From the sequence record ON631220.1: DNA of 64,000 nucleotides; one strand, written 5' to 3'. Shown here in pieces: positions 1 to 64,000 of this stretch (positions within the stretch are counted from its first letter, which is position 1; each line of letters starts with the position of its first letter). The translations under genes and the position numbers were made by a program. The notes beneath the pieces were generated by a model, which searched no databases, had not been told where the DNA came from, and saw only the letters and a program-made list of their open reading frames with translations.

Positions 1-1
1 A

Positions 2-364
2 CTAGATATTAAGTTAGCAGTAAGCCCGATAATCAAAGTTGCTGAGTTAGGTGAAATAGACGGTCCTGAACAATTTAAGATGAAGGATTTACACAATCGT
101 TTAGAGAGCCGCCTAGCGACTAATGAACTTAGGGATGCAGGTAACCGTAATTTAGTGTACGATTATTACCTATATCCTGTAGATGAGAATCTGTGGGTTG
201 CGGTGCAGCAGAGTGCGCACATTGCAAGTAGCGATCCTAGACGTGTCTCAATTCAACTTAACCATACTTTCTTTGATAGTATGATAAATGAAATGTTGAA
301 CACCCGCCCACGTGAATCCGTGGCGTCAACACAAATTTTTACCTATTATTTGGAGAGCTGCTAG
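2..364 (+). CDS. Virion structural protein, phiKZ gp119-like (5'-truncated by the window edge)
   Basis: The frame of the 80..364 ORF is open back to position 2 (LDIKLAVSPIIKV...). It lies directly upstream of the capsid gene. Confidence 0.75.
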   Translation, partial: LDIKLAVSPIIKVAELGEIDGPEQFKMKDLHNRLESRLATNELRDAGNRNLVYDYYLYPVDENLWVAVQQSAHIASSDPRRVSIQLNHTFFDSMINEMLNTRPRESVASTQIFTYYLESC

Positions 365-436
365 GTTGATTCCGGAAAAGATGCTTAGTAGACCCAAATT
401 TTTAAACCAAAAACTCATCCTACGTAGGAATAAAAA

Positions 437-2680
437 ATGAGCGTACATGCCCTAAGAGAACTGTTTAAACACAAAGGCGAAAAGAAATACGAAGTCTTCT
501 CAATGGAAGATTTCATTGGCCGCCTAGAAAGTGAAATTGGTCTAAATGACAGCGTTGTTAGTCAAGGTCGTTCCCTTGTTAGCACCATTTCACATGAAAA
601 CTTCGGTACCGTACAAGCTACCGACGTTCAAGATGCTGCTGCAATTTATAACAAAATGCAAATGCTCGTTAACGATTATGGTTTCGAACGAGTAAGTTCC
701 AGTGATCCTCAAGTACGTGCTCGTGAAGAACGTGTCCGTGAGAACCAGATCACCGCTGCTACCATGGCTGCTATTGCCTGTGCTGATGAAACTAAATATA
801 TCCGTGCACTACGTGGTATTACCAAAGCTAAAGCTTCTAATGAAGATCATGTTAAGGTTGTACAGCATCAGTTCAATGGCCCTGCTGGTGGCATTCAAGT
901 ATTCGAAAATGGTGTTGGCCTAGAGAACTATAACGAGAAGTCACAGCGTGATTTCCGTGTTGTAACTATTGGTTATAACCTAGCTGCTAGCCGTCAAGAT
1001 GAATTCGCTGAGCGTATTTATCCGACCACCGTTATCAACCCGATTGAAGGTGGTGTTGTTCAGGTTCTTCCTTACATCGCTGTAATGAAAGACGTTTACC
1101 ACGAAGTATCCGGCGTTAAGATGGATAATGAAGAAGTGAACATGGTAGAAGCCTATCGTGATCCTTCCATCCTCGACGATGAAAGCATTGCGCTAATTCC
1201 TGCCCTAGATCCGGCTGGTTCCAATGCTGACTTCTTCGTAGACCCGGCTCTTGTTCCTCCGTACACCATCAAGAACGAGCAGAACCTAACTATCACTACT
1301 GCTCCGCTAAAAGCGAACGTACGTCTTGATCTAATGGGTAACTCCAATGCTAACCTACTCATCCAGCGTGGCATGCTTGAAGTTTCTGACACCATTGATC
1401 CGGCTGGTCGTCTAAAGAACCTATTCGTTCTACTCGGCGGTAAAGTTGTTAAGTTCAAGGTTGACCGTCTACCTCGCGCTGTGTTCCAGCCCGATCTAGT
1501 TGGTGATACCCGGAACGCTGTTATCCGTTTCGATAGCGATGATCTAGTTGTTAGTGGCGATACCACTTTCATCGATGGTTCAGCTGACGGTGTTATCAAT
1601 GATCTTAAGACCGCTAAACTAAGCCTACGTCTAAGCGTTGGTTTTGGTGGTACTATCAGCCTATCCAAAGGCGATTCTAAGTTTGGTGCTACCGACACTT
1701 ACGTCGATAAAGTTCTAAACGAAGATGGTCAGGTAATGGATAATGCTGACCCGGCTGTTAAAGCTATTCTAGATCAGCTAACTGACCTAGCTGTTATCGG
1801 TTTCGAACTAGACACTCGCTTCACCAACACTAACCGTCGTCAGCGTGGTCACCTACTACAGACCCGTGCACTACAGTTCCGTCATCCGATCCCGATGCAC
1901 GCTCCTGTAACTCTACCGATGGACACCATGACCGATGAAGGTCCGGGTGAGGTTGTTAAAGCTCTAACTGTTAACACCAACATCCGTAACAGCAACAACG
2001 CTGTTAAGCGCATGCTTAACTACCTTGCTCAACTACGTGAAGTTGTACACAATGGTTACAACCGTCCGAAGTTTGGTATCATCGAAGGCGCACTATCCGC
2101 TGTAATGCGTCCGACCTATCGTTACAAAGAACTAGATCTTGAGAAAGTCATCGACACCATCAAGTCTAAAGATCGTTGGGACGACGTTTGCGCTGCGATC
2201 CTAAACTGTGTTAAAGCTGAGCTATTCCCGGCTCACCGTGATTCCAACATTGAAGCTGCCTTCCGTGTTATCTCCGGTAACCAGGATGAAACTCCGATGT
2301 ATCTCTTCTGCTCCGACAAAGAGATTGCTAACTATCTAATGACTAAAGGTGACGACCGTACTCTAGGTGCTTATCTCAAGTACGATATCGTTTCCACCAA
2401 CAACCAGCTATTCGATGGTAAGCTAGTTGTAATTCCGACCCGCGCAGTACAACAAGAAAACGACATCCTCTCCTGGGGTCAGTTCTTCTACGTATCTACT
2501 GTTATCGCTGACCTACCGATCACTCGTGGTGGTCACCAGGTTACTCGCGAAATCGCGGCCATTCCGTTCAACCTACACGTCAACAACATTCCGTTCGCAC
2601 TAGAGTTCAAGATCACTGGCTTCCAGAAAGTCATGGGCGAAACTCAGTTCAACGGTAAGCTTGCTGATCTTAAGCCGTGA
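437..2680 (+). CDS. Major capsid protein (phiKZ gp120)
   Basis: 747 aa, recognised from the N-terminus MSVHALRELFKH. Has a GLE|NY protease-type site near residue 163, strong codon bias and an AGGA SD. Confidence 0.97.
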   Translation: MSVHALRELFKHKGEKKYEVFSMEDFIGRLESEIGLNDSVVSQGRSLVSTISHENFGTVQATDVQDAAAIYNKMQMLVNDYGFERVSSSDPQVRAREERVRENQITAATMAAIACADETKYIRALRGITKAKASNEDHVKVVQHQFNGPAGGIQVFENGVGLENYNEKSQRDFRVVTIGYNLAASRQDEFAERIYPTTVINPIEGGVVQVLPYIAVMKDVYHEVSGVKMDNEEVNMVEAYRDPSILDDESIALIPALDPAGSNADFFVDPALVPPYTIKNEQNLTITTAPLKANVRLDLMGNSNANLLIQRGMLEVSDTIDPAGRLKNLFVLLGGKVVKFKVDRLPRAVFQPDLVGDTRNAVIRFDSDDLVVSGDTTFIDGSADGVINDLKTAKLSLRLSVGFGGTISLSKGDSKFGATDTYVDKVLNEDGQVMDNADPAVKAILDQLTDLAVIGFELDTRFTNTNRRQRGHLLQTRALQFRHPIPMHAPVTLPMDTMTDEGPGEVVKALTVNTNIRNSNNAVKRMLNYLAQLREVVHNGYNRPKFGIIEGALSAVMRPTYRYKELDLEKVIDTIKSKDRWDDVCAAILNCVKAELFPAHRDSNIEAAFRVISGNQDETPMYLFCSDKEIANYLMTKGDDRTLGAYLKYDIVSTNNQLFDGKLVVIPTRAVQQENDILSWGQFFYVSTVIADLPITRGGHQVTREIAAIPFNLHVNNIPFALEFKITGFQKVMGETQFNGKLADLKP

Positions 2681-2761
2681 GCTGGAAAGGGTTACCGTTA
2701 TCTAGAAAATGGGACTATCCGTTATTTGGAAGACGGTAATGCCCGGAAGTTAGAAGAGTAA
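2681..2761 (+). other. In-frame 26-codon extension after the capsid TGA (AGKGYRYLENGTIRYLEDGNARKLEE*); putative readthrough segment
   Basis: Open in the capsid frame up to TAA 2759-2761. The terminator lies after this TAA. The motif is shared with the gp143 C-terminus. Confidence 0.6.
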
Positions 2762-2764
2762 CAG

Positions 2765-2797
2765 ACATAGGCCCTCCCTTCGGGGAGGGCTTTATGT
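2765..2797 (+). terminator. Stem-loop terminator GCCCTCCC-TTCG-GGGAGGGC
   Basis: Perfect 8-bp GC stem with a TTCG loop, followed by TTTATGTTGT. Confidence 0.9.
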
Positions 2798-2799
2798 TG

Positions 2800-2835
2800 T
2801 ATTACATTAAAAAAAGTTTAAGATCTATATTACAG
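2800..2835 (+). promoter_or_regulatory. phiKZ-type early promoter (TATATTAC at 2826-2833)
   Basis: Matches the known phiKZ early motif with an upstream A-tract. 35/36 identical to 54512-54547. Confidence 0.85.
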
Positions 2836-2876
2836 TAATGATCATGATCTTCTAATTTAAAAATAGGTTAATCCAA

Positions 2877-3329
2877 ATGAACGTTCAATTATTTCCAGAA
2901 GTCATTGAAAGATGGCAAGATGCCCTAAGGGTATCTCTTATAGAAAAAAATACCATGGTAGATAATAAGATGTCTACCGTAGATGATGATAAATACATTA
3001 ATACTTTCTTTGAAGAATTCCATCCTGTTCAGGATGCCTTTATGCCCAAAGGGCTAGAGGACTTTATTACAGATTATGCCAAGAAAAACATTGAGGAGAT
3101 CCCTCAAGAAAAACAGTTTAAGCGGGCCACCGAAAAGTTATATTGTTCGAGTGACCCGCATAAATGGCAGAAATCAAGTAATAAGGAAAAGAGTGAATCC
3201 TTCAAGGGAAGGTCCGTACATCAAACTAAAAAGAGGCTCCCCAACATTGTAGATTTGGAGGCCGTTGTGATTAAGGTAGATTTCAATGGTAACATTAAAA
3301 ATTGCGGGGCTTACTCAAGTATCAGTTAA
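2877..3329 (+). CDS. Hypothetical protein (gp121 position)
   Basis: 150-aa ORF after an early promoter, with an AGGT SD. Confidence 0.75.
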   Translation: MNVQLFPEVIERWQDALRVSLIEKNTMVDNKMSTVDDDKYINTFFEEFHPVQDAFMPKGLEDFITDYAKKNIEEIPQEKQFKRATEKLYCSSDPHKWQKSSNKEKSESFKGRSVHQTKKRLPNIVDLEAVVIKVDFNGNIKNCGAYSSIS

Positions 3330-4368
3330 GCCCACTATCGATCACCCGTATGATAAGAAATCGGGAACTGCATACACTAAGGGTGATCCATACGCTAATT
3401 GGAATCTCCCTGTCTCACGTTTTGTTGAGTATCGGAATGAATCATTTCATCGTATTACTGTAGTCGATTCATCTGGTCACGCTATCAATATTGGGACATC
3501 CCGTAAGTATGTAATGTCTAATCGACTAGTAGTTAAGGTCATTTACCGATGGAGTGGTGATGATAGTTTTAACTATGAAGTTATGGCTAAATCTATTCCA
3601 GGTTTTACACCTGAGGAAATGTTAGAATATATTCAGTCATTTAGTCGACAGACATTCGATCAGTTTAATAATCAGCTATCTGAGATTACTATTTGGTATT
3701 CAATTGACTTATCAAAACTAGTAGATCAGTATCATGGCGGTTGGATTCAGAGTTTAGGTATCCAAGTATTTAAAACTGAGTATAGTCAGTATTTTGAATT
3801 TTATCCAAATAGAAATATTAGTCCTCCTGGTTACAGCGGACTTAGTCCAGAAGAAGAAGCACTTTCTAATCAAGTATGGAATGAAACATATTCTTTAACG
3901 TATAATACTGACATCAATAAACCAGATAAATTGTTTTATGTAATGGCTGGCAGAATTATGGCCATTGAGTCAATCTATAATCCATCATTAGATCCTGGTC
4001 TTATTGTTAATATCCGTGGTAAGCATGGGTGTATCAGTCATAATGGCGAAAAGAGATATGTAATACCTCCTGAACAGTTCCATGAAAATGGTTTCTTTAG
4101 AACACATGAAGAAGCTGCTGCAATGGTTGGAATTAAAGATAAGAAAGTTATTGAACGTCTTAAGACTGCGCTCTTAACAGCAGCTGATATTAAGGAAAGG
4201 GAAGCCCAGGAAAAAGCAGCTGGTACGTTTGATAAAGAATTCAAACCAAAAGATGTTGTATTGATTCATGGTCTAAAATGGGGTGATCTAAACTCCATTG
4301 CCTCTGATCTAGTATCATCCATTAAAATTGTAGGTTCACTGATGGATTTAATTTTGCCAAAAGTTTAG
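3286..4368 (+). CDS. Hypothetical protein (gp122 position)
   Basis: 360-aa ORF with an AAGGT SD, in the same operon as gp123. Confidence 0.85.
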   Translation: MVTLKIAGLTQVSVKPTIDHPYDKKSGTAYTKGDPYANWNLPVSRFVEYRNESFHRITVVDSSGHAINIGTSRKYVMSNRLVVKVIYRWSGDDSFNYEVMAKSIPGFTPEEMLEYIQSFSRQTFDQFNNQLSEITIWYSIDLSKLVDQYHGGWIQSLGIQVFKTEYSQYFEFYPNRNISPPGYSGLSPEEEALSNQVWNETYSLTYNTDINKPDKLFYVMAGRIMAIESIYNPSLDPGLIVNIRGKHGCISHNGEKRYVIPPEQFHENGFFRTHEEAAAMVGIKDKKVIERLKTALLTAADIKEREAQEKAAGTFDKEFKPKDVVLIHGLKWGDLNSIASDLVSSIKIVGSLMDLILPKV

Positions 4369-4377
4369 GAGTTTATA

Positions 4378-6009
4378 ATGCCGGATCCATTTCTAATTGA
4401 AAAGATTCGTGAAAATACGCCTTGCATGAATCCAACACTAGCAAATGGTATCACAGTCGAACACACCATGACTCGTGATCCAAATACTGGTGTTAATATG
4501 ACTAGGCGTTATATTGATTCTTTATTTGATATCAGTTCAGTTCTATTTCCCGATGGCTTCAAATATGAAGGCAATCGTGCATGTACGCCGCTTAAGCATT
4601 TTGAAGAGATTACTCGGGAATATAATGCTAAGCGTATTGCCAATATTGCTCCAACTGATATGTACATGATTGACCTAATGTTTAGTTATAAAGGGGAAAT
4701 GCTTTATCCTCGCCCAATGCTGTTACCAGCTTTTAAGAGAGGCAATATGGTAACTATCAATGGTGCGAAATATATTGGTTCACCAGTATTAACTGATGTT
4801 GGGTTCTCTGTACTTAATGATAGTATCTTCATCCCGTTTCGTCGTACTAAGCTAACCTTTAAACAAACTGACCACCATTACATGTGCAATGGTCAGCGTA
4901 AAATCATGTATGTGATCTGGTCACAGATTCACAATGAAATGGCTAAGCGTACTAAACGAGATCTGGATAATCGACCACACATTGAGTCATGTTTAGCTCA
5001 TTATTTCTTCTGTCAGTTTGGAGTGACTCAAACTTTCAAACAATGGGCTAATGTAGATATTAAGTGTGGGCTACTGTCTGATTTTCCTGAAGAAGAATAT
5101 CCACGTGAAAAGTGGAATATTTATTCCAGTGCAACGTTAAAAGGCAAACATCCCACCGGTGAAATGGTTCTTGTTATGCCTCGTCATCAAGAATCTATTT
5201 TTGCCACACGACTTATCGCTGGTTTCTGGTATGTGGTCGATGCGTTTCCAATGCGGTTTACTCGACCTGAGTATGTAGATAGTACCAACTTATGGCGTGT
5301 TATCCTAGGTCACATGGTGTTTGGTGATTTTGAGCACCAAGGTAAAGTAGAGGAAAACATTGATTCACACCTACACAGTTTCTGTAATTCACTAGACGAA
5401 ATGACTATTGAAGAACTTAAAACAGTTGGTGTCAATGTAAGTACTATTTGGGAACTTCTTTACGAGATCATGACTAGTTTGGCTCATCATCTTTATGCTA
5501 CCGATATTGATGAAACTAGTATGTATGGTAAAAGGTTAACAGTGCTACATTACTTGATGTCGGAGTTTAACTATGCTGTAAGTATGTTTGGTTATATGTT
5601 CCAGTCTAGGCGTGATCGTGAATGGACTGTGCAAGAGTTAAATGAAGGTTTAAAACGTTCCTTTAAACTACAAACAGCTATTAAACGATTAACAGTGGAT
5701 CATGGTGAACTCGATACAATGAGTAATCCAAACTCCAGTATGTTGATTAAAGGGACATCTATCCTAGTTACACAGGATCGAGCTAAAACAGCTAAGGCAC
5801 ATAATAAGTCTCTAATCAATGACTCATCTAGGATTATTCACGCATCTATTGCTGAGGTAGGTCAATATAAAAACCAACCTAAGAACAACCCGGATGGTCG
5901 AGGTAGGCTTAATATGTATACCAAAGTGGGTCCAACTGGACTAGTTGAACGTCGTGAAGAAGTACGGGAAATAATTGATAATGCTCAATTAATGTTCCGT
6001 GCAAAATAA
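4378..6009 (+). CDS. Non-virion RNA polymerase subunit, beta N-terminal-like fragment (phiKZ gp123)
   Basis: 543 aa, recognised as gp123. The C-terminal HASIAEVGQYKNQPKNNPDGRGRLN resembles the RpoB [23 protein letters not shown] region. Confidence 0.92.
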   Translation: MPDPFLIEKIRENTPCMNPTLANGITVEHTMTRDPNTGVNMTRRYIDSLFDISSVLFPDGFKYEGNRACTPLKHFEEITREYNAKRIANIAPTDMYMIDLMFSYKGEMLYPRPMLLPAFKRGNMVTINGAKYIGSPVLTDVGFSVLNDSIFIPFRRTKLTFKQTDHHYMCNGQRKIMYVIWSQIHNEMAKRTKRDLDNRPHIESCLAHYFFCQFGVTQTFKQWANVDIKCGLLSDFPEEEYPREKWNIYSSATLKGKHPTGEMVLVMPRHQESIFATRLIAGFWYVVDAFPMRFTRPEYVDSTNLWRVILGHMVFGDFEHQGKVEENIDSHLHSFCNSLDEMTIEELKTVGVNVSTIWELLYEIMTSLAHHLYATDIDETSMYGKRLTVLHYLMSEFNYAVSMFGYMFQSRRDREWTVQELNEGLKRSFKLQTAIKRLTVDHGELDTMSNPNSSMLIKGTSILVTQDRAKTAKAHNKSLINDSSRIIHASIAEVGQYKNQPKNNPDGRGRLNMYTKVGPTGLVERREEVREIIDNAQLMFRAK

Positions 6010-6044
6010 ATTAAATCTTTAACTACTTAATAGGTATTATTCAC

Positions 6045-8210
6045 ATGAACTATGCACAGTACAATCTACCTGTCGATTTTGAGAGTGTAGATACCAGTAC
6101 TTTCGATCCTAACCTACCTAATGGGAATTATCTGTTTAGCTTACCGCTACAGTTATCACCACATCAACAACATCCTCAACTACAACCATATTTCAATGGT
6201 GTAATTGGACTGTTCCGGCTGAATGCTCAAAATGCGGCTACCACCACTCAGCTTCATGCATTTGCGTATAATCTGCTATCTAGTAATGGTTTCCAGAATA
6301 ACTATTATCACCAGTGGGCTCAGAAAGTTATTGACTTTCTAGAATTTCTATTTATTCATCGTCAAATGGTGAACAACCCACAGCAGGCAATGCAGCAAGC
6401 TGCATCTCTAGTATGGTCTGGTTTTGTTGGTAAATGTGCTCAAACCTTCCCGCAGTTACAAAGTCTAGTTCAACATCTAATGCCGAATATCCAACAGGCA
6501 CTTGGTGTAATCGGACAGATTGAATCAGATATCCAAAAGATGCGTATGGGTGGCAACACCATGATGCAGGGTGGATATCAACAACCTGGTGTACAGCCTG
6601 GAGGTTTCCCTGGGATGGGTGCAGCAATGGGTCGTCCTGGCATGAGTTCACAACTACCTCCAATTAATGCAGGTATCCAACAGACCTATGGTCAACCGGC
6701 TACCATGGCTAATCCACAGCTGAACATTCCAGGGGCATATACACCAACAACTAATCATGACACTGGTTCATCAATTGCAAATGCTGCATATGACGTACCT
6801 GGTTCTTCTCCTTTCCTGGAAAATAAACCAGTCATGCAACCTAAAGACTCTTGGGGTGCAACTGTTGAAGTATCTCCAAATAGCAGTTATGATACAATCC
6901 CTGGTGGAGGTGATGTAATGATTCTACCTGAACTACAACAAAATGCAAATACTGTAACTAATGATAATACGGATCTACCCATCCCTCAAGATGTGAAAGA
7001 ACTCGTATTCGATCCGAACTATTATGTACCCAACGGATTTGTAATTAATAAAGATCGTCCGATGGATGTTATCTATAATCCGGGCGGTATTGAAATCCGA
7101 CCTGCTCATCTAGTTGCAGATAAACCTGATTGGGTACGTACGGCTAGTTCAGCTAATCCATACAGCATCCTAATGGACCCGGCAGTATATTGTCGCTTCC
7201 TTGCTAAATGGCCTGATAACACTGTACATGAAGTATATCGTAAGTGGGAGAATCACATGGAAATGGATTATCTAAAGCATGAGCTTCAAGATGATCTCCG
7301 TCGTCAAGCACATCGTGGTGGTGGCGCACGTACTGCAACCAGTTATAAGCTATCTACCATTATGGGTGATGCCAAACCGGTTAAAGAAGTAGCCGAAGAG
7401 TTTTCACCAAATGATGCCGGGTTAACTGATAATCGTGAACATGATCCAGTTATCCTAGAAGGTTATATTGCCTGTGCAAATAATCTTGAAGCAGAAGCTG
7501 GCGCACTCAATGCAGTTCGTGAAGCACTTGAGCTAAGTGAAGATGATGTAGTTCCGGCACATGAGTATCGTGCAGCGTCGTCCCATCCATTTGATGCTTC
7601 AACTGAAGTTATGTATGAGATCGAGGATATTCGAAAAGAACCCGATCCGCATCTAATTGCAAAGCGCCTTAAGCAACTAATGCTAGATGGTAAGCTGACT
7701 CAACGCTACTATCGGTTCCTAGTTGAAAGGCTAACCAGTGCAGTTAATGAGTTCCTGGCTGATTCAATGAGTCAGAAGGTAACTATTGATGACTTCTGTG
7801 AGGATATCGGTGATCTTATCGCATATCTGATCGGTAAGAAGGGTAAGTCAGTAGCTGATAAATTTATTGCTAGTATTCCGTTTATTGTTGGGCGGAGTAT
7901 GTGTGTTAATATTGATCCAGAAGAAGGTAATTCTATTCTAGATCTATCAGTGCGTTTCCAAACTGGCTGGCGTCTTGAAGAACTATCCTGCTTAAATATT
8001 TACACTGAGAAAGCAGTACTTATCAGTAAACTTACCGAACCTAAGATTACTCAAGTAATCATGGGAATGGCAAAACGTCTAAATAGCTCTAAAGATTCAG
8101 ATGATACACGTACACACAAAATGTACATTATCACTGCTGATGGATCTTATCTACAAGTTATTCGTGGTGCTCTTGTTGATAATGCTGTTCTACTTAAGCT
8201 TATCAAATAA
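6045..8210 (+). CDS. Hypothetical protein with a Q/P/G/M-rich low-complexity region (gp124 position)
   Basis: 721-aa ORF with an AGGT SD, followed by a terminator. Confidence 0.9.
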   Translation: MNYAQYNLPVDFESVDTSTFDPNLPNGNYLFSLPLQLSPHQQHPQLQPYFNGVIGLFRLNAQNAATTTQLHAFAYNLLSSNGFQNNYYHQWAQKVIDFLEFLFIHRQMVNNPQQAMQQAASLVWSGFVGKCAQTFPQLQSLVQHLMPNIQQALGVIGQIESDIQKMRMGGNTMMQGGYQQPGVQPGGFPGMGAAMGRPGMSSQLPPINAGIQQTYGQPATMANPQLNIPGAYTPTTNHDTGSSIANAAYDVPGSSPFLENKPVMQPKDSWGATVEVSPNSSYDTIPGGGDVMILPELQQNANTVTNDNTDLPIPQDVKELVFDPNYYVPNGFVINKDRPMDVIYNPGGIEIRPAHLVADKPDWVRTASSANPYSILMDPAVYCRFLAKWPDNTVHEVYRKWENHMEMDYLKHELQDDLRRQAHRGGGARTATSYKLSTIMGDAKPVKEVAEEFSPNDAGLTDNREHDPVILEGYIACANNLEAEAGALNAVREALELSEDDVVPAHEYRAASSHPFDASTEVMYEIEDIRKEPDPHLIAKRLKQLMLDGKLTQRYYRFLVERLTSAVNEFLADSMSQKVTIDDFCEDIGDLIAYLIGKKGKSVADKFIASIPFIVGRSMCVNIDPEEGNSILDLSVRFQTGWRLEELSCLNIYTEKAVLISKLTEPKITQVIMGMAKRLNSSKDSDDTRTHKMYIITADGSYLQVIRGALVDNAVLLKLIK

Positions 8211-8245
8211 GCATAAAAGCCCCTCTTCGGAGGGGCTTATTTATG
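8211..8245 (+). terminator. Stem-loop terminator AAGCCCCTC-TTCG-GAGGGGCTT
   Basis: 9-bp stem with a TTCG loop right after the stop codon. Confidence 0.85.
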
Positions 8246-8290
8246 AATGATGTGTTGTTTAATCAAATATTGTAAAAAAGGAGTAATACA

Positions 8291-8923
8291 ATGCTAGCTA
8301 AAATGAATAAATTCTTCAAAGAATTACTAAACAAAAACACGGTGAATATGGCAGGGCTATTCGATGATGTGGTATTGATGAATAGTTATAATAACTATAA
8401 ACCAGATTTCAATGACACTGTAGAAGTAAATACAAAATGTGATCTACCGGCAAATGGTAAAGTCCTAGTTCTATATGTCGTTCAAGATACAATGGATATG
8501 TATATTTGGGATGGTCAACAATATCTTTCTTATAATCCATATTCTACTGAGCAATTAGCACCAATGATTGATGACCCATCAGCATTTATTCCATCAACCA
8601 AAGCCAATACCTCTCTAAAAGTAACCTATGGTATCTGGGCACTTAAGAAAGATTTAGAAACTATCCAGAAGTATTCAATTGGAATGCACACTCTGCTTGA
8701 TAAACATTCACTAGCAAGAGTTAACGATAAGAATCCTATTAATAAGGTATTCTTCGAAACATGTCATAAAGCCCTATATACTGCACTTCGTGAATCATAC
8801 AAAAACAACATGGTTAAACCACAAATTGCAGATGCAGTCACCAAGGAAGGATGTTGGTTTGGGCGAGATCATCGATCTAATAAACTGTCATTTAAATGCG
8901 GTGAATTTAAGGTTGAATGGTGA
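8291..8923 (+). CDS. Hypothetical protein (gp125 position)
   Basis: 210-aa ORF with an AGGAG SD and tandem TGA-TAA stops. Confidence 0.85.
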   Translation: MLAKMNKFFKELLNKNTVNMAGLFDDVVLMNSYNNYKPDFNDTVEVNTKCDLPANGKVLVLYVVQDTMDMYIWDGQQYLSYNPYSTEQLAPMIDDPSAFIPSTKANTSLKVTYGIWALKKDLETIQKYSIGMHTLLDKHSLARVNDKNPINKVFFETCHKALYTALRESYKNNMVKPQIADAVTKEGCWFGRDHRSNKLSFKCGEFKVEW

Positions 8924-8936
8924 TAATTAAGTAATG

Positions 8937-8983
8937 GCATAAACCCCTCTCCGCATGGAGAGGGGCTATGTCTTTATTTTTTT
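8937..8983. terminator. Bidirectional terminator at a convergent junction
   Basis: CCCCTCTCC-GCAT-GGAGAGGGG followed by a T-rich tract. Confidence 0.85.
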
Positions 8984-8985
8984 AT

Positions 8986-9429
8986 TTAACTGCTTTCAAA
9001 TTCAAGAGTTACTGGTATAGTTGGTATCCATGACAAGTTATTAAAGTATGGATGTATCGTAACCGTATTCCCAGTAATAGGCTGCGGTTGTATCTCTTCT
9101 ATAATAAATGGAATACCGTAAACATCCCTTAATTTTTCAGCTACTTCTAAATTATCAGTATAGTCAGTTGGTTTACCTGGTACCTTTATGCCAAGACAGT
9201 ACTCTGGTAAAGAGCGTCTATTAAAGTAAATAACTGCCTCACCTTTAAAATAAAGTGAACTGGTCTTCGCTCTCATTGTTGTTTTGGCATTTGTACCAGT
9301 TGCTAAGAATGTATCAGTTCCTATGAATTCAACATCATCAACAGTTAAATCCCTAGGCCTACCATTATTATCTTTAGGTTTATTAGCCACATTCCAAGCA
9401 GCTACCAATTCAGCTCTTGTATCAGCCAT
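8986..9429 (-). CDS. Virion structural protein (gp126-like)
   Basis: 147 aa; shares a Y/F-x-R-x-(D/S)-L module with gp127, gp143 and gp158. Confidence 0.85.
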   Translation of the reverse strand: MADTRAELVAAWNVANKPKDNNGRPRDLTVDDVEFIGTDTFLATGTNAKTTMRAKTSSLYFKGEAVIYFNRRSLPEYCLGIKVPGKPTDYTDNLEVAEKLRDVYGIPFIIEEIQPQPITGNTVTIHPYFNNLSWIPTIPVTLEFESS

Positions 9430-9437
9430 TACACACC

Positions 9438-10313
<876 letters not shown>

Positions 10314-10320
10314 TCACTCC

Positions 10321-12501
<2,181 letters not shown>

Positions 12502-12521
12502 TTACTCACTTTAAAATTTAG

Positions 12522-15221
<2,700 letters not shown>

Positions 15222-15231
15222 TTTCTAAACA

Positions 15232-15265
15232 ACATAATGCCCTCCCATTACGGGAGGGCTTATGA
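15232..15265. terminator. Bidirectional terminator GCCCTCCC-ATTAC-GGGAGGGC
   Basis: Lies between the convergent gp129 and gp130 stops. Confidence 0.9.
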
Positions 15266-15267
15266 CG

Positions 15268-16551
<1,284 letters not shown>

Positions 16552-16648
16552 CTATTAGTCTCCATGGAATGATTGGACAATCCTATGTGAATTTCACATC
16601 ATTACGCTAACAAATTGCGCAATAGCGTTTTATTAAAGGAGGGCAACC

Positions 16649-18964
16649 ATGGCCCACGGTGAAACTGGGTTATATCCATTCGACCCCAATGGAACAAATC
16701 CCCAGAACTTTATTAAAGGTGAGCGCCAAACTCTCCAGGTACCAGATGGTGATGATTATTATTTCATTATACCATTTGCTGCACCTTTCTTTGTAGATTC
16801 ATTACGACTATTTAACCCACTGACCAATCAGACTTATGTAGAAGGTGTTGATTACCTTATTGGGCATTGGTTTATTGAAGCTATGGAATCGATAGGTAGA
16901 CCTATCGCTGGATCTATACGTATCATGAAGCGTTCGATAAACGCTATGATTGGTATGGATTATCGTACAATAGGTGGGCAATGGGGATTTAGTAATCAGC
17001 AGATCCTGGCTGAGCTTGCACGCAAACAGTATAACCCCTTGATTCGGTCATGGGGTGCAATTGGTCCATTACCTGCTTCTTTCCCACCTTTAGAACACAA
17101 TCAACCTATTGATTCATTAGTAGGTAGTAAAGAGATTCTTGAAGGTATCGAAGGGATTATAGAAGCTATCCGTGCTGCGGCTGCCGGTACAACTGACCAA
17201 CATATTCATGATTATAATAACCCACACAGGGTAACTAAAGCACAAGTTGGCTTGTCACTAGTTCCAAACTATGCAATGGCAAGTGATCAACAGCATTTAG
17301 ATGCTAATCGTAATGATCTATTTACGAACCCACGTGGTACATTAGCATTAGTTAATAAGTTTGCCGTAAATCCGCTTAATGCCCACATAGCGGCTAGGGG
17401 TAACGTACACGGTCTAACAGCAGCTGATATTAATTTAGGTAATGTTCCTAACTACCCAGCTGCAACACCAACTACTGCGGTAGACGTAACTAATGATTCG
17501 GTATTATTAACACCTTATACTGCATCTATTCTCTATAGTCAGATTGGTGATGCTTCTAGAATTAATGAACTAGAAGAGAAACTTAATCAACATATTAGTA
17601 ATGAAAATAACCCACACGTTGTAACTGCCGACCAGGTTAATGCATATACTAAAACACAAGTTGATCAACTACTGGCAGGACTAGGTGGTGGTGATGCTTC
17701 TACCTTTGGTGGATTAACACCTGAGCAATGGAAAGATGAATTCCCATCATTCGGTGATATTGAAAGGATGGCAGCCGGCTATAACGCTAACTGGGATGAT
17801 GTACAATTAAAGATAGATACATTACCAGTTATTGTGGATGATACTAGTGAATATGACCGAATGGAATTAATTCAAGGTGTCACGGCAGGTTTCCATGCTT
17901 ATGCTGGATTTAATAGTTGGTGGGATTGTACAATTGTCAGAGATGACTGTGTAGTTCATCCTAAATCGCCAGCTAACCCTTATGCTGTTATACCAGAGCG
18001 TTTAGGATATGCTCAGGAATCCTGGGTATCTCACCGATATGGTCAGTATTGGGTAGAGAATGGTGTAGCCAAGTCAGCATGTATCGATGAAACTAAAGTC
18101 GATGAGATGATACCAATTCCAGTAGAATGGACTGCACCTATAGATGGAAATATTCCTTCAAGTATCTGGGCGAATAAAACATCTCTGTATATGTTAACAG
18201 GTAAGTTCATCTTTAGTTCAACAGGTGAATCAGCAATCTTTGAGCACCAAGATCTTTATCGTTGTGTTAAAGGTGGTACATCTGAACTATTAGTACCTGC
18301 TGCTAATAAACCATGGGCTATATTTACCAATACTGAAGACACCTATCCTGGTGAAATGACAGTTGTTGTAAACATAGGTCCAGCTAGCAGTGCTGACTAT
18401 GTATATACAGCTTATGGTATCCCAAGCTTCATTAGTGCTTTTAATGATTTTGTTAACAACACAATTAAACCATTGAATCATGTTATTGATTCAATGTCAA
18501 TTGGTTGCACCCACATCATCATGCATTCAATAGATCCATTAGTTGCTCCTGAAGATTATACATCTGAATCTAGTAAAGTACATGTCATGGAAATCATCCG
18601 CAATGGTAATGATACATCCTTTATGGTTATCTCGCCATTATGGTTTGATGGACGTGGTAACGATGTAACTGCTAATGTAAATAGTAACCCAATTGGTGGT
18701 GTATCAGGATTGTACACACATTACACAGTGATGTATGGTGATGGCCAAATCGCTTTCTTCGGAAATAACGATAATGGACAATGTGACGTAGATGACCATG
18801 CTGGACCATATATTCAATTGGCAGCAGGGCATAATTTCACTGTGACAGTAAATACTTTGAATCAAGTCATGTTCTGGGGAGATTCACCTGATAACTCCTT
18901 ATTATGGAATGGCAGGGGTACACGTGTGAAACATATTGAACCAACTCCACCCACTGGTCCATAA
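16649..18964 (+). CDS. Baseplate/tail-fibre protein (phiKZ gp131)
   Basis: 771 aa with repeated H-x5-NPH-x-VT modules. The C-terminal domain has RCC1/beta-propeller-like motifs (AAGHNFTV, FFGNNDNGQ). Confidence 0.9.
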   Translation: MAHGETGLYPFDPNGTNPQNFIKGERQTLQVPDGDDYYFIIPFAAPFFVDSLRLFNPLTNQTYVEGVDYLIGHWFIEAMESIGRPIAGSIRIMKRSINAMIGMDYRTIGGQWGFSNQQILAELARKQYNPLIRSWGAIGPLPASFPPLEHNQPIDSLVGSKEILEGIEGIIEAIRAAAAGTTDQHIHDYNNPHRVTKAQVGLSLVPNYAMASDQQHLDANRNDLFTNPRGTLALVNKFAVNPLNAHIAARGNVHGLTAADINLGNVPNYPAATPTTAVDVTNDSVLLTPYTASILYSQIGDASRINELEEKLNQHISNENNPHVVTADQVNAYTKTQVDQLLAGLGGGDASTFGGLTPEQWKDEFPSFGDIERMAAGYNANWDDVQLKIDTLPVIVDDTSEYDRMELIQGVTAGFHAYAGFNSWWDCTIVRDDCVVHPKSPANPYAVIPERLGYAQESWVSHRYGQYWVENGVAKSACIDETKVDEMIPIPVEWTAPIDGNIPSSIWANKTSLYMLTGKFIFSSTGESAIFEHQDLYRCVKGGTSELLVPAANKPWAIFTNTEDTYPGEMTVVVNIGPASSADYVYTAYGIPSFISAFNDFVNNTIKPLNHVIDSMSIGCTHIIMHSIDPLVAPEDYTSESSKVHVMEIIRNGNDTSFMVISPLWFDGRGNDVTANVNSNPIGGVSGLYTHYTVMYGDGQIAFFGNNDNGQCDVDDHAGPYIQLAAGHNFTVTVNTLNQVMFWGDSPDNSLLWNGRGTRVKHIEPTPPTGP

Positions 18965-18976
18965 GAGGATTTAAAA

Positions 18977-19309
18977 ATGGCAGAAGTTACACGTCAAGAG
19001 ATGGATGCTCAAATAAATGCTTCTATTAGTAATCAAGGCTTATTTACTAAGGCAGTCCTTAATAAATTCATAGCCGTTATTAATAGGATCAATGGGCATA
19101 TTGCAGCTAGAGGTAACCCACATAATCTGCAACCATCGGATATTGGTCTTGGTAATGTGGCTAACTATCGTCCAGCTACTAAGAAGCGTGCACAAGAAGG
19201 TTTCAATAACACTACGTACATGACTCCTAAACGGACAGATGATTATAATCGAGTGCACATATACGGTCCACTTGCGAAATTATTTAATGACGCAGCAGAC
19301 CGTCTATAA
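18977..19309 (+). CDS. Small gp131-family structural protein (gp132)
   Basis: 110 aa with a single HIAARGNPH module and a GAGG SD. Confidence 0.85.
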   Translation: MAEVTRQEMDAQINASISNQGLFTKAVLNKFIAVINRINGHIAARGNPHNLQPSDIGLGNVANYRPATKKRAQEGFNNTTYMTPKRTDDYNRVHIYGPLAKLFNDAADRL

Positions 19310-19326
19310 ACATCTGACCCGGCATA

Positions 19327-19358
19327 AGAGACACAGCCAAAAGCTGTGTCTCTTTTTG
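19327..19358 (+). terminator. Intrinsic terminator
   Basis: AGAGACACAGC-CAAAA-GCTGTGTCTCT followed by a T-tract. Confidence 0.85.
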
Positions 19359-19383
19359 CTGTTTCAGTTAAAAGGTATTTCTT

Positions 19384-20772
19384 ATGTATAATCCTATTTT
19401 ACAATTACCATTTGATCCATTAGGTACAAATCCAGATTGTTTCATTGGTAGCGAACCACATACTCTAGTTCAGTATCAGGGATTCGACTATAGAATCATC
19501 AAGTTATATCATGGTGGATTCTATACAAAAGGGTTAGAAGTTTATGATGGTAAATATAATCGTTTAGTTAAAGATATTGATTATATTGTTACTTATTATC
19601 ACAAAGATGCTAGTGCGTATGTCGGTCAAGAAATATGTTCAGCAATTGTTTTCTTAAAAACACCTAGTACACCAATAGTGTATACTTCAGCTCACATGGT
19701 AGGCGGTGATCTAGCGTTTAGTTTCACAGTTATCGACGATTATATTAACTGGTGGAAAACAAATGGTAAGCCAAAGCCAAAAGATCTCGACTACACTGGT
19801 AACGAACCATATTGGAAAGACGGTGAGTTAGTTGGCGAACGATGGCATCTTGATACGTATCAGCCTTATAACAACGAGATGGAGTGGATAACACAGGCAC
19901 TCATGGCTGGTGACACAAGTGGTGAAGATGACTACCGTAGTAAAGTTAAAGAGATTTATGATGAGTTCTTAAAGAAATTTAATGACCGCCTAGAAAAGCA
20001 TATTCAAGATAAAGCTAATCCACACAAGATTACCCCAACCAATGTTGAACTAGGTTTAGTTAATAACTTTCCATTGGCTACTCCAGCCATTGCTCAACTA
20101 GGTCAATCTAATGCGCATTATCTAACACCGCAGTTAGCATATGGCGTATTAGATGAAATAGCTATAAAACCACTTAATGCCCACATAGCTCGCCGTGATA
20201 ATCCACATAAAGTCAAAAATACACATGTACAGTCATATTTGAAAAGTGATTTTGATTCACGAATTACTGGTAAATATTTAAAGACTGATACAGTAGCTAA
20301 TACTAATATGGTTTATTATAAACCTAAAGGGCAACCAACTGCTACTTTAATGGGTTATAGCGATCTTATTTGGTGGATGCGTAAGAACTTTGACACAGAC
20401 GTGAACTTTACAGCTGGCGATGGCCAGAGTAATGTCATCAATATAAATCGGATTGGTTCCGGGACAATGGGACAATGGAAAGCACCACTCCGTGGGAATG
20501 GTATCTTTACACACTTTGATCAATTAGCCACAGAGTATTCATATCCGGTTAAGTTAAAGTTTTATGCACTAGGATTACAACCATCCGTGCAAGCAGCATT
20601 AGATTTCTGTAGAACTAACTTCACTAATCCAGATGCATGGCCTATCGGATCTACTGTATTCTTCACTATTAAAGAACAGAAAATCCAGGCAGCTGGTAAC
20701 GGATTGATTTTCGTTGATTATACTCCTAACTACGTGTGTTTCCGTTCACAAGGTGGCTGGGTAATTCCATAA
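19384..20772 (+). CDS. gp131-family tail/baseplate protein (gp133)
   Basis: 462 aa; LPFD N-terminus and two NPH modules. Confidence 0.88.
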   Translation: MYNPILQLPFDPLGTNPDCFIGSEPHTLVQYQGFDYRIIKLYHGGFYTKGLEVYDGKYNRLVKDIDYIVTYYHKDASAYVGQEICSAIVFLKTPSTPIVYTSAHMVGGDLAFSFTVIDDYINWWKTNGKPKPKDLDYTGNEPYWKDGELVGERWHLDTYQPYNNEMEWITQALMAGDTSGEDDYRSKVKEIYDEFLKKFNDRLEKHIQDKANPHKITPTNVELGLVNNFPLATPAIAQLGQSNAHYLTPQLAYGVLDEIAIKPLNAHIARRDNPHKVKNTHVQSYLKSDFDSRITGKYLKTDTVANTNMVYYKPKGQPTATLMGYSDLIWWMRKNFDTDVNFTAGDGQSNVININRIGSGTMGQWKAPLRGNGIFTHFDQLATEYSYPVKLKFYALGLQPSVQAALDFCRTNFTNPDAWPIGSTVFFTIKEQKIQAAGNGLIFVDYTPNYVCFRSQGGWVIP

Positions 20773-20783
20773 GGATAGTTTAG

Positions 20784-22157
20784 ATGAATCCATTACTTTT
20801 ACCTCTTCCATTTGATGAAACTGGAGAGAGTTATAGTAACCGAACAAAGGGTGAATACCATTCACTAGCAAAACAGAAAGGATTCCCCTATCGCATCATC
20901 GTGATGGATAAGGGTTACTTTTACACTAAAGGAATGGTTATCAGAGATGGTAGGCAAAATGAGTTAAATCCAGAAATGGATTATCAGTGTACTGGTATTA
21001 ATCCAGAAGTAATTGAGAAGACTGGACTTGAAGCTTGTTCAGTAATTGTTATTACAAAACAAGATGTCCACGAGGATATTTACATTGATGCTCAGATGTG
21101 CGGTGGTATATACTGTAACCTTGCCCCTTCCATATCTGAGCATGCTAACGCTCTTTTAAATAATACCCGTAAACCACATTGGTCTAATATTTTAGATATT
21201 CCTGACCAATTTAAACCTAATGGACATATGCATGCCTATTGGGAACTTTATGGTTTTACGCCTAGAGTTGTTAAATTAAAAGAAATAACTGACTTATTAA
21301 AGAAAAGCTCATCAGACTCATATGACTCCATTTTAGATGAGTTTAAATATCAGTTAAGTCTAATAGAAGCTGATCTTAATACAATTGAAGCACGACTTAC
21401 TACACACATCAATGATACCACCACTAACCCACACCAGACACGTAAAGGGCAAGTGGCATTAGGTAATGTTTATAATGCTGGTATTGCAACTGAAACACAA
21501 GCCAAACAGCCAAATGGCGCTATCATGAATGTCTATGCTACGCCATGGTCAATGAAGTTATCAGTTGATACCAATTATACAGTTCAATATCTGGCACACG
21601 TTAACGATGTTACCACTAACCCACACAGGGTAACGGCTGAACAATTAAATACGTATACTGTTACTCAAGCTAATATTTTACTAAATCAAAAATTAGATAA
21701 AGGTAAAACAGCTAATACATCTAAGCTATTATTTGGACAAGATGTTTATAGCATGGGTGAAACAGTACGTGCTAAGATGCCTCTAAGTGTATTAACTACT
21801 GGTAGATTAGCACCTGGTAGGATTGGTAATTCAGCAACCTGGCCAGGTCGTGATTGGACATTGATGCCTAATGGTCAATGGACTCATTTCGGTTTTATAT
21901 TTAATCGCTTCCAAAAAACAGGAACGATGGTCCACTGGAATAACACCAACTTTAAATCTATTCAAGAAGCAATTGCTTTCCATAACACATACTTCTCAGA
22001 TCCTGAACAATGGTGGCCTGGTTCATTAGCTATTTGCCACTACGATCAAGAATTCGTTATTGGACATGGCAATGGTACAACAGCTACTACCTATAGGAAT
22101 ACTCTATTCCTACGTAAAGTTGGATCAACGTGGACTAATATAGGGGAACCGGCATAA
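20784..22157 (+). CDS. gp131-family tail/baseplate protein (gp134)
   Basis: 457 aa; LPFD N-terminus, PNGHMH motif and two NPH modules. Confidence 0.88.
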   Translation: MNPLLLPLPFDETGESYSNRTKGEYHSLAKQKGFPYRIIVMDKGYFYTKGMVIRDGRQNELNPEMDYQCTGINPEVIEKTGLEACSVIVITKQDVHEDIYIDAQMCGGIYCNLAPSISEHANALLNNTRKPHWSNILDIPDQFKPNGHMHAYWELYGFTPRVVKLKEITDLLKKSSSDSYDSILDEFKYQLSLIEADLNTIEARLTTHINDTTTNPHQTRKGQVALGNVYNAGIATETQAKQPNGAIMNVYATPWSMKLSVDTNYTVQYLAHVNDVTTNPHRVTAEQLNTYTVTQANILLNQKLDKGKTANTSKLLFGQDVYSMGETVRAKMPLSVLTTGRLAPGRIGNSATWPGRDWTLMPNGQWTHFGFIFNRFQKTGTMVHWNNTNFKSIQEAIAFHNTYFSDPEQWWPGSLAICHYDQEFVIGHGNGTTATTYRNTLFLRKVGSTWTNIGEPA

Positions 22158-23548
22158 TGATTACTTTTTTACCATTAGATCTAAAAGCTAAATTAGCATC
22201 TAATTACATTGTAGATGAGGATCACACACTTATTCAAGTCAATAATAAAACACATCGCGTACTTATGTGTACACATGGTGGTTTTTATACTAAGGACTTT
22301 AATCTACGTGATAAGAAGACTGGTTTATCTTTAAACAAAGATCAATATAAAACAACCTATCTTTATTCACAGTTATCTGAAATGACTGGCTTAGAAGTAA
22401 TGGGCATTGTTGTAGTAACTGATCCTAATGTTAGTCCTAATGTCCAAGTTACATATAGAGCAGTTGGTGGTTTCTTTAGTATTTCAGCATTAGAACTTAA
22501 AGCTGTTTTTGATAAACTTGAATTAGATGAATTAAGTTTCACTTGGGATGATATTGTTGGTAAACCCGATGCATATCCGCCTGCCCCTCATGGCCATGAA
22601 TATTGGCAGATTTATGGCACAGATACAATGGTAACTGAATTAAACCGAATAGCACATGCTTATCGGGTCGGTAGAAGTGCCATGGATAATGCTGCCGATG
22701 ATTATTATAAAGTTTATCTCACTGATGCAAAAACCGCTGTGGACGATTATAGAGATCGAGTTACAGCACACTTAACTGATTATAATAATCCGCATGCTGA
22801 TGATCGATTCAAGTTAATTCCACCGCTTGATAAGATATCCAACTGGGGTTTTGCTACTGAAGCTGAGTCAGTTAATAGAAACGTAAATAATAAATACATG
22901 CCAATTGGTGGTATTTATCGTATTCTTAATATTGATACGTTGGCTAAACTTGCAGCACATATTAAAAACTTTAATAACCCACATGCTGTCACAGCTGACC
23001 AAGTTGGATCATATACCAAACCAGTGATGGATTCTAAAATAACTCCATTATTAGGTATTAATGAACAAGCTGCTAATGCGACCACTATTGGTGCTACTAC
23101 TAATAGTCAGGGTTATCCAGTTACTGGAACAGGTAAGGTATATCAGAATTTCTGGAATGATGTTCGAAAAGATATTCCAGCTGAAGAAGTAACTAGTGGC
23201 GTATTTAAATGGAATGCATTAGGTAAAGGTAATGCATCAATATTAAATGACCCTGAGAGATATTATCTAGCAAGCGATGGTACTTGGCAAGACTGGGTTG
23301 AAGCTTTTAAAGAGTGGAACAAAGATAAGATTAAAGCCATTACCTTAGGTCAGGTAAATAGTGAAGCAGAAGCATTAAACACGTTAAATACGATGTTTAC
23401 AGATAATACCAAATATCCTGAAGGCACTTACGCTGTTGTAGGTGTTAGAACTAATACCCCCTTTGAAGCCTATTATTACCAGCAATATGTAGCAGTTAGA
23501 AATAATGGTACATGGCGTTGGATGATTCGAGCTGGAGCACTTGTATAA
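22157..23548 (+). CDS. gp131-family tail/baseplate protein (gp135)
   Basis: 463 aa; TAATG-coupled; PPAPHGH motif and two NPH modules. Confidence 0.88.
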   Translation: MITFLPLDLKAKLASNYIVDEDHTLIQVNNKTHRVLMCTHGGFYTKDFNLRDKKTGLSLNKDQYKTTYLYSQLSEMTGLEVMGIVVVTDPNVSPNVQVTYRAVGGFFSISALELKAVFDKLELDELSFTWDDIVGKPDAYPPAPHGHEYWQIYGTDTMVTELNRIAHAYRVGRSAMDNAADDYYKVYLTDAKTAVDDYRDRVTAHLTDYNNPHADDRFKLIPPLDKISNWGFATEAESVNRNVNNKYMPIGGIYRILNIDTLAKLAAHIKNFNNPHAVTADQVGSYTKPVMDSKITPLLGINEQAANATTIGATTNSQGYPVTGTGKVYQNFWNDVRKDIPAEEVTSGVFKWNALGKGNASILNDPERYYLASDGTWQDWVEAFKEWNKDKIKAITLGQVNSEAEALNTLNTMFTDNTKYPEGTYAVVGVRTNTPFEAYYYQQYVAVRNNGTWRWMIRAGALV

Positions 23549-24150
23549 TGAATAATCCGTTATCACTCCAAGAACTATCTTTAGCTACTGCGCCTACTGA
23601 AGATAAAGTAAAAGTACTATTAATGTTTAACCGTACTTCTGAGGTATTCCTACAAAGCGTAGGCTATCTACCTTTAGATGCATTCGATGCTAAGTCACGT
23701 GAGCACACCATTTTTGTTGAAGCCGAAATGGGTACTTATGATGTAGTCGTAAGTAATACACCTGGTAAACAACCTACACTTTCTGATTGGAAGATTGTTC
23801 CTAAAGAAGAAGCGCCACAAGTAATTACTGAAGATCACTTAAATAGTAAAGTGGCCTACAAAATTACTGAACGCTATCCAGTGACTGAGCAAATTAATAT
23901 CCTTGCACGTGCAATTAAACAGCTAGCTGAAAAATATGGTCAAGAGTTAGATGAACTAGAAGAAATGCTTGATTATATTGATCTTGTTAAACGAACTAAT
24001 CGCGCGCATAAGGAGGCCCTAATTGAGAGCCCAGACGTTATCTATAAATCCAGGGAAGATCTCGACGCTGAGAAAGCACATCGATATGCAGGTGGCCTGC
24101 ATGAGCTTATCGGCCCACGAAAGATCGACCAAGGACGTGTTTTCAGCTGA
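23548..24150 (+). CDS. Hypothetical protein, possible fibre assembly chaperone (gp136 position)
   Basis: Start moved to the TAATG overlap at 23548 (200 aa). The KITERYPVTEQINIL segment resembles tail-assembly chaperones (inference). Confidence 0.7.
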   Translation: MNNPLSLQELSLATAPTEDKVKVLLMFNRTSEVFLQSVGYLPLDAFDAKSREHTIFVEAEMGTYDVVVSNTPGKQPTLSDWKIVPKEEAPQVITEDHLNSKVAYKITERYPVTEQINILARAIKQLAEKYGQELDELEEMLDYIDLVKRTNRAHKEALIESPDVIYKSREDLDAEKAHRYAGGLHELIGPRKIDQGRVFS

Positions 24151-24583
24151 ATTTGCAGCTGACCTTGTATCTTATCTGGATACACTGGGAGATTCCTGGT
24201 GGTTTAATCGGAAAAAAATTAATAGTATCCCAACCAAAGGTATTACTGAATGTGATTATTGGTTTTTAGGTCATAATCAAATGCCAGTGGAATTACGGGA
24301 CTTACTATTTCATATTGCACCTAAGGTAGAAGGTGCTTGGTTAGGCGAAGTTCTAATCAACCGATATGAAATTGGTACAGGTATGCCTGAACACATCGAC
24401 CAAGCTGTTTATCGTTACAACATGGTTATTGCATTAAATGACAATGGTGATGGTATAACGATCAATGGTAAGTTTTATCAGGATGTGCCAGGTAGGGCTA
24501 CTATTTTTCCAATCCGTTCAGAGCCACATGAAGTCCCTCCAGTTAAAAATAAAAGATACGTTCTTATATATCTCTACGAGTAG
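24101..24583 (+). CDS. 2OG-Fe(II) oxygenase superfamily protein (gp137 position)
   Basis: H-I-D ... H-E-V ... R-Y-V facial-triad/2OG pattern. Start moved to ATG 24101 behind an AGGTGG SD. Confidence 0.75.
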   Translation: MSLSAHERSTKDVFSAEFAADLVSYLDTLGDSWWFNRKKINSIPTKGITECDYWFLGHNQMPVELRDLLFHIAPKVEGAWLGEVLINRYEIGTGMPEHIDQAVYRYNMVIALNDNGDGITINGKFYQDVPGRATIFPIRSEPHEVPPVKNKRYVLIYLYE

Positions 24584-24591
24584 GGTACAAC

Positions 24592-25080
24592 ATGGTAATT
24601 AAACTTAAGACTCTATCTAAGACAGAACTAAAAACATTAACAAAGCTTAAAGGCGAAGTTTCATTTAGAGACTCATATGGCCACCGTATGCGAGTTGGCA
24701 CCAATGGCCTTAAAGCATGTAGTGTTTATAATACTTCAAAATGGTTTAATTGGACTGCTAAACAGCGTAAAGAAATTAAACCAATTTTAGGCGAAGAACT
24801 ATTTAACAAAGCACTGCAAGTATGGTTTTTAGATTTCCCCAAAATAGATGGATTTCTAGATGAGATGAATTATTGGGTAGATAAACCCGAGGCCGGTACT
24901 ATTCTTGCTTGGAATATTGGGCCTGATGCTAAGTTCATTTTAGATGGTGAGGAACTATTAATTGGAAAAGGTGAAGGATTAGTATTCCATCTATCCCAAT
25001 TACATGAAGTAAAACGCTCCCATAATGGACAATCATGGATCTGTGTAATGGTACGTGGTGCTCCTGAAAAATTTGCTTAA
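24592..25080 (+). CDS. Cupin/DSBH-like protein, probable degenerate 2OG-Fe(II) paralogue (gp138 position)
   Basis: 162 aa; GEGLVF...LHEV pattern parallels gp137, but no HxD motif is evident. Confidence 0.6.
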   Translation: MVIKLKTLSKTELKTLTKLKGEVSFRDSYGHRMRVGTNGLKACSVYNTSKWFNWTAKQRKEIKPILGEELFNKALQVWFLDFPKIDGFLDEMNYWVDKPEAGTILAWNIGPDAKFILDGEELLIGKGEGLVFHLSQLHEVKRSHNGQSWICVMVRGAPEKFA

Positions 25081-25082
25081 CA

Positions 25083-25112
25083 GCATAAATCCCCTCCATG
25101 TGGAGGGGAACT
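25083..25112 (+). terminator. Stem-loop (probable terminator)
   Basis: CCCCTCC-ATGT-GGAGGGG right after the stop; no U-tract. Confidence 0.6.
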
Positions 25113-25145
25113 CTTACAAATTTACTCAATAGTACAGTGTACTAA

Positions 25146-26072
<927 letters not shown>

Positions 26073-26074
26073 AT

Positions 26075-26638
26075 ATGCTTAAGCTTCCAGCGAGTGATGA
26101 GCCATTTAGGGTACTAGCATTAGACCCTGGTTCACAAAACCTCGGCATAGCTATTCTGGAAGATAAGTTGGATGGAAGTAATAAGGTGGTACGTAATGCA
26201 TTTACTTGCCACCTTAAAGATACAAATCCGGCATATGCTGCCATCTCCGAGGTTCATGGTAGTAGATTTACTAGAATGCAGCAAATGAGCGATGTGGTGC
26301 TAAATATACTACATACTGAAAAACCACATGCAGTTATTGTAGAGTCTAACTATCTTGGTAAGTTTGCCCAAAGCTTCGCTGTACTTGTAGAATGTGTGAC
26401 CTATGTACATAGAGCATTATACGAGTATGATAGATTTATACCCTTGTACATGATTGATCCTACCACAGTTAAAATCAATGCGGGTATGAAAAAAGTAAAG
26501 GGCACTACTAAAGACGATGTTAAAGAAGCAATGCGTTCTCGTACTGACATCACATGGAACATCGACATAGATAGTCTAGATGATCACTCTATGGATGCTT
26601 GTGCGATAGCTTACTACTACCTTACTAGGATTGTTTAA
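26075..26638 (+). CDS. ruvC: RuvC-like Holliday junction resolvase
   Basis: VLALDPGSQNLGIA motif, IVES glutamate and C-terminal D-x-x-DA-x-AIA. Confidence 0.88.
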   Translation: MLKLPASDEPFRVLALDPGSQNLGIAILEDKLDGSNKVVRNAFTCHLKDTNPAYAAISEVHGSRFTRMQQMSDVVLNILHTEKPHAVIVESNYLGKFAQSFAVLVECVTYVHRALYEYDRFIPLYMIDPTTVKINAGMKKVKGTTKDDVKEAMRSRTDITWNIDIDSLDDHSMDACAIAYYYLTRIV

Positions 26639-26653
26639 CAATTCGAGGTAACA

Positions 26654-27160
26654 ATGTTCCTATTAGCAGGTATACGAAAAATAATTGGTAGTGTACCATT
26701 GCATATATGGTTACTATTAGTTATTCTGATAGGTGCCTTAATTGGTATCATATATTACAAAAATAGTTATGAGACGGAACTTGTTCGCTCTACAGATTTA
26801 ATTGGAAAAATTAAATCTTATGAAGCGGCAGAAAAGGTTAGGATTGAATCAGACCGTATCTCCGATAAAATTCAAGCTGAACTAATTACTAAAAAGAAAG
26901 AGATACAAAAAGAGCAGGCGCAATCACGCACTGAGGTGATTGATGAGTACATTAGTTTATCAGGTCGTGGATATACTCCACCTGTATGGCCTGAAGTTAA
27001 AGCTAAAACAACTAATGGGGAAAGCACCACTACTGAGATTGAACATGAAACTGACACAAAAAAAGATAGCATTAATAAGTCTATTAATGCTATTGCTAAA
27101 CGGATGTACGAGCACTACTGTGCCGCCTCCCGTGAAAATACCAGTTGCAATCCCAAGTAG
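26654..27160 (+). CDS. Putative i-spanin (Rz-like)
   Basis: N-terminal TM helix (LHIWLLLVILIGALIGIIYY) followed by a coiled coil; an overlapping lipoprotein gene lies in another frame. Confidence 0.75.
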   Translation: MFLLAGIRKIIGSVPLHIWLLLVILIGALIGIIYYKNSYETELVRSTDLIGKIKSYEAAEKVRIESDRISDKIQAELITKKKEIQKEQAQSRTEVIDEYISLSGRGYTPPVWPEVKAKTTNGESTTTEIEHETDTKKDSINKSINAIAKRMYEHYCAASRENTSCNPK

Positions 27161-27407
27161 TTTGCTTCTCCCTTGTGATGTGGAAGCCCCACCTACAGCT
27201 AATGAGATCATCAATGCATTAGATAGATATAAAGCTGTTGGGGTTACTGATGAGAATGAAGCACGTTTCTTACTTATGACCGAACATTGGCTTTTACAAA
27301 CTGATGCACTTGGACTATGTAATATCCAAGTAGACAAATTGCGTGAATGGAACGAACGTCAACGTAATTTGGAGAATAGTCATGACCCTAGAGGACGTTC
27401 TGATTGA
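27045..27407 (+). CDS. Putative o-spanin lipoprotein (Rz1-like)
   Basis: Start moved to 27045 (MKLTQKK...). Signal peptide with lipobox LLNG|C, then Pro-rich VPPPVKIP and LLLPC. Confidence 0.8.
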   Translation: MKLTQKKIALISLLMLLLNGCTSTTVPPPVKIPVAIPSSLLLPCDVEAPPTANEIINALDRYKAVGVTDENEARFLLMTEHWLLQTDALGLCNIQVDKLREWNERQRNLENSHDPRGRSD

Positions 27408-27777
27408 GATCGATGGTAATCCTTTATCTTCTTCTAAAGACTATGGAAAGAAGATACGTACCTATTTGAATAGTGTATTGGAAAAGGAACAACGTATAAA
27501 TCTAAGTATAACTGGTGAGGAAGTACTTAGTCTAATTTATGCTATTACCGATTCAGATCTTCAATATAAAATTCTCAGCCGGGAAATTGCTGAAGTGAAG
27601 GCTAAAGATTCTTACCGTAATGCGGTATTGGTATTAGCTGGTGGCGTTACTCTTATTGGGGCATCAGTATCTACTATGGTAGTTTTATCTGGTGCACCTA
27701 TGTCAGAAGAAAGTGCCAATGTGTTAAAGACTATTGTGCAAGGTACCTTTGAATTAATAAAGATGCTTATGCAATAA
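27382..27777 (+). CDS. Membrane protein in the lysis region
   Basis: Start moved to ATG 27382 (GGAG SD), 131 aa, with a hydrophobic C-terminal segment. Confidence 0.7.
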   Translation: MTLEDVLIEIDGNPLSSSKDYGKKIRTYLNSVLEKEQRINLSITGEEVLSLIYAITDSDLQYKILSREIAEVKAKDSYRNAVLVLAGGVTLIGASVSTMVVLSGAPMSEESANVLKTIVQGTFELIKMLMQ

Positions 27778-27782
27778 AAACT

Positions 27783-27818
27783 ATAATAGCCTTCCTCTTC
27801 AAGAGGAAGGCTTTATAA
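27783..27818 (+). terminator. Stem-loop terminator
   Basis: AGCCTTCCTCT-TCA-AGAGGAAGGCT followed by TTATAAT. Confidence 0.8.
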
Positions 27819-27859
27819 TGCTATGTGGATTAAACATTTTACCACTATAGAGGTTTGAC

Positions 27860-28393
27860 ATGCAGGATATCTTTCCGTATGACATGGCATCGAGGGACGC
27901 GCTAGTAAAACTTGCGCGGGATGATTTAAAAATAAACTTCAAACCAGAAACAGTTACATTTGAAGATATGTTTTTTAGTCCAACCACGATTGAGCCTGGA
28001 CGTACATTTATTGAAATGATCGACATTACTACTGGCATTAAGTACATGTTAACTTACCGTCGGTTAGATTTTGCTGATCCACGTGCTATTGGTGAAGGAT
28101 CTATCCTTAAGATAGTTGGTACTTTAACACCTAAAGCAATTGCTGAAGAAATTAACCGTTCACGAGGTTGGAAGCTTGGACCAGATGATATTTCATTTGA
28201 TACAACACCAATCAATGCAACTACGGATATTGTTCCATACACGATAGTAGCTATGTCGAGTAGTTATGCTTACTATGGTGAATGTAATATACTAATTCAA
28301 CGTATTAATGATACGTCAGATACTATCCGACTATTAGAGAATGGTGCAGCACGTTATCTAGAAAATGGTCAACTCCGTTATCTAGAAAGTTAA
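27860..28393 (+). CDS. Virion structural protein (gp143-like) with three C-terminal R(L/Y)LE repeats
   Basis: 177 aa with a GAGGT SD; YRRLDF module; ends RLLENGAARYLENGQLRYLES. Confidence 0.85.
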   Translation: MQDIFPYDMASRDALVKLARDDLKINFKPETVTFEDMFFSPTTIEPGRTFIEMIDITTGIKYMLTYRRLDFADPRAIGEGSILKIVGTLTPKAIAEEINRSRGWKLGPDDISFDTTPINATTDIVPYTIVAMSSSYAYYGECNILIQRINDTSDTIRLLENGAARYLENGQLRYLES

Positions 28394-28415
28394 GTAATAC
28401 CCTCAATGAACCTAA

Positions 28416-29237
<822 letters not shown>

Positions 29238-29320
29238 GATGTAGCAATAGAATGGAGTCTATGGTATCATGTGAAACTTCCCCTCATGATAAACCACATC
29301 TTGTGTCAATGTAACTTTTT

Positions 29321-29350
29321 GAGAGTCCTTCGGGACTCTCTTATGTTGTT
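29321..29350 (+). terminator. Terminator GAGAGTCC-TTCG-GGACTCTC
   Basis: Perfect 8-bp stem with a TTCG loop and a TTATGTTGTT tail. Confidence 0.85.
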
Positions 29351-29442
29351 AAAATATTACTCATTAGCAATAGTACATTACTGTATGAGTCTTCTTCGAA
29401 AGACTAACATGTTAGTGTTTCTTATACAGCAAGGAAATAAAA

Positions 29443-31812
29443 ATGGCAAATGCTACAGACAAAGGCAAGATCAGTCAACTGCCGGATCTAGCTACTCTTA
29501 ACGATAGCGAGTATATTGAATTAATTCATACCGATGCAGCTGGTCAAGTCGATAACTATAAGTTTCTGCTGTCAAAACTACAGACTGGGGCACCCGGTCT
29601 TAGTGCGTACGAGATTGCCGTTAAAAATGGTTTCCAGGGAACTGAAACCGAATGGCTTGATTCGCTCAAAGGTAAATCTTCTTATCAAATCGCAGTCGAT
29701 CTAGGTTTCGTTGGTACTGAAGAAGAGTTTATAGCATCCCTTAAAGGTGATGCTGGTAAGAGTGCATATGAAGTAGCTGTGGAAAATGGTTTCCAAGGTA
29801 CTGAACAGGAATGGTTAACATCACTGCATGCAACCATGACTGCTGAACTACTCCAGACACTCTTAAATCAACAAGGTTATACAGTTAAAGATGTACTTCG
29901 TGTAACTGGTAAGAATGGTGGATTATCATCCAACGCTGCTTTCCATAACTTTGCTTTCCTGTTTGATAAGCGTCTAAATCAAGACGACTTAACTGCTGGT
30001 GATAAAGTACCTCAGCGTATGATGGAACAAGGTCGTATGGAAGCAGAAGGTTATTCTTATCTAAAGAACGCTTCTGCACCCACTACGCAAGGCGCATTAC
30101 CCGAATTACCTGAGTCTGAAATTCGTATTTATGACAATGGTGAATTCCAGATTGGTAGTTTAACTGATTACATTGCATTCAAGAATGACGGCAATATCCG
30201 TATTGTTGAAGGCGTTGATGAAACAACCGTTGACCTTAAGAACCTTCCTAAAAATGAAGGTATTAGTGGCGGTGTATTCGTCAAAGATGTACAAGCAACT
30301 GATCCCAGTCAGAACGTAGGTAGTATTGTGCGTACCCCTGATGGACACAGCGTACAGTCATGTCTATCAACTACTAGTAATGTTCGGGTTATCGTTGATG
30401 CAATAACTGGACATTCTAGTTATGTACCTAGCGTTAAAATCAATAATGTAGATGCAGTTGTAACTCCTGGCGTTAATCCACCTATGTGGATTGCTACTGC
30501 CAATATTGACCTTGGTGCACCTACTACTGAAGGTTATGCTGATATTGTTGTAGAACACGCCGATGGGGCTAAATTTACTACTAAGGTATTAGCCGATACT
30601 CCCGCTAATATTACTAGTGCTGTATTTACTGGCGGTTATCCGTTAGGTCAAACAGAACTTAAAGAAGATGACCTTGTTGCAATTAAAGTTGTTACTGATG
30701 AAAATATAGTAGCGTACGAAATTGCTGACTTTGGTGCACTGAAAGAAAGTAGTGGTACTGTTGCACCTACTAAAGAACTAGAGGTTACTGGTCTTTACGT
30801 AGCTGATCGTGGTAATACTACTAAGGCATATGGTTTCCGTGTACGTGTTCAGAAATCAACTGGGTCATGGTCAGAATGGTTTACTTCCAGTGATGCTGGT
30901 TCCGAAGATAAAATTAACACCATGCAGTTAAATGATCTTCGCCCAGTTGTTAATATTGGTCAAGTAACTTATCCGTCTGGTCAAAGTGCTATTAAAGTAG
31001 GTGAAACTGCTACTGTTGCCAATACAGTATCTAATGCTGATAGTGTGGTTTATTCCTCACCAAATGATCAGCTCACTATAACCAGTGCAAATGAAGCAGA
31101 AATTGCTAAGGTAGTTACTTATAAGTCAGGTACTTATAACGACAGCACTAATAACCTATTAATTACTGCTAAACGTGCAGCTAATGGTAGTGTAGCTACG
31201 GCTACTGCTGTTGTAGCTATTGCAAATGCGGCACCTACTGCGACGGTTACCTACCCTGCTGCTCGCCTTCGTTCAGGCGGTAACTTTGGAACCCAAGTAC
31301 AAAGTCATGTCATTACTTTAACCTCTACTCAGAAACTAAGTGCAGCTCCGGCCATGAATGCGCCTGGCGGTAAGTGGGCTACTGAGGATTGGAAATCTGA
31401 TGCCACTGGTAAGGTATGGACACGTGCGTTACTAGTACATGACGATGATCCTAAAGGAACCTACGATTTTAACAGCGTGGTTCTAAAAGGTTTAGCTGGT
31501 GTTGAAGCTAATAGTGTAAATGGTGGTACTTACGTACTAGGTGGATTTGTATTCCGCACTCTAAGTGTAGCTGCTTGGCCTAACCGTGAAACTGATATTG
31601 GTACTGAAGTAACCAATACTGGTAAACTACGTTGCAGTAACCTATCTAAAGGTTCTACTGGTAGCTTAAACTTCACTTATAAGGCGGATGATGCAAATCA
31701 AGTTGACACCTACACCATCAAGGATGGCAATAAGTGGTATAACTGTGACTCAGCAAACGCTGTATCCAACACCACTGGACTGATGAAAATCGAACTTGAG
31801 GAAGTAGTATAA
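29443..31812 (+). CDS. Fibre/structural protein (gp145-like)
   Basis: 789 aa; N-terminal KISQLP motif, three SAY/SSY-x-(I/V)AV-x2-GF-x-GTE repeats and beta-rich domains. Confidence 0.88.
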   Translation: MANATDKGKISQLPDLATLNDSEYIELIHTDAAGQVDNYKFLLSKLQTGAPGLSAYEIAVKNGFQGTETEWLDSLKGKSSYQIAVDLGFVGTEEEFIASLKGDAGKSAYEVAVENGFQGTEQEWLTSLHATMTAELLQTLLNQQGYTVKDVLRVTGKNGGLSSNAAFHNFAFLFDKRLNQDDLTAGDKVPQRMMEQGRMEAEGYSYLKNASAPTTQGALPELPESEIRIYDNGEFQIGSLTDYIAFKNDGNIRIVEGVDETTVDLKNLPKNEGISGGVFVKDVQATDPSQNVGSIVRTPDGHSVQSCLSTTSNVRVIVDAITGHSSYVPSVKINNVDAVVTPGVNPPMWIATANIDLGAPTTEGYADIVVEHADGAKFTTKVLADTPANITSAVFTGGYPLGQTELKEDDLVAIKVVTDENIVAYEIADFGALKESSGTVAPTKELEVTGLYVADRGNTTKAYGFRVRVQKSTGSWSEWFTSSDAGSEDKINTMQLNDLRPVVNIGQVTYPSGQSAIKVGETATVANTVSNADSVVYSSPNDQLTITSANEAEIAKVVTYKSGTYNDSTNNLLITAKRAANGSVATATAVVAIANAAPTATVTYPAARLRSGGNFGTQVQSHVITLTSTQKLSAAPAMNAPGGKWATEDWKSDATGKVWTRALLVHDDDPKGTYDFNSVVLKGLAGVEANSVNGGTYVLGGFVFRTLSVAAWPNRETDIGTEVTNTGKLRCSNLSKGSTGSLNFTYKADDANQVDTYTIKDGNKWYNCDSANAVSNTTGLMKIELEEVV

Positions 31813-34800
31813 TGGCTTCTGCATTTGAAGATTATGTAAACGGGGAACTCCCCAAACGGGTATCATCAATTGATGAACCCACTTCTGTAGTTAATGGACA
31901 CATCCCGGTTTCTACCGGGGTGGGTCTTAATACCACTTTCGTTGATCCTGTTACTATACCTGGATTAAAGGGTGAAGACGGTCAGCCGGGTAAAGATGGC
32001 GACCAAGGCCCTCCTGGCCCGGTTGGTCCAGCTATCAATATTATCGCTAATGTTGATCTAGCCACATTCGAACAAGAAATTAAACCATTAGATACGCATA
32101 ATGTCGGTGATGCTTGGTTCGTTGAAGATCGGCTATGGGTATGGGAATCACCGCTAGGTAACGAAGATCCCCCTGTAAAAGGTCGTTGGGTTGAAACAGG
32201 TTCACTTCGTGGTCCAGATGGTACTGGTCTAGTTATCCGTGGTCGTTGGCCTAATAACTTAGAATTACCTAAGACTGAAAGTAATAAACCTGGAGATGCT
32301 TATTCATGGAATAATCAACTCTGGGCGTGGATGCTTATCTCAGGTAATAATCCGCCAGAGAATCCAACTATTGATGACTATGATTGGTTCCCAGTTACAC
32401 CACAGGGTGAACGTGGACCTGAGGGCCCCGAGGGTCCTCAAGGTAAAGACGGTGAAATTGGTCCTGAAGGTCCTCAGGGTGAACCAGCAATGCCATTCAC
32501 CATTAAGGATTCACTACCATCACCAGCTGATTTACCTGATCCATCTGTAGCTAAAGAATCAGAAGCATACTTAGTTACTATGGAAGCTGGCAAACCAGAA
32601 CATCTATTCATCTTTGTAAAAGGAGCGTGGTCAGACCTAGGTACTTTCCAAGGTCCTGAGGGCCCACAAGGTAAACCAGGTAATACAGGTGATCCGGGTC
32701 CCGATGGTAAACAAGGTGAACCTGGTCCACAAGGTCGTAACTTAGAAGTAGTTAAAGCAGTTGAAACTGCTGATGATCTATTAACCACTACTGGTGTAGA
32801 ACAATACCAAGGTGTTTCAGTACGTTCCACCAATACGGTTTATGTACTGACTGGCCAAGATCCGACTGTTGATATCTCATGGACAGCCATGGGTTCATTC
32901 CGTGGTCCGCAGGGCCCAGAAGGCCCACAAGGTAAAGATGGTGATCAAGGTATACCTGGTGAACCAGGGGCACAAGGTAAATCGGCTTTCCAAGTAGCAT
33001 TGGACAATGGGTTCACTGGTACTGAGGGTGAATGGTTAATCAGTCTACATGGTAAGAACGTAGTTATTACTGGTGCTGTTGCCAATGAGGCAGCCCTACC
33101 GGCAGATGCTCCTGATCAGGCAGCGTACTTCACACAAGACACATCTACCTTATTTGTTAAGATAGATGGTAATTGGGTAAATAGTGGTACACATCGAGGT
33201 CCTAAAGGTGAAGATGGCGCACCTGGTAAAGACGGTGATCAGGGTCCAGAAGGTCCCGAGGGCCCAGAAGGCCCACAAGGTCCCGCTGGTGAACCTATCC
33301 AGATCATCGCAGCGATTGACACTCCTGAAGATACCCCACCAGAGGCACTTGCTGATAACCAATGGAAAGCATATACTGTTAAGTCCACGGGCGAAGTATT
33401 TGTTAACATGGACGGTAGTCGCTGGACTAGCGTTGGTATTATGGCAGGTCCGCAAGGTAAACCGGGTGAAGGTTTAAACATCAAAGGTGTTTTAACTGAT
33501 GCTTCACAACTACCAAAGAAAGACACTGATCCTGACTTAGTAACTGGTGATTCATACTGGGTTGAAACTAATGAAGGTACAATGCTCTATACTTACCAAG
33601 GTCAGGAAATTGATGGCTATATCGGCCCAATTAATCTAAATGGTGAGCAGGGTATCCAGGGTGTCGAAGGTCCACAAGGTCCTGAAGGTAAACAAGGTGG
33701 TGGTCTATTAATTATCTACGTTGGTGATGATGCTGGTAAACCAGTAGCATCTGCTGATAACGTAGGTAAAGGTATTGCCATTCACACCAATACTGAAGGA
33801 CAAGTAGAAGTATTTGTAAGTATCGATACTGAAGGTACATTTACTTGGGAAAGCCTAGGTGTCCTAGCTATGGGTCCGCAGGGTCCTGAAGGTCCTGAGG
33901 GCAAGCAAGGTGTTCCAGGTATGCCTGGTAAAACCGGTCAGAAAGGTGAACGTGGATCCTCTTGGGTAATTCTACCTGAAGGTCAAACTGCGCCTACATC
34001 TATCGATGGTAACCGTGGTGACTGGTGTATCGACAAAACTGGCACTGTCTGGTATAAAGATGCTAACTGGGTTGTATTCTACAAACTAATGTCCGTTCCA
34101 GTTAGTGAAGTCGATCCAGAAGATGTCGATAAGAAAATGGTTCGGTACAAACTCGGCTGGACTGAACTACCTGTTGATGAAGTACCCAATGCCGAGGTTG
34201 GTGTTTTCTATGGTCGCCGTAAAGCAACCGCTGATGGGGCTGTTGAATGGACTGCTATTGAATTACCAACACCTGCCATTGATGCTGTACCTAATCCAAC
34301 TGTCAATGCACAATACGTTCGTAAAGGTATTGCAGGTGGTGAAACTGAATGGGCTACCATTACATTCCCAGAAATTCCTTCAGATGTAGTACGCGATACT
34401 GCACAAGCTACTAAGCCTCAAGGTCGTGTAGCTGGTAACTGGGTTGATGTAGCACCTCTGCAAACCGATGATACTCTGATGGGTATGCAAAATGGTGAAT
34501 GGGTAGCTGTACCAGCCGCAGTTATTGGTGAAGTACCTAGTGAAGGTGCTACTGGCACTAACTATGTACGTGAGAAAACAGCTAGTGGTTCTAAATGGAC
34601 ACCTGTAACTATTATAGTTGATCAAGCTGATGCTACTAGTGGACAACTATTCCTACGTAATGCTGCGGCTAAATCATGGACTCTATTCCAAGGTCCGAAT
34701 AATGATGTAACCGCTGATGGTGATTGGGTACGTAGCCGTACTGGTACTAATATTACTTGGAAGAAGCTAGATAAATCATTCGATGCATATAGTCTAAAAT

Positions 34801-35093
34801 CAAGTACATTCACTGGTACAGCTTTAACTCTAACACCAGCTAACCAACAGTGCTATAGGGTTCAAACTGCTGCTAACCAAACCATTACACTAGAGAATGG
34901 ACCTGTTGATCGTATGGTAACGGCTGTTCTTGTACTACTTGGTAAGGTAGCTATGCCAACACTATCTAGTGCAGTGCTACAGTGGAACAATGGTACTCCA
35001 TTAATAGTAGATGACCTAGGCGATACTAAAACAATTCTTACTCTCCTATGGGACGGTACTAATTGGGTAGTTTCCAAAGGTGCTGTTATTTAA
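31812..35093 (+). CDS. Collagen-like fibre protein (gp146-like)
   Basis: 1093 aa with many G-X-Y runs (GPEGPQG) separated by small globular modules; TAATG-coupled. Confidence 0.92.
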   Translation: MASAFEDYVNGELPKRVSSIDEPTSVVNGHIPVSTGVGLNTTFVDPVTIPGLKGEDGQPGKDGDQGPPGPVGPAINIIANVDLATFEQEIKPLDTHNVGDAWFVEDRLWVWESPLGNEDPPVKGRWVETGSLRGPDGTGLVIRGRWPNNLELPKTESNKPGDAYSWNNQLWAWMLISGNNPPENPTIDDYDWFPVTPQGERGPEGPEGPQGKDGEIGPEGPQGEPAMPFTIKDSLPSPADLPDPSVAKESEAYLVTMEAGKPEHLFIFVKGAWSDLGTFQGPEGPQGKPGNTGDPGPDGKQGEPGPQGRNLEVVKAVETADDLLTTTGVEQYQGVSVRSTNTVYVLTGQDPTVDISWTAMGSFRGPQGPEGPQGKDGDQGIPGEPGAQGKSAFQVALDNGFTGTEGEWLISLHGKNVVITGAVANEAALPADAPDQAAYFTQDTSTLFVKIDGNWVNSGTHRGPKGEDGAPGKDGDQGPEGPEGPEGPQGPAGEPIQIIAAIDTPEDTPPEALADNQWKAYTVKSTGEVFVNMDGSRWTSVGIMAGPQGKPGEGLNIKGVLTDASQLPKKDTDPDLVTGDSYWVETNEGTMLYTYQGQEIDGYIGPINLNGEQGIQGVEGPQGPEGKQGGGLLIIYVGDDAGKPVASADNVGKGIAIHTNTEGQVEVFVSIDTEGTFTWESLGVLAMGPQGPEGPEGKQGVPGMPGKTGQKGERGSSWVILPEGQTAPTSIDGNRGDWCIDKTGTVWYKDANWVVFYKLMSVPVSEVDPEDVDKKMVRYKLGWTELPVDEVPNAEVGVFYGRRKATADGAVEWTAIELPTPAIDAVPNPTVNAQYVRKGIAGGETEWATITFPEIPSDVVRDTAQATKPQGRVAGNWVDVAPLQTDDTLMGMQNGEWVAVPAAVIGEVPSEGATGTNYVREKTASGSKWTPVTIIVDQADATSGQLFLRNAAAKSWTLFQGPNNDVTADGDWVRSRTGTNITWKKLDKSFDAYSLKSSTFTGTALTLTPANQQCYRVQTAANQTITLENGPVDRMVTAVLVLLGKVAMPTLSSAVLQWNNGTPLIVDDLGDTKTILTLLWDGTNWVVSKGAVI

Positions 35094-35104
35094 AACGACA
35101 TATT

Positions 35105-35133
35105 GCCCTCCCTTCGGGGAGGGCTTTATTTTG
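35105..35133 (+). terminator. Terminator GCCCTCCC-TTCG-GGGAGGGC
   Basis: Identical core to 2771-2790, with a T-rich tail. Confidence 0.9.
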
Positions 35134-35183
35134 TCTTTTAAGGTTGATTTATTATTAACTATACCATCATGCCAGTTATATCT

Positions 35184-35219
35184 AAAAAAAGCATAGAAAG
35201 CCCTATTAGAGCTTTCTAT
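35184..35219 (-). terminator. Minus-strand terminator after gp147
   Basis: ATAGAAAGC...GCTTTCTAT stem with an A7 tract on the plus strand (U-tract on minus). Confidence 0.75.
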
Positions 35220-35225
35220 TGGGTA

Positions 35226-35942
35226 TCATGGCTTAAACATGGAAAAGTATTCAGCATCGATGAAATCAAAGTCGATATTAAGTTTATGCTTTAACTGGAA
35301 ATCCATGATAATAAACTGTTTATCTTCAACAGCTAATTCACTTACATCTTTCTCAAATAGCTTTGGACCAATAATCGTAAAGTCAGGCATCAACACTTGT
35401 CCTAATTCAAGAACATGGGTTTTACACCATTCTCCAAAATTATACATAATCGCCATTGAATAGATAGAGTTTAATCTAGAACAAGTAAGATCTGTTAATG
35501 GAGTATTAATCAGGGTGATCTGAATATGATCACCTATGTACTTATGTAAGCAGTATAGTAATTCATCTTGAGCATCTGGTGTTAATTCATATGGCCAGAT
35601 ATTAACTTCAAGACATGTTTCAAAATTAGCATTAACTATACCATCTAATCTATTCAAATCTGATTGGGCTATTAATTGAATAATAAATGGAATGATACCA
35701 GTGAATATAGAACTATTGATAGTATCAGCAGTATTTTCACCACCACGTTTAGAATAAGCTTCGACAAATTGTTCATTAGTTACTAAACCATCTGTTAGTT
35801 TAGTCCAATCATCCATTTCCCTATGCCAATAAATTTGACCATTAGTAACAAGCTTATTAGCTGCATCTTTATTTAGTAACCTAATAGTTCCTAACCGTGT
35901 ATCTAATAGTGAGTCAAGATCAATTAAGATTTTACGAAACAT
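35226..35942 (-). CDS. Hypothetical protein with a HAD-like N-terminal motif (gp147 position)
   Basis: 238 aa; ILIDLDSLLDT at the N-terminus. Confidence 0.75.
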   Translation of the reverse strand: MFRKILIDLDSLLDTRLGTIRLLNKDAANKLVTNGQIYWHREMDDWTKLTDGLVTNEQFVEAYSKRGGENTADTINSSIFTGIIPFIIQLIAQSDLNRLDGIVNANFETCLEVNIWPYELTPDAQDELLYCLHKYIGDHIQITLINTPLTDLTCSRLNSIYSMAIMYNFGEWCKTHVLELGQVLMPDFTIIGPKLFEKDVSELAVEDKQFIIMDFQLKHKLNIDFDFIDAEYFSMFKP

Positions 35943-36438
35943 TATTATTTACCGCCTTCTTTTTAGATGGCTTAGCTTGAACTGGGATAGATTCAACCAT
36001 ATTAGTAATATAACGGATATTTAAACATTGGCAAATAATCCAAACTAACCAATCATTTTGGTATAAAATGTCAGTTAATTCTTTTCGTGGAATTAATCGC
36101 GCTAACATTTCTTGGTCAACAATAGTTGAATTAGGCTGATAAGGATAAATAGAATTAGCTAGTAATTCCACCACATCTTCCCAATCATTAACAGCCATCT
36201 TAAATCGGCTAACTAAACTTAAGATAGGTTGAAGACGATTACCTTTATTACGGAATAAATTCCAGATATCCCTAATAACTGTTTTATCAGCAATGTGATA
36301 CCAATGAGTATTGGTACTCCAGTTATTTAGTAAATCCAAAATATCCGCAATGATTTCAGCACTGTATCCATTTACTAACTCAGTATTAGATACAATTAAA
36401 GCTTCGCACATATCTTCATAAATCTGACGATTATTCAT
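35932..36438 (-). CDS. Hypothetical protein (gp148 position)
   Basis: 168-aa ORF within the operon. Confidence 0.8.
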   Translation of the reverse strand: MNNRQIYEDMCEALIVSNTELVNGYSAEIIADILDLLNNWSTNTHWYHIADKTVIRDIWNLFRNKGNRLQPILSLVSRFKMAVNDWEDVVELLANSIYPYQPNSTIVDQEMLARLIPRKELTDILYQNDWLVWIICQCLNIRYITNMVESIPVQAKPSKKKAVNNNVS

Positions 36439-36440
36439 AG

Positions 36441-37115
36441 TTACACCAAGTTATTTTGTAGCATCATGCCTTTTAGATAACATGCAAATGTTTTATTAGA
36501 TTGCACAGTAGCATCATAAGTGGACATGATGGAATCAACAGAAGCACTACCAGTTTCGATAATAGAGCGGTTCATTGCATTATATGCCTTCTGGTCACCA
36601 CCACGTAATTTCATGAATTCGATCATGGAATAACGGAGACCTTTTGAAGCGTTAACTTGAATCTCTGGTGCAGACATACGTGATCCTTTAGAATCACCAG
36701 TTACTTGCCCTGACCTCTGGTCAATCACATGACTAGAACCCGGAATACTTTTCTTTTTCTCAAGCATCTGTACTTGACGACGGATTGGTATTAAACCAAC
36801 TAAATGTTTATTAGCAGTTCGATATACCTGGCCAGTACCTGGATCAGTTAAAATGATGTGTTGGAATAAATTATGACCAATCGCTTTAGCAACTTTATAA
36901 TTTCGCTTAATGGTTAATTTAGGCTTAGTGCATAAGTTAGGAGCATATAACGCCAACATCTCTTCACCAGAATCTAACTTATTAATCCACTCCTCAAATT
37001 CCTCATCATTCATTCGCGCAAACATTTCTTTATAGATATCAACATTACTACTACCAGGTAGAAACATGTCAATAATCCATAGGCATTCTTTTTCTACCAA
37101 TTCTCGTTTAGTCAT
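36441..37115 (-). CDS. Virion RNA polymerase subunit, beta C-terminal fragment (phiKZ gp149)
   Basis: KGSRMSAPEIQVNASKG...IEFMKLRGGD parallels RpoB GGQRFGEMEVWALEAYG...QEMLTVKSDD. Confidence 0.9.
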   Translation of the reverse strand: MTKRELVEKECLWIIDMFLPGSSNVDIYKEMFARMNDEEFEEWINKLDSGEEMLALYAPNLCTKPKLTIKRNYKVAKAIGHNLFQHIILTDPGTGQVYRTANKHLVGLIPIRRQVQMLEKKKSIPGSSHVIDQRSGQVTGDSKGSRMSAPEIQVNASKGLRYSMIEFMKLRGGDQKAYNAMNRSIIETGSASVDSIMSTYDATVQSNKTFACYLKGMMLQNNLV

Positions 37116-37147
37116 GGTAATTTCCTTTAAGGTTGTTTAACATACCA

Positions 37148-37468
37148 TTAGCTTGAGCGAGATACCCCTTGATAAACAGGTATTGAATTCTGGTCAGTAC
37201 ATGGAGGTAACCTATGTCTCTTAAGAATTGGTAATATGTTGGCTAGAAAATTAGCATACCATACTTCAAAGGTGACTGAATCATCAATGGTAGTTCTAGC
37301 TGTCAATGTCTGACTAGGATATTGAGCTAATAGTTGCTGAAAGCAAGCTGATAAAGTGGGTACGTCTGTACACACTGGTAATCGACGTAATAGATCTTCT
37401 GATAGTTCAACATCAAACATTCGTAGACGTTGACAAAGTGTTAAACGATAATCTTCTGTAGTTTTCAT
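37148..37468 (-). CDS. Hypothetical protein (gp150 position)
   Basis: 106 aa with an AAGGA SD. Confidence 0.78.
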   Translation of the reverse strand: MKTTEDYRLTLCQRLRMFDVELSEDLLRRLPVCTDVPTLSACFQQLLAQYPSQTLTARTTIDDSVTFEVWYANFLANILPILKRHRLPPCTDQNSIPVYQGVSRSS

Positions 37469-37491
37469 TATAGTTCCTTAGGGTCTTTATT

Positions 37492-37842
37492 TTACTTTGA
37501 TATCTCACCACAGTAAATGACCTCTGTTTTTGTTTCAAGCCATTCTACTAATAAATGCCGGTGACAGAAATTACCAGCGCGACAATAACAACCTAATGCT
37601 ACTTCCTCTAATTGGAAGAACCATTTAAAGAATTCTGGATTATCAATCAATGATTGCTCTAACATACTGAGATATGCTTCAGTGTATTCATCACTTGATA
37701 TAATTCCTTTCTTATGTCCCATAACCATTAACCACGTAGGTGCGAGTTGATATGCACCTGATTTAACAGTTATGTCTAGCGGTTTTATTCCTTTCTCTAT
37801 AACTAACTTATATTTAGCTATCTGATAAGTGTAAACATTCAT
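37492..37842 (-). CDS. DUF488-like protein (gp151 position)
   Basis: 116 aa; LAP-T-W and ALGCYC-x4-FCHRHLL motifs. Confidence 0.6.
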   Translation of the reverse strand: MNVYTYQIAKYKLVIEKGIKPLDITVKSGAYQLAPTWLMVMGHKKGIISSDEYTEAYLSMLEQSLIDNPEFFKWFFQLEEVALGCYCRAGNFCHRHLLVEWLETKTEVIYCGEISK

Positions 37843-37856
37843 ATACCAAACCTGAC

Positions 37857-37887
37857 ATAACTAGGGATCTTATTGACCCCTAGTTAT
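37857..37887 (-). terminator. Stem-loop after uvsX/recA
   Basis: ATAACTAGGG...CCCTAGTTAT; on the minus strand the 3' arm runs into TTATGTC. Confidence 0.7.
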
Positions 37888-37918
37888 TTTAAAACTGGCG
37901 ATAACATCTATACTAACA

Positions 37919-39358
37919 TTAAGCTTTTGCTTTAGCTAGTTCAAGAGGTACAATTTTAGCTTTTTCTTCGTCAGTCATCCAGTATGGTTTATATTCACTT
38001 TTACGCATGCGTAGTAGGTCATACGTGGATAGGAATTTTTTATCACTAAATTGTTCGTCTTCTTCGAACATCCAATAGCCACGAGTATTATTAAGAATAA
38101 TATCCCAATCATAACCCATTACTTTAAGATCAGCATATAGTTCAGCTGGAGTTACTACATAATCTCCAAGATTCCAACGTTGGAATTGAATTAATTGTAG
38201 CATTTCAGATTGGATTTCAACAGCTCGTTGTAGAGCAGGGTTATCCATCAATTTCTTACGAACAGTGGTTCGACTTAGTTTGATATCAGGACATAGCTCA
38301 ACGAAGTAGTTAATGTTATTACCACCAATCCCCCAATCATTTTCACGGCAATAATGGAATTCCGATAGTGATGGAAGAATACCTTCAGTCTGTGAAACAA
38401 TGAGATGGAATGGTAGACCAGTAATTCCACCTTTACCACGTAGGTTAATAACTTCTAGAATGCGTAGATCTGTATCGCCTTCAATAGCAGTTGAATTGTC
38501 AATTGGATATAAAGGCATTTTTTCTTTATTGACTAACGGTTTATTAGATTCAATAGAAAACACATTATTCGGTAAAGAGTAGAAACCACCTGATACCCCT
38601 TTAAGAACCGTATCCTTCTTCATATGCGATAGATTACGTTTATCAGTAGGGTACATCTCAATTTGAATGATATCTCCAACGTGTGCAGTGAGAATCATGT
38701 ATGTACTGGTTTTAGCACAGATCTGTGGCAGTTGGTTAAATAACTGATTCTTAGCTTTACCATTAGTCATTGCATCAGTGTTTACTTTAGAATCACCGAT
38801 AGCATTTTTAGCATACATTTCAGACACAGCTGAGACAATGAACTTTGAGAAACTATCAATGAACCCACCAGTTGGGTACAGTGCTTTCTTATTATTACCA
38901 TTCACATCAAGAAATGGGGTAGTGCGTAGATAATCTTTTTCAGCTTTCTCTTTTTCAGATAATGCATCTCGGAAGATTTTGAACCACTCATCCCCAGTAT
39001 AACGAGATAAGTCAGTAAACATGTATTGCTCATCATTTTCCCAATCGATGGCAGCAAGCTCAGGATAAGCTTGTGCTAAAGATGTAAATCGAGCACCTGG
39101 GTTTAATGTACCTTCTGTATCATAAGTCATTGCATGTGCACCGGGGAAAGCACGGCGCATCATTGCCATGAGGTAGATACCTAATGCAGTTTTAAAATTG
39201 TTAGGTCGTGAAGCAATACCAGTTAGTGATCCCATACCACCATTTAGAATCATTTCACCATGCTTACCTTGTTCATACTTACCAGTTGAAATGTCCATAA
39301 GGCATCCGATGTTAAGAGCCGGTCGGAAAGCTGGACGTTCGAAATGTTTACCAAACAT
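37919..39358 (-). CDS. uvsX: RecA/UvsX-like recombinase (phiKZ gp152)
   Basis: 479 aa; variant P-loop SRPNNFKT, YDTEG, and Walker B-like FIDS; GGAG SD. Confidence 0.85.
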   Translation of the reverse strand: MFGKHFERPAFRPALNIGCLMDISTGKYEQGKHGEMILNGGMGSLTGIASRPNNFKTALGIYLMAMMRRAFPGAHAMTYDTEGTLNPGARFTSLAQAYPELAAIDWENDEQYMFTDLSRYTGDEWFKIFRDALSEKEKAEKDYLRTTPFLDVNGNNKKALYPTGGFIDSFSKFIVSAVSEMYAKNAIGDSKVNTDAMTNGKAKNQLFNQLPQICAKTSTYMILTAHVGDIIQIEMYPTDKRNLSHMKKDTVLKGVSGGFYSLPNNVFSIESNKPLVNKEKMPLYPIDNSTAIEGDTDLRILEVINLRGKGGITGLPFHLIVSQTEGILPSLSEFHYCRENDWGIGGNNINYFVELCPDIKLSRTTVRKKLMDNPALQRAVEIQSEMLQLIQFQRWNLGDYVVTPAELYADLKVMGYDWDIILNNTRGYWMFEEDEQFSDKKFLSTYDLLRMRKSEYKPYWMTDEEKAKIVPLELAKAKA

Positions 39359-39455
39359 GTTGACTCCATTTTTTAAGTTAAACAGTCAATTAATTGATTT
39401 GGAGAGTAATTTTATGTCTACATATTCAACAATCCTTGCGCAAGGAAATTAAGAC

Positions 39456-40370
39456 ATGTTTAACATCCATAAATACGCTAAAAGTATTTCACTAGAAAAT
39501 GATTGTCAGGATCTAATTGAATCTGACAATATTGTTAATGATGATATTAGTTTAGTACAAGTTGATCCAAAACAACAGCTTGTAGATATTACTGAGACTA
39601 TTTCTCAAGAAGCTAATTTCGCAACAAACGCTATTAACATTATCAATAAACGCGGTGCTAATTTTGCTATCGCTGCTCGTAATGCATTTACGTCGATGAC
39701 TAACTGGAGTAATCAAATTATTCCTGAGTTCCATCCAGCGCAGATGCGCCATTTAGTTTCACACATTGATTATTTAGAAGTAGCAAATACAATCGTGCCA
39801 CAACCAGTTGGTTTTAATGGTGAGATTCCAGACTATGTTGATTATCTATTAACAGAAGCTAAGGAAATGGCCACTATTATTCCAGCGGTATTAGACCCGG
39901 TTAAAGCACAACTTGGATATTATCTACAACAGCGTGCTGATCGAATGGATAAGCGTGGCTTTGCTAATTCATTTGCAATGGCATCGATCAATGATCTTGC
40001 TAAAGATGCTTCTTTCTATGACAGTGACAACCGGTCAAGTACAGCTGAGTTTGGTAAGCTTTACCCATCATTAAATTCATTTGTTGACGCAACAAAGAAA
40101 ATGAACGATATTCGTAGCATTTTATCACGGGTTCGTCCAAATGATGTAAAACGTGCTTCAGAAGCGCTTAGTCAATTAATTGATAGCTTTATGGAGGATG
40201 TTATGGATAGTAACTCTGACACCTCTCCAGAGCTATTACAGACATTAATTGAAGGGGTTACATGGGCAGCAGACCATGTTGAACGTTATTCAACACTCTT
40301 TACTAAGATTGTTGAGACTGCGAACACAATGAAAGCCACTGAAGATATTCTTCGTGAAATCATTGGATAA
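39456..40370 (+). CDS. Virion head protein (gp153-like)
   Basis: 304 aa with an N-terminal S-L-E protease-type site (SISLE|N) and an AGGA SD. Confidence 0.82.
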   Translation: MFNIHKYAKSISLENDCQDLIESDNIVNDDISLVQVDPKQQLVDITETISQEANFATNAINIINKRGANFAIAARNAFTSMTNWSNQIIPEFHPAQMRHLVSHIDYLEVANTIVPQPVGFNGEIPDYVDYLLTEAKEMATIIPAVLDPVKAQLGYYLQQRADRMDKRGFANSFAMASINDLAKDASFYDSDNRSSTAEFGKLYPSLNSFVDATKKMNDIRSILSRVRPNDVKRASEALSQLIDSFMEDVMDSNSDTSPELLQTLIEGVTWAADHVERYSTLFTKIVETANTMKATEDILREIIG

Positions 40371-40372
40371 CA

Positions 40373-40410
40373 GCATAAGCCCTCTCCCAAAAGGAGAGGG
40401 CATTATGTCG
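40373..40410. terminator. Bidirectional terminator
   Basis: GCCCTCTCC-CAAAA-GGAGAGGGC between convergent genes, with CATAA/TTATG arms. Confidence 0.88.
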
Positions 40411-40416
40411 TACCAA

Positions 40417-40836
40417 TCAATTTGGAATACACTTCTCATGTAAACTTAATTTAAAGAGAGTTTTCAAATCCTTTAAAAAAGTTGCATCATCAGCATATTT
40501 CATCCAACACGGAGTCTTACGAATAAGCCTCATGAAAAATTGATCAGTGGTTAGATCTGCTTTATCAATCTTATCGATTGCTATCACGCCTTTCCATACG
40601 TACGGCCCATAATGAATTGGGAGTCGTAAGGCAGCTTCATCGCGTACTAGTTTCATGTTAGAATTCAAATGAGAGATCTTTTCACACTCATTTGTCTTAC
40701 ACTGTACTATAACGGAGTACAGTGACGCCATGACGCACATCCGCTTTAGTTCGGGATCAGCATAGTCCCAGAGCTTAATCCAAATTGCCCTGAAACCATT
40801 CTTAACCGACTTTTTGAATCTGCTAATAAGGTTCAT
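40417..40836 (-). CDS. Hypothetical protein (gp154 position)
   Basis: Start moved to ATG 40836 (MNLISRFKK), 10 nt after the RNase H stop; 139 aa. Confidence 0.75.
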   Translation of the reverse strand: MNLISRFKKSVKNGFRAIWIKLWDYADPELKRMCVMASLYSVIVQCKTNECEKISHLNSNMKLVRDEAALRLPIHYGPYVWKGVIAIDKIDKADLTTDQFFMRLIRKTPCWMKYADDATFLKDLKTLFKLSLHEKCIPN

Positions 40837-40846
40837 GGAATACCCA

Positions 40847-42295
40847 CTATTTTGGGAGAATAAATTGTGTATAGGGTGATTGATAGATAGCTGAACCATC
40901 ATCCGTCACGAACACAATTGAATATGAATAAGAATATGGGCCTTCAGCTACTACAAGAATTTCCATTTTAACTTTATTAGCTCCAATACGAGCTAATTGG
41001 TTTCTACTTGGAATATCGATATTTAATACAAGCTTTAATTTTATCTTACGATCTTTAAATGTGATCGGAACTTCTACAAAGCCTGTATTAGATGTAATCG
41101 TCTTAAGTAGTTGATAGCCAACTTTCTTACCCTTTGCGACTTCCTCGAAGAAGTGCTCGGTAATATCAATAATACCAACCGACTCTCCAAGTTTACCAGC
41201 CAAGTAATCTTCAAGACGACTGCGCATAACATTAAATGTAGCTACAGCATCATTTGCCATACGTGGTGGATTAAGAGTCCGACTAATGAGTTCATCTGTT
41301 GGCGTCGACAAAACATTGATATCTTTCCATACGACTAGAGCAGGTAGCCCCATGGATTCAATTTTCTGTCGAATGGTTGCACGATATGCGTTTGCCAAAT
41401 TGATGATACCCAGTTCTGGATTTTCAGTACCCAGTGCTTCTGTATGCATATTAATTAGTAACTGGAGATACTCATCTGGTTCATTTGCCTTATATACACT
41501 GAAGGTTGCTTCAGAGATACGACGCCCTAAAATTAAATCAGCTTTAGCTAATTTATCTTTAGCAGTGTCTTTTGGTTTATGACCATAGTTATGCATACGA
41601 CCTAAGTTATAGGTGTAATAGAACCCATCTGGTTCTTCTCCAGAGTTAATGGCGAAGAGTAACCTACTTTCGAGGATAAGTGGATTAACAACTTGTTTTT
41701 TAAGTTTGTTAATTTCCTCGCCTTTAACCGAAACCATCACTGGCTTATCATTATTCTGTCCCGAACCAAGCTTAGCGTTAGCATCAGCTTTTTCATTACC
41801 AATGTCTCCGTTATGTCCACGGACCCATTGGATGCTTAATGGTTTATTAGTTTCTTCCCATTTAGCTTTTAGTTCGACCATCTGTTTCCATAGGTCCTGG
41901 TTTGCTACCGGCGTGCCGTCTGATTTAATCCAATTAGACTTAATCCATTTGGGTAAATATGCGGTCATACCTTTTCTAACGTATTCACTATCCATGAGCA
42001 TCGTTAGTCTAGGAGCATCTGCTTCATGGGCTATTTTGAAAGCCTCAATCGCAGCGGTTAGCTCACCTGTATTATTAGTAGGGTTATTAGTTACACTACC
42101 AAATGCATCAATATAATTTAAAACAGTGCATGTCTCATCTGCACCTACATCTAAGTATCCCTTAGCTGTTGGTTGCTGTTTGGTGGCTGCTTTAGATTTC
42201 ATTGCAACATTTTCATAGGTATAACCATGAATACCCCAACCAGCTTTACCCTGTCGGAATGATCCGTCAGTGTATAAAACCATACCGTCTGACAT
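40847..42295 (-). CDS. rnhA: Ribonuclease HI with a long C-terminal extension (phiKZ gp155)
   Basis: LYTDGS, NNTGEL-x-A, MDSEY and WVRGHNG-x-x-GNE-x-AD motifs. Confidence 0.92.
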   Translation of the reverse strand: MSDGMVLYTDGSFRQGKAGWGIHGYTYENVAMKSKAATKQQPTAKGYLDVGADETCTVLNYIDAFGSVTNNPTNNTGELTAAIEAFKIAHEADAPRLTMLMDSEYVRKGMTAYLPKWIKSNWIKSDGTPVANQDLWKQMVELKAKWEETNKPLSIQWVRGHNGDIGNEKADANAKLGSGQNNDKPVMVSVKGEEINKLKKQVVNPLILESRLLFAINSGEEPDGFYYTYNLGRMHNYGHKPKDTAKDKLAKADLILGRRISEATFSVYKANEPDEYLQLLINMHTEALGTENPELGIINLANAYRATIRQKIESMGLPALVVWKDINVLSTPTDELISRTLNPPRMANDAVATFNVMRSRLEDYLAGKLGESVGIIDITEHFFEEVAKGKKVGYQLLKTITSNTGFVEVPITFKDRKIKLKLVLNIDIPSRNQLARIGANKVKMEILVVAEGPYSYSYSIVFVTDDGSAIYQSPYTQFILPK

Positions 42296-42350
42296 TATTG
42301 TTTCCTCATGTGATCGATTACTAAACTAGATAATAATTCTATCAAGTAAA

Positions 42351-42752
42351 TTACTCATCACACTTTGCACGCCATTCTTCATATGCTTGCTCAATTTTAG
42401 CGCGCTCAGATACAATATGTGACTTTAATTCTTTTATATAGTCAGTCAACAAGATATCGATTTGTTCCGGAGTTTCTATAAACTCTGTAATAATCGGTGT
42501 TGGCGGTACCGGTTTCTTTCTTGGTAGTTCGAAAACCATACACTTCTTACTAGTATCCTTACTATATTTTTTAGGTGTAGGCAGAACTTTTTGTATTACC
42601 TCTTCTTTAGTTGTAACAACAGATGTATGATCATCTGTAGAAGAGGAGTGCTCATATTGGACCACAGTCGTGTTGTGCGTGTGGTACTCATGTGGCGTAT
42701 AAACACAGCCACTGATAAGTGGTAGGAGTATTAGAAAGAACTTTCTTGACAT
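42351..42752 (-). CDS. Putative lipoprotein (o-spanin-like)
   Basis: Start at ATG 42752 (GGTGGA SD): MSRKFFLILLPLISG|C lipobox, a Pro-rich segment and a C-terminal helix. Confidence 0.75.
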   Translation of the reverse strand: MSRKFFLILLPLISGCVYTPHEYHTHNTTVVQYEHSSSTDDHTSVVTTKEEVIQKVLPTPKKYSKDTSKKCMVFELPRKKPVPPTPIITEFIETPEQIDILLTDYIKELKSHIVSERAKIEQAYEEWRAKCDE

Positions 42753-42772
42753 GTGATCCACCAATTTGGTAC

Positions 42773-43063
42773 TTACTTTAGCAAGTCATTTAAACGACGG
42801 CGGCGCTCAAGCATTTCAGCCTTCTCAGGCGTCATTTTCTTGAGTCGATCCATTTCGGCTTTAACGGCCCAGTTGCTTGCTTTAACTGACTTCAACTCAC
42901 TAGTCACTATGAATAAGGTACCTAGTAATATTACAACTAGGATTAACATTGCCGTGACATGTTTGTTTTCCAGCAACACTTCCTTAATTGTTCTATCACC
43001 AAAGATAGCCCTCTTAAGGAATGGCCAAACGAAGAGCAAGGCTTTAATAGTCAAACCGAGCAT
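42773..43063 (-). CDS. Small membrane protein (TM plus coiled coil)
   Basis: 96 aa with a GAGGT SD; TM segment VTAMLILVVILLGTLFIV followed by a charged helix. Confidence 0.78.
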   Translation of the reverse strand: MLGLTIKALLFVWPFLKRAIFGDRTIKEVLLENKHVTAMLILVVILLGTLFIVTSELKSVKASNWAVKAEMDRLKKMTPEKAEMLERRRRLNDLLK

Positions 43064-43238
43064 GATGACCTCTGTTAGTACTATGCCTACCCATAAAAGC
43101 CAGTATTGGCATTTCTATCAATAGACTGTTACAAGGGTATTACGTAAAGCTCATAATACCAGACTTTTTATTTTAACACAACTAGAACAGACTGATTTTA
43201 TAGATGGAAACCCATCGCGCTCTAATTATGAGGATTAA

Positions 43239-44579
<1,341 letters not shown>

Positions 44580-44589
44580 TGCATAAATG

Positions 44590-44611
44590 AGAGAGGGCAA
44601 AGGCCCTCTCT
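44590..44611 (+). terminator. Stem-loop with arms in reverse order relative to the common family
   Basis: AGAGAGGGC-AAAG-GCCCTCTCT followed by TATATT. Confidence 0.7.
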
Positions 44612-44634
44612 TATATTAATCTAAAGGTGGTGCA

Positions 44635-45585
44635 ATGCGTAGATTCACTCTTAATCTTGCGGATAACCCGCGTGGACAAGATCCACGAATAGGTTTCTTC
44701 AAAGCAGTTACAACAGCATATCCGGATTTAGGTTTATCTGAGGATAAGTCCATTATTGTAATGGTAATGGATAGTGTAACTATCGATGAGCCTAATAGGG
44801 CATTTGTTCGCATTCAGAAAGATGCAACTAATAGTGCTGTTTATTACGACTTTCTTTATAATCGTTTTAATGTTAATGATTATATTAAAAATCCATATTG
44901 GACAGCATCAGAAGTAACGGTTGTTCAAGGGTTAAAAAATAGCGAAGCTTTAGTTGCGTATGTTGCTAATAAAGCTAAATTAAATTTTACTGCTAGTGAC
45001 ATATGGTTAGAAATATCTAATATAACGTATACCGGTGGTAAGAAACAACCAAACTTTTTATTTAAAGCTATTGATTCGTCACTATGGTGGAGAGGATGGT
45101 TAAATCTATGGTTACATTCAGGTGGTGATGTTGACCCTGATCCGCCGGACCCTGATCCAGATCCTGATCCAGAACCAACAGATGGATATCAGATATTCCC
45201 GCAATTGCTTGTACCATTTACAATTACAGTTGATAATGAAACAGGTAAATTTGGTAATTGGATTTGTCCACCTTATGACCAAGCTATAGGTAGACTATTA
45301 GTACTAATGCCTAAACCAGATGATGCTCAAATAGTAGAGTCACCTAAAGGTGTTATACTGCCCTCTGGTAATAGCGAGAAACTTAAAGCTGGTGCTGAAT
45401 ATCGAATACTGAATTTAACTAATGAAGATGTTGATATAGCCACTGCTTATCAACAGAGTATCATTAGGCCAATGTATACAAGTACTGGTTTCTTACCTAA
45501 TAATGGCTATACTCGATTTATCTGTTATAATGAAACAACTAAAGCGATGTATACACTTGGTCTATCATGGTGGATGCAATCATGA
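44635..45585 (+). CDS. Two-domain structural/fibre-like protein with a Pro-Asp linker (gp158 position)
   Basis: 316 aa; gp127-like N-terminal module, then the DPDPPDPDPDPDPEP linker and a beta-rich C-terminal domain. Confidence 0.82.
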   Translation: MRRFTLNLADNPRGQDPRIGFFKAVTTAYPDLGLSEDKSIIVMVMDSVTIDEPNRAFVRIQKDATNSAVYYDFLYNRFNVNDYIKNPYWTASEVTVVQGLKNSEALVAYVANKAKLNFTASDIWLEISNITYTGGKKQPNFLFKAIDSSLWWRGWLNLWLHSGGDVDPDPPDPDPDPDPEPTDGYQIFPQLLVPFTITVDNETGKFGNWICPPYDQAIGRLLVLMPKPDDAQIVESPKGVILPSGNSEKLKAGAEYRILNLTNEDVDIATAYQQSIIRPMYTSTGFLPNNGYTRFICYNETTKAMYTLGLSWWMQS

Positions 45586-45986
45586 GTGAATTCTGTTATA
45601 TCTACCCACCTATGAAAGTAATTGATACGTCTAAAGCAACTGGACGTAAGTTTGATATTGACTCAACTTATCTTAATGCACACATTATCGTTGAAGATCC
45701 TAATTATACTGATAATGATAATTCAGATAGTCCATTTATAGTAAATTTACCAGCTACTGCTTATGATACCAAAAAAGGTAAATATGTATTTACTATTGCT
45801 AATAAGACAAATGGATTACTGGTGATTCGTGCTTATGGTAATCGTTTAGTTGGTAACAGAGTACTCAAAGTTGACTGTCAATTAAACAAAGGTGAGGCAT
45901 GTGAATATAGAACGGTTTATAATTCATTAGAAAATGAATTATACTGGTCTATTGAAGGACGTGTAATGATGGATGTACAGGAGTAA
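45582..45986 (+). CDS. Hypothetical beta-rich protein (gp159 position)
   Basis: Start moved to the ATGA overlap at 45582; 134 aa. Confidence 0.75.
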   Translation: MSEFCYIYPPMKVIDTSKATGRKFDIDSTYLNAHIIVEDPNYTDNDNSDSPFIVNLPATAYDTKKGKYVFTIANKTNGLLVIRAYGNRLVGNRVLKVDCQLNKGEACEYRTVYNSLENELYWSIEGRVMMDVQE

Positions 45987-45989
45987 ATC

Positions 45990-46463
45990 ATGGCAGATAC
46001 ATCTAAATGTGATAATTTCATTCCTGGTGCATTTTACACAACAATAAATAAATATCCATTAAAAATGAAACACCCTCTTTATGGAGATGATGTTATTTAT
46101 AATCTACTAGATGTTAAAGATTATTTTGATACTAACATTATCTTTAAAGAAGAAGATGGATATGTATCATCGCCGACAACGCCTACATTCATTGGCACTG
46201 TTATTAAATACAATGCGTCATTGCCGAATGGATTTACTTTCGTATTAAGTTTCTATGAAAAAGATCCTATTAATGGCGCAGAGACTAGGAACTCATTAAG
46301 TTTTTGGGCACAAGACAAAGATGGTAAATTAGTTATACCTAGAGGTTTTCCATTTGAAGATGCTTCTGTGCGCGGTACGGTTGGACAAAGATTTATATTA
46401 GTCAGACCTAATGGCCAAACAACTGGTGATTATATTTGGGTTTGTCCTGGTCAAGCATTTTAA
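45990..46463 (+). CDS. Hypothetical protein (gp160 position)
   Basis: 157 aa with an AGGAG SD. Confidence 0.8.
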   Translation: MADTSKCDNFIPGAFYTTINKYPLKMKHPLYGDDVIYNLLDVKDYFDTNIIFKEEDGYVSSPTTPTFIGTVIKYNASLPNGFTFVLSFYEKDPINGAETRNSLSFWAQDKDGKLVIPRGFPFEDASVRGTVGQRFILVRPNGQTTGDYIWVCPGQAF

Positions 46464-46468
46464 TTTAA

Positions 46469-46496
46469 AGCGGATCTGCTTTAAAGCAGATCCGCT
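46469..46496. repeat. Perfect 28-bp palindrome (possible terminator)
   Basis: AGCGGATCTGCTTT|AAAGCAGATCCGCT. Confidence 0.85.
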
Positions 46497-46537
46497 ATTA
46501 TTTCGTCTTAAAGTAACTATAGTGCTCAATTGAATGA

Positions 46538-47197
<660 letters not shown>

Positions 47198-47232
47198 CAA
47201 CCTTATGAACTTTAATACTCCGGAGTTTTAAA

Positions 47233-48801
47233 ATGGCTAAGAAAAAAACAGTTCCCGCAATGGATTTCTTTGCAAGTCTTGAGCGCGTTTCTGATGCTGA
47301 AGATAAGAATGTCAATCTTGATGTTGGTAAAGAATTACCAGAACAATTAAAAGATGATGAAGATGGTAAAGTAAATCCATGTGATGAAGTTACCAATGTC
47401 GTTACCAATACCCCAATTGACGTATGCAAAGGTCCAGATGTTGATGGAACTGCTGATAAGATCAATGATAAGAAGATTCATGTTAGTCAAGGGCTAAAAG
47501 AATTCCAAGTAGCTAAAGGTGATCGTGTTGAAAACGAAATCACTGAAACAGCTGATGAAATGATCACTAAAGTAAGTGATACTAAAGATCTTAATGTTAG
47601 TACCAAAAAACCACACCAAATTGCAGATGTCCCATCGAATGAAGACATTTCTATTATGGAAGCCAATGAGACTGAGCAGCTAGACCATGGCTATGATGCC
47701 ACCGCACTACTGGAAACTACTGAAGATATCATCACTGGTGAACTAGATGATCATCTAGAATCATTATCAGTTGAAATGTTTACAATTGTAAATGAACTGA
47801 CTAAAGTAGAATCTGTTCAAACTGCATTAGAAAACTATATTGGTTTAGTTAGTAACCGCCATCATCGCGGGCATGATGTCGATCATGATCTAGCTAAAGC
47901 TATTAGCATCGCGCTAGAGTCATTTGACTATAAATATTTTAATAACACTGTGCCATCAATGGAATCCTTTATATCACCGCTAACTCGGCCTAAAGCTTCT
48001 ATTGAAGTATTAGATAATCTACAAGCTAAAGCAAAAGAAGTATCTACTGTTGCATTAGATTTCATTAAGAAGCTAATTCGCATTGTTGTAGAAACTTATC
48101 AACGTATTCGCCAGAATGTCAGTAATCAAATAGAACGCGTTAATAAGATCATGAAACGCGTTAAAGAGAATGAACTACCCGATGAAGTTCGTACTATCGC
48201 AATTCCACGCGATCTGATTCTAGGTGACACTGGTGAGAGTTGGGTGGGTGTAGACCCTGTTCAGGGGGTCACTGTAATCCGTAATCTATTTGACAGTATT
48301 GAAAAGAATGGACTGCGTGCTCTTAAAGCAGCCTTAGCTGGAAAAACAACTGATGATAAAGCACTGGCTTTAGCTAAAGGTATGTTTGGAACAGCTACCA
48401 AAATTAATGCTAATGGTGTTCGCTATGCTAGTCCGGTTGTACCCGGTAATCGTGTTTATACCTTTGGTAAAGACAAAGCTGCGGTAGACTTCTCCATTCT
48501 TGATGCACCGGGTAAACCCAACTATGGAATTACTGTTGAACTATTAGTTGATAAGAATGTTGTTATGGCTCAGCTAAAAGCAGTTCATAACCTTCTAAAT
48601 CATCTAAATAATATTCGCGGTATCTCTAAAGAGTCAACTGCTGAAATCATTGCACAGATGACTGATAAAGAAGCAACTAATGTCGGTAAGGCTTATCTAA
48701 CTGGCACCACTGAAGCTAGTAATGATCTGTTTAAATGTGTGATGATTTGGATCACCGTACTTGAGAAACTAGTTGATAGTGAAATCAAGGAAACTGAATA
48801 G
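47233..48801 (+). CDS. Internal head protein, phiKZ_IP family (gp162)
   Basis: 522 aa; acidic propeptide with several S/A/G-X-E sites (ASLE, TALE, IALE); GGAG SD. Confidence 0.88.
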   Translation: MAKKKTVPAMDFFASLERVSDAEDKNVNLDVGKELPEQLKDDEDGKVNPCDEVTNVVTNTPIDVCKGPDVDGTADKINDKKIHVSQGLKEFQVAKGDRVENEITETADEMITKVSDTKDLNVSTKKPHQIADVPSNEDISIMEANETEQLDHGYDATALLETTEDIITGELDDHLESLSVEMFTIVNELTKVESVQTALENYIGLVSNRHHRGHDVDHDLAKAISIALESFDYKYFNNTVPSMESFISPLTRPKASIEVLDNLQAKAKEVSTVALDFIKKLIRIVVETYQRIRQNVSNQIERVNKIMKRVKENELPDEVRTIAIPRDLILGDTGESWVGVDPVQGVTVIRNLFDSIEKNGLRALKAALAGKTTDDKALALAKGMFGTATKINANGVRYASPVVPGNRVYTFGKDKAAVDFSILDAPGKPNYGITVELLVDKNVVMAQLKAVHNLLNHLNNIRGISKESTAEIIAQMTDKEATNVGKAYLTGTTEASNDLFKCVMIWITVLEKLVDSEIKETE

Positions 48802-48810
48802 GTAAACATA

Positions 48811-49999
48811 ATGTCCACATATGCAGAACTATTAATTACCAATAATGAACTCAAAGAGGCTATTGTTTCTGTTGAAGCATATCGCCATCGATTAGCTCGT
48901 TATCAAGATCTGCTAGATGGACGTGACGTAGCATCTGAAGACCTGTCTAAAGCAAATGACATTTGCTTTAGAAAGTATCGATCCCGCCTTCTCCATAAAA
49001 GAAGGCGGTATAATTACACTACGTGCTTTAAAAGATGCATTAGTTCGAGCTGCTAAGGCTGCACGTGATATTGTGCGGATGGTAATCGAAACACTTACGG
49101 CATTCTACGTCAAGTTTACTGGCAGTATTTCACATGTGCGTAAAACACAGCAAAAGTTATCTAGGCGACTTGCAAAACTAGGTAATCGTACGACTAATAC
49201 TCGACTGACTGTTTCTGGTTTACAGCGGCTATCTATTAACGGTGAATTCATTGGCGATCGACCAGATAATCTTTTAGATATCAAAGAAGTCACTAATTAT
49301 ATTTTAATGACTTACCCTAAAATGACTTCTAATATTGCTCGAAATATTAGTAGACAGGCATTGAATATCTTAGATAATCAAGGCGAAGATACTACTACAG
49401 AAATCATTGATGAGTTATTACAATCTTTTGCCGATATCGTGCGTCGTGATTTTAAAGCACCGCCAGGGGATGAACCACTAAAGAAAGGTGAGACTACTTC
49501 TACTGGTACCCATAGAAGTTATATTTTACCAGCTAATCGTGCATTTGTTTATACTGATGCTGACCATATAGCCACATCAGTTACTAATAAACAATCTGCA
49601 CTAGAAATGGTTCGCAATACATTTACGATGGAGTTTACAGAGTTACAAATCAATGCAATTGATAACACTGAACGAGATATAGAAGTACCTTCTGTAACTA
49701 CACTAAGTGATATTGTAACTGGTATTGCTAATATTTTAACGATCGCTGAACGTGCTAAGCAAGGCGAAGTAGAATATAAAACAGTTAAGGTAGTTGTAGA
49801 TGATTCAATTCGACAGCTAGCTGAACGTAGTGAGTTGTTAGGAAGGGCAAATGGCGAGGCAATTAATATGCTCGCTGAGATATCCCGAAAATTAGCAGAA
49901 CCTGTTGGTAACTACACCCATTGGTTAGCAGTAACTCTTAAAGTCTGGTTAACATTTGTTAGTCACTGCATTACTCACTATGAGAATGAAGGTATTTAA
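48811..49999 (+). CDS. Internal head protein gp163-like; as sequenced it is split by a +1 frameshift near 48955 (ORFs 48811-49056 and 48956-49999)
   Basis: Removing one A from GCAAATGACA gives a 395-aa ORF with EDLSKAMTFALESID, matching the gp162 segment HDLAKAISIALESFD. AGGT SD at the upstream start. Confidence 0.8.
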
Positions 50000-50001
50000 C
50001 A

Positions 50002-50036
50002 GCATAATCCCTCCCGCAATGGGAGGGCATTATGTT
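50002..50036. terminator. Bidirectional terminator CCCTCCC-GCAAT-GGGAGGG
   Basis: Lies between convergent genes. Confidence 0.88.
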
Positions 50037-50038
50037 CT

Positions 50039-51211
<1,173 letters not shown>

Positions 51212-51260
51212 TTACTAGGGTTATTAACTCTATAGAGTAAGACATTATTAAGGGTTAATC

Positions 51261-53753
51261 ATGCAGATCAAGCTACTTAAGCTAATTGGCTATACTAGGT
51301 TGATGGCCAATAATACACATTATTTTGAATGGACTCCAAGCAAACAGATGATGGTTATACTTGGTAGTAATGGTTCTGGCAAATCATCTATTATTAGTGA
51401 ACTGACACCTGTTGTATCTAGCAGTTCAAACTTCAAGCAAGGTGGCGAGAAACATTTCCATTGTCATGCAAATGGTAAAGACTATAAATTAATTTCTAAA
51501 TATAACCGTGGCACTGGACATCATTCCTTTTTATGTAATGATGAAGAATTAAATAGTGGTCATACCTTTAAAGAACAAGAAGAACTTGTAATGGCGCATT
51601 TCGGGTTAAACCGAGAACTGCATGAAATGTTGACAGGTAAGATGCGTTTTACAAAGTTAAAACCTAATGAACGTAAAGCATGGTTAACTAGAATGTCTGT
51701 AGTTAACCTTGATTATGCATTTAATGTTTATAACAAAGTACGTAAAGAATTATCTAACCAGCAAGGTACTGTTAAAACAATTAATAAGCGATTGGTCACA
51801 GAACACCATGGGGTATTGAATGATTCAGAAATGACACAGTTGAAAGAAGTGAAACAACGGTTAGTTAGCCGTATTGATTTACTTTATAAAACACGTGATA
51901 AGAAAGGTGTCCTTCATTTTAGAGATGAAACTACTGCACGTAAAGAATTAGATTCTATCTTAGATGAAGCTCGTTCATTGTTAATGTCATTTCCAATGTT
52001 ACCTATTCAAGTTAAAGTAGATGGGTATGAATCATTCTTAGAACTAAATAATAAGAAGATTGAGGAATATAAATCTATACAAGCAGTTATTGCACGTTTA
52101 GTTGAAGAATTAGAGGAATTAAAAAGCTCTAATCCGAATACAGCTGAACGTATGTCTCCAGAAGAAATACAAGAACTTAAGGATAGACATGAACATCATA
52201 CACGCATTGCTGAAGAAGCTATTAGTAAATATAAAAAGTATACCGGTAGATTTCCTTTGGTTGACATTTCTGTTAACGGTGATCCATCTGGTAAACTTAC
52301 TGATCTCTCAGATCGTTGGATCAAACTTCTCACTACATTCCCTAATAATGAGAATGGTTACTTAAGTAAAGAAACTGCTATTAAAAATGCAGAAAGGCTA
52401 AAAGAATTAAAAAGTAAATATTCAACCATGGAAGGCATGTATTTACAAATTAATCAACGCCTAAATTCATTTAAGGAATGTGCGTCTATTACTTGCCCAT
52501 CATGCACTCATTCATTTAAACCTGGTGTTAGTGAACAAGATATCACAATAGCAGAAGAGCGCAAAGCTAAGTTAGATGAAGCGATGGATAGCTGTTCAAA
52601 TGAGATCAAGGTTCTTGAACAGTACATGACTGACTTCAATGAATATGTAAGTTATGTACATGGCTACGTTCAATTAACGAAAGAGTATAACGAATTTGAT
52701 ACATTATGGAACTATGTAGCTGAACATGTCGTAATGTATCGCACACCAGCAAAATATATAAATGATGCATTAGACTGGCGAGATGCAATGCAGCAACTCA
52801 TTGTCTCTAAGCAAGCTCATGCGGAAGCTACTTTATTAGCTCAACGACTACGTGTTATTGCTGAGATGGATCAAGATGCATTAGGGTTCATTAAGGCACG
52901 TACAACTGCACTAGAAACTGAAATTAATAATAAAACACATGTAGCAGCTGACTTACAAAGAAAAGCATCTCATTTCAATAAAGCTGGTAATGCTATTCGT
53001 GAATGGGAAGATAAGTATCATTCTTTTATTGAACGATGGGAGCAGTTTATTAAAAAGATAGTGGATACAGCTGATAACTTTGTAGATAAGGCATACCAAG
53101 CAGAGATTGATGCTGTTAACTTAGAACTATCTAGTGTGCATAGTCGTTTAAGTGAAATGGAACGTCATGAAGAACGTATTAAAGTTTTAGAATCAGAAGT
53201 TAACCATGCACAACAAATGGCTACTGATTTAGCTATTCTTGAAAAAGCATTATCACCAAAAAGTGGTATTCTTGGTCGCTATTTATTAGGTTTCTTACAA
53301 GGAGTAGTTAAACTAGTAAATGCATACATCAATGAGATTTGGACTTATAGGTTAGAAGTATTACCTTCTAATGTTGACAAAGATGGCATGGATTATAAGT
53401 TCCCAATGCATATTGCAGGTGGTGACGTTCAGCCACCGGACATTGAATACGGGTCTGACTCACAATTAGAGATTGTTGATTTTGCTTTTAGAATGGCTAT
53501 CTTGAAATTTTTACATCTAGATGACATGCCCCTTTTCTTAGATGAATTTAGCAGGACTTTTGATGAACAACATCGAGCCAATGCTATTCCATTCATTAAC
53601 AGGTTAATTGAAAATGGCATTGTTAATCAAGTGTTCTTCATCAGCCACTTTGAATCAACACACGGTGCATTTAACCAAGCTGAATTTATTGTACTTGATC
53701 CAGCTAATATTAGTACTCCAGAAGTATTTAATAAAAATCTAGTATTAAAATAA
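51261..53753 (+). CDS. sbcC: SbcC/Rad50-like SMC ATPase (phiKZ gp165)
   Basis: Walker A GSNGSGKS, coiled coils, CPSC zinc hook, GSDSQ signature, Walker B LFLDE and H-loop FISH. Confidence 0.93.
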   Translation: MQIKLLKLIGYTRLMANNTHYFEWTPSKQMMVILGSNGSGKSSIISELTPVVSSSSNFKQGGEKHFHCHANGKDYKLISKYNRGTGHHSFLCNDEELNSGHTFKEQEELVMAHFGLNRELHEMLTGKMRFTKLKPNERKAWLTRMSVVNLDYAFNVYNKVRKELSNQQGTVKTINKRLVTEHHGVLNDSEMTQLKEVKQRLVSRIDLLYKTRDKKGVLHFRDETTARKELDSILDEARSLLMSFPMLPIQVKVDGYESFLELNNKKIEEYKSIQAVIARLVEELEELKSSNPNTAERMSPEEIQELKDRHEHHTRIAEEAISKYKKYTGRFPLVDISVNGDPSGKLTDLSDRWIKLLTTFPNNENGYLSKETAIKNAERLKELKSKYSTMEGMYLQINQRLNSFKECASITCPSCTHSFKPGVSEQDITIAEERKAKLDEAMDSCSNEIKVLEQYMTDFNEYVSYVHGYVQLTKEYNEFDTLWNYVAEHVVMYRTPAKYINDALDWRDAMQQLIVSKQAHAEATLLAQRLRVIAEMDQDALGFIKARTTALETEINNKTHVAADLQRKASHFNKAGNAIREWEDKYHSFIERWEQFIKKIVDTADNFVDKAYQAEIDAVNLELSSVHSRLSEMERHEERIKVLESEVNHAQQMATDLAILEKALSPKSGILGRYLLGFLQGVVKLVNAYINEIWTYRLEVLPSNVDKDGMDYKFPMHIAGGDVQPPDIEYGSDSQLEIVDFAFRMAILKFLHLDDMPLFLDEFSRTFDEQHRANAIPFINRLIENGIVNQVFFISHFESTHGAFNQAEFIVLDPANISTPEVFNKNLVLK

Positions 53754-53762
53754 TTATAAGCA

Positions 53763-53795
53763 ACATAAGCCCTCCCGCAATGGGAGGGCATTATA
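53763..53795. terminator. Bidirectional terminator GCCCTCCC-GCAAT-GGGAGGGC
   Basis: Lies between sbcC and the convergent 58-aa ORF. Confidence 0.88.
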
Positions 53796-53972
53796 TTAGT
53801 AACTATCTTTATAAGTGCTATTAAGTGAAACACTTTCAAAACTCTTTTTATTTTTATCAGCCTCAACAAAGTCTTTACCAACTGATTGTGGTACACCAAC
53901 TTTCTTAGCAAACTTCTTATCATTGGCTACAGCAGCCATGAAGTTATGTTGTTTTTTACTTTTACTAGGCAT
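53796..53972 (-). CDS. Small basic protein, 58 aa (MPSKSKKQHNFMAAVANDKKFAKKVGVPQSVGKDF...), absent from the ORF track
   Basis: Hand-translated; GAGGA SD; the stop abuts the terminator. Confidence 0.8.
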   Translation of the reverse strand: MPSKSKKQHNFMAAVANDKKFAKKVGVPQSVGKDFVEADKNKKSFESVSLNSTYKDSY

Positions 53973-53998
53973 CGTATATTCCTCTAAGTTTTCACAAC

Positions 53999-54029
53999 TA
54001 CACTAAAAAATAATTAAGATATATATTAC
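53999..54029 (+). promoter_or_regulatory. Early promoter (TATATTAC at 54022-54029)
   Basis: TACACTAAAAAA-TAATTAAGA-TATATATTAC; same layout as the other two early promoters. Confidence 0.8.
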
Positions 54030-54063
54030 TACTATGCATACAATATCTTAAGAGGTTAATGAC

Positions 54064-54459
54064 ATGTTTAATCAACAATATAATCCAAATAGTTCAGCTA
54101 AGGTAATGGAGACATTACATGCCTGTGCTAAACTTATTAAGGAAATGTTTTATTATAATGATCAATATGTTCAAGTAGAATCGGCTTATACAGATGATCC
54201 AATCCAAGCATCCATTGAAACAGTAAATGATGGGTATTACAGATTAGTTATTCAAGACACCACACCAGATAGTACGTGGCCAGTGTGGGCAGTTGTTTTT
54301 ATCAGACAACGTGGTGGAGATATTAAGTGTCTCCATATTATCAATCGTATTACTGGAGTATCTGCAAATATAGATACGCAATTCAACTGTGATTCTTTTT
54401 ACTCTGTTATTGATTTACTATTAGATCATTATCGAGTATTAACTTCGATGGAATACTGA
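54064..54459 (+). CDS. Early hypothetical protein
   Basis: 131 aa with a GAGGT SD, downstream of the early promoter. Confidence 0.8.
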   Translation: MFNQQYNPNSSAKVMETLHACAKLIKEMFYYNDQYVQVESAYTDDPIQASIETVNDGYYRLVIQDTTPDSTWPVWAVVFIRQRGGDIKCLHIINRITGVSANIDTQFNCDSFYSVIDLLLDHYRVLTSMEY

Positions 54460-54463
54460 TATA

Positions 54464-54497
54464 CATATTACCCTCTCCTTCGGGAGGGGGTTTATAT
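54464..54497 (+). terminator. Terminator CCCTCTCC-TTCG-GGAGGGGG
   Basis: TTCG-loop hairpin with a T-rich tail. Confidence 0.8.
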
Positions 54498-54511
54498 CGC
54501 ATTAATTTTTT

Positions 54512-54547
54512 TATTACACTAAAAAAAGTTTAAGATCTATATTACAG
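54512..54547 (+). promoter_or_regulatory. Early promoter (TATATTAC at 54538-54545)
   Basis: 35/36 identical to 2800-2835. Confidence 0.85.
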
Positions 54548-54600
54548 ACATGTATCTATATTGGATACTTATTAAAACTTAATGATTAGGAAAATAGAAA

Positions 54601-54807
54601 ATGAAAGTACTAAAGATCGCAGCTGCAATTATCTCAACTGGTGCCCTCGCTGTTGCCGCTATTAATCTATATAAGGCCGTTTCTAAATCAACCGTTATTG
54701 ATGACACCGTAGCTGATGATGATACGGTACTAGACAGTGAAGTAGATATTCTAACTGATGAGCTAGATAAAATCGATATTGATGATAGTGCTCAACAAGT
54801 CGATTAA
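54601..54807 (+). CDS. Early small protein: N-terminal hydrophobic helix plus acidic tail
   Basis: 68 aa with an AGGA SD. Confidence 0.75.
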   Translation: MKVLKIAAAIISTGALAVAAINLYKAVSKSTVIDDTVADDDTVLDSEVDILTDELDKIDIDDSAQQVD

Positions 54808-54825
54808 ATAATAGGGTTATCGCTA

Positions 54826-55254
54826 ATGGCGGCATTCACTTTAGCAAACTTAATGGGTGAGCTAAAGAAGAGTTCCGTCATTGACTTATTCAACGATGGA
54901 AAGGTCAAGGCAGAACTCTATCCAGCTCATATGACATATATGGGTAGTGTGGTTGACTTACATCGTGTAGGCGATACATTCAGCTTCTATGTTGCAGATG
55001 GACATGGAGGCGTCACACGCTATCCATGTAGTAATCAGATTCTTGAATCGATAACATTAGAACCAGATGTTTATTATAAGTTAACTGGTAAAAAAGTTAT
55101 TGAGAAAAGAATTGAATTACCAGCTGTTACAGTACCAATTGAAGAACCCGCTAAGCGCATGCCGCTGGAAACAATCACATCAGTTGCTGTTATTGGCGGG
55201 TTTATTTTGTACGTTGGTACACGGTTTTATAAAGCATGTAAAAAATTAAAATAA
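54826..55254 (+). CDS. Early protein with a C-terminal TM anchor
   Basis: 142 aa; ITSVAVIGGFILYVG followed by a basic tail. Confidence 0.8.
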   Translation: MAAFTLANLMGELKKSSVIDLFNDGKVKAELYPAHMTYMGSVVDLHRVGDTFSFYVADGHGGVTRYPCSNQILESITLEPDVYYKLTGKKVIEKRIELPAVTVPIEEPAKRMPLETITSVAVIGGFILYVGTRFYKACKKLK

Positions 55255-55261
55255 TACGGTC

Positions 55262-55960
55262 ATGCAGTATACTTTAGGTACAATAACCCTAGAGGAAACT
55301 GCAATGGCCGTATTAGACCGTCAATTTAATATTCGTTTAAATGGTGCTGATTTAGATAAACAAAAGCGAATTATTAAAGAAATTTATACCAGGATTGCAA
55401 ATGTTAATAACACAGTAATCAATGGTACTACTGTAAGACTGATTTTATTTGTTAAAGCTAATGGCCAAGTGGCTACTGGAAGTGATGCTATTAAACTAAT
55501 CAACGATGCAGAAACTAATCTACAGGCGTGGGTTCTTTCTAATCGCTTTATCTTTAAATGGATGTTTAGTCATGCTAGTGATTTTGGTGCAATCTCTTCC
55601 AATTTTGAAGAAGTTTCACCAGGTGTTTATGATTGGAGTAAACGCCGTAGCTTTAATAAAGAATTCGATGATGAGCTAGCTAAAGCAAAAGAACGAAAAC
55701 TAATTCGTCAAAATAAACCTACTCTATTTAAAACTATTAAGAAAGTAGGTAAAGCTGCATATGAAACTATTTCAGATAACTCAACTGCTATTGTAAGTTT
55801 AACTGCTATTGGACTATTAGCTCTCAAAGTAACATCTGATCATAATCAAGTTATTAACCAAATGAAAGTTATTAAGAAATCAATTGGTAATATTGAGCTA
55901 CCACCTGTCGAAGTAATCGTAAATACAGTTGGTGATGTATTAGATATCGATTTGTATTAA
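55262..55960 (+). CDS. Early hypothetical protein with a hydrophobic segment near the C-terminus
   Basis: 232 aa; AIVSLTAIGLLAL segment. Confidence 0.8.
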   Translation: MQYTLGTITLEETAMAVLDRQFNIRLNGADLDKQKRIIKEIYTRIANVNNTVINGTTVRLILFVKANGQVATGSDAIKLINDAETNLQAWVLSNRFIFKWMFSHASDFGAISSNFEEVSPGVYDWSKRRSFNKEFDDELAKAKERKLIRQNKPTLFKTIKKVGKAAYETISDNSTAIVSLTAIGLLALKVTSDHNQVINQMKVIKKSIGNIELPPVEVIVNTVGDVLDIDLY

Positions 55961-55962
55961 GT

Positions 55963-55998
55963 GCATAACGCCCTCCCGTAATGGGAGGGCTATATGTC
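55963..55998. terminator. Bidirectional terminator GCCCTCCC-GTAAT-GGGAGGGC
   Basis: Lies between convergent genes. Confidence 0.88.
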
Positions 55999-56005
55999 GT
56001 TAATA

Positions 56006-56521
56006 TCAGTCGTTTTCTAATTCTTTTTCTCGTGCAGCATCCATCCGTTCCATAAATGCATTGGACTCCTCCATGATGATACCGATTTCAGTTTCACCTT
56101 CTTCAATAGTGTAATTCTCAAATTCCTCATCAGGGATATCTGGAATCTCACGTGGTGTTACTGGTCCATCATTCGGATCACGTATTAATGGATTACGGTT
56201 CATCTGCATCTTAACGAATTCAGCAAAGCCTTCAGCAAGTTCACGGTTAGAACGCGCACCTTCAGAATCAACTTGGATACGCCGGTTAGCAATTGTTGTC
56301 TTATCCATTGAATCTGTTAATTTAAGAATCATATCAACTGATTCTTTGTCAGTAGGTACTTTGCCTGTAGTATTCTCTAACACTGCTTTTAGTACTTTCT
56401 CTTTGACTGATTGTGTATACCGTATCTGCTGCTCATATTCTAGATCAGCATATACCTTTTCTTCTGTAGCGGATGATTTCTTTTCTAAAGGTTCATCAGG
56501 TAAATCTGCACCATGGAACAT
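56006..56521 (-). CDS. Acidic helical hypothetical protein
   Basis: 171 aa with a GAGGA SD. Confidence 0.82.
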   Translation of the reverse strand: MFHGADLPDEPLEKKSSATEEKVYADLEYEQQIRYTQSVKEKVLKAVLENTTGKVPTDKESVDMILKLTDSMDKTTIANRRIQVDSEGARSNRELAEGFAEFVKMQMNRNPLIRDPNDGPVTPREIPDIPDEEFENYTIEEGETEIGIIMEESNAFMERMDAAREKELEND

Positions 56522-56600
56522 TTTATTATCCTCTAATTAGTAATAGTAATACCTAACATACTTACCATATGCTAAGTATCTGAAAAATAGGTCCTATATC

Positions 56601-57125
56601 ATGTTTAAGAAAATTATTCAATATTTCCGGGGCTTCCAAAAGGAAGTTGGTAAAGAACAACTTCTAATTGAATTAGAACGGATAGATAAAGATATTATTT
56701 CAGGTGAAGAACGATTAAAAGCTATTAATAATTTCTGGCAATTAATTAATCTGGATGAATTAAAAACTCTGACAATCAGGAAGATGATGGGTGTTCCTGT
56801 CTATCTAAGACATTACAGTATTGGTTATTTATTAGATGCTCTAACCAGGTTAAATGATCATATTGCAAATGAAGATGATCTAAAGATTAGTGAAATGTGC
56901 CGTAATGAGTTTATCGACAGGAAATCAATTGACCTTGATGAATATTTTATAAACAGTAATGATAGTTTTATTGATGTATGTAAATCTATTAAAACTATGC
57001 GTGACCTAATTTGGCAACAAACTGAATATCTTGAACAGATTAACCATCAGGCATATCAGCGTCAGATGGATAGAATGTACTATGATATTATTGAACTATC
57101 AAGAGCAATTATTAAGTTACTGTGA
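56601..57125 (+). CDS. Hypothetical helical protein
   Basis: 174 aa with an AGGT SD. Confidence 0.8.
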   Translation: MFKKIIQYFRGFQKEVGKEQLLIELERIDKDIISGEERLKAINNFWQLINLDELKTLTIRKMMGVPVYLRHYSIGYLLDALTRLNDHIANEDDLKISEMCRNEFIDRKSIDLDEYFINSNDSFIDVCKSIKTMRDLIWQQTEYLEQINHQAYQRQMDRMYYDIIELSRAIIKLL

Positions 57126-57195
57126 GGTGCAGACTATACAAGTATAAATTAATATAAAGTGTGTTTATTATCAATTCACCGTAGGTGTAAAAAAG

Positions 57196-57957
57196 ATGGA
57201 ATCTGTAAAAGACTTATTAAGCGATCCTCAAAAAGGATTAAGGCAGGCTGAAGGGGTTTTGTGTTATGTTTTCCGAGAAGTATTACTGTGGAGGAATATG
57301 ACACAGTTTGCTTGGGATAAACGTTTGAATGCATATTTTCAAAAACCACATAACAAGAATAACCCAGATAAAGGTAATCTTAATAAAGCACTTAAAGCTG
57401 ATACAATGAGTTGGGATGGCTTTAAGAAAGCTATTGATTTCTTATCACCTGTTAAAGCAACATTAGAGGTACGTCTGATTTGGGGTACATCAAAACCTGA
57501 TTCAGTTTATACGATCAATATTGATCCAACTGAAGATGAGGTAACTTGCTCTGCAAATGATTTCCCCTATGAAGAATGTGAAATTTTTAAGAATCAAAAA
57601 CCAGCTACAACTACAATGGCCCATCTGTATAGGCATATTCTCTGGAAAGAAGGAATTAACCAGGAGAAGTGGGATAAGCTATGGGAAGAGTTTTTAAATA
57701 ATCCAGTCAACCTTGTTGGATTAGATAAAAAGAAACTTACTTCATTGGCTAATACACAAAGGCGTGGTTTACTATCACCCAATATGTCTTGGAATACATT
57801 AAGACGTGGATTCCTACTGCTACGGCCTAAAGAGGAGAGATATACTCTTTCTCTACAATGGACTGATGATCCTAATCTTCGAGATAAACTAGAGGACAGT
57901 GTACATATTGTTCCTGTACCTGATCCTCATTGGGTGGAGCCTAATTCAGATGAATAA
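57196..57957 (+). CDS. Hypothetical protein with an internal domain duplication
   Basis: 253 aa; two similar halves (see findings); AGGTG SD. Confidence 0.82.
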   Translation: MESVKDLLSDPQKGLRQAEGVLCYVFREVLLWRNMTQFAWDKRLNAYFQKPHNKNNPDKGNLNKALKADTMSWDGFKKAIDFLSPVKATLEVRLIWGTSKPDSVYTINIDPTEDEVTCSANDFPYEECEIFKNQKPATTTMAHLYRHILWKEGINQEKWDKLWEEFLNNPVNLVGLDKKKLTSLANTQRRGLLSPNMSWNTLRRGFLLLRPKEERYTLSLQWTDDPNLRDKLEDSVHIVPVPDPHWVEPNSDE

Positions 57958-58384
57958 TCCAGAAACCCCATGGGTACAAAATAATTATCCTGTAGATAGT
58001 ATCATTGTAGATCAGAGCGGTAATACACCGCTCCCTGATCTATTTCAGTTTAATGGAAAAGAGAAGAAGACCACACTTGATAATGAGAATTTCTTTTCAT
58101 TCAAAGGTCTTCGGATGTATCTCATCACTGGTAAAAAAGAAAAGGCTTTTCTTCAACCAGAAGTCAATTCTCATTATAAACTAGATTATGGTTTAAAATA
58201 CCAATATGTAGATGGACTTACTAATATCCTTCGTGATACCCTATTATTAAATCTTAATAGTCGACCATTCGTTCTATTTAAAGCTAAAAATCTCGGCGCT
58301 TTATCACTACAAGGTCCAAATCCAACAATTCAGGAAAAAGAATGGTTTGATGTGGTATGCGAAGTAATTAAATCAATTAGATAG
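57950..58384 (+). CDS. Hypothetical protein
   Basis: Start moved to ATG 57950 (GGAG SD, overlapping the upstream stop); 144 aa. Confidence 0.75.
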   Translation: MNNPETPWVQNNYPVDSIIVDQSGNTPLPDLFQFNGKEKKTTLDNENFFSFKGLRMYLITGKKEKAFLQPEVNSHYKLDYGLKYQYVDGLTNILRDTLLLNLNSRPFVLFKAKNLGALSLQGPNPTIQEKEWFDVVCEVIKSIR

Positions 58385-58394
58385 GAATAGTGTA

Positions 58395-59321
58395 ATGCAG
58401 AATAGTCATAGTTTCGAAATTAGTAAAAAGATGAATTTTCTATTACAGGTAGAAGCATGTATTAATGTACTATATCAGAAAAGACAGATTATGTCAATTG
58501 ATCAATTCTCAAAGGAACTGATCAATGAATCTTCAGATGTAGTTAAACAGGCTATCACTGAACTATATACAACATATCCATTCCAAGATGAAACTAACCC
58601 AAAACGGCAAAACCTTCGTCTAGCTATATTTATCCACGATAATGATGTTAGTTGGATTAGTTCAATTCTAGGTGTAGATGAGTTTAAAAATGTTTTAAGG
58701 CACGCGGGTATTTTTTATAATTATGCTAGTAGTGCCGAGACTGCTGTTCAGCGTAATTATTATGCGTCTTTACCAGATTACCGTGACTACATGTATGCTA
58801 TCTATGAAGAAGCATTCAACCGCGTTGCCCCACTAGTCAATAAGTATTTAGATATCGATGCACATGACAGTGTTTCATTTTTAGAACCACCCCATACTCT
58901 ACCAAAAAAGAGTGTATCTATTAAAGATATTATTGATCCATTTGGTCCATATAAACCTAATTACTATATTAGTGATATTTATAGTGCGCAAGCTACACAA
59001 GTAACAGAAAATACATATATCGCAGTTAATACATTTATCCGTACTGCTGTATATGAAAGACTATGCGCCGAAGGCGATACTGTAGATAAGATTGTTATTT
59101 CAGATAAACAAAGCATTATTAATGATGAGGATTATATTAAACTAGTCCAAGATAAGATTAATGCGTTCCATAAAGAAATGGTAGATAATGATTTTATACT
59201 GTATGCACCGCTTAATGGATCCCGTCTAATTTATGTAATGAGGGCTAAATATCCGATTAAAGTTACTATTAGTTGTAAAGGATTCAAGCATATTGGAAAA
59301 TTTATCACTTATAAAAAATAG
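58395..59321 (+). CDS. Hypothetical protein
   Basis: 308 aa with an AGGA SD. Confidence 0.82.
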   Translation: MQNSHSFEISKKMNFLLQVEACINVLYQKRQIMSIDQFSKELINESSDVVKQAITELYTTYPFQDETNPKRQNLRLAIFIHDNDVSWISSILGVDEFKNVLRHAGIFYNYASSAETAVQRNYYASLPDYRDYMYAIYEEAFNRVAPLVNKYLDIDAHDSVSFLEPPHTLPKKSVSIKDIIDPFGPYKPNYYISDIYSAQATQVTENTYIAVNTFIRTAVYERLCAEGDTVDKIVISDKQSIINDEDYIKLVQDKINAFHKEMVDNDFILYAPLNGSRLIYVMRAKYPIKVTISCKGFKHIGKFITYKK

Positions 59322-59331
59322 TAGTTTCTAA

Positions 59332-60468
<1,137 letters not shown>

Positions 60469-60470
60469 CA

Positions 60471-60515
60471 GCATAAGCCCTCCCATTGCGGGAGGGCATT
60501 ATGTCTTTTTTTTTA
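60471..60515. terminator. Bidirectional terminator GCCCTCCC-ATTGC-GGGAGGGC
   Basis: Lies between convergent genes and is followed by a long T-tract. Confidence 0.9.
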
Positions 60516-60519
60516 TTTT

Positions 60520-61332
60520 TTAACGCATGAAGCCAGGGCGTCTATGTTTAACTGGTGAAATATCCCAGCCAAGACTTTTTGCTAGATCCGTCACGTTGGT
60601 GATGTCAGAACATTCAAAACCCATGTTAATTTGACGTTCACGTTCACGCTGTACCTGATATAGAGTATCAGGCGTGATAACCATTAATTGATCTTCATAG
60701 TTCTCTAATGCAGGTGAATTCCATTTATTAGCACCGTAAATACCACCTTCCCCAACCATATCCCAAGTTGAAATCTCACGGGTATATTTAATACCTCGCA
60801 TAGGATCATCTTGGGTTATTGACCTTACTGAGCAATAAGTATTCTGAGAAGGATTGGTAATAGATGCTTCGAAGTACTTACCAAAAGGACCGTATGGTTT
60901 GCATTTGCCAAGTACTAGTTTAATAGGAAGACCTTTCTCATCTGTAGAATCAACCAGAATAAGTTCCTTAATATGCGCACACACACGATCATCATCGATT
61001 TGACGAATGCGCATTAGGTACTCGTGTTCATTCATCCGTGTGCCATCTTTACGATAGGGTTCAGGGTGTTTGTATTCCATGAATAGAACACCCTTTTTAA
61101 CACGACGCATTAAAGGTGAGTCTGGATTAAACATAGATACGCCGGATGCCATTTCATAGAACATACCAGCTGAATTTCGGGTACCATAAGCTCCTAGTGG
61201 AGTTAGATAGTAACCATCCGCATCAGGCACTAATACACCTTTTTTATTAGTACCAGCTAACATATCACTGCCGATAACTACTTGGTTATTAGTACGCTGT
61301 TGCAAACCAGAAAAATTAGAATATGGTTGCAT
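60520..61332 (-). CDS. Prohead maturation protease (phiKZ gp175)
   Basis: 270 aa; EYKHP, SVRS and STWD motifs typical of prohead serine proteases; C-terminal ALE/GFE sites; AGGAG SD. Confidence 0.92.
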   Translation of the reverse strand: MQPYSNFSGLQQRTNNQVVIGSDMLAGTNKKGVLVPDADGYYLTPLGAYGTRNSAGMFYEMASGVSMFNPDSPLMRRVKKGVLFMEYKHPEPYRKDGTRMNEHEYLMRIRQIDDDRVCAHIKELILVDSTDEKGLPIKLVLGKCKPYGPFGKYFEASITNPSQNTYCSVRSITQDDPMRGIKYTREISTWDMVGEGGIYGANKWNSPALENYEDQLMVITPDTLYQVQRERERQINMGFECSDITNVTDLAKSLGWDISPVKHRRPGFMR

Positions 61333-61343
61333 AACGCAACTCC

Positions 61344-62072
61344 TTAGGTCCTGAGGAGTTCTTCAATAAGCTCTACTGACTCAGATGGGTTAACAAGTGC
61401 TGATGTGATAGCTTGATCAAAATAAGCCCCATTGAGTTTTGATGTTGTGTCTGAAGTATTCCAGATAACTGAACGGAATGGTACGTCGACTGGTGGATTA
61501 TCCACGATATCACTGTGTCTAGTTAGCACATGTCGATATAGTTGTGACATATCATCCGAGGCACGCTGAGTGGTTGAAATAATAAGTTGTAATGTAGGCC
61601 ATCCACCAAGATTAACACCAGCGTGTAAATTAGCTGTCTCAAATAATTTGGCTTTGTCATAATAGTTAATATACCAAGGGAAGTTTCCTTTGTTAATTAA
61701 CTCATCATAAACATAGTAAGTTAATGTATCATTAACAACTAAGTAAGTATTCTGGAAAATCTTACTGCCTTTATCAAAATGAAACTCTAGATAAACTTCA
61801 CCATTGATGTGGACGCGTTCAGTGGAGACTGGATTTATCCGCATCATTGCAATGGTATTATTCACTGCGTAATATTCATCATTAAAAATAATAGGAAATA
61901 TACCAATAGTAAATACTTCACTGCCAATAACAGCTAGATGTCTTCCTGTAAATCTTTCTGGAATCTGTATTTTACATGGGGCATTAGTTACTACTGAATT
62001 ATCTTCTAAATCAGTTAGATGACTGTGGACCCGTTCTGGATCCCGTCGAAGAGAACGTACGTCCATTATCAT
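61344..62072 (-). CDS. Virion protein gp176-like (reported as a candidate fifth virion RNAP subunit in relatives)
   Basis: 242 aa; identified by position, function from recall only. Confidence 0.65.
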   Translation of the reverse strand: MIMDVRSLRRDPERVHSHLTDLEDNSVVTNAPCKIQIPERFTGRHLAVIGSEVFTIGIFPIIFNDEYYAVNNTIAMMRINPVSTERVHINGEVYLEFHFDKGSKIFQNTYLVVNDTLTYYVYDELINKGNFPWYINYYDKAKLFETANLHAGVNLGGWPTLQLIISTTQRASDDMSQLYRHVLTRHSDIVDNPPVDVPFRSVIWNTSDTTSKLNGAYFDQAITSALVNPSESVELIEELLRT

Positions 62073-62149
62073 GTCCTAATTGTTCATTTATGTAAAGTTT
62101 AAAATACTTAATCAAAATCATGCACCTTTAAATATTCGCTGTATTACTC

Positions 62150-62180
62150 CGGTATCCTTCCAAATACCGGAGTTTATCAT
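62150..62180 (-). terminator. Stem-loop after gp177
   Basis: ACTCCGGTAT...ATACCGGAGT inverted repeat. Confidence 0.6.
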
Positions 62181-62219
62181 CGATTGCATGTTTTAATGAT
62201 TATTAACCATTAAGATAAT

Positions 62220-63779
62220 TTAATTGGAAACTTCTTCTTCGATTTCAACATCATCTAAAGTTTCAGTGTCATCATCTTCTACAGTTTCAATAACTTCTTT
62301 TACTGGCAGTTTCGCATATGGATCAACAACGCCAGTGAACCGCTCAACTTTAATCTGTTGAGATAGCCATGCTGCCATTAGCGAAATTAGTGATTGTGTA
62401 TTGAGTTCACGTAGAGTGGCCTCAGGATACATTTGACTAAATTCATCAATGGCTAACAGATATTGCCAGTAAACATTTTCTGTAAAGAATGTTTTACAGA
62501 TAAGTTTACCAAAGGTAATGTAAGGATTCTTAAGATCCTCAGTCGTCATCGTACTCATTGCTTCTTTAATACGATATTCGAGTTCATTAACATGACGATC
62601 TTTAAGTTCAGTATTAATAACGCCATCCATAAATGATTCATGGATGTCATTGCGTAGTTTACGTAAACCTTTATCCATAGCTGACTGTTTAATCAGCGGA
62701 TATACCGATAGCCAACGTTGAATAAACTGTTCTGAGTTATTAAGAATCTGCTCTAGGTAGATGTTATTACTACCTGCTACAGCTGCACCAAGGATAGCTT
62801 GGATGTCACCACCTGCTAATTCAAATTGAGGTGCAACATCACCATTAATGATTACTTTGCAACGAGAATTAGCAACTACATTATTAGCTTCTGAAGCTAG
62901 GATGAGTAGACCTGCATCGCGATCAGCTTGACGACGTTCATAAGCACGCTTGAGATAGAATCCAAACATCTCATGTAGTTTACGGATAGTTAGTGACCAT
63001 GTTTCTAGGTCAACATCACTCTCGCCAATAACTTCAACCGGATTATCGATGTAGTGACCGCAAATCATGTAAGCCAGAGCTAGTGAATCAACAGTGAATG
63101 GGAAGGATCTACCCACAACATATTCAAGTTCACCTGGAATGAGAAGACGACCATCATTGAAGATAGAATTCCATACACCTTCAATAACAGCAGCGCTATT
63201 AGGAATAGATAGTAGCCATTCTTCAACTTCAGTTTGATCTAGATGCGGATTACCCATTGATACTAACCGAATAATTTCATTAGCATCGATTGATTCTAGA
63301 ATAAAGGTACGATACTCAGGTAACGGCTGTAAATTATTGTATCGTGTACTAACGTGTGCAGTTAGGCGGGGATCACTGTGAACTGCATTATAGTGGTAGA
63401 ATGTAGCGCTTACATCTGGTTGACAACTAATGCTTTGACGCTCATTAAAGACACGTACCATATATTCAATTGCAGGGCAAATAACATTCTGCGTATTGAA
63501 TTGGATCTTTTGTAATGATGAGCAGACATGTGCAATCAGAGCTTCTTGCTCTTCTTCTACACTAACAGGTTGCTCTTGGTTAGCTTCCTCGAAGAACTCT
63601 TCTACAGATGCTTCCAGTTCTTCAGAGAGGGCAACTTTATTAGAGTTGCCATCTACACTGAAACCATCTGCAAAGACCGCAAGGGGATATGTTTCATTAG
63701 GGATAACTAGAACAAGGTTATCCTCAGTTAGACTACGTGCTGAGCCAACAATCGCAGCTTGGGTTTCTTTACAGAACAT
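62220..63779 (-). CDS. Virion head protein (gp177-like)
   Basis: 519 aa with an AGGAG SD; acidic ends and S/A-X-E sites. Confidence 0.82.
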   Translation of the reverse strand: MFCKETQAAIVGSARSLTEDNLVLVIPNETYPLAVFADGFSVDGNSNKVALSEELEASVEEFFEEANQEQPVSVEEEQEALIAHVCSSLQKIQFNTQNVICPAIEYMVRVFNERQSISCQPDVSATFYHYNAVHSDPRLTAHVSTRYNNLQPLPEYRTFILESIDANEIIRLVSMGNPHLDQTEVEEWLLSIPNSAAVIEGVWNSIFNDGRLLIPGELEYVVGRSFPFTVDSLALAYMICGHYIDNPVEVIGESDVDLETWSLTIRKLHEMFGFYLKRAYERRQADRDAGLLILASEANNVVANSRCKVIINGDVAPQFELAGGDIQAILGAAVAGSNNIYLEQILNNSEQFIQRWLSVYPLIKQSAMDKGLRKLRNDIHESFMDGVINTELKDRHVNELEYRIKEAMSTMTTEDLKNPYITFGKLICKTFFTENVYWQYLLAIDEFSQMYPEATLRELNTQSLISLMAAWLSQQIKVERFTGVVDPYAKLPVKEVIETVEDDDTETLDDVEIEEEVSN

Positions 63780-63790
63780 TTTAACACTCC

Positions 63791-63988
63791 TTAGATATTG
63801 AGGTTCTTCATTAAGCGAGCGTTTAAAGCTGCTGCAATATCAGCCTCAGTTAAAAACTCCCCATTCAGAGATGGGGAGCTGGTGGTGCCACCAAGCGATT
63901 GTAGAATTGCTTGAGTACCTAGTTTAACAGCAGCATGAAGAACAGCAATGTTCTGACCATGTGCTACATTATTACTTAGCTTTTGCAT
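63791..63988 (-). CDS. Small hypothetical/virion protein
   Basis: 65 aa with a GAGGA SD at the window edge; co-directional with gp177. Confidence 0.7.
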   Translation of the reverse strand: MQKLSNNVAHGQNIAVLHAAVKLGTQAILQSLGGTTSSPSLNGEFLTEADIAAALNARLMKNLNI

Positions 63989-64000
63989 TAGTGTTTCCTC

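Follow-up and report, generated by a model that had tools for sequence, protein, structure and literature searches.

Why does a small protein, gp143, end in a repeated peptide that recurs in frame behind the stop codon of the major capsid gene of the same phage? In the DNA analysed here (64,000 nucleotides of record ON631220.1, hereafter the window; Table 1), positions 28325-28393 take in the final 22 codons of gp143 together with its TAA stop, and the C-terminus of the protein reads I-RLLENG-AA-RYLENG-QL-RYLES-stop. Over the gp143 region, identity is 100% with phage OMKO1 and 98.8% with phiKZ, in which the gene is named PHIKZ143. PhiKZ serves as the model for nucleus-forming jumbo phages, and some of its relatives, OMKO1 among them, have therapeutic uses; gp143 itself currently carries conflicting annotations. 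The capsid extension (codons 2681-2758) encodes RYLENG-TI-RYLEDG-NA-RKLEE, and the observation in the initial annotation that the two peptides share repeat and spacing holds, with a period of eight residues at both loci and a BLASTP alignment of the 26-aa capsid piece to residues 157-177 of the 177 of gp143 (E = 1e-6). Both are forms of a class that we define here, the terminal three-repeat tag, consisting of three 8-residue R-x-L-E-(D/N)-G-x-x repeats in a peptide of about 21-24 residues; a literature search for the motif strings returned no relevant paper. Written as a degenerate DNA pattern, two repeats and the start of a third match four times in the window, only at the gp143 and capsid loci, and 100 dinucleotide-shuffled versions of the window gave no match. 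A six-frame search of the complete phiKZ genome (280 kb) likewise found the double repeat at the gp143 and capsid loci and nowhere else. Additional BLAST places of the capsid 3' region were considered as further copies of the tag and rejected, since they correspond to a repeated terminator-promoter cassette; the terminator cassette recurs at at least 13 other phiKZ sites. The reading that we favour, at just under even odds (a probability of roughly 0.47), is that the peptide serves as a portable terminal docking tag for the KISxL-type N-terminus of a fibre, carried by gp143 and by readthrough capsid subunits.

Table 1. Coordinates of the features discussed, as positions of the window.
Feature	Position	Strand	Remarks
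Major capsid protein gene gp120	437-2680	+	747 aa; TGA stop at 2678-2680; matches PDB 8y6v gp120 over residues 1-747
In-frame post-stop extension	2681-2761	+	26 codons (2681-2758), then TAA at 2759-2761; candidate TGA readthrough product
Intrinsic-terminator hairpin	about 2769-2796	+	From terminator scan; 10-bp stem at 2769-2792, TATG directly after
gp126 (8986-9429) and gp127 (9438-10310)	8986-10310	-	The other two DUF7941 proteins of the phage; without tag
gp142, published holin and lysis-timing partner of gp143	27382-27777	+	phiKZ annotation, offset; role from the literature
gp143 gene	27860-28393	+	177 aa; DUF7941-type N-terminal globular domain (aa 1-150), then tag
gp143 three-repeat tag	28328-28390	+	aa 157-177, extreme C-terminus
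gp144 endolysin (transglycosylase)	28455-29237	+	Between gp143 and gp145
gp145, proximal fibre half	29443-31812	+	N-terminal domain aa ~6-50 (29458-29592)
gp146, distal fibre half	31812-35093	+	Collagen-like; start overlaps the gp145 stop

The three-repeat ending is present in all 54 clusters of the gp143 family and at 21 IMG/VR loci, and R157, E160, R165, E168 and R173 are invariant among the 53 family members aligned. In the AF2 model of gp143 (pLDDT 89 overall), the tail reaches a pLDDT of 70-81 and forms strictly periodic beta bridges with no partner present; the tag probably folds as a small three-stranded hairpin meander. A match to phrog_2935 ('virion structural protein') spans the full length of the protein, and its N-terminal part matches Pfam DUF7941 (PF25613) weakly, scoring 18.6 bits where the cut-off is 27 (aa 64-147), with 17 of the 54 homologous clusters carrying a precomputed PF25613. 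The only significant PDB match of the model is a chain of 150 residues from the outer peripheral baseplate of phiKZ (9xqd; E = 2.6e-6, TM-scores 0.59 and 0.69), which we infer from the text of the Goslar preprint to be gp127. As modelled, the N-terminal domain of gp143 shares the fold of a solved DUF7941 member. The PF25613 cut-off is passed by gp126 (E = 4e-9), by gp127 (E = 4.5e-28) and by gp22 and gp23 of phage Goslar; the same preprint places gp126 and gp127 at the baseplate periphery, and DUF7941 is reported as restricted to chimalliviruses. The DUF7941 match of gp143 stops at profile position 152 and leaves the tail unaligned, with no canonical linker; the tail of Goslar gp23 aligns inside the profile, up to position 174.

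Behind the capsid TGA, tag-type repeats are found in 20 of 26 IMG/VR capsid relatives and in five cultured genera, and in the tag-bearing relatives they lie in an in-frame extension of 24-30 codons that ends just before the terminator; a Noxifer-like 269-kb contig, L036, represents Noxifer in the comparison. This extension is under coding-type constraint: across its 19 distinct sequences the number of stops is zero in frame but 30 and 25 when the two remaining frames are read, and dN/dS is about 0.47. It has no conserved start codon of its own. The nature of the capsid stop codon is strictly linked to the presence of an extension, being TGA in every lineage with a recognisable in-frame module (23 of 23 extension-bearing lineages when RP12, with 15 codons and no recognisable module, is counted) and TAA in 11 of 11 relatives that lack an extension (six from IMG/VR and five cultured phages; Fisher P = 3.5e-9, not corrected for phylogeny). 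Among the stops of long phiKZ ORFs, the share of TGA is only 19%. One relative, L037, carries a Big_2 Ig-like domain after the capsid TGA instead of the tag, and the Goslar capsid gene likewise ends in TGA, followed by 28 in-frame codons that match the tail of gp23 (BLASTP, residues 158-176 of 180, E = 4e-6). The gp23 tail is unrelated to the gp143 tag. For RP12, a tblastn search with Goslar gp23 found no partner. In all genera examined a terminator stands directly 3' of the extension, and this hairpin marks the end of the capsid transcript. Judged by its sequence, the capsid extension behaves like coding DNA, and its translation is a candidate case of TGA readthrough; phiKZ has no suppressor tRNA, and a literature keyword search on readthrough in jumbo-phage capsid genes found nothing relevant.

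The extension and the gp143 tail of the same genome do not co-vary. Over 14 genomes the mean was 46.7 for same-genome pairs and 47.9 for cross-genome pairs, a permutation test within the phiKZ clade gave P = 0.77, and one relative has the gp143 tail and no capsid extension. The relatives of Goslar in IMG/VR, at 94-100% protein identity, are uninformative on co-variation. According to the published capsid structure, the C-terminal arm of the capsid protein forms a bundle of six helices in the middle of every hexon, and in pentons it contacts the exterior protein gp244; the published maps model gp120 only to residue 747. Ribosomes reading through the capsid TGA would add 26 residues to a minority of subunits, at the hexon centre, and the added peptide may point outwards.

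The tag is portable and modular across the virion proteins of many phages. An IMG/VR scan for the double repeat returned 57 loci where about one was expected, most of them not from jumbo phages. Of the 44 carriers whose ORF is 50 aa or longer, 36 have the tag within 20-23 residues of the stop and three more within 26-34 residues of it, and another four carry it N-terminally, at position 3, 4, 4 or 18. Tail-tube proteins (PF06199) and 'tail proteins' are among the carriers, as are mini-proteins of 47-78 aa. Many matches in GC-rich bacterial genomes were discounted as chance occurrences, wrong-frame matches or low-complexity sequence.

It is the gene neighbourhood that lends partial support to the fibre-docking idea: the tag, a putative fibre-attachment site, is probably just that because its coding sequence almost always adjoins a gene for a fibre with a certain type of N-terminus. 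Residues 9-14 of gp145 read KISQLP, and the initial annotation was correct in placing gp143 two genes upstream of this N-terminus, with gp144 intervening; in the whole phiKZ genome, gp145 is the only match of a profile of the KISxL N-terminal domain. At 13 of the 32 loci with downstream sequence, the gene directly 3' of a C-terminal carrier starts with a gp145-type N-terminal domain, compared with a background rate of 2.4% (binomial P ~2e-13), and these adjacencies span 8 of 17 carrier families as well as two mini-carriers, that is, at least ten independent families. The co-occurrence of such repeats with KIS(E/Q)LP-type fibre N-termini, to which the annotation had pointed, is thereby borne out. 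For carriers with an N-terminal tag the KISxL-type gene lies directly upstream, and the adjacency of tag and KISxL domain is seen again in bacterial genome contigs. Around gp143 itself, a gp145-type fibre gene is located 0.6-1.3 kb downstream at 19 of 21 loci, and the order gp143-endolysin-fibre is kept at 19 of 21 loci and in nine genera. The capsid gene lies 27 kb from gp145, and for the 11 tail-tube carriers no fibre gene was found within the sequence available.

In the present phage the fibre would be gp145, which shows fibre-type repeats at aa 47-136, extended by the collagen-like gp146 (Pfam Collagen E = 7e-25, six stretches), which would be trimeric because it is collagen-like. Homologues of gp145 and gp146 are fused in 201phi2-1 gp230 and Phabio gp218. 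The label 'tail sheath' on gp145 is probably a misannotation, and the label 'structural head protein' that the phiKZ record gives to gp145 and gp146 plays no part in the argument; gp29, the tail sheath, bears it too. On the fibre-docking reading, the most likely partner of the tag would be the KISxL-type N-terminal domain of a trimeric fibre, bound in such a way that three repeats may match three chains. Every copy of gp143, as a small DUF7941 adaptor protein, would display the tag, the readthrough subunits would let fibres sit on heads, and phages in general could graft the tag onto the end of any virion protein meant to hold a fibre. The initial proposal of a fibre anchor had named both gp145 and gp146; the conserved module and the gene neighbourhood lend the anchor partial support, and gp146 drops out as a docking partner, having no such N-terminus. 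Head fibres are absent from the published maps of the capsid (8Y6V) and of the whole virion, in which gp143, gp145 and gp146 are not placed either; head fibres that are rare and flexible would be averaged out of such maps. According to the structural atlas, gp144 is also the neck 'wedge' of the virion, and by TnSeq gp143 is dispensable and gp145 and gp146 are not. Sequence searches with gp143, gp145 and the KISxL-domain profile found no relative of solved structure.

The main rival to fibre docking would make the tag the 'tail' in a head-to-tail assembly of DUF7941 proteins, in which case the capsid extension would anchor DUF7941 protomers or filaments on hexons, and not gp145 fibres. The DUF7941 fold of gp143 is consistent with this, as is the Goslar preprint, which predicts that the segment following the DUF7941 N-domain docks on the next protomer and shows filaments of gp22. 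Goslar provides a further argument, since its capsid extension copies the gp23 tail, a canonical DUF7941 linker, and since gp23 is abundant (~2,140 copies per virion) and adjoins the endolysin, which is the genomic position of gp143; no KISxL protein occurs in the 31 kb of Goslar examined. Such a role would nevertheless leave the adjacency to KISxL fibres unexplained, the tag is found on unrelated proteins in many phages without DUF7941, and the linker part of the profile has no aligned counterpart in the gp143 tail. We consider this rival unlikely, if deserving of serious attention. A tag that has no separate partner at all, its repeats or chains associating with each other so as to stabilise or oligomerise the carrier or to form a short surface spike or cement, appears improbable to us. 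The order that the AF2 tail attains alone, and a tag that is always terminal and always in three copies, would suit it; neighbouring extended capsid subunits would be rare at low readthrough, however, and the tag-only mini-proteins directly before fibres fit an adaptor better.

Gp143 has been published as a holin regulator that acts via the cytoplasmic N-domain of the holin and that, in plasmid co-expression, advances the triggering of wild-type holin and blocks a truncated one. Nothing in the gp143 sequence contradicts a role as holin regulator. If gp143, which is non-essential and lies within the lysis cassette, were only such a cytoplasmic regulator, the tail would serve lysis timing, and the capsid copy would either have no role in the virion or couple capsid production to lysis. 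We find this highly improbable, given that homologues of gp143 have been detected in virions by mass spectrometry (record annotations), that the published model of the gp143-holin interaction uses the first globular domain and not the tail, and that phages whose lysis genes are unrelated also carry the tag, on tail-tube and tail proteins. Least probable of all would be a capsid extension that is never translated, its similarity to gp143 reflecting a DNA duplication or an RNA-level element between stop and terminator. Seventeen bases are indeed identical between the two loci, and the RNA of the extension is predicted to be somewhat more stably folded than shuffled controls (mean z = -1.7), the arginine codons pairing with the Asp-Gly codons of the next repeat. 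These local hairpins, however, stem from the repeated codons and shift in position between genera, and an Rfam scan of the post-TGA region found no family near threshold, known recoding RNA elements included. Conservation is at the protein level across genera that share ~72% DNA identity, and the open frame, the switch between TGA and TAA and the other in-frame cargo (Big_2, and the gp23-like tail in Goslar) all point to translation; a DNA- or RNA-level element was rejected as the main explanation on the grounds of coding constraint, shifting hairpins and the missing Rfam match.

In phage Qbeta, a leaky UGA ends the coat gene, and the few ribosomes that continue produce A1, an extended minor capsid subunit on the particle. 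Here too the capsid gene ends in TGA with an in-frame extension, a candidate for readthrough known from sequence. Qbeta, however, is a small RNA phage whose folded extension of nearly 200 residues is needed for infection, whereas the present phage is a dsDNA jumbo phage with a T=27 capsid, and the tag added to it would be 26 residues long, with a sequence shared with a second virion protein. In T7 10B and in the Ig-like additions of phages, frameshifting provides a structural protein with a sub-stoichiometric, surface-exposed C-terminal addition, and the relative L037 resembles these in having its Big_2 domain at exactly the capsid post-stop position. Those systems rely on frameshifting and on weak domains of general binding; here, stop-codon readthrough would deliver a short tag for a candidate dedicated partner. 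The N-terminal anchor domains of fibres and tailspikes plug into adaptors, and the joint between adenovirus fibre and penton base is comparable, in that a short terminal element joins a trimeric fibre to a body of different symmetry. What would differ here is the body-side element, a single-chain three-repeat peptide that is portable across capsid, tube, tail and mini-adaptor.

With the DUF7941 filaments (Goslar gp22/gp23; phiKZ gp126/gp127), gp143 has in common its modelled N-terminal fold and its nature as a virion protein; in place of the canonical linker, in contrast, it has a tag that is found beyond the family as well. The Goslar preprint puts DUF7941 proteins at the baseplate periphery, and a capsid anchor has not previously been proposed for them. 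Flagellotropic phages such as 7-7-1 have capsid fibres, as cited in that preprint, according to which the flagellum is the presumed site of first contact for phiKZ-type phages. By analogy with 7-7-1, an inferred link, head fibres, which have never been seen in phiKZ, would give a large capture radius.

The new whole-virion structures leave the long collagen-like fibre gp145/gp146 unplaced, and fibre docking, if true, would offer a concrete site for it. It would also mean that programmed stop-codon readthrough is conserved in the capsid gene of a dsDNA phage, and that a short tag and its partner domain join fibres to virion bodies in many unrelated phages, a pair that would make fibre-attachment proteins easier to annotate and the exchange of receptor-binding modules easier to understand. 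More tentatively, we suggest a possible general plug-and-socket arrangement, in which a single-chain tag on a capsid, tail-tube or tail protein or on a mini-adaptor holds the N-domain of a trimeric fibre, and in which phiKZ-type capsids acquire the tag only via programmed UGA readthrough. If this is true, long collagen-like fibres would stand on a few per cent of hexons, a share that could be tuned, and these head fibres may mediate the initial contact with flagella or with the surface of the cell, and the codons behind the capsid TGA of chimalliviruses would be a slot for the attachment peptide of the gp143/gp23 protein.

Compared with Pseudomonas phage OMKO1 over two stretches (2,501 and 601 bases), the window shows 100% identity, and in the stretches compared with phiKZ the identity is 98.8-99.5%. 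Its phiKZ counterpart lies at about 117.8-181.8 kb, and the gene names used in the initial annotation therefore apply. That annotation had described gp143 as ending in the same repeat, with the same spacing, as an extension of the capsid gene, and both halves of the claim are borne out: three 8-residue repeats of the form R-x-L-E-(D/N)-G-x-x occupy residues 157-177 of gp143, while the TGA stop of gp120 is followed by 26 in-frame codons, a TAA and a strong terminator hairpin. Searched with a degenerate DNA pattern encoding the repeat, the window gave four matches, all at the gp143 and capsid loci, versus none in 100 shuffles, and BLASTP aligned the 26-residue capsid piece to the last 21 residues of gp143 (E = 1e-6). 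A six-frame search of the complete phiKZ genome found this tag nowhere beyond the two loci.

Coordinates of the features discussed, by sequence
Sequence	Feature	Position
Window	gp120, major capsid protein	437-2680
Window	RNA coding for the capsid extension	2681-2758
Window	terminator hairpin with TATG	2764-2835
Window	gp143	27860-28393
Window	gp144, endolysin	28455-29237
Window	gp145	29443-31812
Window	gp146	31812-35093
L037 (phiKZ relative)	capsid TGA and 203 in-frame codons	2203-2814
L067 (Goslar)	capsid TGA and 28 in-frame codons	1571-1660
L070 (Goslar)	gp23	1863-2405
L077 (RP12)	capsid TGA and 15 in-frame codons	about 1600-1650
L080/L081 (relative with TAA capsid stop)	tagged gp143 to KISxL fibre genes	10001-13885
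L088 (N-terminal tag locus)	fibre-type ORF and tag-first ORF	8866-10110

The capsid-gene 3' end was compared across five cultured genera and 26 IMG/VR loci. Wherever the repeats are present the capsid stop is TGA (20 IMG/VR loci, PS119XW, Phabio, 201phi2-1, Psa21 and PhiPA3), and 24-30 codons remain open after it, ending a few bases short of the terminator. The 19 distinct extensions are free of in-frame stops, whereas the two remaining frames hold 30 and 25; they vary more at third codon positions (0.52) than at the others (0.41 and 0.39), with a pairwise dN/dS of about 0.47. TAA is the stop in six more distant IMG/VR relatives and in the cultured chimalliviruses Xoo-sp14, DT01, Ea35-70, FBKp24 and Phobos, all without a recognisable extension; among long phiKZ ORFs, 26 of 136 end in TGA. 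The resulting association of stop type with extension, 23-to-0 versus 0-to-11 (Fisher P = 3.5e-9), is between lineages that are not independent, and the 23 TGA lineages take in RP12, whose extension has no recognisable module. No conserved start codon was found within the extension in the window or its relatives, no suppressor tRNA in phiKZ and no match to a known RNA family over the extension region, which excludes an internal start, a suppressor tRNA and a known RNA element as alternatives. Judging from these comparative patterns, low-level readthrough of the TGA, yielding an extended minor capsid subunit, is likely, with a probability of roughly four in five.

Precedents exist for extending capsid proteins by readthrough or frameshifting (Qbeta A1, T7 10B, Ig-like additions), and Ig-like domains are a cargo that phages add to structural proteins by recoding. 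On a 13-kb IMG/VR contig, a Big_2 Ig-like domain (E = 4e-9) lies within the 203 in-frame codons that come after the capsid TGA of a phiKZ relative. In published structures gp120 is modelled to residue 747, with its C-terminal arms seen as a six-helix bundle at each hexon centre, the arms contacting the exterior protein gp244 in pentons; the extension would thus begin at the hexon centre, and we infer that it points outward. The RNA coding for the extension, in the window and in homologous stretches, folds better than shuffled sequence (mean z = -1.7), the Arg codons of one repeat pairing with the Asp-Gly codons of the next; such folding could result from the repeats themselves or could help readthrough. 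TATG directly follows the stem of the terminator hairpin, an arrangement that recurs at at least 13 other phiKZ intergenic sites and, for each of the genera examined, with Goslar among them, 3' of the capsid extension; it is probably the fusion of a terminator with a phage late-promoter element. Ten TAA capsid genes without extension have C-termini, present on every subunit, that are mostly Thr/Gly/Asp-rich and of low complexity, L043 being an exception, and one relative with a TAA capsid gene still has a tagged gp143, followed by a DUF1353 gene, endolysin and two KISxL fibre genes.

The three-repeat end is found in every member of the gp143 family, with five positions (three Arg, two Glu) invariant in 53 sequences. 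In the AF2 model of gp143 (pLDDT 89) this tail is predicted to be ordered, with a strictly periodic beta-bridge pattern, and the one significant PDB match of the model is a phiKZ outer baseplate periphery chain. PHROGs classes gp143 over its full length as a virion structural protein, and its homologue in 201phi2-1 was detected in virions by mass spectrometry. Against Pfam DUF7941 gp143 gives a sub-threshold match only; 17 of the 54 clusters homologous to it carry the domain.

The tag extends well beyond jumbo phages. Scanned for exact matches to two repeats, IMG/VR yielded 57 loci, against a chance expectation of about 1 estimated from base frequencies; of these loci, 11 are chimalliviruses and the others contigs of 3-134 kb. 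Among the 44 carrier ORFs that reach 50 aa or more, 36 have the tag within 20-23 residues of the stop and three more within 26-34 residues; four carry it N-terminally, starting at position 3, 4, 4 or 18. Carriers include siphophage tail-tube proteins (PF06199, twelve loci), with the tag at the C-terminus of every subunit, which suggests tails studded with attachment sites, as well as large 'tail proteins' (phrog_1101, phrog_376) and several families of unknown function. Five mini-proteins of 47-78 residues, without a PHROG or Pfam family, consist of a short N-terminal segment and the tag, and lie directly or at most 0.5 kb upstream of fibre genes.

The co-occurrence of such repeats with KIS-type fibre N-termini, as initially proposed, proved to be real. 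A KISxL profile, seeded with gp145-homologue N-termini and then iterated over the ORFs of tag loci, matched 25 ORFs. Among the 32 loci having a C-terminal carrier and enough downstream sequence, 13 have a KISxL ORF directly after the carrier stop, spanning 8 of 17 carrier families and two mini-carriers, against a background of 2.4% of ORFs (P ~2e-13). At gp143 loci, one or two KISxL fibre genes stand just after the endolysin in 19 of 21 cases. N-terminal carriers have a fibre-type gene directly upstream (four loci), and tag-fibre pairs recur in three bacterial genome contigs. At one N-terminal locus (L088) the fibre-type and tag-first ORFs share a frame with a single TAG between them, either a recoding candidate or a phage with reassigned TAG.

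The proposal that gp145 and gp146 are the docked fibres holds in part: gp145 has the KISxL N-domain, the only one in phiKZ, but gp146 has no such N-terminus. gp146 is collagen-like (Pfam) and hence trimeric, and a gp145 homologue is fused to a gp146 homologue in 201phi2-1 and Phabio; gp145 and gp146 thus make up one fibre. RefSeq and PHROGs label gp145 'tail sheath', the actual sheath being gp29; given its fibre-type repeats and the fusion elsewhere, this label appears to be a misannotation that has spread. No position is given for gp143, gp145 or gp146 in the published phiKZ atlas, and our searches found no solved structure related to the tag or the fibre N-domain.

Of the readings considered, the evidence best supports the three-repeat peptide as a portable docking tag for fibres with a KISxL N-domain. 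On this reading gp143 would serve as a small adaptor bearing the tag, readthrough would put it on a minority of capsid subunits, and the three repeats would serve the fibre's three chains. Under the main rival, the tail in chimalliviruses would dock on DUF7941 N-domains and the capsid extension would thereby anchor DUF7941 proteins. A 2026 Goslar preprint counts gp126, gp127 and gp143 among these and proposes head-to-tail filaments, with each protomer docked on the next through the segment that follows its N-domain. Goslar favours this rival: its capsid gene (~26% identical to gp120) has a TGA stop, 28 open in-frame codons and then a terminator, and the extension shares nothing with the phiKZ tag. 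It matches gp23 at its C-terminal tail (residues 158-176 of 180, E = 4e-6); gp23 is a DUF7941 protein with an estimated ~2,140 copies in each virion, and its gene adjoins the endolysin gene as that of gp143 does. In gp23 the tail is covered by the DUF7941 profile and forms the canonical linker; in gp143 it falls outside the profile. The capsid gene of Ralstonia phage RP12 has a TGA followed by 15 in-frame codons, which include a D-G-F triplet shared with the tail of gp23 and the Goslar extension; no partner protein was found in RP12.

What speaks against DUF7941 anchoring, and leads us to favour a fibre-docking tag, is that the tag occurs in phages without DUF7941 and is linked to fibres. Counted against fibre docking are the published maps, in which no head fibres are visible, the dispensability of gp143 in TnSeq (gp142, gp144, gp145 and gp146 had no insertions), and a relative with the gp143 tail and a TAA capsid gene without extension (P0051 and L039, on one 131,438-bp contig), which indicates that the capsid copy is younger or less widespread than the tag on gp143. 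Also counted against it is the lack of fine co-variation, within the phiKZ clade, of the capsid extension with the gp143 tail. A 2026 paper describes gp143 as a holin-specific lysis regulator, from plasmid co-expression, with a model that relies on the first globular domain; this lysis-timing effect is neither explained nor contradicted by either reading.

Modular fibre anchors are known. Keyword searches across roughly 8.4 million papers, which do not prove absence, found no description of conserved readthrough in the phiKZ-group capsid gene, of copying of the gp143/gp23 tail by the capsid, or of the tag and fibre-domain pair across phages, and all three appear to be undescribed. By sequence comparison, the capsid post-stop piece is a copy of the gp143/gp23 tail, whatever its sequence, in two very distant chimalliviruses. 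Fibre docking and DUF7941 docking are not mutually exclusive, and what they share may be a simple rule: whatever attachment peptide gp143/gp23 uses, the capsid copies it.

Follow-up and report, generated by a model that had tools for sequence, protein, structure and literature searches.

Here, we identify gp156.1 and gp156 of phiKZ-type phages as the probable subunits of a conserved chimallivirus envelope module that is spanin-like but not a lysis spanin, a reading to which we assign a probability of roughly 55%. Taking together the topology, binding and outer-membrane location that we infer for the two proteins, the pair would form a bridge from the inner to the outer membrane. phiKZ-type phages serve as the model for the phage nucleus and are of therapeutic use; their envelope biology is poorly known, and their lysis cassette was defined only in 2025-26. 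The window, i.e., the whole stretch of 64,000 nucleotides that was analysed (record ON631220.1), stems from a phage of this type and is 100% identical to phage OMKO1. The pair would represent a second envelope module of far greater age, which is inherited together with the core operon of the essential nucleus-maturation gene nlp2.

Architecture of the gene pair

The initial annotation described a 96-aa gene with a transmembrane (TM) segment followed 20 nt later by a lipoprotein gene, and the ORFs are exactly as described. The first is identical to PHIKZ156.1 and the second, on the same strand after an intergenic gap of 20 nt, is PHIKZ156, which has 133 aa when read from its ATG, while the RefSeq start is a TTG at 42764. 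Shine-Dalgarno-like sequences (AGAGG and GGTGGA) lie 5-7 nt upstream of the two starts. The TM segment VTAMLILVVILLGTLFIV, the lipobox ISG|C, the Pro-rich stretch LPRKKPVPPTPII and the C-terminal helix that had been noted are likewise all present, as is the downstream RNase H gene. The features are as follows:

42773..43063, minus strand: PHIKZ156.1 (gp156.1), 96 aa, predicted small inner-membrane protein, member of phrog_14813 (ORF, RNA contigs)
43010..43063, minus strand: gp156.1 codons 1-18, hydrophobic/amphipathic N-terminal helix with W13-P14 (WPFLK motif; alignment, AlphaFold model of a fused homologue)
42905..42958, minus strand: gp156.1 codons 36-53, predicted transmembrane helix (Kyte-Doolittle up to 3.25)
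42776..42904, minus strand: gp156.1 codons 54-96, charged helical tail (+12/-7; charges, alignment)
42351..42752, minus strand: PHIKZ156 (gp156), 133 aa, predicted outer-membrane lipoprotein, member of phrog_15897 (ORF, RNA contigs)
42705..42752, minus strand: gp156 codons 1-16, signal peptide; its lipobox L-I-S-G-C contains Cys16, the predicted site of lipid attachment, with Val next to it downstream
42546..42704, minus strand: gp156 codons 17-69, His/Thr/Ser-rich disordered tether (pLDDT 47-61, AlphaFold2), variable in length and sequence across the family
42354..42545, minus strand: gp156 codons 70-133, conserved domain (pLDDT 92-98, AlphaFold2)
40847..42295, minus strand: PHIKZ155 (Nlp2), RNase H-like, next gene of the operon (Pfam RNase_H PF00075, 1.5e-25)
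40417..40836, minus strand: PHIKZ154, last gene of the operon, of unknown function (phrog_9853; RefSeq coordinates), following the RNase H gene at all loci inspected
43064..43241, no strand assigned: divergent intergenic region between gp156.1 and the head gene gp157, probable operon promoter (cDNA contig ends)

Both proteins match PHROG profiles over their full length (gp156.1, phrog_14813, 1.2e-43, residues 1-96; gp156, phrog_15897, 2.2e-64, residues 1-133), and the PHROG scan returned families of unknown function only; Pfam and NCBIfam scans of the pair gave nothing meaningful. Under a strict lipobox filter, no ORF of the 64-kb window other than gp156 is of the lipoprotein type; the lipobox of the known o-spanin gp141.1 is the variant LNGC. 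Because the ORFs and the features quoted for them are present and gp156 stands alone under this filter, the pair is not a chance pattern.

gp156.1 has two hydrophobic segments. The strong one is the TM helix at residues 36-53. The weaker one (residues 1-16), which the initial annotation overlooked, is the best-conserved part of the family and is helical in the AlphaFold model of a fused homologue. In an alignment of 25 homologues, W13 and P14 are the only invariant columns, and mean pairwise identity is 49% in residues 1-35, 21% in the TM segment and 25% in the tail. In each of the 20 homologues examined, the loop before the TM helix has a neutral to positive charge, from 0 to +4. The tail is broken at TP79-80, ends in a conserved RRxxLxxLLK and, in phiKZ, contains no Cys. 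The probable position of the WPF helix is the cytoplasmic face of the inner membrane, and the tail would extend into the periplasm and bind the lipoprotein; this C-out topology is deduced from a natural fusion, described below, and from the positive loop.

For the pair, topology, lipidation and outer-membrane sorting are predictions from sequence. Cys16 is invariant in the family alignment. A canonical lipobox is found in at least 135 of the 149 best profile matches, another 12 of these mostly having a variant lipobox or being fragments, and none of the lipobox-bearing matches among the 149 has Asp after the lipobox Cys. Thus, gp156 has the predicted hallmark of an o-spanin, a lipobox without an inner-membrane retention signal. 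In the AlphaFold2 model of the domain, a 38-residue helix (95-132) with C131 at its end has a Pro-rich extended strand (C71-x-x-F-x-L-P77...P83) packed against it. C71 and P77 are invariant in the family alignment and P83 and C131 nearly so, and by their spacing C71 and C131 may form an intramolecular disulfide staple. Foldseek searches with the gp156 model gave no match in the PDB and only family members in BFVD, where Rz1/o-spanin entries had E > 5.

Conservation and pairing in nucleus-forming phages

Word-based protein searches found few relatives, and related loci were located with an RNase H alignment of five phages. In all chimalliviruses sampled, a membrane protein with an invariant W/L-P-F motif near its N-terminus precedes the RNase H gene, and in most of them the lipoprotein gene follows the membrane-protein gene. 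The order is constant: a divergent gp157-like head gene, the membrane protein, the lipoprotein (if present), the RNase H gene and a gp154-like gene. It is kept in PhiPA3, 201phi2-1, Phabio, Noxifer, Xoo-sp14, Goslar, PCH45, Simmy50, SNUABM_48, FLC4-11C and LucasX, with an additional endonuclease gene ahead of the RNase H gene in pVa-21 and SEGD1, and also in most of 38 IMG/VR loci and one distant metagenome match. The phages that have the module infect at least seven host genera (hosts are Pseudomonas, Xanthomonas, Ralstonia, Vibrio, Salmonella, Erwinia, Serratia and E. coli), and the neighbour order is retained while RNase H diverges to about 25% identity. A profile search with the gp156 family returned 593 lipoprotein clusters at E <= 1e-3, and PHROG profiles connect the long and short forms. 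Altogether, the pair is an ancient module that has passed on by vertical inheritance. Hundreds of metagenomic relatives carry it, yet it is unnamed and unstudied: phrog_14813 and phrog_37076 (membrane protein) and phrog_15897 and phrog_8165 (lipoprotein), which hold homologues from other chimalliviruses, are listed as "unknown function", and we found no report in the literature of the linkage of the two families, of their fixed RNase H-adjacent site or of the long and short forms. The PCH45 gene annotated "Rz/spanin gp54" was considered as the RNase H-adjacent gene and rejected based on CDS order, the 54th CDS lying at 55185-55721 and the RNase H-adjacent 68th CDS at 73634-74158, i.e., at separate loci.

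The lipoprotein is the less constant partner. The membrane protein is encoded without it in Goslar, PCH45, Xoo-sp14, Erwinia phages and several IMG/VR loci, and a search of these loci in Goslar, PCH45, Xoo-sp14 and the Erwinia phages gave no lipoprotein ORF, whether embedded or overlapping. In some of the lineages without the lipoprotein, the tail of the membrane protein has only about 20-35 residues.

Three lines of evidence support periplasmic pairing of gp156.1 and gp156 at the level of sequence comparison. The synteny is strict. A natural 170-aa fusion (L044), the single one among roughly 150 sequences inspected, joins a gp156.1-like N-terminal half to a gp156-like C-terminal half without a lipid anchor for the outer membrane; each half is modelled with high confidence, the whole-model pTM of 0.47 leaving the domain arrangement undefined. 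Finally, the net charge of the last 22 residues of the membrane protein covaries with that of the lipoprotein domain over 20 loci (r = -0.62, a value that ignores the shared ancestry of the loci; +4 and -4 in phiKZ). The fusion and the charge covariation suggest that the two proteins bind each other in the periplasm.

Expression and a model for the module

RNA contigs cover both genes. A Nanopore cDNA contig (42023-43070) ends 7 nt before the ATG of gp156.1 and the next begins at 43166; such contigs report coverage of genes rather than transcription starts or expression levels. 156.1, 156, 155 (nlp2) and 154 are reported to be co-transcribed, gene 155 requiring the nucleus protein ChmA for its expression and being highly expressed at 20 min (PMC12571901). 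This middle-phase expression speaks against a role in the early infection vesicle, which the initial annotation had proposed. A mass-spectrometry evidence tag is attached to the gp157 record and to neither the gp156.1 nor the gp156 record. 156.1 and 156 are scored as free of transposon insertions (Chan et al. TnSeq), with six raw insertion sites (4,631 reads) in gp156.1 and its central 80% empty; this may be mere polarity on the essential gene 155, from which TnSeq cannot tell essentiality of the pair.

We suggest a model in which gp156.1 inserts into the inner membrane in an N-in/C-out orientation. The WPF helix and the positively charged loop would be on the cytoplasmic side and a 43-residue, two-helix basic tail would extend beyond the TM helix into the periplasm. 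gp156 would be exported, receive its lipid at Cys16 and reach the outer membrane, where a disordered tether of roughly 50 residues would hold the small domain, i.e., the proline-rich strand on the long acidic helix, probably stapled by the C71-C131 disulfide. The gp156.1 tail would then bind this domain C-terminus to C-terminus, in the manner of spanin subunits, to link the inner and the outer membrane. The module is made in mid-infection from the operon 156.1-156-155(nlp2)-154. Because the cytoplasm-side N-terminus is best conserved and several lineages keep the membrane protein alone, we suggest that the module is centred on the membrane protein, which would dock or position some component at the inner membrane and be fastened to the envelope by the lipoprotein. 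If the module does bridge the membranes and has a cytoplasmic docking helix, it would be the first connection encoded by a phage that ties the intracellular programme of nucleus-forming phages to the cell envelope, with possible roles in capsid assembly sites, lysis timing or exclusion. The earlier wording "repurposed envelope-bridging complex" remains the best description of the pair.

Rival readings and known envelope proteins

The proven spanins of phiKZ are gp141/gp141.1, which complement lambda Rz/Rz1 and belong to a lysis cassette reported to be necessary and sufficient (PMC12894885); they are also the SpaninDB entry for phiKZ. Their genes are nearly insertion-free (Chan et al. TnSeq), which means that nothing substitutes for them. 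hhalign comparisons of gp156 with gp141.1 or T4 PseT.2 had only the signal peptide in common, and those of gp156.1 with gp141 or T4 PseT.3 gave nothing; probabilities against known spanins were 0.2-46% and confined to the lipobox. We therefore reject, at profile level, that gp156.1/gp156 are paralogues of gp141/gp141.1 or of PseT.3/PseT.2. Genome scans of FLC4-11C and LucasX found a canonical-looking spanin pair elsewhere in addition to the gp156.1/gp156-type pair; both kinds of pair thus occur together in three distant lineages, and the canonical pair was present wherever checked. A phrog_214 search of five phage genomes, an insensitive method, gave no match. In a language-model search (ESM Atlas), the nearest clusters to gp156 were of T4-type o-spanins (score 0.90, 191/256 features); these clusters carry PF26831 (Phage_T4_Spanin, o-spanin), the sole link of gp156 to this family and as such a lead. 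Some long-form relatives weakly match phrog_739 (T4 i-spanin; 4e-5 to 2.5e-3), probably by coiled-coil bias because the same protein also matches SMC, Rad50 and other helix-rich families. Together, the ESM Atlas neighbours and the phrog_739 matches leave room for a remote descent from spanins or for genuine spanin activity.

That the pair is a genuine additional two-component spanin with separated genes as in T4, which breaches or fuses the outer membrane at lysis in a redundant or conditional manner, is unlikely, even though this is the foremost of the rival readings. It draws on the gene order, an i-spanin-like gene with an o-spanin-like gene directly downstream as described by Kongari et al. 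2018, on the hinge at TP79-80, on the Pro-rich lipoprotein with two Cys and on the presumed C-to-C pairing. The combined periplasmic length (43 + 117 residues) falls within the range of 62-300 of known spanins, the language-model neighbours and phrog_739 matches point the same way, conservation across hosts fits an action on membranes rather than on host proteins, and the T4 spanin genes also lie away from the other lysis genes. However, gp141/gp141.1 already do the job in a cassette reported to be sufficient, their genes hardly tolerate insertions, and profile-level homology to any spanin tested is absent. The most conserved part of gp156.1 is its N-terminus, whereas one spanin anchor is described as exchangeable for another; several lineages lack the lipoprotein, with tails in some of them as short as about 20-35 residues, and the fusion protein has no outer-membrane anchor. 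Of the periplasmic Cys considered by Kongari et al. 2018 for disulfides, phiKZ gp156.1 has none and gp156 has the conserved C71 and C131. Middle-phase expression in the nlp2 operon also argues against a second spanin. Thus, redundant spanins are unlikely, given complementation by gp141/gp141.1, the lack of detectable homology between the pairs and their coexistence in three lineages, while the underlying layout, a membrane protein with a helical tail and then a lipoprotein from separate genes, stands.

Further from the evidence, and rather unlikely, is a periplasm-facing guard or sensor, which would act in superinfection exclusion, as T4 Imm/Sp or T5 Llp do, or pass a lysis-inhibition signal through the N-terminus to the cytoplasmic holin regulator. 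Lipoproteins are a classic means of exclusion among phages, and the bitopic layout with conserved cytoplasmic and periplasmic ends would suit a guard or sensor. So would the slower lysis of high-multiplicity phiKZ infections described in PMC12894885, which also places the large domain of the holin and the holin regulator gp143 in the cytoplasm, so that a transmembrane relay would be needed. However, exclusion genes are usually early, accessory and receptor-specific, whereas this module is middle-expressed, syntenic and conserved across phages of many host genera, and Pfam, PHROG and NCBIfam scans found no similarity to Imm, Sp, RI or Llp. Procapsids assemble on the inner membrane and then travel to the phage nucleus. 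The gp156.1 family might thus be the inner-membrane anchor of chimallivirus morphogenesis, its cytoplasmic helix nucleating or holding procapsids and the lipoprotein pinning assembly sites to the envelope; gp156.1 sits among head genes, divergent from gp157, and its conservation peaks on the cytoplasmic side, both of which fit such an anchor, a proposal we consider doubtful and rank below the guard or sensor. Last and least probable, the two could be independent small envelope proteins, chance neighbours in the nlp2 operon that form no complex. Lineages with the membrane protein alone and the pTM of only 0.47 for the fusion would agree with this, but adjacency is strictly kept down to about 25% RNase H identity, one natural fusion exists and the charges covary.

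We, therefore, favour the spanin-like envelope module, and its relation to known systems can be summarized as follows. Like T4 Imm/Sp and T5 Llp, the two are small phage-encoded envelope proteins, and Imm, like gp156.1, has two hydrophobic segments; by contrast, there is no sequence similarity, and these exclusion factors are early, host- or receptor-specific accessory genes that do not form an adjacent conserved pair. The early expression and single-receptor specificity of exclusion lipoproteins of the T5 Llp/Cor type are not seen for the pair. Two hydrophobic segments and a basic tail also recall a class II-like holin; however, the charged C-terminus of a holin is cytoplasmic, while fusion to a disulfide-bearing lipoprotein domain would put the gp156.1 tail in the periplasm, and the phiKZ holin is gp142 (PMC12894885). 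With gp141/gp141.1, the pair shares the phage and the combination of an inner-membrane helical protein with a lipoprotein. The gp141/gp141.1 genes, however, overlap each other inside the holin-endolysin cassette on the opposite strand (window positions 26654-27407), 15 kb from the separate gp156.1 and gp156 genes, in line with the distance from the lysis genes noted initially. As in T4 PseT.3/PseT.2 and lambda Rz/Rz1, the genes are adjacent, that for the helical, membrane-anchored protein preceding that for the lipoprotein, and the proteins share a probable N-in/C-out topology, a hinged periplasmic helix, a Pro-rich lipoprotein that contains Cys, likely C-to-C pairing and enough residues to span the periplasm; as in T4, the genes are remote from those for holin and endolysin. 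They differ from the T4, lambda and phiKZ spanins in lacking profile homology to them, in a tail that is very short in Pseudomonas phages and free of Cys in phiKZ, in a lipoprotein that some lineages can do without and that in one case is part of a fusion devoid of a lipid anchor, and in middle-phase expression with a replication/nucleus gene. An i-spanin as described by Kongari et al. 2018 has one N-terminal TM domain, an N-in/C-out topology and a helical or coiled-coil periplasmic domain; gp156.1 has a strong TM helix and a hinged helical tail, but its extra conserved N-terminal hydrophobic helix is atypical, and conservation that peaks in the cytoplasm-side N-terminus is the opposite of that in spanins. 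Spanin annotation from architecture alone can thus catch look-alikes that are not spanins.

Gene pair and operon

The window comes from a jumbo phage of the phiKZ type. Over 3.8 kb around the pair, it shares 100% identity with Pseudomonas phage OMKO1 and 99 to 100% with more than 40 genomes of phiKZ-like phages. We identify the two genes as those of the membrane protein gp156.1 and the lipoprotein gp156 of phiKZ (phiKZ position minus 117,833 gives window position).

42773-43063, minus strand: PHIKZ156.1, 96 aa
42351-42752 (from ATG), minus strand: PHIKZ156; the RefSeq start is a TTG four codons upstream

All sequence details on which the initial annotation proposed a spanin-like pair were found, i.e., the TM string (residues 36-53 of gp156.1), the signal peptide with lipobox I-S-G-C, Pro-rich stretch and C-terminal helix of gp156, the 20-nt gap, and Shine-Dalgarno-like sequences ahead of both starts; the downstream RNase H gene was likewise confirmed (Pfam PF00075, 1.5e-25). 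A strict lipobox filter leaves gp156 as the sole lipoprotein-type ORF of the 64-kb window. Over their full lengths, gp156.1 matches phrog_14813 (1.2e-43) and gp156 matches phrog_15897 (2.2e-64), both PHROG families of unknown function. The RefSeq TTG of PHIKZ156 (window 42753-42764) gives 137 aa (MVDHMSRK...) and the ATG in the OMKO1 record 133 aa; the longer form may be real, since the homologues in PhiPA3, 201phi2-1 and Phabio have the same in-frame xDHM extension.

The RNase H-like protein encoded by gene 155, Nlp2, is required for nucleus maturation and genome amplification, and 155 is co-transcribed with 154, 156 and 156.1 (Gerovac et al., Nature 2025, PMC12571901). In the same study, expression of 155 depends on the nucleus protein ChmA and is high at 20 min, and both 156 and 156.1 are expressed in the RNA-seq tables. 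Contigs from public RNA runs also cover both genes, and a Nanopore cDNA contig (42023-43070) spans 155, 156 and 156.1 and ends 7 nt before the 156.1 start, although as a contig it is not proof of a single transcript. The records of 156 and 156.1 carry an RNA-sequencing evidence tag only, whereas that of the neighboring gp157 carries a mass-spectrometry tag. Because expression is nucleus dependent and the tags are RNA only, the suggested role in the early vesicle of the same infection is unlikely. The operon's fourth gene, PHIKZ154 (window 40417-40836), matches phrog_9853 (unknown function) and has no family annotation; all chimallivirus loci inspected carry a gp154-like gene after the RNase H gene.

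After filtering, phiKZ TnSeq data (Chan et al., bioRxiv 2025.11.23.690004) show no insertions in 156 or 156.1, against raw values of 23 reads (5 sites) for 156 and 4,631 reads (6 sites) for 156.1; the non-essential neighbors 158-160 have 9 to 19 sites each. A gene end is the probable position of at least one well-tolerated insertion in 156.1 (window 42773-43063). The zero insertions are ambiguous because the essential gene 155 lies downstream, and polar effects are documented in operons lacking internal starts (Chan et al., bioRxiv 2025.11.23.690004).

Conservation of the RNase H locus

Side-by-side homologues of 156.1 and 156 occur in all Pseudomonas chimalliviruses (tblastn). At the RNase H locus of nearly all distant chimalliviruses sampled, a divergent gp157-like head gene comes first and the membrane protein next, then a lipoprotein that may be missing, the RNase H gene and a gp154-like gene; pVa-21 and SEGD1 have an additional endonuclease gene ahead of the RNase H gene. 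The same arrangement is present in most of 38 IMG/VR loci retrieved by RNase H alignment. The gp156.1-type protein always begins with a hydrophobic helix bearing the motif (W/L)-P-F-(L/I)-K/E, after which come a basic loop and a single TM helix. Its periplasmic part measures ~40 residues in Pseudomonas phages and is a coiled coil of 110 to 140 residues in Goslar, PCH45, Xoo-sp14, FLC4-11C and LucasX. PHROG profiles tie the long and short forms together: the Xoo-sp14, FLC4-11C and LucasX membrane proteins match phrog_14813 (2e-8 to 3e-4), the LucasX lipoprotein matches phrog_15897, and the pVa-21 lipoprotein belongs to phrog_8165, another family that gp156 matches (1.8e-6). Several lineages, Goslar, PCH45 and Xoo-sp14 among them, lack the lipoprotein, and in some of the lineages without it the tail of the membrane protein is only ~20 to 35 residues long.

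A profile built from 18 lipoproteins and searched against 1.84 billion representatives retrieved 593 clusters at E ≤ 1e-3, 180 of them at E ≤ 1e-10. A canonical lipobox occurs in at least 135 of the best 149 of the 593 matches; the other 12 are mostly variant lipoboxes or fragments, and none of the 149 has Asp after the lipobox Cys. Gene order is identical in the one distant match whose contig is long enough, and on two short contigs the RNase H gene lies directly downstream.

These comparisons also correct existing annotation. The annotated starts of pVa-21 gene 137 (locus L015:723-1022) and Simmy50 gp149 (L011:2043-2387) appear to lie too far downstream, which makes the annotated proteins too short, and the in-frame upstream sequences encode the conserved N-terminal helix motifs FKLFMPLILE and LFFWSLPFIKK, respectively. 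In SPN3US-like SEGD1, neither gene is annotated, and both fall in a gap of the record (L010, ~640-1190 and 1205-1738), with an FKLLPFL motif in the membrane protein and LLTGC in the lipoprotein, the C-terminal part of which appears unlike the family domain; a putative homing endonuclease follows the pair, before the RNase H gene. In Ralstonia phage FLC4-11C, the second gene downstream of that for RNase H, gp55 (L013:4622-5080), encodes an SLT-domain transglycosylase, a cell-wall enzyme close to the spanin-like pair.

Proposed pairing of gp156.1 and gp156

Gene order, a fusion and charge say that the two proteins work together. Adjacency is kept down to ~25% RNase H protein identity. The only fusion among ~150 family members inspected (L044:1893-2402; IMG/VR UViG_3300020048_003360) is a single 170-aa protein, in which the N-terminal half has the WPF helix motif of the gp156.1 family, a TM helix and a short stalk, and the C-terminal half aligns with the conserved lipoprotein domain, its two cysteines and two prolines included, but has no signal peptide or lipobox. 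AlphaFold2 predicts the halves at pLDDT 83-94 and 91-98 and a disordered linker. The fusion would place the C terminus of the membrane protein in the periplasm, because the lipoprotein domain lies in the periplasm when encoded by a gene of its own and its Cys pair is conserved; the loop before the TM helix (net charge 0 to +4 in 20/20 loci) fits a cytoplasmic position. Net charge in the membrane protein's C-terminal 22 residues is anticorrelated with that in the lipoprotein domain (r = −0.62 over 20 loci, shared ancestry ignored; +4 and −4 in phiKZ), which is only suggestive of pairing.

For gp156, AlphaFold2 with the family alignment predicts disorder for residues 1-69 and, for residues 70-133 (pLDDT 92-98), a Pro-rich extended segment and then a helix (95-132). 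C71 and P77 are invariant in the family alignment, and P83 and C131 nearly so. A 24-residue strand running back along a 38-residue helix could put C71 beside C131, and we infer a disulfide stapling the two. Foldseek found no solved analogue of the model and, among viral models, only gp156 family members.

A proposed bridge and its alternatives

A bridge from the inner to the outer membrane is the best-supported model, and we give a non-lysis bridge with the membrane protein as its core a probability of about 0.55. We suggest that the pair would be built in mid-infection, with gp156.1 oriented N-in/C-out, its docking helix on the cytoplasmic side, gp156 hanging from the outer membrane by a flexible tether, and the C-terminal parts of both pairing in the periplasm. 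Of the two possibilities raised by the initial annotation, the envelope-bridging complex is the better description, a periplasmic pairing being supported by synteny, the fusion and charge covariation; redundant spanins are unlikely given the irreplaceable phiKZ spanins and the missing profile link to them.

The proven spanins, which SpaninDB lists for phiKZ at matching coordinates (Kongari et al. 2018, supplement), lie in the lysis cassette that we located in the window.

26654-29237, plus strand: phiKZ lysis cassette, genes 141-144

The study that defines this cassette (Manohar et al., Sci Rep 2026, PMC12894885) calls it necessary and sufficient for lysis and reports full complementation of lambda Rz-am Rz1-am by the overlapped i-spanin/o-spanin pair gp141/gp141.1; the remaining products are the holin gp142, the regulator gp143 and the endolysin gp144. 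Overlapped pairs are also listed for 201phi2-1 and chimallivirus Ea35-70 (Kongari et al. 2018). Genes 156/156.1 are not mentioned in either paper, and a full-text literature search for gp156 with phiKZ gave no match. Both gp141 and gp141.1 are nearly insertion-free in phiKZ TnSeq (Chan et al., bioRxiv 2025.11.23.690004); therefore, the genome holds no replacement for them elsewhere.

That the pair is a genuine second spanin is unlikely, even though its architecture passes most annotation criteria: the combined periplasmic length of 160 residues is inside the range of 62-300 published for spanins, and i-spanins with periplasmic domains of 45 to 55 residues are on record (SpaninDB, Kongari et al. 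2018). Two unconfirmed leads point toward a spanin, as the ESM Atlas clusters nearest to gp156 carry PF26831, the T4 o-spanin family (0.90, 191/256 features), and one long-form membrane protein matches the T4 i-spanin PHROG (4e-5), but also SMC, Rad50 and other coiled-coil families. However, in hhalign, the gp156 family aligned with gp141.1 or T4 PseT.2 solely over the signal peptide, and neither short nor long forms of gp156.1 gave anything with gp141 or T4 PseT.3. The lineages with the membrane protein alone also argue against a spanin, as do two lineages besides the Pseudomonas phages in which genome scans found a second, canonical-looking pair.

FLC4-11C, 92062-91227: second TM-plus-lipoprotein pair
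LucasX (MW825358.1, L091), 171474-172578: canonical-looking lysis cluster

In the LucasX cluster, a holin-like ORF with multiple TM segments precedes an i-spanin-like ORF, within which a 71-aa lipoprotein rich in Pro and Cys is embedded (172274-172489) that looks like an unannotated o-spanin. A sensor for exclusion or lysis inhibition is less likely still, and the absence of any complex between gp156.1 and gp156 is the least probable reading.

Two further differences argue against the pair being a spanin. The canonical spanin pairs of these phages are overlapped, embedded or separated, as expected of exchangeable lysis modules, whereas the RNase H-adjacent pair is inherited in place. Moreover, the membrane anchors of spanins are described as having no function beyond anchoring, whereas in the gp156.1 family the N-terminal 35 residues are best conserved, with a mean pairwise identity of 49% compared to 21% in the TM segment and 25% in the tail, and with W13 and P14 as the only invariant columns.
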